Of a stretch of 35,937 bases of DNA, positions 1-35,937 are shown in pieces. Both the position numbers and the translations under genes were made by a program. Source of the DNA: a virus. Lineage: Duplodnaviria > Heunggongvirae > Uroviricota > Caudoviricetes. Under the pieces are notes generated by a model. The model searched no databases. It was not told where the DNA came from and saw nothing but the letters and a program-made list of their open reading frames with translations. The DNA lies in IMG/VR virus record IMGVR_UViG_2778261229_000003, positions 1 to 35,937 of that record; one strand, given 5' to 3'. Each line of letters starts with the position of its first letter. Positions within the stretch are counted from its first letter, which is position 1.

Positions 1-201
1 TTACCCATTGGCGCGGCTTAAGAGCTTATTTTTGAATTCACAATGGTCACGATATAACCATCTTGCTCGCCCGTGGATAACTTTGGCTTTTGGCAGGTCG
101 CCGGACTTAATCCGGTCGTAGATGAAGGTTTTACCGAAGCCAGTATCGGCCATGATGAATTTCAAATCAACCAGTGAATCAGGTTGTAGTTCGTGTTGCA
201 T
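1..201 (-). CDS. xis: Excisionase / AlpA-family DNA-binding protein
   Basis: 66-aa ORF with helix-turn-helix pattern FIMADTGFGKTFIYDRIKSGDLP...RWLYRDHCEF typical of AlpA/excisionase family; first gene at the left end of the prophage early region, integrase expected beyond coordinate 1. Confidence 0.6.
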   Translation of the reverse strand: MQHELQPDSLVDLKFIMADTGFGKTFIYDRIKSGDLPKAKVIHGRARWLYRDHCEFKNKLLSRANG

Positions 202-246
202 GAGTGCTATCTCCGAATAGGGAATCGAACCTGCAAATCAGGCAAT

Positions 247-268
247 AAAAAACCGCCATCAGGCGGCT
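247..268 (-). terminator. Rho-independent terminator (minus strand)
   Basis: Minus-strand hairpin GCCGCC-TGAT-GGCGG followed by TTTTTT (plus 246-266 reads aaaaaaccgccatcaggcgg). Confidence 0.5.
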
Positions 269-434
269 TGGTGTTCTTTCAGTTCTTCAATTCGAATATT
301 GGTTACGTCTGCATGTGCTATCTGCGCCCACAGCATCCAGTGGTCATAGCAGTCGTTGATGTTCTCTGCTTCGATAACTCTGTTGAATGGTTCTCCATTC
401 CATTCACCTGTTACTCGGAAGTGCATTTATCATC

Positions 435-464
435 TCCATAAAACAAAACTCGCCGTAGCGAGTT
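435..464 (-). terminator. Rho-independent terminator (minus strand) downstream of the 266-aa gene
   Basis: Minus-strand hairpin AACTCGC-TACG-GCGAGTT followed by TTTGTTTTAT, 20 nt past the stop at 484. Confidence 0.45.
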
Positions 465-483
465 CAGATAAAATAAATCCGCA

Positions 484-1284
484 TTAAGCGGCGTCGGTGA
501 ATTCAAATAAAAAACCGGCTTGCGCCGGCTCTCTCATCTTTCTGTCTACCCATGCTGATATCGATGGCGGGTGCACCTTTTCAATAGCAGCGCGAAGTAC
601 AGCTGTGCGTGCCAGTTTGTCGGTAATCTCAGGAAATCGCTTCTCTGTCTTCGGTACGTTAACAGCAACATTAGTAGAATCCGCACTGGCGAACGGATAC
701 ATACCAAGAACTCTCACGTCGAGCATTCGAAGACCATGAATTTTCACTTTCAAATTACGATTGATATAAAGCTCAGTGAAAACTTCATCCATTCTCTGTT
801 CCCACCATTTAGAGCGTATGTGCCTGTGTGGTCCGCAGCATCCAATCGCCACCCATTCAAATTTGCTAGAAAGGCGTAAAAGACGTTCAATTGATTCGTC
901 GGTATGCCAGACCGGAACCGCTTTTGATTTTAGCCAATCAGGAACCAACTCAATCTGCTCGTCGTTTTCTGCCTCTGTCCCTTCGATAACGTCAGGTATA
1001 AGAAACCATTCAATTCTGCTGAACCACTTCCCAACAAAGTCGTAGAATTTTGCTCGTCTCTTACTCCAGTCTACCGGAGTGCCTTTCTTTAATGCTTTCA
1101 TCCAGTCGCTAAAAGCACCGTTATCAAGGCGTATATCACAAGGGAACATGGCAATCTTTTTCATCTGCTCTGGTCTGGCAAATGAAACAAAAGCCCCACC
1201 ATCACGGTAAAGGGCTTTAATCAGCATATCTGTAGGGGCATGCTCATCCCCCCATATTGGGCTGCCGTGAAAGTGGATGGTCAT
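484..1284 (-). CDS. Hypothetical 266-aa ea-region protein; possible TGT-fold (DpdA-like) enzyme
   Basis: Long ORF, last gene of the leftward operon before xis; motif order LDNGAF ... HTDES ... AIGCCG ... SADST resembles the catalytic loops of tRNA-guanine transglycosylase family (from memory, not searched). Confidence 0.5.
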   Translation of the reverse strand: MTIHFHGSPIWGDEHAPTDMLIKALYRDGGAFVSFARPEQMKKIAMFPCDIRLDNGAFSDWMKALKKGTPVDWSKRRAKFYDFVGKWFSRIEWFLIPDVIEGTEAENDEQIELVPDWLKSKAVPVWHTDESIERLLRLSSKFEWVAIGCCGPHRHIRSKWWEQRMDEVFTELYINRNLKVKIHGLRMLDVRVLGMYPFASADSTNVAVNVPKTEKRFPEITDKLARTAVLRAAIEKVHPPSISAWVDRKMREPAQAGFLFEFTDAA

Positions 1285-1326
1285 ATTATCCCCATATAAA
1301 AGAAATCCCCGCGAATGCGAGGATTG

Positions 1327-1611
1327 TTATTCATTGCCGATATTCACCTTTATCGCGAATACCTTTACCGGTTTATCTCCGAAGTGCGGATGTGTGATTG
1401 TCTTGATTTCATATCCGTCATACGGAACATCAATTCTACGGCTGGAATCGTCGCGCTTCGGATATCCCTTTGTGATAATCAGGCGGTCATACTCCCGGAA
1501 CATAATTCGCTTATTCCAGTAGTCATTACACAGGCGATACTCTTCCGTTTTCTCTCCGCGAATGATGGCATCGAAGTATTCACCTTTAACGGCTAGTTGC
1601 AGGTTAGCCAC
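1327..1611 (-). CDS. ASCH/PUA-like small protein (DUF3850-like)
   Basis: 94-aa ORF; N-terminal pattern LAVKGEYFDAIIRGEKTEEYR resembles ASCH-type domains; start overlaps stop of upstream gene. Confidence 0.45.
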   Translation of the reverse strand: MANLQLAVKGEYFDAIIRGEKTEEYRLCNDYWNKRIMFREYDRLIITKGYPKRDDSSRRIDVPYDGYEIKTITHPHFGDKPVKVFAIKVNIGNE

Positions 1612-2167
1612 GGTTAACCTCCTGCGGCGGTTCCGGTAGCCGCATCCAGTCGGTTACATTGCGACTCTGTGTTTCGAAAAATTCATCACCATTGCGGACA
1701 ATATCGAAAAACTCTCCGTCTCGATATTGCGCATAAAGAACGAATGCGCCATCACATAAAATAATTACGTGCTGACCATCATCTGGCATTCGCTCACTAC
1801 AGCTTATCCAACCATCCGGAGTTACCGGAGTTGGTCCATCGAATTCGGGCATGTCAGGACCTTTTCTGATAGCTTTAGCCAGCTCCAGCGGGTCATCGTA
1901 AAGCCAGTCGCCAGTTTGTGGGTGATTTGCTTCTGCAAGCTGCGCAGCCCATTCAAGACCATCTTTTTGACCTTGGAGATAATCAAGCGGCAACTCTTCA
2001 TGATTACTTGCAGGTTCGGCACTATCAGCTTCGCGCCGCTTCTGTAGCTCTGCTGCCATCGCTCTCACGACTTCAACTGGTGCCCTTGCAGCAAACTCTA
2101 TGTTGGTGATCAGCTCATTAAGATATTGCTCGCTGGGATACTGTTTCTTATTGGTAATAGTGATCAT
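1604..2167 (-). CDS. DUF551-domain phage protein
   Basis: 187-aa ORF; C-terminal signature W..C.ERMP...VIILCDG...DWMRLPEPP typical of DUF551; ATGA overlap with upstream gene. Confidence 0.55.
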   Translation of the reverse strand: MITITNKKQYPSEQYLNELITNIEFAARAPVEVVRAMAAELQKRREADSAEPASNHEELPLDYLQGQKDGLEWAAQLAEANHPQTGDWLYDDPLELAKAIRKGPDMPEFDGPTPVTPDGWISCSERMPDDGQHVIILCDGAFVLYAQYRDGEFFDIVRNGDEFFETQSRNVTDWMRLPEPPQEVNRG

Positions 2168-2679
2168 GCCGCGTTTCCTTCTTTCTTATTAACAATTACA
2201 CCGTCATATATTTCATTAAGGTGCCCTCTCAACTCCATGCGCCTTAATGCAGATAACATGTAATCGCATTCAACCTGCTTATTTCCAGTAAATGGCTTAT
2301 CGTCAGGATTACCCCAACAGCAATTACCCTTGGGCCACCCATGTACTTTCCGTACTCTTCCGTTAACAACGTGAAGTAATCCCCAGCCAGGTGGTAAATC
2401 CTCAATTGAAATAATTCCCGGCTCACTAATAAAGAATCGCCAGTCGCCCATTCCAAGAGACGGATTTTTACGGAAACGCTTTTTTCTATCTGCCAACAAG
2501 TCAGCACGAGAACACTTCGCCTCTATCAAGCATGATGCTGAACTTCTGAATCCCATAGCATCTGGCTGTTCTCCGGTGCTGGTTACAGCTATAAAGCGGT
2601 CATGAAAGCAAACCTTGAACCCGTTGCGCTTAAGGAACTTGTACGCAATCTGACAGAGTTCGCGGTGTGTTAACGCCAT
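2164..2679 (-). CDS. PD-(D/E)XK-type nuclease-like protein
   Basis: Start refined to ATG 2679 (MALTHRELCQ) preceded by AAGGAG; motif GEQPDAMGF ... CLIEAKCSRADL matches D...ExK nuclease core. Confidence 0.5.
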   Translation of the reverse strand: MALTHRELCQIAYKFLKRNGFKVCFHDRFIAVTSTGEQPDAMGFRSSASCLIEAKCSRADLLADRKKRFRKNPSLGMGDWRFFISEPGIISIEDLPPGWGLLHVVNGRVRKVHGWPKGNCCWGNPDDKPFTGNKQVECDYMLSALRRMELRGHLNEIYDGVIVNKKEGNAA

Positions 2680-2680
2680 C

Positions 2681-2875
2681 TCACTCTCCTTTAGTGCGCA
2701 GATAACAGTGGTTTTTCCAGCGGTTTTGCGCCGCGCTGGGCTTTTTGCAAAAACCACAATCCATCATCCCGTAATGTTTCATTAACCCCACCCGTCGGTT
2801 GCTGAGTCTCACCCACTGCCAGACGCCAGGAGCGTTTCTGCGAACTAACAGAATCTTTGCTTTACGGTTTTTCAT
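2681..2875 (-). CDS. Small hypothetical protein (64 aa)
   Basis: ORF with AGGAG 9 nt upstream of ATG; ATGA overlap with upstream orf58 and stop 1 nt before nuclease start (translational coupling). Confidence 0.3.
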   Translation of the reverse strand: MKNRKAKILLVRRNAPGVWQWVRLSNRRVGLMKHYGMMDCGFCKKPSAAQNRWKNHCYLRTKGE

Positions 2876-3048
2876 CGTTTTGCTCTCCTGCGTTTCTTTG
2901 CTGCTCGTCGTGCCGATGCAATACCGGTATGGCGGCGCTTTGGTGCCGGGATGATGTTGTCAGCCATCAGGACATGTGGCTTTGCAATTAGCGCAGAAGC
3001 CCAAAAACGAGTCGGGTACGGTAACAAGCCGATACATGCCACACGCAT
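2872..3048 (-). CDS. Small basic hypothetical protein (58 aa)
   Basis: Hand-translated ORF MRVACIGLLPYPTRFW...RRAAKKRRRAKR; ATG overlaps the TAA of the Ea22-like gene (TAATG); below the 60-aa track cutoff. Confidence 0.3.
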   Translation of the reverse strand: MRVACIGLLPYPTRFWASALIAKPHVLMADNIIPAPKRRHTGIASARRAAKKRRRAKR

Positions 3049-3743
3049 TACTCACCTCCTTTGATGCGAATGCCAGCGGCGCGGGAATCATTCCATCGCT
3101 TTACTTCTTCACGAATTACGTCAATGCATTCTTTCGAATCCATTAGGTAATCTTCATCAAAAAGACGTTCCTGTTCGTTTTCTATCGCAACAATGATTGC
3201 TTCAACTAACTTTTGTGCCTGAGAACCACTTTCTAACTCTGCAATGCGCTTCTCTGCGGCTTCCAGCTTCTCGCGCATATCGTCAACGTACTCGACCAGA
3301 GATCCGCCAGCAGGAATTTCGCACTCCTCGACCAGTTGGAAGTAGATATCAGCTGCGGCCCGTGTGTTGCTATGCCTAGCGTCGCCCATCTCACCTTCAC
3401 GAAGAGCATCGCGTTCGGCGGTAAGATTGGCTATTTTGCTGTCTTTGCCTTCCAGCTCAACGCGCAGCCTCCCTACCGTTAGCGCAATATCCTCGTTCTC
3501 CTGGTCGCGGCGTTTGATGTATTGCAGGTTTCTTTCCCGTTCATCCAGTAGTGCCAAAGCAATCTTGGGATTAAAGGCAGCAATAAATTCAGCGTTGTTT
3601 TTCAGAACGTGTTGCGCAATGGCCTGACTACTTAGCCGGACTTCATAACCACGTGCGCCACGGTGTGGTTTATATGAGTCCCAGTCACCCCACGTTGCTT
3701 TCTCTGCCGCCTCACGCAGTGCCTGATAGTCAATCTTGCTCAC
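3048..3743 (-). CDS. Ead/Ea22-like family protein
   Basis: 231-aa ORF with N-terminus [21 protein letters not shown] typical of lambdoid Ead/Ea22-like proteins; acidic coiled-coil rich. Confidence 0.5.
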   Translation of the reverse strand: MSKIDYQALREAAEKATWGDWDSYKPHRGARGYEVRLSSQAIAQHVLKNNAEFIAAFNPKIALALLDERERNLQYIKRRDQENEDIALTVGRLRVELEGKDSKIANLTAERDALREGEMGDARHSNTRAAADIYFQLVEECEIPAGGSLVEYVDDMREKLEAAEKRIAELESGSQAQKLVEAIIVAIENEQERLFDEDYLMDSKECIDVIREEVKRWNDSRAAGIRIKGGE

Positions 3744-4381
3744 TGGTTGCCTCCTTTGCGAAGCTGTTCAGCAATACTTACGCATATCTCTGCGCCTCTA
3801 ATCAGCCCCGGAACGTTCTTGTTTGGCCCAACTTCACCATCAACAAAATCAATCATCGCGTTACGAGCCATATCTACGCCCTGCGCCCGGACTTCAGCCA
3901 GGCATTTGCGAAACTCGGAAACGTACTGTTCGACGCTCATTCCCCAGCTAAGTGGACATTCATTGAATGTTTCGCCTTCGTGCTCTTCATCAGGTAGCTC
4001 TTTGGTAAAGAACTCACGCTCAATGGCGTGGAGTGTGTCAGCAAAACGACGTAAGTTACTCAAACCTGTCGTAATGGAGAATTCAAGAGCATCACATCCG
4101 ACGACCATCTGCTGGTAAACTGCTGTTTTGAAGGCCTTCAGTCTCGCATTCTCCGCAGCCAGCGCTGAAAACTTCTCGTGTGCCAACTTAACAGCCGCAT
4201 CAGCCTGCTTAATTGACTCAATCGCTCTCTGGTGGTCTTCGTACAGAGCCGAAATCTTGGCCTCCGCTTCAGCAAATTTACGCACCAGATATTCAGCGTT
4301 TGTTTCGTTAACCTTTAAATCTCGTGGGATGCATTTACCTTTCAGAAAACCATCCATCTCAATTAGTGACATTTGTTTCAT
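3740..4381 (-). CDS. Hypothetical coiled-coil protein (ea region)
   Basis: Track ORF 3740-4399; likely start ATG 4381 (MKQMSL) with GGAG 9 nt upstream; ATGA overlap with downstream Ea22-like gene. Confidence 0.45.
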
Positions 4382-4542
4382 TTCTTCCCACTCCGCCACA
4401 TCGCATTCAGATATTTGTTTTGATTTACTGACGGAAAAGAATTTCTCTTAAGCAATTCCTCTCTCGATGGCATTGGCTTTACGCGTTGGCGAATAATCAT
4501 TTCTGCCGGAAGAATGCCGTGATTGTATGCAAGTCCTCTCAT
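4378..4542 (-). CDS. Small hypothetical protein (54 aa)
   Basis: Hand-translated ORF bridging two genes, ATG overlaps stop of upstream gene (ATGA); weak evidence only. Confidence 0.2.
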
Positions 4543-4829
4543 GATTTACTCTCCACGAACTGGTCAATAGCCATGCTAAGTGACACACCTAAAGTCTCGA
4601 TATGCTGCTGAATATCCTGTAGCGTCTGCGCCTGAGATAACAGGATTTCACGGTTGCATAACTCTTTGACCAGATGCTCAAACTTGCTGTAATAACCGAT
4701 ACGGCTTAGTGTTTCTTTCCCTGCATTCTCGCCTTCTTTGATAATTCCTCTTTCACTAAGAATCAGGTCGTGTTTGGTTCCGGTAATAACGTATTTTCCG
4801 AGGTCGATGTTTAGCTTCATTGTTTTCAT
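4539..4829 (-). CDS. Hypothetical protein (96 aa)
   Basis: Track ORF 4539-4982; start refined to ATG 4829 ([10 protein letters not shown]) with GAGGA 7 nt upstream. Confidence 0.45.
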
Positions 4830-4839
4830 TGTTAATTCC

Positions 4840-5136
4840 TCAGTCATTACTGATAGCGCCATAGCGTGAGCGGTAATTACGCAGGCGCGGGTCGATATAT
4901 TCAGGGAAGTGGGTATATGTGGCTTTGCGGAATGGTCGGATTGATGTCTGGTAAATTCGCTCGCGTTCTTCTTTCTCTGCAAGCCATATACAATGGCGAA
5001 ATTCCTTTTCCTCTTTCGTTTCCTGCGGTAGCGACATTATCCGATCGTAGTTTTTTCTGAATTTATCCAGCACCTCCGATACGGAATTGCCGGAACAGCG
5101 GCGCGGGTCATCCGCACCATACAGAGGCGCTGGCAT
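4840..5136 (-). CDS. Hypothetical protein (98 aa)
   Basis: ORF with AGGAG RBS 7 nt upstream of ATG 5136; no recognisable motif. Confidence 0.45.
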   Translation of the reverse strand: MPAPLYGADDPRRCSGNSVSEVLDKFRKNYDRIMSLPQETKEEKEFRHCIWLAEKEERERIYQTSIRPFRKATYTHFPEYIDPRLRNYRSRYGAISND

Positions 5137-5152
5137 GGTTTTCTCCTGTTGA

Positions 5153-5701
5153 TTATTTAGCTAACTTTTTCCAGATCGCTGAAACGTATTTGGCTTGGTG
5201 AATGGCATCATCAAGAGCGTTGTGGCGAGTTCCTTTGAATGGCATATCTCGCTTAGGGTCGAATCCTATTACCTTTCCAAGCTCGACGATTGTTCTTACG
5301 TCGCGGTCATTCCACCACTGCCATGGAACTGGCTGCCCTGTCAGCGAATAACTGTTTCGGAGAATAACGCAGTCAAATGATGCTCCATTCCCCCAAACCT
5401 GAACGAATTTGTGGTTAGCGTTCTTTATGATGAATTCAGATAACCATGAAAGAGCCGTTGAAAGCTCCTGAATGTTGCTGGTTAGCGATTTTCTGGCTTC
5501 TTCACTCTGTTCCAGCCACCATAAAATCGTTGAAGCGTCAGGACGCGCCCGATATCGCATTGATGACTCAAGCGAGATATTTACCGAGAACTCTTCTCCT
5601 GTTTCTCCGGTATTCGGGTCAAAGAATACCGCCCCAATAGAAATAACTGGCGCGTATGGCCCGTTGCCCATTGTTTCAAGGTCAACCATCAAGTGATTCA
5701 T
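5153..5701 (-). CDS. DnaQ-like (DEDDh) 3'-5' exonuclease
   Basis: 182-aa ORF with exonuclease motifs MVDLETMG (Exo I) and HNALDDAIHQAKY (Exo III); AAGGA RBS; sits with SSB and annealase. Confidence 0.7.
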   Translation of the reverse strand: MNHLMVDLETMGNGPYAPVISIGAVFFDPNTGETGEEFSVNISLESSMRYRARPDASTILWWLEQSEEARKSLTSNIQELSTALSWLSEFIIKNANHKFVQVWGNGASFDCVILRNSYSLTGQPVPWQWWNDRDVRTIVELGKVIGFDPKRDMPFKGTRHNALDDAIHQAKYVSAIWKKLAK

Positions 5702-5709
5702 GTAAGTCC

Positions 5710-6216
5710 TTAAATTGCGTGAATAGCGTGACGAGGGAAGGGGAGAGTTACTGGTGCAAAGGGTATATCGTCGTCAAAATCCATAGGTGGTTCGTTGTGT
5801 TGTGCTGGTGATGATTGCTGCTGTGGCTTCTGTGATTGCCTGCTGGCTGCTTGTTGTTTGCTGTCGCCAATGCCGCCAAGCATTTGCATCACGCCATTAA
5901 TTCCGACATGAACCTCGGTTGTGTAACGGTCTTGTCCTGACTGGTCTTTCCACTTTCTGGTTCTCAGCATTCCCTCGAAATAAATCTGATCACCTTTTTT
6001 CACATACTGCCCCACGACCTCAGCCAGTTTCCCGGATACAGCAACACGATGCCATTCAGTCAATTCCTTTTGCTCGCCAGTATTTTTATCTCGCCATTGT
6101 TCTGACGTGGCTATTGTCAGGTTAGCGAACGCTGTTCCTGATGGTGAGTATCGAACTTCCGGGTCTTGTCCTACCCGACCAAGGATAATCACCTTATTTA
6201 CGCCTCTGCTTGCCAT
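5710..6216 (-). CDS. ssb: Single-stranded DNA-binding protein with C-terminal extension
   Basis: OB-fold N-terminus [18 protein letters not shown]..., Gln/Pro-rich linker and acidic tip DFDDDIPF, but ORF continues 15 codons ([15 protein letters not shown]) past the canonical terminal Phe. Confidence 0.85.
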
Positions 6217-6924
6217 TTATGCCGCCTGTTTTAGTTCGTTAACTCTGATGTTCATTACCTGAACGCATTTAGCCTGCGCCTCCTCGTTGCCAGCCATTAA
6301 TTGCCAGTCACGCTGATAACGCTCGATGAGTTTTTTCTTGTCAGTTTCTGTTGATGCATAATCGCTGAAGTCTTTCAGGATTTGTTCGCAGTCAACCGAT
6401 GGAGATTTCTGGTTGGTATTTTCTGGTGATGGTTTGTTATCTGATGCTGGGATTGCCCATCCCGGCAGCGTTGGAGGGAGCCAGTAAAACCCTGTTCCAT
6501 CCTTCAGTTTTGCCCTGTGCCACCCCTGTTTTTTATCGAGAGATGTTTGTGCGAAACCTTCCTCAAGGTTATACAGATACCGACCGATTCCCCACTGAAC
6601 GGCAGCGCGCTTCATTGCACCGGAACGACCACCTTTGACGGCTTCTACCTGCGTGTTTTCAGCAGCATCCCATTTGGTTACCCATTCGGAATCAATCTTT
6701 ATTGATATGCCGCATTCAACGCCGCCGTTGTTGGGAATATCGCGGTATTCATTGCGCCATCCTGCTTTGCCGCAAACATCGTCCAGGCGTTTCATGATTG
6801 CCCGGTTCGTTACATAAGCCAGCACCATAGCCCACACTTTGCCATCGCGTGTTTTACCGCTTTGCTGTATTCGCCATTCGATATCTTCAGGGCTGAATGG
6901 CTCATCGAATTTATTCAAATCCAT
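6217..6924 (-). CDS. Rad52/22-family single-strand annealing protein
   Basis: 235-aa ORF with Rad52-type motifs including AMKRAAVQWGIGRYLY; GAGGTG RBS; adjacent to ssb and exonuclease. Confidence 0.7.
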   Translation of the reverse strand: MDLNKFDEPFSPEDIEWRIQQSGKTRDGKVWAMVLAYVTNRAIMKRLDDVCGKAGWRNEYRDIPNNGGVECGISIKIDSEWVTKWDAAENTQVEAVKGGRSGAMKRAAVQWGIGRYLYNLEEGFAQTSLDKKQGWHRAKLKDGTGFYWLPPTLPGWAIPASDNKPSPENTNQKSPSVDCEQILKDFSDYASTETDKKKLIERYQRDWQLMAGNEEAQAKCVQVMNIRVNELKQAA

Positions 6925-7023
6925 AATTCACCTCAGAATGGACATGGCCCAAGGAAATAACGCTGATTTAATACTTCGACTCGGGACAAATTAAGGCATA
7001 CCCGCATTCCTTCGCGGTCGCCA

Positions 7024-7182
7024 TTATGGCGATACCAGAGAGCTTTCTGCGTGTACATGCGTCTCTGTAACTTGCTCTCCTTCACTGTGGTTGCAAGTGA
7101 CATGAATATCTCCTTCGTTACCGATTAATTCTTTCATCTGACGAATGAATTCTTCGTCTGACCAGTTATCTGTAAAACTCAT
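7024..7182 (-). CDS. Small hypothetical protein (52 aa)
   Basis: Hand-translated ORF MSFTDNWSDEEFIRQMKELIGNEG...; ATG overlaps TGA of kil-like ORF; below track cutoff. Confidence 0.35.
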   Translation of the reverse strand: MSFTDNWSDEEFIRQMKELIGNEGDIHVTCNHSEGEQVTETHVHAESSLVSP

Positions 7183-7331
7183 TTCCTGCGATACCACGGA
7201 AGGTTGATAGCTGATTTCATCGCTTTATTTGCTTCAATCCACATTTTTGAATCACCAATAAATCTGGCTATTACTGCTTTGTTCTGTGCTGCACGAAGCA
7301 TCTGGTGATTGATGGCTATTTCATTGCGCAT
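7179..7331 (-). CDS. kil: Kil-like host-killing/cell-division inhibitor
   Basis: 50-aa ORF MRNEIAINHQMLRAAQNKAVIARFIGDSKMW...; FIGD.KM core recalls lambda Kil; located directly downstream of cIII as in lambda. Confidence 0.5.
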   Translation of the reverse strand: MRNEIAINHQMLRAAQNKAVIARFIGDSKMWIEANKAMKSAINLPWYRRK

Positions 7332-7447
7332 AATAAGACCTCAACTCTTTTCCATCCGTCACGTAATTTACGGGTGATTCGTTCAAGTAAAGATTCATTT
7401 AGTTGGAAGGCACCCATGCGAGCGCCTCCCGCGATTGCGTAAATCAT
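7316..7447 (-). CDS. cIII: CIII-like protease inhibitor
   Basis: 43-aa ORF MIYAIAGGARMGAFQLNESLLERITRKLRDGWKR...; the segment SLLERITRKLRDGWKR matches lambda CIII from memory; AAGGA RBS. Confidence 0.7.
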   Translation of the reverse strand: MIYAIAGGARMGAFQLNESLLERITRKLRDGWKRVEVLLCAMK

Positions 7448-7471
7448 GGGTGGTTCCTTATGTTGGTTTTA

Positions 7472-8440
7472 TTAGTAGGTTATTTTTGTTGCGAATACTT
7501 CGCCTTTTACGATGGCTGTTATGATATTTTTAGCAACATCTTCTGATGCGCCAACCTTGATAAGGTCAGCAAGTATTTTGTTATTTACTTCTTTCCGGTG
7601 AGCTTTATCCTTTGCTCTACGCTCTTCTTCGTCCTTGATTCTTTTTTCTTCTGCTATTCTGGCTTGCTCTTTTGCTTCAGCCTCGCGCCGGATTCGTTCT
7701 GCCTCCTCCTGTGCTTTACGGCGTTCTGCTTCAATTGCCGCATGCTTTTCTCTTTCAGTTCGTTCTGCTGCCTCTTTTGCTTCGCGCTGTGCTCGTTGCT
7801 CGGCTTCAATGCGTTCACGCTCTGCACGTTCCGCTGCGGCCTTAGCTTCTGCTTCTCGCCTTGCTGCTGCTTCAATTTCGGCTTTTGCCTTTGCTTCGGC
7901 TTCTGCTCTGGCTTTCTCTTCAGCTTCTCTTTTTAAGCGTTCTTCATGCTCTCGCTTTTCCTGCTCCGCTTTGAGTCTTTCCTCTTCTCTTTGGCGGTCA
8001 AATTCGCGATCCATCAAAATCGCTATTTCATGGTCAGACTCAATTTGCTTTGCGAGAGCTTCAGCTGCTGCCTTAGCTTCTTCTTCGGCTTTAATCCGCG
8101 CCTGTTCTTCCTCATAATCAGTAAGAGGCTGGCGCGCCTTGGCTTTCAGTTCATCAAGGCGATCGCGCACTGTCTTGCGGTTGGCATCAATTAGCTTTGG
8201 AATTTCCTTAAGTTCAGCAACAAGGTCTTTGCCAAGACCATCGAGATATGTTTTCGTCTGCGCAACTTTATACGCCAGAGAAGCGATCTCCTTTCTGCCC
8301 TTTGCCGTTGTGATATCAGGCACAAAGGACATAACTTCACGTTCAACCTTTTGAAGGATTTCTTCAATCTGGTCGGCAGACTGAAATACAGTCATTGCAT
8401 TTGCTTTTTCAATAACAACTAAATCTGTTACTTCACTCAT
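7472..8440 (-). CDS. ER/K-rich charged-repeat protein (predicted single alpha-helix / coiled coil), unknown function
   Basis: Track ORF 7472-8494; start refined to ATG 8440 (MSEVTDLV) with GGAGG RBS; central ~170 aa of A/E/K/R repeats (EAEAKAKAEIEAAARREAEAK...). Confidence 0.6.
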   Translation of the reverse strand: MSEVTDLVVIEKANAMTVFQSADQIEEILQKVEREVMSFVPDITTAKGRKEIASLAYKVAQTKTYLDGLGKDLVAELKEIPKLIDANRKTVRDRLDELKAKARQPLTDYEEEQARIKAEEEAKAAAEALAKQIESDHEIAILMDREFDRQREEERLKAEQEKREHEERLKREAEEKARAEAEAKAKAEIEAAARREAEAKAAAERAERERIEAEQRAQREAKEAAERTEREKHAAIEAERRKAQEEAERIRREAEAKEQARIAEEKRIKDEEERRAKDKAHRKEVNNKILADLIKVGASEDVAKNIITAIVKGEVFATKITY

Positions 8441-8452
8441 ATATCCTCCGTT

Positions 8453-8479
8453 AAAAAAATCGCCCTCACATTGGAGGGC
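8453..8479 (-). terminator. tL1-like rho-independent terminator (minus strand)
   Basis: Minus-strand hairpin GCCCTC-CAATGT-GAGGGC followed by GATTTTTTT, immediately upstream of the RBS of the ER/K-rich gene. Confidence 0.5.
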
Positions 8480-8541
8480 AAAGAAGATTTCCAATAATCA
8501 GAACAAGTCGGCTCCTGTTTAGTTACGAGCGACATTGCTCC

Positions 8542-8569
8542 GTGTATTCACTCGTTGGAATGAATACAC
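8542..8569. repeat. Perfect 9-bp inverted repeat with 10-nt spacer
   Basis: gtgtattca-ctcgttggaa-tgaatacac in the intergenic region between the membrane-protein gene and the ER/K-rich gene. Confidence 0.6.
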
Positions 8570-8596
8570 AGTGCAGTATTTATTCTGTTGTTTATG

Positions 8597-8624
8597 CTAA
8601 AAATAAAGGCCTACTATGCGGCCT
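8597..8624 (-). terminator. Rho-independent terminator (minus strand) after the membrane-protein gene
   Basis: Minus-strand hairpin AGGCC-GCATAGTA-GGCCT followed by TTTATTTTTAG, 5 nt after the stop at 8629. Confidence 0.45.
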
Positions 8625-8628
8625 GAAA

Positions 8629-9078
8629 TTACTTAACCAATGATGCTGCATATTCGATAAGGTAAAGCTTTGGGGCCAGCCAAATTTTTAACCAAGTCAT
8701 ATTGGTTACTACACCAATAATAAAAATCCCCCACAGAGTCAAAACTCCAACCAATGGCATGATAAGAAGATTAATATCACCTTTGCTATCCCAAACCATT
8801 GTCGGCCTGTATTTGGCATTTCCTTTCTCCCATGAATATCCTTCATCACCGATTTTACCTGTCTCAACTCTTTGGCACTGCTTCTTCATAAACCAGAAAA
8901 CTAGTGGGATTGTTAGAATGGCCATTAATGTTTTAATCAGACTGTCAACCATATTCCATAGCAGCAACTGATGAACAACATCAGGAATCTGTGCCTGGCT
9001 AAATGAAACAGCCGCGTCTATTCCATTGCTGGCTTTTTGCAGTAGTTCTACGAGAATCTTGTTTGCTTGTTCTTCCAT
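8629..9078 (-). CDS. Membrane protein at the SieB position (candidate superinfection exclusion)
   Basis: 149-aa ORF with 2-3 predicted hydrophobic helices (LMAILTIPLVFWFM; LLIMPLVGVLTLWGIFIIGVV); directly downstream of N and upstream of terminators. Confidence 0.4.
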   Translation of the reverse strand: MEEQANKILVELLQKASNGIDAAVSFSQAQIPDVVHQLLLWNMVDSLIKTLMAILTIPLVFWFMKKQCQRVETGKIGDEGYSWEKGNAKYRPTMVWDSKGDINLLIMPLVGVLTLWGIFIIGVVTNMTWLKIWLAPKLYLIEYAASLVK

Positions 9079-9086
9079 ATATCACC

Positions 9087-9413
9087 TCAAATAAGTGGTT
9101 TGCTGCCTAATTTCATTTTCTGGCGCCCAACACAAGTCACACCCATTTCGCTGCGTGGCTTGCTGTACCATGTGCGCTGATTCTTTCGCTGAATACGTTG
9201 CAGGTTGCTTTCAATCTGTTCGTGGTATTCAGCCAGCACTGTAAGGTCTATTGGATTCAGTGCGCTTTCTACTCGTGATTTCGGTTTGCGATTCAGCGAG
9301 AGAATAGGGCGGTTAACTGGTTTTGCGCTTACCCCAACCAACAGTGGATTTGCTGCTTTCCATTGAGCCTGTTTCTCTGCGCGACGTTCGCGGCGGCGTG
9401 TTTGTGCATCCAT
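9087..9413 (-). CDS. N: Antitermination protein N
   Basis: Start refined to MDAQTRRRERRAEKQAQWKAANPLLVG... which matches lambda N nearly residue-for-residue (from memory); arginine-rich boxB-binding motif. Confidence 0.9.
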   Translation of the reverse strand: MDAQTRRRERRAEKQAQWKAANPLLVGVSAKPVNRPILSLNRKPKSRVESALNPIDLTVLAEYHEQIESNLQRIQRKNQRTWYSKPRSEMGVTCVGRQKMKLGSKPLI

Positions 9414-9571
9414 CTGGATTCTCCTGTCAGTTAGCTTTGGTTGTGTGTGGGAGTCGTAGTCCTGAACGAAAACACCCCGCGATTGGCACATTGGCAGCTA
9501 ATCCGGATTCGCACTTCCGGCCAATGCTTCGTTTCGTATCACACACACCAAAGCCTTCTGCTTTGAATGCT

Positions 9572-9602
9572 GCCCTTCTTCAGGGCTTAATTTTTAAGAG
9601 CA
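9572..9602 (-). promoter_or_regulatory. nutL: nutL (boxA + boxB)
   Basis: Minus strand reads GCTCTTAAAAATTAAGCCCTGAAGAAGGGC, i.e. boxA-like GCTCTTA and boxB hairpin GCCCTGAAGAAGGGC identical to lambda nutL. Confidence 0.85.
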
Positions 9603-9635
9603 TCACCTTCATGGTGGTTAGTGCGTCCTGCTGAT

Positions 9636-9726
9636 GGCTTAAAATATACCTACAGGTAAAAGTGTTGTCTATACCTGCAGGTAAATAAAATTGGTGTCAG
9701 AGTTTACCTGTTTGAATTTTCAGGTA
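9636..9726 (-). promoter_or_regulatory. pL promoter with oL operators
   Basis: Leader ATCAGCAGGACGCACT as in lambda pL transcript; operators tacctacaggta (9647-9658), tacctgcaggta (9672-9683) and TACCTG-N10-CAGGTA (9705-9726); candidate -10 TATATT. Confidence 0.6.
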
Positions 9727-9744
9727 ATTAATTTTTTGGATTGA

Positions 9745-9770
9745 TATAAAAAAGCCCGCTTTGCGGGCTG
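9745..9770 (-). terminator. Rho-independent terminator of the cI operon (minus strand)
   Basis: Minus-strand hairpin AGCCCGC-AAA-GCGGGCT followed by TTTTTTATAT, 11 nt after the stop at 9781. Confidence 0.6.
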
Positions 9771-9780
9771 AAAGGAGATG

Positions 9781-10077
9781 TCAGAAGCTATTTGGATTGC
9801 TTGGCCATTGCGGCAATTTTGATTCTACCGGGGTGTGTTTGGGTTTGAGTCCGTTTAAGTAGTCAAGACGCTCAATGGCGCATTTATACATAGCAATCTG
9901 ATCTGATGACATGTCGTCATATGACATGCCTTTGAACTTCTTAATTATCGTTTCTGCCTCATGTATAAGATGCTTCTTCTTCATGAGTTCAGCTGTATGC
10001 TTAGAGCTTACAGGAGATAACTTTGCCCATATGAAGCAGATGATTACAACAGCGACCACTATACCTGGTATAAACAT
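9781..10077 (-). CDS. Small single-pass membrane protein co-transcribed with cI (rex-position moron)
   Basis: Track ORF 9781-10095 (TTG); first ATG at 10077 gives MFIPGIVVAVVIICFIWAKL (N-terminal TM helix) + ~75-aa soluble domain; GAGGA overlaps cI stop. Confidence 0.5.
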   Translation of the reverse strand: MFIPGIVVAVVIICFIWAKLSPVSSKHTAELMKKKHLIHEAETIIKKFKGMSYDDMSSDQIAMYKCAIERLDYLNGLKPKHTPVESKLPQWPSNPNSF

Positions 10078-10091
10078 TTGCTGCTTTATCC

Positions 10092-10778
10092 TCAAAATTT
10101 TGGCAGATCGTCCTGGTCTACGTACCTAGTGTGTTTCACAATAGCTGAAACAAAATGCATTTTATCAACTTCTTCAACAGGAAGAGTGATTGGACGGTGA
10201 TCGCTGTTTATACTACTAAACTGATAGTCTCCGTCTCTTGTTTTGTTCATGATCTTTATCATGTTATGACCATCTTTGGTCCTTACAAAGACTTCATCAC
10301 CTGGATGTACTGGCGTATTTGGTTCAATAACAACATATTCTCCTGACTGAATCCTTGGCCACATGCTGTCACCCTTAACCTTCAGACCGTAAGCATCTTT
10401 ATCGCCACTGTAGATGCTTAACCAACCGGATCTGAATTCAATCATATCCACTGAGCCATCAACTCCCAAAACGGCTTCACCAATTACCGGAACAAAACCC
10501 GCACGAACGTTACCCGCAAACTCAAGATGGTCTGCAGATCCAACTTTGCTATCTGCAAGCATGTCCATCCATCCGCGTGGGAGATTAAAAGATTTTTCAA
10601 TTAGTTCCATCATATCGTCAGCAATGCGTTTTTTTCCGCTTTTTCCTTCCGGATACAGCATTCTGGAAACGTATGATGGTTCCCTTTCTATTCGACGAGC
10701 CAACTCTGAGGCCTTTCCATTACAGAATCGGTCTCTTATCTCTATCAGCCTTAGTCGTCTTTGTTCGTATTTATCCAT
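10092..10778 (-). CDS. cI: CI-type repressor (HTH + S24 LexA-like peptidase domain)
   Basis: 228-aa ORF; C-terminal domain with AG cleavage-site candidate (VRAGFVP), catalytic Ser in GDSMWP and downstream Lys; divergent from cro across an operator region. Confidence 0.85.
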   Translation of the reverse strand: MDKYEQRRLRLIEIRDRFCNGKASELARRIEREPSYVSRMLYPEGKSGKKRIADDMMELIEKSFNLPRGWMDMLADSKVGSADHLEFAGNVRAGFVPVIGEAVLGVDGSVDMIEFRSGWLSIYSGDKDAYGLKVKGDSMWPRIQSGEYVVIEPNTPVHPGDEVFVRTKDGHNMIKIMNKTRDGDYQFSSINSDHRPITLPVEEVDKMHFVSAIVKHTRYVDQDDLPKF

Positions 10779-10798
10779 GATTTAATTCTATCTTTGAT

Positions 10799-10860
10799 TA
10801 CCTATCGGTAAATAACCTGTGGGTATTGATTTGTTTTTTACCTGCAGGTAAACTCACCTT
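10799..10860. promoter_or_regulatory. oR operators with divergent pRM/pR promoters
   Basis: Operators tacctatcggta (10799-10810), acctgtgggta (about 10814-10825) and tacctgcaggta (10839-10850); pR candidate -35 TTGATT (10826-10831), 17-bp spacer, -10 TAAACT. Confidence 0.6.
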
Positions 10861-10886
10861 ATTCAACAACGGGAAGGAGATAGCAA

Positions 10887-11117
10887 ATGGAAGAACTCCG
10901 CTTGTATCTGAACTCCCTTTCACTGGAAGAGCAGAGAGAATTTGCCACCAAGTGCGGAACTTCTATCGGCTATTTGAGGAAAGCACTTAGCCGTAATCAT
11001 GAATTGGGCGCAGCACTTTGTGTTCTGATTGAGAAGTTCAGCAATGGTGAAGTGACTCGCAAAGACCTTCATCCGGTTGATTGGGAAAGCATCTGGCCTG
11101 AATTAATGGCTGCTTAA
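10887..11117 (+). CDS. cro: Cro-like HTH repressor
   Basis: 76-aa ORF, first rightward gene after oR, GGAAGGAGA RBS; HTH segment EQREFATKCGTSIGYLRKAL. Confidence 0.7.
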   Translation: MEELRLYLNSLSLEEQREFATKCGTSIGYLRKALSRNHELGAALCVLIEKFSNGEVTRKDLHPVDWESIWPELMAA

Positions 11118-11125
11118 GTTATCAA

Positions 11126-11157
11126 CGCTCTTACACATTCCAGCCCTGAAAAAGGGC
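11126..11157 (+). promoter_or_regulatory. nutR: nutR (boxA + boxB)
   Basis: CGCTCTTAC (boxA) followed by GCCCTGAAAAAGGGC (boxB), identical to lambda nutR. Confidence 0.85.
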
Positions 11158-11170
11158 ATCAAATTAAACC

Positions 11171-11199
11171 ACACCTATGGTGTATGCATTTATTTGCAT
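11171..11199 (+). terminator. tR1-like terminator region
   Basis: Hairpin ACACC-TAT-GGTGT followed by ATGCATTTATTTGC between nutR and cII, as in lambda tR1 region. Confidence 0.4.
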
Positions 11200-11236
11200 A
11201 CATTCAATCAATTGTTATCTAAGGAAATACTTACAT

Positions 11237-11530
11237 ATGGTTCGTGCAAACAAACGCAACGAGGCTCTACGAATCGAGAGTGCGTTGCTTAACAAAATCG
11301 CAATGCTTGGAACTGAGAAGACAGCGGAAGCTGTGGGAGTTGATAAGTCGCAGATCAGCAGGTGGAAGAGGGATTGGATTCCAAAGTTCTCAATGCTGCT
11401 TGCTGTTCTTGAATGGGGCGTCGTTGACGACGATATGGCTCGATTGGCACGACAAGTTGCTTCGATTCTCACCAATAAAAAACGCCCGGCGGCAACCGAG
11501 CGTTCTGATCAAATACAAATGGAATTTTAA
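11237..11530 (+). CDS. cII: Transcriptional activator CII
   Basis: Start refined to MVRANKRNEALRIESALLNKIAMLGTEKTAEAVGVDKSQISRWKRDWIPKF..., matching lambda CII from memory. Confidence 0.9.
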   Translation: MVRANKRNEALRIESALLNKIAMLGTEKTAEAVGVDKSQISRWKRDWIPKFSMLLAVLEWGVVDDDMARLARQVASILTNKKRPAATERSDQIQMEF

Positions 11531-11552
11531 CAACATCCAGCGAGGTAATTAT

Positions 11553-11825
11553 ATGCGAAACAAAGGCTTTAATCCACCTGATACACACAAAGAAGCTAAG
11601 CGTTTGCGCTTCCTTCGTTCAATTGATGAAAGAACTCAAATCTCTTTTGTGAAAGTTGCCAGAACTGAGCTTCTGAAGGCTGAGGCGAGGGCGTTGCTCT
11701 CGTCTCTACCAAAAGAGGAGGGATATACGTTCATTCCAAACGCATTTCTGGAAAAGCTTCTCAAAGAAGACATATCCGTAAGTCAGTTTAACGATGTTCT
11801 TAAGGTCTTTCGTCAAGGCAGGTAG
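11553..11825 (+). CDS. Hypothetical protein (90 aa) between cII and O
   Basis: ORF starting MRNKGFNPPDTHKEAKRLRF with GAGGT RBS; occupies the second half of track ORF 11244-11825. Confidence 0.5.
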   Translation: MRNKGFNPPDTHKEAKRLRFLRSIDERTQISFVKVARTELLKAEARALLSSLPKEEGYTFIPNAFLEKLLKEDISVSQFNDVLKVFRQGR

Positions 11826-11827
11826 TT

Positions 11828-12775
11828 ATGAGCAATACAGCAAAAATCTACGATTTCAGCGCCGCACACGAGCGCAGGAGCAACAGGATGGAGAACCAGA
11901 AAACTGGTTACATTCCGTTGTACCGGAGCATTCTGAAACAGTCATGGGCGAAAGATGTTTATCTTCGCACCCTGTGGGAAAACCTTCTCCTGAATGCTGC
12001 CAGAAAGCCATACAAAGCGAATTTCAAAGGTCATGAATGGCATCTGCAACCCGGTCAACTGGTTGTGACAGCAGTTGATTTAGGTCTTCAGTTATGCGAC
12101 AGGCATGGCAAGCCGGCAAGCCGTGATCAGGTTGAGCGGATGCTTCAGGTTTTTGTGAAAGAGGGGATGATCTCCATTGATGGAGAGAAGCAAAAAGGTC
12201 GTGTGATCACCATCACAAATCACCATGAATATGCTCAAAAAATGGACGATTCACCCGCACATGAAGCCGCACAAACAACCGCACATGAAGCCGCACATGA
12301 TGAAGCCAGTAATGGTGCGGCTTTCAGCGTACATGCCACACATGAAAGCGCACATGAAGCCGCACAAACAACCGCACATCATGAACAAGAAGGTATTAAC
12401 AAGAATATAAATAATACCCCCCTACCCCCCAATGGGGGAGGCGATAGGCAGGTTAAACCTGAACGTCGCAAGGCAGAACGAATCGACTACGAATCCTTCC
12501 TGAACGCCTACAACACCGAAGTCGGTGACAGACTTCCACACGCTGTTGCGGTCAACGAGAAACGCAAACGTCGCTTGAAGAAAATCATCCCGCAACTGAA
12601 AACGCCAAACGTGGACGGTTTCAGAGCGTATGTCAGGGCGTTTGTGCATCAGGCCAAGCCGTTTTACTTCGGAGACAACGACACTGGTTGGACGGCCGAT
12701 TTTGATTACCTGCTGAGGGAAGATTCGTTAACGGGAGTACGGGAAGGGAAGTTTGCAGACAGGGGGATTGCATGA
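11828..12775 (+). CDS. Replication initiator (lambda O-like N-terminus) with repeat-containing linker
   Basis: 315-aa ORF; N-terminus [10 protein letters not shown] resembles lambda O (MTNTAKILNF); central His/Ala/Glu-rich repeats; ATGA-coupled to downstream helicase. Confidence 0.65.
12255..12430 (+). repeat. Iteron-like direct repeats plus AT-rich tract (candidate replication origin inside the O-like gene)
   Basis: About 31-bp repeat cgcacatgaagccgcacaaacaaccgcacat at 12256 and 12349, shorter ccgcacatga units between, followed by ggtattaacaagaatataaataata and a C-rich tract. Confidence 0.5.
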
Positions 12776-14148
12776 GACAGGATATCGAAGCGAGCGTTAT
12801 CGGTGGCCTGCTGATTGGTGGATTAACACCAACCGCCAGCGACGTTCTGGCAACGCTTGAGCCAGAAGCGTTTTCAATTCCGCTCTACCGGAAAGCCTTC
12901 GAGGTTATCCGCAAGCAGGCGCGAAACAGAAATTTAATCGACGCACTGATGGTTGCCGAGGCGTGCGGAGAGGAGCATTTCACGTCAATCCTGATGACCA
13001 GCAAAAACTGCCCGAGTGCCGCAAACCTGAAGGGATATGCCGGAATGGTCGCGGATAACTATCACCGCCGTCTGGTGCTGGAAATCATGGATGAAATGCG
13101 TGAACCAATTCAGAGCGGAACCATCGATACATCGAGTCAGGCGATGGACGAGCTTGTAAAGCGTCTTTCAGCTATCAGAAAGCCCCGTGACGAGGTTAAA
13201 CCTGTACGGTTAGGGGAAATCATCACCGACTACACTGACACGCTTGACAGGCGTCTGAGGAACGGAGAAGAGTCAGATACCCTGAAGACCGGAATCGAAG
13301 AACTTGACGCTATCACCGGAGGGATGAACGCTGAAGACCTGGTGATTATCGCCGCTCGTCCTGGTATGGGGAAAACCGAACTGGCGCTAAAGATTGCCGA
13401 AGGTGTTGCAAGCCGCGTTATTCCTGGTTCTGACGTCCGGCGCGGAGTATTGATTTTCTCGATGGAAATGAGCGCATTGCAGATTGCAGAGCGGAGCATT
13501 GCCAACGCCGGGAGGATGTCGGTTAGCGTGCTGCGAAATCCTGCATCGATGGATGACGAGGGCTGGGCACGTGTTGCTAACGGCATGAGTCAGCTTGCGG
13601 ATTTGGATGTATGGGTAGTCGATGCCTCGCGGTTATCGGTCGAAGAAATACGCTCAATCGCAGAACGGCACAAACAGGAAAATCCAAACCTGTCACTCAT
13701 CATGGCGGATTATCTTGGCCTGATTGAGAAGCCGAAAGCAGACCGCAACGACCTTGCAATTGCTCACATCTCCGGAAGCCTGAAGGCGATAGCGAAAGAC
13801 CTGAAAACGCCTGTTATCTCCCTGAGTCAGCTTTCGCGCGATGTTGAGAAGCGACCAAACAAACGCCCGACAAACGCAGATTTGCGTGATTCAGGAAGCA
13901 TTGAGCAGGACGCAGACTCAATCATCATGCTCTATCGGGAAGCGGTATATGACGAGAACAGTAGCGCCGCGCCATTTGCTGAAATCATTGTGACGAAAAA
14001 CCGTTTTGGCTCACTTGGTACGGTTTACCAGCGGTTCTGCAACGGACACTTTGTTGCATGTGATCAGGATGAAGCCAGACAGATTTGCACAGCATCAAAT
14101 GCACCTGCTGCGCGTGGCAGACGATATGCACAAGGGGCTGACGTATGA
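12772..14148 (+). CDS. Replicative DNA helicase, DnaB family
   Basis: 458-aa ORF with Walker [14 protein letters not shown], Walker B/arginine-finger region ([23 protein letters not shown]) and DnaB-like N-terminal domain. Confidence 0.85.
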
Positions 14149-14173
14149 CCATCTACATTACTGAGCTAATAAC

Positions 14174-14206
14174 AGGCCTGCTGGTAATCGCAGGCCTTTT
14201 TATTTG
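14174..14206 (+). terminator. tR2-like rho-independent terminator
   Basis: Hairpin AGGCCTGC-TGGTAATC-GCAGGCCT followed by TTTTTATTT, between helicase gene and ninB. Confidence 0.7.
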
Positions 14207-14221
14207 GGGGAGAGGGAAGTC

Positions 14222-14662
14222 ATGAAAAAACTAACCTTTGAAATTCGATCTCCAGCACATCAGCAAAACGCTATTCACGCAGTACAGCAAATCCTTCCAG
14301 ACCCAACCAAACCAATCGTAGTAACCATTCAGGAACGCAACCGCAGCTTAGACCAAAACAGGAAGCTATGGGCCTGCTTAGGTGACGTCTCTCGTCAGGT
14401 TGAATGGCATGGTCGCTGGCTGGATGCAGAAAGCTGGAAGTGTGTGTTTACCGCAGCATTAAAGCAGCAGGACGTTGTTCCTAACCTTGCCGGGAATGGC
14501 TTTGTGGTAATAGGCCAGTCAACCAGCAGGATGCGTGTAGGCGAATTTGCGGAGCTATTAGAGCTTATACAGGCATTCGGTACAGAGCGTGGCGTTAAGT
14601 GGTCAGACGAAGCGAGACTGGCTCTGGAGTGGAAAGCGAGATGGGGAGATCGGGCTGCATGA
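14222..14662 (+). CDS. ninB: Recombination protein NinB
   Basis: Start refined to MKKLTFEIRSPAHQQNAIHAVQQILPDPTKP..., matching lambda NinB from memory. Confidence 0.85.
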   Translation: MKKLTFEIRSPAHQQNAIHAVQQILPDPTKPIVVTIQERNRSLDQNRKLWACLGDVSRQVEWHGRWLDAESWKCVFTAALKQQDVVPNLAGNGFVVIGQSTSRMRVGEFAELLELIQAFGTERGVKWSDEARLALEWKARWGDRAA

Positions 14663-15186
14663 CTATCAAATCAAATACGCCAGCACACGACAAGGACTGC
14701 TGGCAAACGCCGCTTTGGCTTTTTGATGCACTGGATATTGAGTTTGGATTCTGGCTGGATTCGGCAGCGAGCGACAAAAATGCTCTGTGTGCTCACTGGC
14801 TAACTGAGGCCGACGACGCGCTCAATTCTGAGTGGGTAAGCCACGGTGCAATCTGGAATAACCCACCGTACAGCAATATCAGGCCGTGGGTGGAAAAAGC
14901 CGCTGAGCAGTGCATTCATCAGCGCCAGACGGTAGTGATGCTTGTGCCAGAGGATATGTCTGTCGGATGGTTCAGCAAGGCTCTGGAGAGTGTCGACGAA
15001 GTTCGCATTATCACTGATGGACGGATTAATTTTATCGAACCATCGACGGGGCTGGAGAAGAAGGGAAACAGTAAAGGCTCCATGCTGCTGATTTGGCGAC
15101 CGTTCATCAGTCCTCGGCGGATGTTTACTACCGTATCCAAAGCGGCATTGATGGCGATCGGGCAGGGCGTCAGGAGGGCGGCATGA
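14659..15186 (+). CDS. dam: Phage DNA N6-adenine methyltransferase (Dam-type)
   Basis: Start refined to [22 protein letters not shown]; catalytic NPPY motif in [10 protein letters not shown]; ATGA overlaps with ninB and ninE. Confidence 0.75.
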
Positions 15187-15359
15187 GGCGACAGCGACGA
15201 AGCATCACCGACATAATCTGCGAAAACTGCAAATACCTTCCAACGAAACGCTCCAGAAATAAACGCAAGCCAATCCCAAAAGAATCTGACGTAAAAACCT
15301 TCAACTACACGGCTCACCTGTGGGATATCCGGTGGCTAAGACATCGTGCGAGGAAATGA
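15183..15359 (+). CDS. ninE: NinE protein
   Basis: Start refined to [30 protein letters not shown]..., matching lambda NinE from memory. Confidence 0.8.
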
Positions 15360-15721
15360 CAATGGATTATTCACAGTTAAGTGATTTTGAAATTAACGTG
15401 GCGGTATTCGAAGCCATTCATAACGGATCACCGGATTACAAAGAAGGTGAGAATGGCGATATGGTGTTTGTCTCATTTGAGGGAGACATTGTAAACGGAG
15501 ACGCAGTTGAAGTAGAAGTTGAGCGCGGATCCTTTAACCCATGCGCAAACCCAGCAGACGCATGGCCGATTATTGAAAAATACAGGATTAGCATTATCAA
15601 TCTCGATGAAGACGAGTGGGGTGCACGCGGTGTGGCCTACTGTAAATCTAAGCGAGCTATACATGAAAATCCCCTCCGCGCCGCCATGATTGTCTTTCTC
15701 ATGATGCAGAGAATCCAATAA
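15356..15721 (+). CDS. ninX: NinX-like protein (DUF2591)
   Basis: [46 protein letters not shown]...; ATGA overlap with ninE; start could also be ATG 15362. Confidence 0.55.
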
Positions 15722-15897
15722 TGCTTAGCCCATCCCAATCCCTTCAATACCAGAAAGAAAGCGTCGAGCGGGCTTTAACGTGCGCTAACTGCGGTCAGAA
15801 GCTGCATGTGCTGGAAGTTCACGTGTGTGAGCACTGCTGCGCAGAACTGATGAGCGATCCGAATAGCTCAATGTACGAGGAAGAAGACGATGAGTGA
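15721..15897 (+). CDS. ninF: NinF protein
   Basis: 58-aa [61 protein letters not shown] matching lambda NinF from memory; below track cutoff. Confidence 0.8.
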   Translation: MLSPSQSLQYQKESVERALTCANCGQKLHVLEVHVCEHCCAELMSDPNSSMYEEEDDE

Positions 15898-16159
15898 TTT
15901 CTCTGAGCTTATTTCCTTCAAAAAAGACAGAGAAGAAATGCGGACTGAATCTGTCTATTACGTTCAACACCGGAATAAACGCTCGGTGCTTGATCAGGAG
16001 TTGGTTATTACCGGAGACCTGGCATTCAGAACATATAAGGCCAGCATGGAAATGAAGGATTTCCCTAAATGTGGTTCTGAAAGAGAAGCCGCGTTAAAGC
16101 TGGCTGAGTGGATGCAGAGAATGGCTGCTGCAATTGAGAATTACTGGAGTGAACCATAA
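15890..16159 (+). CDS. Hypothetical nin-region protein (89 aa)
   Basis: ORF overlapping ninF stop; no recognised motif. Confidence 0.45.
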   Translation: MSDFSELISFKKDREEMRTESVYYVQHRNKRSVLDQELVITGDLAFRTYKASMEMKDFPKCGSEREAALKLAEWMQRMAAAIENYWSEP

Positions 16160-16449
16160 TGGCTAACCTACGCAAAGAAGCGCGCGGCAGAGAATGCCAG
16201 GTACGTATTTACGGCGTATGCAATGGTAATCCTGAAACTACAGTTCTGGCACATTACCGGATGGCTGGAATTTGCGGAACGGGAATGAAGCCTGACGACC
16301 TGATCGGCGCATGGGCTTGTAGCGCGTGTCACGATGAAATCGACCGACGCACCCATAATCTCGACAACAAAGACGCCAGACTTTACCACCTCGAAGGTGT
16401 GATCAGGACGCAGGCGATACTGCTGAAGGAGGGGAAGATTAAGTCATGA
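16159..16449 (+). CDS. Cysteine/histidine-rich nin-region protein (DUF1364-like, possible zinc-binding/HNH-like)
   Basis: 96-aa ORF with CQVRIYGVCNG ... CSACHDEID pattern. Confidence 0.45.
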   Translation: MANLRKEARGRECQVRIYGVCNGNPETTVLAHYRMAGICGTGMKPDDLIGAWACSACHDEIDRRTHNLDNKDARLYHLEGVIRTQAILLKEGKIKS

Positions 16450-16841
16450 AAACCTACCGAATAAAATTGCCGTGGCCTCCTTCAAACAACCGATATTGGC
16501 GACACTCAAGAGGGAACCACTACATCAGCGACTGGGGGAAGAGATACCGAAAAGAAGTAATCGAATTAATCCAGCAACAACAGCTAGACATCAAAATCAC
16601 ACCTCGCATCAGAATAACCATCCACGCAGCACCTCCCGATAACCGCAAACGAGATTTGGACAATCTGCCCAAAGCCGTTTTTGACGCACTCACCAGTGCG
16701 GGCTTCTGGCTGGATGACGGTCAGATAGACGATATGCGCGTCAAGCGCTATCAGGCGATTAAAGGTGGAATGCTTGTGTTGGTTGTGACTGAAACATGCG
16801 GCAGTTTGCCAATGATTACAGAGCTACTGGAGGCCATATGA
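16446..16841 (+). CDS. rusA: Holliday junction resolvase RusA
   Basis: 131-aa ORF MKTYRIKLPWPPSNNRYW... with acidic catalytic region DLDNLPKAVFDAL...WLDDGQIDD typical of RusA. Confidence 0.8.
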   Translation: MKTYRIKLPWPPSNNRYWRHSRGNHYISDWGKRYRKEVIELIQQQQLDIKITPRIRITIHAAPPDNRKRDLDNLPKAVFDALTSAGFWLDDGQIDDMRVKRYQAIKGGMLVLVVTETCGSLPMITELLEAI

Positions 16842-16884
16842 CGTTCTCAGTAAAAACCATTCCAGATAACAAGGGAGAAATCGC

Positions 16885-17373
16885 ATGGGCATAAGAGAAC
16901 TAAACCTCACCAAAGAACAGCATGAGTGGCTGAATGGCTGGCTTGAACTGTGGGGCGCATGGGTTTATTCAGGTCGTCTGGAAAAGCGCATGAGCAGCGT
17001 AATAGCGAAGTTCATGGAGAGCGTAGAGCCGGGAAGAGTTATGACAAGGCCAATGTGTAATGATGATGATGGAATGTTGATTTCTCAGGTCGTCGATTCC
17101 GTCATGTGCATTGACAAGAAAGCCTTTGGCATCCTCCTCAGCTACTACGCTCATGGCTCTTCCAAGCACGCCATTGCATCTTACTATCATTGCGTCGCAA
17201 GACCTCGCAAGATGTTATGCCGTGGCGGTGGGCGCATTCAAAAACCATCGCTCGCAACCTGTCGACGGGAAGTTGACGAAATCCTTAATGCCTCGTTGTT
17301 TATGATTTACCCGGTTCTGGATAGTGCGTTTAAAAATCGGAAACGTGTAGAGAAAATTAAACATGTAGCATAG
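16885..17373 (+). CDS. Q: Late-gene antiterminator Q (phage 21/82-type, not lambda-type)
   Basis: 162-aa ORF in the Q position (after rusA, before lysis genes); LELWGAW and Cys-rich segments resemble Q21-family antiterminators, unlike lambda Q. Confidence 0.6.
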   Translation: MGIRELNLTKEQHEWLNGWLELWGAWVYSGRLEKRMSSVIAKFMESVEPGRVMTRPMCNDDDGMLISQVVDSVMCIDKKAFGILLSYYAHGSSKHAIASYYHCVARPRKMLCRGGGRIQKPSLATCRREVDEILNASLFMIYPVLDSAFKNRKRVEKIKHVA

Positions 17374-17460
17374 AACGTGTTGACATCATTGAGCAAATGA
17401 GCAACACTATTCGCATAAGCTGCCGTTAGTGACTCTTAAGTTGCAACGGTGGCTTTTTTT
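17374..17460 (+). promoter_or_regulatory. Candidate late promoter (pR'-like) and short leader ending in a T-run
   Basis: TTGACA at 17380-17385 just after the Q stop; T8 tract at 17453-17460 preceded by a weak hairpin; elements not confirmed. Confidence 0.25.
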
Positions 17461-17756
17461 GTTTGCACAACAGGTAAGAGCATTGAACCAGCAGACCTCG
17501 CGGAATTGGTGAAAGGTGCCGCGCAGTGCTCTTATCGTTGTGGTGAAGCTCAATGGCGAGCTAGCAGATAGGCGACAGTGAAAATACTAGTCATGTAGCT
17601 GACCGCCGCGCGTACTGCAATCGGCAGCGCACCGATGGAAGCCGGTTCGATTCCGGCCGCCACAACCCAAACTGAGCCGTAGCCACTGACTATCCTGAAT
17701 TCATCAGTGATAGTTACGCTGCGGCCTTCTACACATGATCTTCGTGAAAGCGGGTG

Positions 17757-17790
17757 GCAGGTGGTCGCGCTAACAACCTCCTGCCGTTTT
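17757..17790 (+). terminator. Hairpin + T-run structure in the Q-S leader
   Basis: GCAGGTGGT-CGCGCTAACA-ACCTCCTGC followed by CGTTTTG; 8 of 9 stem pairs. Confidence 0.4.
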
Positions 17791-17910
17791 GCCCGTGCAT
17801 ATCGGTCACGAACAAATCTGATTACTAAACACAGTAGCCTGGATTTGTTCTATCAGTAATCGACCTTATTCCTAATTAAATAGAGCAAATCCCCTTATTG
17901 GGGGTAAGAC

Positions 17911-18234
17911 ATGAAGATGCCAGAAAAACATGACCTGTTAGCCGCCATTCTCGCGGCAAAGGAACAAGGCATCGGGGCAATCCTTGCGTTTGCAATGGCG
18001 TACCTTCGCGGCAGATATAATGGCGGTGCGTTTACAAAAACAGTAATCGACGCAACGATGTGCGCCATTATCGCCTGGTTCATTCGTGACCTTCTCGACT
18101 TCGCCGGACTAAGTAGCAACCTCGCTTATATAACGAGCGTGTTCATCGGCTACATCGGTACTGACTCGATTGGTTCGCTTATCAAACGCTTCGCTGCTAA
18201 AAAAGCCGGAGTAGAAGATGGTGGAAATCAATAA
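17911..18234 (+). CDS. S: Holin/antiholin S (class I, dual-start MKM)
   Basis: 107-aa [37 protein letters not shown]... matching lambda S from memory; three TM segments. Confidence 0.9.
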
Positions 18235-18694
18235 TCAACGTAAGGCGTTCCTCGATATGCTGGCGTGGTCAGAGGGAACAGATAACGGACGACAGAAAAC
18301 CAGAAATCATGGTTATGACGTCATTGTTGGTGGAGAGCTATTCACTGATTACTCCGATCACCCTCGCAAACTTGTCACGCTAAACCCAAAACTCAAATCA
18401 ACAGCAGCCGGACGTTACCAGCTTCTTTCCCGTTGGTGGGATGCCTACCGTAAGCAGCTTGGCCTGAAAGATTTCTCTCCGAAAAGCCAGGACGCTGTGG
18501 CATTGCAGCAGATTAAGGAACGTGGCGCTTTGCCGATGATTGATCGCGGTGATATCCGTCAGGCAATCGACCGTTGCAGCAATATCTGGGCTTCACTGCC
18601 GGGCGCTGGTTATGGTCAGTTCGAGCATAAGGCTGACAGCCTGATTGCAAAATTCAAAGAGGCTGGCGGAACGGTCAGAGAGATTGAGGTATGA
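18218..18694 (+). CDS. R: Endolysin R (lytic transglycosylase)
   Basis: 158-aa [38 protein letters not shown]... matching lambda R from memory; overlaps S end. Confidence 0.9.
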
Positions 18695-19158
18695 ACAGAG
18701 TCACCGCGATTATCTCCGCTCTGGTTATCTGCATCATCGTCTGCCTGTCATGGGCTGTTAATCATTACCGTGATAACGCCATGACCTACAAAGAGCAGCG
18801 CGATAAAAAAGTCAGTGAGCTGAAGCAGGCGACTGCCACCATTACTGACATGCAGCAGCGCCAGCGTACTGCTGATGCACTAGATGCTAAATACACGAAG
18901 GAGTTAGCTGATGCGAAAGCTGAAAATGATGCTCTTCGGCGCAAGCTTGATAATGGTGGCAGGGTGCTCGTCAAAGGAAAATGCCCTGTGCCAGCCTCAA
19001 CCGAAACCTCCCGCGCCTCCGGCATGGGCAATGATGCCACCGTCGAACTCTCTCCAGTTGCTGGACGAAACGTTCTCGGTGTCCGGGACGGAATCATCAG
19101 AGACCAGACAGCACTGAGAACGCTTCAGGAATACATCAGGACGCAATGCCTTCGATGA
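18691..19158 (+). CDS. Rz: Inner-membrane spanin Rz
   Basis: 155-aa ORF with N-terminal TM helix [20 protein letters not shown] and coiled-coil; ATGA-overlaps R. Confidence 0.85.
18911..19117 (+). CDS. Rz1: Outer-membrane lipoprotein spanin Rz1 (embedded in Rz, +1 frame)
   Basis: 68-aa ORF inside Rz with lipobox MVAGC and proline-rich segment [11 protein letters not shown]. Confidence 0.8.
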
Positions 19159-19331
19159 TAGCGATAATTTTACTCATCATTCTTCACATCTGGCTCTGTA
19201 GACAGGGTGGTGATCACTTCTGGAGTAAATCCAGATTAAACATCTCATTGCTGATGCTTGATATTGAGCATCTGGCGCGCGGTAAGGGGCTGCGTTGAGA
19301 TAAGAGCCAGTCATTACAAATACCAGGATTT

Positions 19332-19358
19332 AGCCTCGCATTTGCGGGGCTTTTTTTA
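19332..19358 (+). terminator. Rho-independent terminator downstream of the lysis cassette
   Basis: Hairpin AGCCTCGCA-TT-TGCGGGGCT followed by TTTTTTT. Confidence 0.6.
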
Positions 19359-19542
19359 CATCTGAATTTCACAGCGCATCTCACGCGCATATTACATCAC
19401 CCGAGCCTTTCAGAAAGTTGAGCCTGAGAACTGCCGTATATGGTGGCGACCATCTCGGGGCGGCTTTTCTGTGAGACAGGCTCACTTTCTAAAAGGTAAA
19501 GACGCTATGAATCATCAATTGGCTAATCTCGATTTCCGGGAC

Positions 19543-20026
19543 ATGGTGGTTGTTTCTGGTGATCGCGTGATCACAACCTACCCGCAAGGTAGCAGCTTAC
19601 TTCGACAAGCAGCATCACCACATCATTCAGAAAATCGAAAAGCTAGACTGTTCGGATGAATTTCTAACCAGCAACTTTTCGCGGGTTACCTATGAACACA
19701 AGGGTAATCAGTATGTTGAATATGAAATTTCCAAAGACGGCGCGATGTACATCATCATGTCGTTTACCGGCAAAAAAGCTGCCGCCATCAAAGAGGCGTT
19801 TATCAAGGCATTTAATTGGATGCGTGACAGGCTGATGGAGATGGCTCGCTCATACCAAAGAGAGCACAACGAGTTAATGCTGGAGTTCATGAAGGAAAAG
19901 GATGTTGCCAGTATGTCAGGACGCTTGCTGAACCGCTGGGGCAGGATCAAAAAACCGCAACTCATAGCAAGAATCGAAAGGCTTGAGCAGCAGGCGCAAA
20001 TATCGATCCCCGGACTGCCAAAGTGA
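19543..20026 (+). pseudogene. rha: rha-family regulatory gene disrupted by a frameshift
   Basis: Frame A (MVVVSGDRVITT..., stop 19659) and frame B (from 19571: ...RKVAAYFDKQHHHIIQKIEKLDCSDEF...MYIIMSFTGKKAAAIKEAFIKAFNWM...) together form a Rha-like protein; frames differ by 1 nt near 19576-19583. Confidence 0.55.
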
Positions 20027-20378
20027 CCATTCCAAAGCCCATCTACGGGTGGGCTTGATAATGAAACCGTGATTTACATCCCCACAATCCGGGTATGTAA
20101 AAGATAGTTCAGGCGAGAACAGATTTAACTAAATCTGTGCACCACCAGTTGCGGCAGTACCGCGAAACAACCCAAGCCAGTAAGTGGGGAAATAACACTG
20201 GCAGCCACTGAAAGATGAACCTCCTGCCTTATGGCAAAAAAGATTCTTTGTGGTGGCGGACTGATGGAAAGACATCGGTTATTGCAGAGGCCATTCAATG
20301 AGTGGTCTCGACAATGGCTTATACCCTACACGGGATAACTTAACTGATATCCTTTTTAACGGATAAACGGAGCCAACA

Positions 20379-20621
20379 ATGGCAGAGATTATTCCCATGA
20401 CTGAAGAACAGAAATTCCAGTTAGAGATTTACAAACTGGTCATGAACCAGAACGCAGCCGCAGAAGAAGCATTTCAATTCATTGGCACTGACGAGCTGAA
20501 GCTTGAGCTATTCAAAATTCACTTCCAGTCAGGCGGCGCTAATTCAGATATCACGACCCGCACTATCGAAGCGGTGCGTAAATCGAAGGAAGCGTTAGAC
20601 CTGTTCACTACCGGAGCATAA
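20379..20621 (+). CDS. Hypothetical protein (80 aa) upstream of terminase
   Basis: ORF MAEIIPMTEEQKFQLEIYKLVMNQ...; GGAG-type RBS; no recognised motif. Confidence 0.4.
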   Translation: MAEIIPMTEEQKFQLEIYKLVMNQNAAAEEAFQFIGTDELKLELFKIHFQSGGANSDITTRTIEAVRKSKEALDLFTTGA

Positions 20622-20700
20622 ACATGGCAACTCAAGGTTTCGACAACCCATCCAAATTCCGCGATGAATGGGATAAGCAAGCAGAAGGGAAATAATCAAT

Positions 20701-21126
20701 ATGGCGACTGAGAAAAAGAATGTCGGTCGCCCTTCGGATTACCTGCCGGAGGTGGCTGATGATATCTGTGCGCTGCTTGCCTCCGGGGAAAGTCTGGTTA
20801 AGGTTTGCAAGCGCCCAGGCATGCCAGCAAAGGCTACTGTATTTCGCTGGCTGTCAGAGCATGAAGAATTTAGAGACAAGTACGCGAAGGCAACTGAGGC
20901 GCGAGCTGATTCTATTTTCGAAGAGATATTCGAAATTGCTGACACTGCGATTCCAGATGCTGCTGAGGTGGCAAAGGCAAGACTTCGCGTTGATACCCGC
21001 AAATGGGCGTTGGCCCGAATGAATCCCCGTAAGTATGGCGACAAGGTAACTAACGAGCTTGTCGGCAAAGACGGCGGCGCAATCCAGATTGAAACATCAC
21101 CGATGAGCACTCTGTTCGGAAAATGA
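20701..21126 (+). CDS. Terminase small subunit (Sf6 gp1-type)
   Basis: 141-aa ORF MATEKKNVGRPSDYLPEVADDICALLASGESLVKVCKRPGMP... matching Sf6 small terminase from memory. Confidence 0.8.
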   Translation: MATEKKNVGRPSDYLPEVADDICALLASGESLVKVCKRPGMPAKATVFRWLSEHEEFRDKYAKATEARADSIFEEIFEIADTAIPDAAEVAKARLRVDTRKWALARMNPRKYGDKVTNELVGKDGGAIQIETSPMSTLFGK

Positions 21127-22538
21127 CCTCGATTAATCCTATCTTTGAACCGTTCATTGAGGCGCATCGCTACAAAGTCGCCAAAGGCGGTCGAGGTAGC
21201 GGTAAGTCATGGGCAATTGCGAGACTGCTTGTTGAAGCGGCGCGTCGTCAGCCAGTGCGTATTCTCTGCGCTCGTGAACTGCAAAACAGTATCAGCGATT
21301 CGGTAATCCGGTTGCTTGAAGATACCATCGAGCGTGAAGGGTATTCGGCTGAGTTTGAAATTCAGCGTTCCATGATTCGTCATCTCGGAACGAATGCTGA
21401 GTTCATGTTCTACGGCATCAAAAACAACCCGACGAAGATTAAATCGCTCGAAGGTATTGATATCTGCTGGGTGGAAGAAGCGGAAGCGGTAACGAAGGAA
21501 TCATGGGATATCCTGATACCAACCATCCGCAAGCCGTTTTCCGAAATATGGGTGAGCTTTAACCCGAAGAACATCCTCGACGATACCTATCAGCGATTCG
21601 TTGTAAATCCTCCCGATGATATTTGCCTGCTGACGGTGAACTACACCGACAATCCGCACTTTCCTGAAGTTCTCCGTCTGGAGATGGAAGAGTGTAAACG
21701 CAGAAATCCGACACTGTATCGTCACATCTGGCTTGGTGAGCCGGTAAGCGCAAGTGATATGGCAATCATCAAACGTGAATGGCTTGAAGCCGCAACCGAT
21801 GCGCACAAGAAACTCGGATGGAAAGCGAAAGGCGCGGTTGTTTCTGCTCATGACCCATCAGATACAGGGCCAGATGCTAAAGGTTACGCATCGCGTCACG
21901 GTTCGGTAGTTAAGCGCATTGCCGAAGGCCTGCTGATGGACATCAATGAAGGTGCTGACTGGGCAACTTCGCTGGCTATTGAAGACGGCGCTGACCACTA
22001 TTTGTGGGATGGTGATGGTGTTGGTGCGGGGCTGCGCAGACAGACAACGGAAGCATTCTCCGGTAAGAAAATCACCGCCACGATGTTTAAGGGCAGCGAA
22101 TCGCCATTCGATGAAGATGCGCCGTATCAGGCCGGAGCATGGGCTGATGAAGTCGTACAGGGCGACAACGTTCGCACTATTGGCGATGTGTTCCGCAATA
22201 AGCGAGCGCAATTCTATTACGCGCTGGCTGACAGGCTGTATCTGACATATCGGGCGGTTGTCCACGGTGAGTATGCAGATCCCGACGACATGCTGAGTTT
22301 CGACAAAGAAGCGATAGGCGAGAAGATGCTGGAGAAGCTGTTTGCAGAACTGACGCAGATTCAGCGCAAATTCAATAATAACGGGAAGCTGGAGCTTATG
22401 ACTAAGGTCGAAATGAAGCAGAAGCTCGGTATTCCATCTCCTAACCTGGCTGATGCGCTGATGATGTGTATGCATTGCCCGGAGTCGGCTGCGCAACCCG
22501 ACTATTCCAGTTACTCAATTCCTTGTGGTGTAGGTTGA
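21123..22538 (+). CDS. Terminase large subunit
   Basis: 471-aa ORF with Walker A KGGRGSGKS and nuclease domain; ATGA-coupled to terS. Confidence 0.85.
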   Translation: MTSINPIFEPFIEAHRYKVAKGGRGSGKSWAIARLLVEAARRQPVRILCARELQNSISDSVIRLLEDTIEREGYSAEFEIQRSMIRHLGTNAEFMFYGIKNNPTKIKSLEGIDICWVEEAEAVTKESWDILIPTIRKPFSEIWVSFNPKNILDDTYQRFVVNPPDDICLLTVNYTDNPHFPEVLRLEMEECKRRNPTLYRHIWLGEPVSASDMAIIKREWLEAATDAHKKLGWKAKGAVVSAHDPSDTGPDAKGYASRHGSVVKRIAEGLLMDINEGADWATSLAIEDGADHYLWDGDGVGAGLRRQTTEAFSGKKITATMFKGSESPFDEDAPYQAGAWADEVVQGDNVRTIGDVFRNKRAQFYYALADRLYLTYRAVVHGEYADPDDMLSFDKEAIGEKMLEKLFAELTQIQRKFNNNGKLELMTKVEMKQKLGIPSPNLADALMMCMHCPESAAQPDYSSYSIPCGVG

Positions 22539-22539
22539 T

Positions 22540-24738
22540 ATGGCAGAAAAAAAGATGACTGACTGGCATCGCAAGGTGCTGTGCAACTTTGATAATGCCT
22601 GGTCAGCAACGCAGGATATGCGTGAGCAGATTATTGAGGCTCAACGTTTCGTCCGGGTATCCGGCGCACAGTGGGAAGGCAGCACAAACGCTGGTTACTC
22701 ATTTGATGAAGGCAGGTTTGAGCATTACCCGCGCTTTGAACTGAATAAGATTGCCCGTGAATGTGATCGCATCATTGGCGAGTATCGACAGAATCGCATC
22801 AGCGTTAAATTCAGGCCGAAGGACGATAAGGCATCGGAAGCGTTAGCCGAAAAGATGAACGGCAAATTCCGCGCTGACTATCAGGAAACATCCGGTGGCG
22901 AAGCGTGTGATAACGCATTTGATGATGCTGTAACGGGCGGATTCGGTTGTTTCCGCATGTGTGCCGATTACGAAGATGAAATGGATCCGAGTAACGAGCA
23001 GCGACGCATCAGCCTTCTTCCTGTTTACGACCCAGCGACATGCGTCTTCTTCGATCAGGACAGCAAGCAATATGACCGCTCTGATGCTATGTGGGCTATG
23101 GAAATGTTCTCCATGACGCCTAAAGCGTTCGAGGCTGAATACCCTGATTCCATCGCGGCAAGCCTTTCTCGTGATGACACTGGCACTCAATATGACTGGT
23201 CAACGCCAGATGCCATCTATGTTGGTCGCTACTACGAAGTTCGCATAGAGAAGGTGAAGCTCACGGCATGGCGCAACCCTGTTAGCGGAGAAACGGCAAT
23301 CTATGATGAAGAGCAAATCAAAGATATTGTCGACGAGCTGACCGATGGCGCATTCGAACTGATTGGTGAGCGGACAGTGAAGAAACGCAGAGTTTATTGC
23401 GGTCTTCTGTCTGGCGCTGAATGGCTGGAAGAACCGAAGCGTATTCCGGGCGAACATATTCCTCTCATCCCGGTATATGGGCGTCGCTCATTTGTTGATA
23501 ATCAGGAGCGAATCGAAGGCCACGCAGCAAAAGCGATGGATGCACAGCGTCTTGAGAACCTGATGGTTTCCATGATTGCAGATAACGCTACTCAGGCTGG
23601 CGGTGATGGAATTCCTGTAGTTGATGTTGACATGATTCCTGGTCCTCTCGCCACTCATTGGGCGGAGCGCAACAAAAAGCGCCCGGCGTTCCTGCCGATG
23701 GTAAGTCTGAAAAACAAAAACGGAGATATTACTGCGCAGGCTCAGGTCAGCAGTTATACACCTCCGACACAAATGCCTCCTGCTCTTGCCGGGCTATTGC
23801 AGTACACCGGAACGGCTATTCAGCAAATTACAGGCGCGTCGCAGCTTGAGAACATGCCGAGCAACGTCGCCACCGATACCGTTGATAGCATCTTTAACCG
23901 GATGGACACGCAGTCCTATATCTACATGGACAACATGGCTAAATCCATGCGTCGCGCTGGTGTTGTGTGGCTTTCTATGGCGCGTGAGGTCTATGGCAGT
24001 GATACGCCGATGCGTATCGTTAATGAGGACGGCAGCGATGACGTGGCGCTGATGACTGGTGAAGTGGTTGACCGTCAGACAGGGCAGGTTATCGCGCTTA
24101 ATGACCTTTCGCATGGCAACTATGAAGTGACTGTCGATGTCGGTCAGTCGTTCGCTACTCGCCGTGATGCAACGGTTAAGTCGTTACTTTCCATGCTGGC
24201 ACTTATCCCACCAGGAACGCCGAAGCACGACCTTGTATCGTCGATGATTCTCGACAATATGGACGGCGAAGGGATGGACGACCTTAAAGAATACAACCGC
24301 AATCAGTTGCTTCTGTCTGGAGTTATCAAGCCGAGAACACCAGAAGAACAGCAGATGGTTGAGCAGGCGAAACAACAACAGGACAGTCAGCCAGATCCGG
24401 CTATGGTTGCAGCGCAAGGTCAGCTTCTTGCAGGTCAGGCTGAATTGCAGAAAGCGCAGAACGAACAGGCAGCCATTCAGGTTAAAGCATTCCAGGCACA
24501 GACTGATGCTCAGGTTGCAGCGGCAAACGTTGTGAAAATCCTCGCATCTGCCGATAGCCAGCAGAAATCTGATATCCGCGAGGCTCTGAAACTGCTCGGA
24601 CAGTTCCAGCAACAGCAAGGAGACAATGCCCGTGCTGATGCAGAGCTTGTCCTGAAAAGTCAGGCGCAGGGCCATGCGCAGCGCATGGACATCAGCAGCA
24701 TCCTGCAAAAATCAACTCAGCAACAACCACAGCAGTAA
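22540..24738 (+). CDS. Portal protein (P22 gp1-like)
   Basis: 732-aa ORF; segments RRVYCGLLSGAEWLEEPKRIPGEHIPLIPVYG and C-terminal PEEQQMVEQAKQQQDSQPDPAMVAAQGQLLAGQAELQKAQN resemble P22 portal. Confidence 0.85.
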   Translation: MAEKKMTDWHRKVLCNFDNAWSATQDMREQIIEAQRFVRVSGAQWEGSTNAGYSFDEGRFEHYPRFELNKIARECDRIIGEYRQNRISVKFRPKDDKASEALAEKMNGKFRADYQETSGGEACDNAFDDAVTGGFGCFRMCADYEDEMDPSNEQRRISLLPVYDPATCVFFDQDSKQYDRSDAMWAMEMFSMTPKAFEAEYPDSIAASLSRDDTGTQYDWSTPDAIYVGRYYEVRIEKVKLTAWRNPVSGETAIYDEEQIKDIVDELTDGAFELIGERTVKKRRVYCGLLSGAEWLEEPKRIPGEHIPLIPVYGRRSFVDNQERIEGHAAKAMDAQRLENLMVSMIADNATQAGGDGIPVVDVDMIPGPLATHWAERNKKRPAFLPMVSLKNKNGDITAQAQVSSYTPPTQMPPALAGLLQYTGTAIQQITGASQLENMPSNVATDTVDSIFNRMDTQSYIYMDNMAKSMRRAGVVWLSMAREVYGSDTPMRIVNEDGSDDVALMTGEVVDRQTGQVIALNDLSHGNYEVTVDVGQSFATRRDATVKSLLSMLALIPPGTPKHDLVSSMILDNMDGEGMDDLKEYNRNQLLLSGVIKPRTPEEQQMVEQAKQQQDSQPDPAMVAAQGQLLAGQAELQKAQNEQAAIQVKAFQAQTDAQVAAANVVKILASADSQQKSDIREALKLLGQFQQQQGDNARADAELVLKSQAQGHAQRMDISSILQKSTQQQPQQ

Positions 24739-24828
24739 TTAACCCATAACGTGCAATGGCTGTCTTTATGAGGCCTGGCACCTTATTGCCTTCCGATGGG
24801 CTGAACATCGAGTAAACAGGGGTAACAA

Positions 24829-25722
24829 ATGGACCAGATGGCAGAAAACACACCAGAAGTTGAAATCGAAACCGACGCGTCAGAGCAGATTCCTGATGAT
24901 GTCGAACTGGCTGAAGAAGTCGAAACAGAAGATGGCAGTGAGTCCTCTGGCAATGATGCAGAGGAAGCTACTGAAACTGATGACGACGAATCAGAACAGG
25001 AATTCTACTTTGGTGACGAAAAGCTGGATTCGCCAACCAGCGAAGATAGCGCAGAGCATGGACTGGTAAAACACCTGCGCAAGACGATTAAAGAGAAAGA
25101 CCGCGATCTGAAAGAGCTGATGCGTCAGTCTCAGAAACCCGTCGAGCAGCAGCCGGTAATCACTCAACCACCGCGAATGCCAAAACTGGATGATGAGGAC
25201 ATCGGTTTCGATGAAGAAATCTATCAGCAACGTATGGCTAAGTGGGCAGAGGAAAACGGCAAATACCAGGAGCAAGTACGAGAGCAGAAACGAGAGGAAG
25301 AGGCGCGTACCGCAACGCTTCAGCAGAAAGCAGCCAATTACATGCAGAGAGTAAAAGCACTGAAAGTGGCTGGCTACCAGGATGCAGAGCAGGCTGTGCG
25401 CGAAGATGTTCCTGTTCATATTCAGGACATGATCCTTCTTGAGTCAGAGAAGCCGGAAATCGTTGTTCTGGCACTCGGTCGCAACGCTGAACTGCGCAAG
25501 CAACTGGCAGAAGCTACCAACCCCGTAGCAATTGGTCGTCTGCTGGAACGTATCGAATCTAAGGCCAGAATCATGCCAAAAGCAAAAACCACGGCAGCCA
25601 CAACCCCGACAGTTAAGGGGAGCAACGGCGCAGTAATCAATAACCTCGACAAACTGAAAGCCAAGGCGCTGGAAACTGGTGACTGGACGCCGTATTTCGC
25701 CGCTAAAAAGGCAAAAAAATAA
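24829..25722 (+). CDS. Scaffolding protein
   Basis: 297-aa highly acidic/helical ORF between portal and coat, as in P22 gp8. Confidence 0.7.
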   Translation: MDQMAENTPEVEIETDASEQIPDDVELAEEVETEDGSESSGNDAEEATETDDDESEQEFYFGDEKLDSPTSEDSAEHGLVKHLRKTIKEKDRDLKELMRQSQKPVEQQPVITQPPRMPKLDDEDIGFDEEIYQQRMAKWAEENGKYQEQVREQKREEEARTATLQQKAANYMQRVKALKVAGYQDAEQAVREDVPVHIQDMILLESEKPEIVVLALGRNAELRKQLAEATNPVAIGRLLERIESKARIMPKAKTTAATTPTVKGSNGAVINNLDKLKAKALETGDWTPYFAAKKAKK

Positions 25723-25740
25723 CCTATCGGAGCATTAAGC

Positions 25741-26994
25741 ATGGCTAACCAATTAGCAAAAGACCTTGAAATCATGTTCGAAAACTACGTTGAAGGCTTT
25801 GAGGCCGCCTGCGTAGTTTCCCGTAACGCTAAAAAATTCCGTCCCGGTGATACAGCAATGCAGCGAGCAGGTGATGTTCTGTATCGTCCGCAGCATTACC
25901 ACATGAACATTGAGGAAGGCCTCGACCTCAGCAGCAAAACGCCAACAGCACTGGTTCAGCGCCTTGTTCCTTCTGTGTTCAAGGAGCCGAAAAACATTCT
26001 GTACACTCTGGATGCGCGTGAAATGCGTGACCCGGAACATAAAACTGAAGCTGGTCGCGCCGCAGGTATGCGCCTTGCTGCACAGATTGACTCTGACCTG
26101 ATTTCCATGGTCACGCAGCGTGCTACTAACGTGATCACAATGGCTGACTCAACCACTGGTTCACAGGGCCGTGATTTGTGGAACTGTGCGGCAGGTATTG
26201 ATGCCACCATGACGGCGATTGGTGTACCACAGGGTATCAACCGCCGCTCTTTCTGGAACCCCTTCAACTATAAAGACCTTGCTGGCGAGCTTGGTCACCG
26301 TGCTTATGCTCAGGGCGCAACCCTGACAGCATACGAAAAAGCGCAGATCCCTCCGGTTGCGTCCTTCGATAGCTACAAGACCGATATTTCCGGTCGTGTT
26401 CCGAAGGGTACAGCAACTTCCATTACGCTGGCAGCAGCACCTGCGCACAAGGTTGAAGCGAAAGATGCTAACGATATGCCAGTGGATAACCGACAGGGGA
26501 CCATTACGGTATCTGCTGAAGGTTTGCAGGTTGGCGATGCGTTTACCATCGCAGGGGTGAATTCCGTACACCAGATCACCAAAGATACCACCGGGCAGCC
26601 GCAGGTATTCCGCGTTCTGGCAGTTAGCGGAACGACAGTAACTATATCCCCGAAAATTCTGCCGCCTGACAACGCGGATGTCGCCAGCCGTCCATATGCA
26701 AACGTTGATGCTAATGCGGCAAGTAGCGCAGCAATCACTATTCTCAACAAAAATGCCGCACCGGCTAACCTGTTCTGGGCTGATGGTTCTGTTGAACTGA
26801 TGTACGGCAAACTGGCGTTCCCGACTGGTCAGGGTCCACAGGTAATGACAGCAACCACCGAGCAGGGCGCTACGCTGATCATGTCTTATGCCTTCGACCA
26901 CATCAAAGGCGTAACCACTGCTCGTTTCACCACTCTGTACGGTTGCTCTGTACTTGTTCCTGAATATACGGGCATCGTTATTGCCGGGCAGTAA
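25741..26994 (+). CDS. Major coat protein (P22 gp5-like)
   Basis: 417-aa ORF; motifs GDAFTIAGVN, YANVDANAASSAAITILNKNAAPANLFWADG resemble P22 coat; strong terminator follows. Confidence 0.8.
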   Translation: MANQLAKDLEIMFENYVEGFEAACVVSRNAKKFRPGDTAMQRAGDVLYRPQHYHMNIEEGLDLSSKTPTALVQRLVPSVFKEPKNILYTLDAREMRDPEHKTEAGRAAGMRLAAQIDSDLISMVTQRATNVITMADSTTGSQGRDLWNCAAGIDATMTAIGVPQGINRRSFWNPFNYKDLAGELGHRAYAQGATLTAYEKAQIPPVASFDSYKTDISGRVPKGTATSITLAAAPAHKVEAKDANDMPVDNRQGTITVSAEGLQVGDAFTIAGVNSVHQITKDTTGQPQVFRVLAVSGTTVTISPKILPPDNADVASRPYANVDANAASSAAITILNKNAAPANLFWADGSVELMYGKLAFPTGQGPQVMTATTEQGATLIMSYAFDHIKGVTTARFTTLYGCSVLVPEYTGIVIAGQ

Positions 26995-27001
26995 TTTTGG
27001 T

Positions 27002-27023
27002 GGGGCTTCGGCCCCATTTTTAT
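27002..27023 (+). terminator. Rho-independent terminator after coat gene
   Basis: Hairpin GGGGC-TTCG-GCCCC followed by ATTTTTATT. Confidence 0.7.
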
Positions 27024-27035
27024 TGGGAGAAGACA

Positions 27036-27224
27036 ATGGCACGAACAATGCTCTATAAGCCGGGCAACATGATCACCTGTGGTCAGTTTGCTGTCGATTA
27101 CATCATTGTTGATGACGAAGAAGTTAAATCTCACCTGAAAAAAGGCTGGGTAAAAACTCCTGAAGAAACCGCAACGAAGCAAAAAGTGGCTAAGGCGGAA
27201 GAAGATGGCGAAAACGAAGGGTGA
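27036..27224 (+). CDS. Small hypothetical protein (62 aa)
   Basis: ORF MARTMLYKPGNMITCGQFAVDYIIVDDEEV... with GGGAGAAG RBS; between coat and gp4-like genes. Confidence 0.4.
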   Translation: MARTMLYKPGNMITCGQFAVDYIIVDDEEVKSHLKKGWVKTPEETATKQKVAKAEEDGENEG

Positions 27225-27666
27225 TCTCGTTCTTAAGGCTTTACGAAAAGCCGGGCTGTATTCCAATGCCACGTTGACAGATGCCGACCCTCAGGCAATT
27301 GAAGATGCCATTAATGACCTCGAAGACATGATGGCAGCATGGCAGGCGAAAGGTATCGAGCTTGGATATCAGTTTGCTGATACAGAAAACGGCATCATGC
27401 CGTTACCTGACGATGATTCAGGTATCCCTGCATGGGCAAATGATGGCGTCGCTTTGAAGCTCGCTGTGCAGGTGTGCATGGATAACGTCATTCAGCCGTC
27501 GGATGCTCTCCTGACCGCTGCTGACAGTGCATATCAGACAATCTGTATCGCTTTAACAAAAATACCACCACTTGAGCGACGAAATGACATGCCTCGCGGT
27601 AGTGGTAACAAAAGCGCGTTTACGTGGAATCGGTTTTACATCGAGAAAGATGATCCGAGTACGTGA
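27205..27666 (+). CDS. Head-to-tail adaptor / tail accessory factor (P22 gp4-like)
   Basis: 153-aa ORF MAKTKGDLVLKALRKAGLYSNATLTDADPQAIEDAINDLEDMMAAW resembling P22 gp4. Confidence 0.8.
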   Translation: MAKTKGDLVLKALRKAGLYSNATLTDADPQAIEDAINDLEDMMAAWQAKGIELGYQFADTENGIMPLPDDDSGIPAWANDGVALKLAVQVCMDNVIQPSDALLTAADSAYQTICIALTKIPPLERRNDMPRGSGNKSAFTWNRFYIEKDDPST

Positions 27667-27675
27667 GGTGAATAA

Positions 27676-29094
27676 ATGCCGATTCAGCAACTTCCGCTTA
27701 TGAAAGGTGTCGGCAAAGATTTCCGAAACGCCGACTATATCGACTATCTGCCAGTGAATATGTTGGCTACACCCAAAGAAATCCTTAACAGCAGCGGATA
27801 TCTTCGTTCATTCCCGGGCATTGCCAAACGTTCTGATGTGAACGGAGTATCGCGAGGCGTCGAGTACAACATGGCGCAGAATGCTGTTTATCGCGTGTGT
27901 GGTGGAAAGCTGTACAAAGGAGAAAGTGAAGTCGGTGATGTTGCCGGAAGTGGTCGCGTATCAATGGCGCATGGTCGGACATCACAGGCGGTAGGCGTTA
28001 ATGGTCAACTGGTCGAGTATCGCTATGATGGCACGGTTAAAACCGTCTCAAACTGGCCTACAGACAGCGGATTCACACAGTATGAGTTAGGTTCAGTTCG
28101 CGACATTACGCGCTTACGTGGCCGTTATGCGTGGTCAAAAGACGGCACCGATTCATGGTTTATCACTGACCTTGAAGACGAATCGCATCCTGACCGATAC
28201 AGCGCACAATATCGCGCAGAATCACAGCCTGACGGCATCATCGGAATCGGAACATGGCGAGACTTCATCGTCTGCTTTGGTACATCGACTATTGAATATT
28301 TCTCCCTGACTGGTGCAACCACAGTTGGTGCTGCTTTGTATGTCGCACAGCCATCGCTGATGGTGCAGAAAGGCATTGCCGGGACTTACTGCAAAACACC
28401 ATTCGCTGATTCTTATGCGTTCATCAGCAATCCGGCAACGGGTGCGCCGTCTGTGTACATCATCGGTTCCGGGCAGGTGTCACCAATCGCCAGCGCGAGC
28501 ATTGAGAAAATTCTTCGCACCTACACTGCTGATGAACTGGCTGATGGCGTAATGGAATCGCTGCGGTTTGATGCTCATGAATTGCTGATTATCCATCTTC
28601 CGCGTCACGTCCTCGTGTACGACGCATCTTCAAGCGCCAATGGTCCGCAATGGTGTGTGTTGAAAACAGGCCTGTATGACGATGTGTACCGCGCTATCGA
28701 CTTCATTTACGAAGGCAATCAGATAACGTGCGGCGATAAGCTGGAATCCGTGACCGGGAAATTGCAGTTCGATATCAGCAGCCAGTACGACAAGCAGCAG
28801 GAACACCTGCTGTTTACTCCACTATTCAAAGCAGATAACGCCAGAGTTTTCGACCTTGAGGTTGAATCGTCAACTGGCGTTGCGCAGTACGCCGACCGCC
28901 TGTTCCTCTCTGCAACCACTGACGGCATAAATTACGGACGTGAGCAGATGATTGAGCAGAATGAACCGTTCGTTTACGACAAGCGTGTTTTGTGGAAGCG
29001 AGTAGGGCGCATCAGGAAAAATGTCGGCTTCAAACTTCGCGTTATCACGAAGTCACCTGTAACTCTGTCTGGCGCTCAGATAAGGATTGAGTAA
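27676..29094 (+). CDS. Tail hub protein (P22 gp10-like)
   Basis: 472-aa [52 protein letters not shown]... matching P22 gp10 from memory. Confidence 0.9.
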
Positions 29095-29942
29095 TGGCGG
29101 ATTCATCACTGAATAATCCTGTAGCGGTTCAGGCTACGCGCCTTGATGCTTCAATTTTGCCACGCAATATATTCAGCCAGTCTTACCTGCTGTATGTCAT
29201 TAATCAGGGGGCTGATGTAGGCGCAATTGCCGGGAAGGCAAATCAGGCTGGTCAGGGCGCTTATGACGCGCAGGTAAGGAACGATGAGCAGGATGTGATT
29301 CTCGCTGACCATGAGCAGCGAATTTCTGCTGCGGAAGCAACGCTTGTTAATCATGAGGAGCGAATCAGCCAGGCAGAATCAACTCTTCAGGACCATGAAA
29401 CACGAATCGCTCAGAATGAAAGCGATATTGCGTCGCTTGATACCAGAGTTCAGTCGCTGGAATCGCAGGTTTCAGACCATGAAACGCGCATCGATGCTCT
29501 GGAGTATGCAACTACTCGCAAGAAGTCAGAGGTTGTTTACTCTGGCGTATCTGTAACCATCCCGACAGCGCCGACCAACCTTGTTAGCCTGCTGAAAACG
29601 CTCACGCCGTCATCTGGCACGTTGACACCATTCTTCGACACCGTTAACAACAAGATGGTTGTGTTCAACGAGAACAAAACCTTGTTCTTCAAGCTGTCGA
29701 TCGTCGGGACGTGGCCCAGCGGAACCGCCAACAGGTCAATGCAGCTAACATTCTCCGGTTCTGTTCCTGACACACTGGTAAGCAGTCGCAACTCGGCGAC
29801 AACAACCGATAACATCTTGTTAGCTACGTTCTTCAGCGTGGATAAAGACGGCTTTCTTGCCACAAATGGCAGCACGTTAACCATTCAGTCGAATGGTGCG
29901 GCGTTTACTGCCACAACCATCAAAATCATTGCGGAGCAGTGA
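29094..29942 (+). CDS. Tail needle (gp26 N-terminal domain + C-terminal knob, Sf6-type)
   Basis: 282-aa ORF; N-terminus [50 protein letters not shown] matches P22 gp26; heptad HE.RI repeats; divergent ~130-aa C-terminal domain. Confidence 0.85.
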
Positions 29943-30421
29943 TGGAAATAAAGCTCATCGATAATCCGGTGAAGCTTGCAGAATTCCTCAACAACCCGGC
30001 AAACACGGGAAATATCGTAGACAGTGGAGACAAATACTACATCAAGCCTGATGCGGTATACCTCGGCATCTACGAAGGACTGATGCTGGTCGGAGTGCAT
30101 GAAGTGCGTAACTTCTGGCATAGCGTTGTTGAATGCCATGCGGTGTACGACCCCGGATTCCGTGGCGAATATGCACTGCAAGGGCATCGATTATTCTGCA
30201 AATGGCTTCTCGAAAACTCACCATTCCTTAACAGCATCACTATGGTTCCTGACACCACGAAATACGGACGGTCAATTATCCGTTTGCTTGGCGCTACCCG
30301 TGTTGGTCACCTTGATGATGCTTATACCAGCAATGGAAAGCCTGTAGGCATCACGATTTATCAGTTACCGCGCTCAAAATACGAGGAGCTAAAGAATGTT
30401 AATTTTCCAGATTGCCAATAA
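29939..30421 (+). CDS. gp14-like virion assembly/ejection accessory protein
   Basis: 160-aa ORF in the position of P22 gene 14, ATGA-coupled to needle gene; similarity not verified. Confidence 0.45.
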
Positions 30422-31070
30422 GCACCTCAGCAAAACTGTTTACTGCAAAGGTGGCGGTGATGGCGGTTCAAAAGCCCAGGCACGCGCCACTGAAAAGGGC
30501 ATCGAACTGCAGCGTGAAATGTGGCAAACGAACATGCAGAACCTTGCACCGTTTACGCCACTCGCTCAGCAGTACGTATCAGAGTTGCAAAATCTTTCCT
30601 CTCTTCAGGGGCAAGGTAAGGCGCTTAACCAGTATTACAACTCTCAGCAGTATAAAGACCTTGCAGGGCAGGCGCGCTATCAGAGTCTGGCAGCAGCAGA
30701 GGCAACTGGTGGATTAGGCTCTACAGCAACAGGAAACCAGTTAGCAGCAATCGCACCTACACTCGGTCAAAACTGGCTGTCAGGTCAGATGAACAACTAC
30801 AACAATCTGGCAAATATCGGCCTTGGTGCTCTTACAGGTCAGGCAAATGCCGGACAGAACTACGCTAACAACGTCAGCCAATTGTATCAACAGCAGGCGG
30901 CAGCATCTGCGGCTAATGCTAACCGACCATCAGGACTGCAATCAGCCTTGGGAGGTGCCATGAGCGGTGCTGCATCAGGGGCGATGATTGGCTCTGTGGT
31001 GCCTGGAATAGGTACAGCTGTTGGCGCTATTGGTGGCGGTATTATCGGTGGGCTTGGATCATTGTTTTAA
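30396..31070 (+). CDS. Ejection protein (P22 gp7-like)
   Basis: 224-aa Gly/Gln/Ala-rich ORF in gene 7 position; start uncertain (overlaps upstream ORF by 26 nt). Confidence 0.6.
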   Translation: MLIFQIANKHLSKTVYCKGGGDGGSKAQARATEKGIELQREMWQTNMQNLAPFTPLAQQYVSELQNLSSLQGQGKALNQYYNSQQYKDLAGQARYQSLAAAEATGGLGSTATGNQLAAIAPTLGQNWLSGQMNNYNNLANIGLGALTGQANAGQNYANNVSQLYQQQAAASAANANRPSGLQSALGGAMSGAASGAMIGSVVPGIGTAVGAIGGGIIGGLGSLF

Positions 31071-31079
31071 GGTGGGAAT

Positions 31080-32381
31080 ATGGCTACTTGGCAACAAGGA
31101 ATCAACTCAGGCGGCTTTCTTGCTGGTATCGGTGGGCAAAACTCAAATGCGCCAAAGGCAAGTGATGTAAGTGAGGCGTTGGCCTATATTCGCCAGAACA
31201 ACGAAATGGAGCGCTCAGGTCGCAATAACATCGGCCTTCAGGCGTTGCAGGGTCTTGGTAGTGTCGCTCAAGCATATCAAGCCGCAAAGCAACAGGAAGC
31301 GGATGCTGCATTCCAAAAAGAATATGCGGCAGCCATCCAGTCCGGCGATCGACAGCAGGTTCGAAATCTGATGACCAAATATCCTGGTCAATTAGAGAAG
31401 ATTCAGTCTGGTATGAAGTGGGCAGACGAAGACCAGCGCAATTCCATCGGTACCTTAGCGGCTGGCGCACGCCTTGCGTCATCGTCTCCAGAAGCAATGC
31501 AATCATGGCTGCAAAACAACGCCAAGGAACTGACTCGCGTCGGTGTTGACCCTAATAACGTTGCTCAGATGTATCAGCAGAATCCTTCAGGATTTGGTGA
31601 GTTTGTTGATCACCTTGGAATGGCTGCTCTTGGTCCGATTGATTACTTCAATGTTCAGGACAAGATGGCTGGTCGTGAGATTGACCGAGGCAGGCTGGCA
31701 GAGACAATCCGCAGCAATCAGGCAGGAGAAGCACTAACAGCTCGAGGTCAGGACATCCAGATACGTGGACAGAACATCAGCGCACAGAATGCTGCTCTTT
31801 CCCGAGAAATACAAAGAGCAGAATTACAAGAAAAGGCTCTGGACAGACAGATAGCCAGAGAAAGCAATCAGTTAAAGCTTGAAGAGCTAAAACAGAAACA
31901 GGCAGATGTTCGGCAAAAGGCTGACATAGCCCGCGCTGACAGGCAGGCCGCCGCTCAGGGTGCAGTTGATACGTTCAGCACCGCGCTTGATTCTCTCAAC
32001 GAGATAGAGCAAAGCCCCGGCCTTTCAAAAGCAGTAGGAATTCGCTCAGCGTTTCCGACAGTTCCTGGCTCTGATGCGGCTAACTTTGAAGCAAGGCTCG
32101 ACACCTTTAAAGCTCAAACATTCCTTCCTATGGTGCAGTCCCTGAAGGGTATGGGCGCTCTTTCAGATGCAGAGGGTAAAAAATTATCCGATGCGGTTGG
32201 TGCCCTAAGCCCCAAAATGAGTGAAAAGGCTTTTCGTGACTCTATCGGAAAGATTAGAAATCAGCTTGAAAGCAAGTTGAGCACTGTTAAAAAACAGTTT
32301 GATTATCAGGAGCCAGTACAGAATACGCCAGCGCAACAACCTACTACTGGCAGTAATTTTTCTTCACTATGGGGTGATTAA
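31080..32381 (+). CDS. Ejection protein (P22 gp20-like)
   Basis: 433-aa ORF in gene 20 position, coiled-coil central region. Confidence 0.6.
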   Translation: MATWQQGINSGGFLAGIGGQNSNAPKASDVSEALAYIRQNNEMERSGRNNIGLQALQGLGSVAQAYQAAKQQEADAAFQKEYAAAIQSGDRQQVRNLMTKYPGQLEKIQSGMKWADEDQRNSIGTLAAGARLASSSPEAMQSWLQNNAKELTRVGVDPNNVAQMYQQNPSGFGEFVDHLGMAALGPIDYFNVQDKMAGREIDRGRLAETIRSNQAGEALTARGQDIQIRGQNISAQNAALSREIQRAELQEKALDRQIARESNQLKLEELKQKQADVRQKADIARADRQAAAQGAVDTFSTALDSLNEIEQSPGLSKAVGIRSAFPTVPGSDAANFEARLDTFKAQTFLPMVQSLKGMGALSDAEGKKLSDAVGALSPKMSEKAFRDSIGKIRNQLESKLSTVKKQFDYQEPVQNTPAQQPTTGSNFSSLWGD

Positions 32382-34378
32382 TGGCTAAAGCATGGAAAGA
32401 TGTTATCGCCTCTCCACAGTATCAGGCGTTAGCACCAGAACAAAAAGCGCAGGCTCAGGAGCAATACTTCAATGAAGTCGTGGCCCCGCAAGCCGGAGAA
32501 AATGCAGAGCAGGCTAAGCAAGCTTTCTATGCTGCCTATCCATTGCCATCTGTGCAGCCAGTGGATACACAGCAACCAGTAGCACAGCAACAACCACAGC
32601 AAAGTGGATTTATGTCTGATCTTGGTGAAGCCGTGAAAGAAACTGGTCGCGGACTGGTGCAGGCTGGCGTGAACGTGGCAAACATACCTGCATCAGTTGC
32701 CGATGCTGTAACAAGCGCGGCGGCTTGGGCTGGCGGTAAACTCGGAATTGGCGATGGGACATATCACCCAGCGCCACGAGTAACAACGCAGGGATTAGAG
32801 CAGGACTTTGGCCTTCAGCAAGGCGCGCTGACTCCACAAACTACAGAGGGCAGGGTATTTGCTGAGGCATTGCCTTACCTCACTCCTGCTGGCATTGAGA
32901 GAGCGGCAACACAGGCACCAACACTCGCTGGTAGAATCGCTCAGGGTGCAACTCGCCTTCTCGCTGAAAACGCAGTCGGGTCACTTGCTGCAAATAGTGC
33001 GAAAGATGATGCGGAAGCCCTCGCCACCGATTTAGGTGTTGGCGTTCTGGCAGGCGGCGCTATTAACGCTGCTGGACGTGGATTAGGTGCTGCTTATCGT
33101 GGCGTTAGTGGTGCTATTGCGCCAGAAGCGCAGCAGGCTATCAGATTTGCAGAGCGTGAAGGAGTTCCTCTGCACACCACAGACCTGTTACAGCCTACTT
33201 CCCGCGTCGGGAAAATGGCGCAGACGACAGCGGAAAATATCCCCCTGGCTGGCACAAGCGGAATGAGAGCAACGCAACAGGAAGCGAGAAGCCAGTTGGT
33301 GCAGAGATTTGCTGATAAATTCGGTGAGTATGATCCAGCTGTTGTTATTGACAGCCTTAAAGCGAAAACATCAGGAATTCGTCGTGCTGCAGGGAACCGT
33401 CTTGAGCAGGTTCAGAATGCAATGGCGGGAGTCAATATCCAGCCTGCGCGAGCAATTCAGCAGATTGATACTGAGATATCTAACCTGCAGAAGCTTGGTA
33501 AGGTTGCTGATAACGAGACTATTTCAAAACTTCAATCATATCGTGATGAACTTGTTCGCAATGCTGGTCCTGATGGTCCGGTAAATCTGGATTTGAAGCA
33601 ATTAAGCGACCTGCGCAGCCAGTTCAGAATGGACGTGAAAGGTGAGCGACCAGTGTTACCAAACCGTTCCGATGCTGCCATTCAGCGCGTTTACAAGGCA
33701 ATGACCGACGATATCAATGGTGCCATTGGTCAGAATCTTGGCAACGATACTCTCCGTAAATATCAGCAGGCCAATGCCGTCTACGCTGACGAAGCGGCGA
33801 AACTAAAGAATACCAGGCTGAAGAATGTTCTCATGAAAGGCGACCTGACGCCGGAAGTTGTCAACAACATGCTATTCAGCAAGAACAAATCGGAAATTAA
33901 GACTCTGTATAACTCAGTTGGTCGTGTTGGCAGGACGCAAATGCGCAATGGCATCATTGGAAAGGCGATGGAGAAATCTGGCGGATCCCCTGACCAGTTC
34001 CTTCGGCAGCTTAACATCCTGCAAAACCAGACTGGCATCACATTTAAGGGGCAGGACGCTGCTTATCTGAAAGGATTAAAAAACTACCTGCAATCCACGC
34101 AGCAGGCTGCAAAAGCGGCAGTAACAACACCCACAGGGCAGCAAACTATCCCGTTCATAATTGGGTATGGGACGGCAATGAACCCGGCTACAACTGGCGC
34201 AGCAGTAAGCTACGGACTTCTTACTCGCGCCTATGAGAGCGAGCCATTCAGAAATGCAATGCTACGAATGGCAAACACACAACGCGGATCGACAGCGTTT
34301 GAGAAAGCCATGCAGCAAGCGCAAAAAGCGATTAATGCACTGACGCAGGGTGCGAAGTCTGATTCGTTGTCAGAATAG
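32381..34378 (+). CDS. Ejection protein (P22 gp16-like)
   Basis: 665-aa ORF in gene 16 position, ATGA-coupled to upstream gene. Confidence 0.6.
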   Translation: MAKAWKDVIASPQYQALAPEQKAQAQEQYFNEVVAPQAGENAEQAKQAFYAAYPLPSVQPVDTQQPVAQQQPQQSGFMSDLGEAVKETGRGLVQAGVNVANIPASVADAVTSAAAWAGGKLGIGDGTYHPAPRVTTQGLEQDFGLQQGALTPQTTEGRVFAEALPYLTPAGIERAATQAPTLAGRIAQGATRLLAENAVGSLAANSAKDDAEALATDLGVGVLAGGAINAAGRGLGAAYRGVSGAIAPEAQQAIRFAEREGVPLHTTDLLQPTSRVGKMAQTTAENIPLAGTSGMRATQQEARSQLVQRFADKFGEYDPAVVIDSLKAKTSGIRRAAGNRLEQVQNAMAGVNIQPARAIQQIDTEISNLQKLGKVADNETISKLQSYRDELVRNAGPDGPVNLDLKQLSDLRSQFRMDVKGERPVLPNRSDAAIQRVYKAMTDDINGAIGQNLGNDTLRKYQQANAVYADEAAKLKNTRLKNVLMKGDLTPEVVNNMLFSKNKSEIKTLYNSVGRVGRTQMRNGIIGKAMEKSGGSPDQFLRQLNILQNQTGITFKGQDAAYLKGLKNYLQSTQQAAKAAVTTPTGQQTIPFIIGYGTAMNPATTGAAVSYGLLTRAYESEPFRNAMLRMANTQRGSTAFEKAMQQAQKAINALTQGAKSDSLSE

Positions 34379-34468
34379 CCTTTCAAACACCAGGAACGTG
34401 CAAAAACCAAATATGTAGAACGCGAGGTTTATCGTATCCCTCTGCATAGGCGATACCTTTGCTGATTG

Positions 34469-34954
34469 TTATCTGATGCTACTGCTACTGTTGCATGTTA
34501 CCGTGTTTCTAAATCCTGAATTGCAGTTTGTGTAAGTGTCAACTCGTGTTGGATAGGGTTGAGTTATAACAGGCTGTCTCGCTTTTTGCTCGATCGCTTG
34601 CATTGTGTTTACAGCCTGATAATTCAATAAAGCCTGCTGGAATGCTTGGCTTTGTGCTATTTGTTGGGCTTGTTCTTGGCTTTGTAATTGAACATAAAGA
34701 TTCTGAAGCTCAAGTCTTGCCTGTGCGTCACTTATCTTGCCTTCATCGACACTTTGCCCGAGCATCTTTGCAGCAAGGACATACAGCTTAGGTGTTGGTG
34801 CTGATGCCATGCGTGAGTCGTTCTTCACACTGGCATCAAGGCAATTAGCCATATCGCTAAGCTTTTGATAGCGTTGTTCGCAACTTGCTTGATAGTCACT
34901 TACTTTTGCGCACCCAACCAGCAGAAGCGGGATAATTAACAGTGATTTTTTCAT
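34469..34954 (-). CDS. Predicted lipoprotein (moron; candidate exclusion/lysogenic-conversion protein)
   Basis: Start refined to MKKSLLIIPLLLVGCAKV (signal peptide + lipobox LVGC), AAGGAG RBS; Gln-rich middle region; same strand as and 70 nt downstream of mnt. Confidence 0.6.
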   Translation of the reverse strand: MKKSLLIIPLLLVGCAKVSDYQASCEQRYQKLSDMANCLDASVKNDSRMASAPTPKLYVLAAKMLGQSVDEGKISDAQARLELQNLYVQLQSQEQAQQIAQSQAFQQALLNYQAVNTMQAIEQKARQPVITQPYPTRVDTYTNCNSGFRNTVTCNSSSSIR

Positions 34955-35024
34955 ATGGTTAACTCTCCTTAGTTTTTCACAGGATATCATGAAGGCAATG
35001 CCATTTTAGCCGGAAACTAGATTT

Positions 35025-35291
35025 CTATGTTCCCTTTTTATTATTGCTATACATGGTCTTAAGCGTTTCAAAAACCATTTTCTTAACCATATCAGATTGT
35101 TGTTCTGCTATACGCTCTGCATCGTCAATGTAAACTGATGCAGAGCTTTGTTTAGCCAATGATTCTTCAATCGCTGCAATTATCTCTGAGTTCAGCGACC
35201 TGTTATTCATCTTCGCGCGCTGTTTAATTTTCGCGTGAAGTTCATGCGGAAGTCTCAAGTGAAACTGCGCCTCGTCGTATTTACTGTACAT
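35025..35291 (-). CDS. mnt: Mnt-like ribbon-helix-helix repressor
   Basis: Start refined to MYSKYDEAQFHLRLPHELHAKIKQRAKMNNRSLNSEIIAAIEESL...; RHH N-terminus and C-terminal DDAERIAEQQSDMVKKMVFETLK resemble P22 Mnt. Confidence 0.7.
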   Translation of the reverse strand: MYSKYDEAQFHLRLPHELHAKIKQRAKMNNRSLNSEIIAAIEESLAKQSSASVYIDDAERIAEQQSDMVKKMVFETLKTMYSNNKKGT

Positions 35292-35364
35292 CCTTGATGC
35301 CTCACCAGTTGGGTGGAATGGCATCGTAACCTACTGGATAAATACTCAATAGTACCATTTCGAT

Positions 35365-35387
35365 ATGCAATCACATCATGGTTGCAT
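35365..35387. promoter_or_regulatory. Inverted repeat, candidate operator in mnt-tailspike intergenic region
   Basis: ATGCAA-N11-TTGCAT between divergent mnt and tailspike starts. Confidence 0.3.
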
Positions 35388-35412
35388 CATATCATTCGTC
35401 TGGAGCAATGAA

Positions 35413-35937
35413 ATGTCAGATATCACCGCAAATGTTGTGGTAAGCATGCCTTCGCAACTCTTCACTATGGCGCGTTCTTTTAAAGCCGTAGCCAATGGCA
35501 AAATTTATATCGGTAAAATTGACACTGACCCGGTAAATCCTGAAAACCAGATTCAGGTTTATGTAGAGAACGAAGACGGTTCTCACATTCCTGTTTCGCA
35601 ACCAATAATCATTAACACTGCTGGATATCCGGTATATAACGGACAGATTGCCAAATTCGTAACCGTGCAAGGCCATTCTATGGCTGTATATGATGCGTAT
35701 GGTGCACAGCAGTTCTATTTTCCTAATGTTCTAAAATACGAGCCTGACCAGTTACGTCACTACGTAGATGAGCTACTGGCAGCAATACAATCAGAAATTG
35801 ATGAGATATCAGATTTTAACTGCCGATTATCTTCAAAAGAAGGTGCTAGCCTAGTTGCGACTGAAACAGGAAGAACGGTAGAGGCTTCTATTCGTGCTGC
35901 GTCTGGATCATCACAGGCCCTTTTCCCAAATTTCGTC
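35413..35937 (+). CDS. Tailspike protein, N-terminal head-binding domain (partial, continues past window end)
   Basis: [58 protein letters not shown]... matches P22 gp9 N-terminal domain; GGAG RBS; no stop before 35937. Confidence 0.9.

Follow-up and report, generated by a model that had tools for sequence, protein, structure and literature searches.

Gene content and organization of the locus

We analyzed a 35,937-nucleotide stretch of DNA (hereafter the window) that belongs to a P22-like E. coli prophage, and focused on the region between its ejection genes and its tailspike gene. The ejection genes upstream of the locus are gp7-, gp20- and gp16-like; the gp16-like gene (32381..34378, + strand) encodes a DNA-ejection (DNA transfer) protein (phrog_770 DNA transfer protein, 8.6e-238), whose homologue is named "lytic transglycosylase domain-containing protein" by PGAP, and forms the left boundary of the region known as the ant moron. 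Two leftward genes follow. The first (34469..34954, - strand) was assigned from its ORF and RBS and encodes a predicted outer-membrane lipoprotein of 161 aa; the ORF spans 34469-34990, and the likely start at 34954, with the RBS AAGGAGAG, gives a protein beginning MKKSLLIIPLLLVGC. The second is an mnt homologue (35025..35291, - strand) in an ORF spanning 35025-35324, whose likely start at 35291 gives an 88-aa protein (MYSKYDE...) with a ribbon-helix-helix N-domain, an Mnt tetramerisation C-domain and no arc/ant partner. Both starts were called identically by PGAP in a 98.6%-identical prophage, and the two genes are separated by 70 bp. On the other side of mnt, a spacer of 121 bp (35292-35412), a length constant in nearly all loci, leads to the 5' part of the tailspike gene (35413..35937, + strand; Pfam Head_binding, 2.1e-67), which has its ATG at 35413 and its RBS, GGAG, at 35402-35405, and runs past the window end. 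In strain ZF8-1, which carries a near-identical prophage, an integrase remnant lies immediately after the tailspike gene. ORFs together with Pfam and PHROG matches confirmed the original prediction of leftward mnt and lipoprotein genes between the ejection genes and the tailspike gene.

The same prediction had held that arc and ant are missing, and this was borne out by tblastn searches with P22 Arc and Ant, which found no match anywhere in the 35.9-kb window. With arc, ant and sar missing in a clean deletion-like gap, only 48 bp separate the candidate Mnt operator described below from the tailspike start, and the region is not a complete immI (mnt-arc-ant-sar). The window has a single Rha-type gene, a frameshifted rha after the lysis genes, and no arc or ant elsewhere. 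The locus resembles the ant moron/immI of P22-like phages in its site between gene 16 and the tailspike gene, its leftward mnt and its homologous Pant/Pmnt/Omnt region, and it resembles phages L and ST64T in lacking arc and ant. Mnt-only ant morons are already known from phages L, ST64T and ST104, and Sf6 lacks the entire moron region (Villafane et al. 2008, PMC2629481). What accompanies mnt here is the lipoprotein gene rather than orf62, orf59a or hkcB. The E. coli B7A prophage, which is among the sequences listed for Figure 3 of that paper (PMC2629481), carries the present mnt-lipoprotein module.

Presence or absence among syntenic relatives, location of both genes on the minus strand and low GC (lipoprotein gene 43%, mnt 40%, window 48%) all mark the module as a moron; phages Sf101 and IME10, for example, have the same Mnt and tailspike junction without the lipoprotein. 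The ant moron is an accessory cassette that lies within the late operon but is oriented against it, and its expression is believed to be for the most part separate from that of the late message. The contiguous module was found in 106/5426 complete E. coli genomes. Rather than an unusual insertion, it represents one of the forms that the hypervariable ant moron is already known to take in P22-like phages (PMC2629481). Overall, the locus is of an ordinary type, a common accessory cassette, that holds an unstudied protein family: the mnt-only ant moron is known (PMC2629481), and the lipoprotein family is uncharacterised.

The Mnt homologue and its putative operator

The predicted Mnt-like repressor proved correct at the level of both domains. 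The N-domain matched Pfam PF03869 (Arc, 1.2e-14), the Arc/Mnt-type ribbon-helix-helix DNA-binding domain, and the C-domain matched PF11423 (Repressor_Mnt, 2.5e-11), the tetramerisation domain. The solved P22 Mnt structure 1mnt matched residues 6-78 at 5.9e-19, PDB 1qey matched the C-terminal domain at 1.2e-6, and the protein is 47% identical to P22 Mnt. In P22, Mnt represses the antirepressor promoter Pant in the maintenance of lysogeny; judged by its sequence, the homologue belongs to the P22 Mnt family, with this classical target absent. The allele was found in 269/5426 complete E. coli genomes and stands without arc and ant in all 79 related loci in IMG/VR. With a dN/dS of 0.22, stop codons in none of 118 sequences and 60 distinct nucleotide alleles, it is kept under purifying selection.

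The 121-bp spacer is homologous to the Pant/Pmnt/Omnt region of P22, and alignment together with the P22 annotation placed the counterpart of the overlapping divergent P22 promoters Pmnt and Pant at 35318..35349. The leftward Pmnt-like promoter has a -35 TTGAGT (35344-35349, reverse complement) and a -10 TACGAT (35323-35328, reverse complement) with a 15-bp spacer, and in an alignment with the P22, VSe13, Gally, Brookers, Providencia and Tatumella loci the TTG of the -35 and the TA..AT of the -10 are invariant. A standard consensus scan with spacers of 16-18 nt did not call this promoter, whose 15-bp spacer is short. The rightward Pant-like hexamers are degenerate (-35 ATGGCA at 35318-35323, a 15-nt spacer, then TAAATA), and the consensus scan found no rightward promoter. 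Its leftward candidate, CTGACA-17-AATGAT (35419-35391), was rejected, as it is not conserved where tailspike-proximal segments differ and the scan returned just as many hits as would be expected by chance.

The best candidate for the Mnt operator, from sequence comparison, is TACC-ATTTC-GATA (35353..35365), which aligns with the Omnt position of P22. Its class has the consensus TACC-N5-GGTA, from which the window copy differs by one G>A change in the right half-site (GATA), the half that varies among relatives and in which variation is concentrated. The palindrome is retained in VSe13, L021 and Tatumella, all with a QFHL beta-strand, while the QFNL and HFNF types of Mnt have the half-sites GACCAC and GTCCAC, respectively, at the same position. 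The operator thus co-varies with the Mnt beta-strand (HFNF/GGTCCAC, QFNL/AGACCAC, QFHL/GTACCAT); compared with P22 Mnt, the protein in the window has the recognition strand QFHL, and its operator core is TACC rather than GTCC. Recombination has its junctions immediately beyond GGTATG and therefore leaves the operator linked to mnt. Seven divergent classes retain both the promoter positions and the operator. An exact TACC-N5-GGTA occurs once elsewhere in the window (19579-19591); it lies inside the rha coding sequence and was therefore treated as chance. Separately, matches with one mismatch are mildly above expectation in the window (11 vs 4.9).

The original prediction had named another element, the inverted repeat ATGCAA-N11-TTGCAT, as the operator. 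The repeat does exist, at 35365..35387 (ATGCAATCA-N5-TGGTTGCAT), as part of the tailspike-proximal segment, but we rejected it as the primary operator. Its exact form occurs once in the window, but intergenic palindromes this short can be expected by chance, its matches at up to two mismatches are at chance level (4 vs 3.9 expected), and its hairpin is not unusually stable (z-score = -0.45). Unlike the TACC-N5-GGTA palindrome, it shows no co-variation with the Mnt beta-strand. Moreover, it is missing from VSe13 and two related MntW-type loci that retain the same Mnt N-terminus, and with it the same DNA-binding end.

A lipoprotein family in the sieA slot

The 161-aa lipoprotein has the predicted L-V-G-C lipobox and Gln-rich composition (21 Gln among 146 mature residues). 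Its N-terminus, MKK-SLLIIPLL-LVGC, was read directly and has a basic n-region, a hydrophobic h-region and the lipobox; the signal peptide MKKSLLIIPLLLVG precedes the Cys, and residue +2 is Ala, which predicts Lol-dependent sorting to the outer membrane. The homology search that had been suggested for this protein found phrog_6067 (unknown function), matching over the full length at 4e-108, and 94 homologue clusters across Enterobacterales, and returned no Pfam, PADLOC or NCBIfam family. All of 39 homologues compared have the lipobox Cys, as do nearly all in a set of 82; four further Cys are conserved, and the N-domain is highly conserved across genera. An AF2 model (pLDDT 88.9) consists of a helical head, one 50-residue helix and a C-terminal beta-hairpin; no hydrophobic segment occurs beyond the signal peptide, and the model is that of a soluble helical protein. 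Fold searches in PDB and BFVD gave nothing at E<=0.001. The gene is present in 186/5426 complete E. coli genomes, and its dN/dS of 0.056, with frameshifts in only 2/122 copies, indicates strong purifying selection, which fits a host-directed function as well as exclusion. No experiments or transcript data on the lipoprotein were found in the searchable literature.

The gene occupies the slot of P22 sieA, adjoining gene 16, and abuts gene 16 at every locus whose far flank is covered and can be recognised; a tailspike gene is on its other side in 78/80 IMG/VR loci. A scan of genome contigs yielded five loci, and IMG/VR was far more informative. The same slot is used in Proteus, Providencia and Tatumella at 48-59% identity; in the first two of these, gene 16 itself could be identified. 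SieA of P22, an inner-membrane superinfection-exclusion protein, is encoded in this same interval, and only 22/66 P22-like phages carry sieA (PMC10883804). It shares with the lipoprotein the slot after gene 16 on the opposite strand, a similar length (164 aa vs 161 aa) and, in sibling prophages, the upstream sequence and RBS. In classes that contain orf59a, the 130 nt upstream of the lipoprotein gene are almost identical to the P22 sieA upstream region, including the annotated PsieA. Comparison of upstream regions across classes and with P22 sieA assigned the leader in the window (34955..34993, - strand) as the RBS plus a ~35-nt remnant of the sequence preceding P22 sieA (ttcatgAtatcctgtgaaaaactaaggag), in which TGaTATCCT is a possible extended -10. 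The proteins themselves differ: P22 SieA, the one type compared directly by BLASTP, gave no alignment to the lipoprotein at E<=100, and the SieA motif FnRYPnEAnnFNK is not in the lipoprotein sequence. SieA is polytopic in the inner membrane, whereas the lipoprotein is predicted to be soluble and helical apart from its cleavable signal peptide, and would therefore act from the outer-membrane or periplasmic side.

Further comparison of loci revealed that mnt and the lipoprotein gene are separable modules rather than a fixed pair. The same Mnt allele adjoins gene 16 without the lipoprotein in about half of the 79 loci, and the lipoprotein occurs elsewhere with a full mnt-arc-ant, with other Mnt types or without mnt. 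We also found remote homologues of the lipoprotein at lysogeny or cargo positions of other mobile elements: one follows an HTH repressor-like gene of a lambdoid prophage, one is next to a T5orf172 gene in an int-AlpA-primase island and one is on a phage contig. Two more are in ordinary chromosomal neighbourhoods. No convincing intrinsic terminator was detected between mnt and the lipoprotein gene or after the latter.

Proposed function and alternative explanations

Our best explanation, held at about even confidence, is that the locus is an ant-moron variant in which a self-contained mnt unit is combined with an envelope superinfection-exclusion lipoprotein in the place of sieA. The mnt unit would comprise Mnt, the Pmnt-homologous leftward promoter and a 13-17-bp palindromic operator at the Omnt position. 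Mnt most likely binds TACC-N5-GGTA as a tetramer, autoregulating its own transcript, and would also shut off residual rightward Pant-like initiation. As no terminator is predicted in the 70 bp between the genes and only the 3' part of the sieA-type leader is left, the lipoprotein is probably co-transcribed with mnt in the lysogen. After export and lipidation at Cys15, the protein would reach the inner leaflet of the outer membrane, and it would carry two periplasmic disulfides. We infer that it most likely serves in superinfection exclusion at the envelope: positioned on the periplasmic side of the outer membrane, it would hinder the use of a secondary receptor by incoming phages or the assembly of their ejection-protein conduit. 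As a best guess from sequence and position, the lipoprotein is a reasonable superinfection-exclusion candidate. Counting against this explanation are its lack of resemblance in sequence or fold to any known exclusion protein, the two chromosomal remote homologues, the short spacer of the Pmnt-like promoter and the mismatch in the operator copy of the window.

A bolder version of this explanation is possible, and we put it forward only tentatively. Here the lipoprotein would represent a new family of outer-membrane-anchored, periplasm-facing exclusion proteins and, functionally, the main replacement of SieA in E. coli P22-like prophages. Such proteins would keep short-tailed phages from delivering their DNA, either because a secondary receptor in the outer membrane is masked or because the gp7/gp20/gp16 conduit is obstructed. 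The C-terminal hairpin, as a swappable module, would set specificity, and the orphan Mnt would have been re-purposed from control of ant to running a defence operon. Small phage-borne lipoproteins such as Llp of T5 and Cor of phi80, N15 and HK022 offer an analogy, the present protein being likewise small and predicted to be anchored in the outer membrane and facing the periplasm, and disabling of an outer-membrane infection step in the manner of Llp/Cor is plausible. Llp and Cor target FhuA and long-tailed phages, and they are unrelated to the lipoprotein in sequence and fold: T5 Llp (PDB 8a60) matched its signal peptide only (E 0.49), and no Pfam or PHROG annotation links them to it.

Lambda Bor and Iss, prophage-expressed late-region morons that aid serum resistance, suggest a different role. 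The lipoprotein could be a lysogenic-conversion or host-fitness factor of this kind, contributing to envelope robustness or serum resistance, with Mnt being simply the upstream, promoter-bearing gene. Like Bor, it is a small lipoprotein moron inside the late region, its expression presumably comes from the prophage, and a periplasmic location with an outer-membrane anchor is predicted; its low dN/dS and its N-domain conserved across genera suggest a conserved host partner, and some remote homologues are chromosomal. On the other hand, the lipoprotein has no Pfam match to Lambda_Bor or any other family, and it is larger than Bor, with the helical head, the 50-residue helix and a hairpin predicted to be disulfide-bonded. 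The gene also precisely replaces sieA behind the sieA upstream region in sibling prophages, and remote homologues lie at repressor-operon and satellite-cargo positions, which commonly hold exclusion or defence genes. These points against a host-fitness role are not decisive, and we consider such a role unlikely.

The position of the tailspike gene raises the question of whether the orphan Mnt mainly tunes tailspike expression, whether through repression of a rightward promoter derived from Pant or as a roadblock to, or modulator of, late-operon read-through. The tailspike gene stands where arc would be, next after the Pant-homologous region and operator and at the near-fixed 121-bp spacing, Brookers-type relatives retain a good Pant-like promoter (TGGACA-17-TGTATT), and an effect of the moron and its repressors on read-through into gene 9 has already been suggested (PMC2629481). 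However, the degeneracy of the rightward hexamers in the window (ATGGCA-15-TAAATA), where the consensus scan gave no rightward promoter, and the normal production of tailspike by P22-like phages that lack the moron, such as Sf6 (PMC2629481), make this role quite doubtful.

An immunity function in trans, in which the orphan Mnt represses ant of superinfecting or co-resident P22-like phages with a matching operator and so guards the prophage from antirepressor-mediated induction, is improbable. P22 Mnt does act in this way on ant of superinfecting P22 (immI), and mnt is under selection even without the lipoprotein gene after it, but ant was found in 0/79 IMG/VR loci with this Mnt type and operator and in none of the phage records inspected, so no target population is visible. 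It is more improbable still that mnt is a functionless remnant of a decayed immI region, an option raised in the phage L paper for that phage's own poorly conserved mnt-like gene (bioRxiv 10.1101/2020.10.05.325894). The loss of arc, ant and sar and the variation in the right operator half-site would agree with decay, but neither Mnt domain is damaged, promoter positions and operator persist in the seven classes, dN/dS is 0.22, and none of the 118 copies, with their 60 distinct alleles, has a stop codon. The lipoprotein is almost certainly not a virion or lysis component such as a spanin: its gene lies inside the late gene cluster and the product is a lipoprotein like o-spanins, but the gene is on the strand opposite the late operon, is lacking in many P22-like phages, Sf101 and IME10 among them, and shares the window with an Rz-like spanin (18691-19158).

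Implications and prevalence

Should the lipoprotein prove to exclude phages, this would account for some of the resistance that lysogens of E. coli, Shigella and Salmonella show to P22-like phages, and the ejection-protein conduit, which is still poorly understood, could be approached by a second route, from the outer-membrane side. The defence-gene catalogues, from which it is currently missing, would gain a family. If it is a fitness factor instead, the locus would be an ordinary moron. Moreover, the orphan Mnt gives access to naturally occurring pairs of repressor and operator variants (HFNF, QFNL, QFHL) in which ribbon-helix-helix specificity can be studied. In a near-identity search, the type B sieA of prophage HS1 was found in 21 complete E. 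coli genomes, compared with the 186 that carry the lipoprotein gene.

An ant-moron variant flanked by gene 16 and the tailspike gene

The window covers most of a P22-like (Lederbergvirus) E. coli prophage. It carries nin-region genes and encodes a protein with a Peptidase_S24 domain, probably the prophage repressor, as well as a Q-type antiterminator, an Rz spanin, a tail needle and three ejection proteins. Between the gp16-like gene (32381-34378; phrog_770) and the rightward tailspike gene (start 35413; head-binding domain, Pfam 2e-67) lie two leftward genes, which encode a 161-aa lipoprotein (34469-34954; RBS AAGGAGAG ahead, N-terminus MKKSLLIIPLLLVGC) and an 88-aa Mnt homologue (35025-35291). 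NCBI PGAP called both starts identically in the prophage of strain ZF8-1 (98.6% identical), where the tailspike gene is directly followed by an integrase remnant. The 88-aa protein combines an Arc-type ribbon-helix-helix domain with an Mnt tetramerisation domain (Pfam) and matched solved P22 Mnt (1mnt, 5.9e-19; 1qey, 1.2e-6), and no Arc or Ant homologue was detectable across the whole window. The original prediction of a leftward pair with a lipobox and no arc or ant was thus borne out, with a spacer of 121 bp.

Villafane et al. 2008 (PMC2629481) coined the name "ant moron" for the gene 16-tailspike region and showed that no other stretch of the late operon is as fluid: their sixteen genomes fell into ten types, some lacking the moron altogether (Sf6), others having mnt alone (ST64T, ST104) and the largest containing six genes (P22, CUS-3). 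E. coli B7A, one of the sequences named in their Figure 3 legend, carries the window module, 97% identical from end to end. The segment is well supported as an ant-moron variant; neither its arrangement nor the orphan Mnt nor the concept of a moron is new. Of 5426 complete E. coli genomes, 106 have the joined module, 186 the lipoprotein gene and 269 the window-type mnt with its spacer. Among annotated phages, VSe13, Gally and vB_EcoP-720R6 carry the lipoprotein, Sf101 and IME10 have a window-type mnt adjoining the tailspike gene without it, and Proteus phage Brookers matches in gene order, its proteins being only 54% and 49% identical. Past the end of the ZF8-1 prophage (locus L178, 9917-13035), a second integrase-bearing element adjoins the integrase remnant and encodes an AntA/AntB-family antirepressor, separate from the moron.

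Modularity of mnt and the lipoprotein gene

We sorted IMG/VR loci by tblastn, 80 found via the lipoprotein and 79 via the window Mnt allele (at least 87% identity). The lipoprotein gene adjoined gene 16 in its 80 loci wherever the far flank was in view and recognisable, and on the other side a tailspike gene was observed in 78. The window type made up half of this set (40/80), Gally-type Mnt occurred in 18 loci, with orf59a or a second, unrelated lipoprotein gene, an ant homologue was present in 18 (four being complete P22-like mnt-arc-ant-orf59a regions), and three or four had no mnt. Arc and ant were absent from all 79 loci with the window Mnt allele, in which the distance from mnt to the tailspike ATG was 121 bp, few insertions excepted; the lipoprotein gene lay 3' of mnt in only about half, and otherwise mnt adjoined gene 16. 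Given these varied partners in both sets, the two genes do not depend on each other, and regulation of the lipoprotein as the purpose of the orphan Mnt can hold at best for the window-type junction.

The second lipoprotein, gp14 of phage Gally (4209-4628 of locus L003), is an unrelated 139-aa protein with lipobox LSGC (phrog_6823), and genes of this type run rightward between the leftward lipoprotein gene and mnt in 9 of the 80 lipoprotein loci. In the sibling prophages L015 (3935-4664), L022 and L094, a 179-aa ORF that by eye resembles an HNH/AP2-type homing endonuclease is inserted right after tailspike codon five (about window 35413-35430), with a new tailspike 5' end beyond it and 728 bp from mnt to the functional tailspike start.

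The lipoprotein in the sieA slot

In P22 the slot is taken by SieA, a polytopic inner-membrane protein that is similar in size to the lipoprotein but unrelated to it. In the orf59a-containing classes, the 130 nt 5' of the lipoprotein gene are near-identical to those 5' of P22 sieA, and this match extends to the annotated PsieA and the RBS, from which we infer that the lipoprotein CDS replaced the sieA CDS behind the same expression signals. A predicted exported lipoprotein as positional replacement of sieA is well supported. The window keeps only the last ~35 nt of the sieA-type leader, with a possible extended -10 (TGaTATCCT), and no terminator was predicted in the 70-nt gap 3' of mnt; thus, read-through from Pmnt is the likeliest source of lipoprotein expression.

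Selection maintains the lipoprotein gene (dN/dS 0.056; frameshift in 2/122 copies). The lipobox Cys is invariant, the +2 residue (Ala, or Thr in a few) predicts sorting to the outer membrane, and two conserved Cys pairs (C25/C38; C-x7-9-C near the C-terminus) are as expected for a periplasmic protein. The close family comprises 94 clusters at 90% identity, almost all named "hypothetical", from Escherichia, Citrobacter, Serratia, Klebsiella, Cronobacter, Pectobacterium, Yersinia, Morganella, Providencia and Tatumella. Profile searching across 1.84 billion representatives returned 241 relatives, mostly 125-140-aa lipoproteins with the N-domain and terminal Cys hairpin in common; ten sampled relatives had no Pfam family above threshold. 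A confident AlphaFold model from a deep alignment (pLDDT 88.9) comprises a small helical head, a ~50-residue helix (Gln-rich in the window protein) and a beta-hairpin, with no meaningful structural match in PDB or BFVD. Near-identical N-domains carry two alternative C-terminal modules (...VITQPYPTRVDTYTNCNSGFGNTVTCNSSSNIR vs ...TYIPPVQLQNNNVTTNCTTYGNQTRCQSY; alignment A1, C-terminal ~40 codons, 34469-34590), which suggests that a possible specificity element is exchanged as a module.

One remote homologue (L182, 3127-3513) lies in a lambdoid prophage 3' of a repressor-like HTH gene, and another (L176, 5497-6030) is cargo of a small integrase-AlpA-primase/helicase island beside a T5orf172/MUG113 gene; a further one is in a phage contig and two are in ordinary chromosomal settings. 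Positions downstream of HTH repressors and island cargo commonly house defence or exclusion genes. The slot, the shared leader and the relatives' contexts are most economically read as pointing to a lipoprotein that would exclude superinfecting phages. The strong conservation is equally well explained by a Bor-like role in host fitness. Taken whole, the explanation of an ant-moron variant pairing an mnt unit with a sieA-replacing, phage-excluding lipoprotein seems to us about evenly poised. That the family is a new outer-membrane exclusion family replacing SieA, with the orphan Mnt driving a defence operon, we consider rather doubtful. The lipoprotein family, its precise substitution for sieA and the operator/recognition-strand co-variation series described below appear to be new, as we found no description of any of them in the searchable literature.

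Control region and candidate Mnt operator

The 121-bp spacer aligned with the P22 mnt-arc control region, which we compared among seven divergent classes (P22, window, VSe13, Gally, Brookers, Providencia, Tatumella). In all seven, the leftward Pmnt has an invariant TTG in its -35 (window TTGAGT, 35344-35349, reverse complement) and TA..AT in its -10 (window TACGAT, 35323-35328, reverse complement). The hexamers are 15 bp apart in the window class vs 16-17 elsewhere, which is why a standard promoter scan missed the window Pmnt, and the rightward Pant hexamers are degenerate in this class (ATGGCA ... TAAATA). P22 Omnt (AGGTCCAC-G-GTGGACCT) directly follows a shared CTCAATAG motif, and at this position the window class reads (G)TACC-ATTTC-GGTA(T). 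The operator core co-varies with the Mnt recognition strand: HFNF accompanies half-site GGTCCAC (P22), QFNL accompanies AGACCAC (Gally, Brookers, Providencia), and QFHL accompanies TACC or TAC (window, VSe13, locus L021, Tatumella). Recombination junctions fall just past GGTATG in VSe13 and two related MntW-type loci, so the TACC-N5-GGTA palindrome travels with mnt, and this palindrome (35353-35365) is the best candidate for the Mnt operator. The inverted repeat originally proposed for that role, ATGCAA-N11-TTGCAT (35365-35387), is lost in VSe13 and the two MntW-type relatives; it adjoins the TACC palindrome as part of the tailspike-proximal segment, is statistically unremarkable, and its hairpin stability is not unusual.

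Mnt is well supported as a putatively functional, self-contained repressor unit with its putative operator at 35353-35365. Action in tailspike expression and trans-immunity against foreign ant genes are both possible as secondary functions. The phage L genome paper asked whether its mnt-like gene without arc, ant and sieA is a relic or now serves a new function (bioRxiv 10.1101/2020.10.05.325894); here selection maintains mnt (dN/dS 0.22; 60 nucleotide alleles; no stops in 118 copies), and simple decay is unlikely.

The right half-site (window 35362-35365; homologous positions in L013-L172) varies more than any other spot in the near-invariant spacer: GGTA predominates, TGTA occurs in 11 of 114 copies, GGCA once, and GATA, a single G>A change, in the window alone. 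This polymorphism could reflect a loosening of constraint, or else selection acting on the strength of repression. Elsewhere in the window, the nin region includes a gene for a Dam-type N6-adenine methyltransferase (14599-15186; Pfam PF05869, 1e-64), and the rha gene 3' of the lysis cassette is frameshifted (19508-20026), its N-terminal part (MNHQLANLDF...) reaching ~19585 and the remainder (19745-20026) matching Phage_pRha and ORF11CD3. The window contains just one other exact TACC-N5-GGTA, at 19579-19591; this copy sits on the frameshift, within coding sequence.
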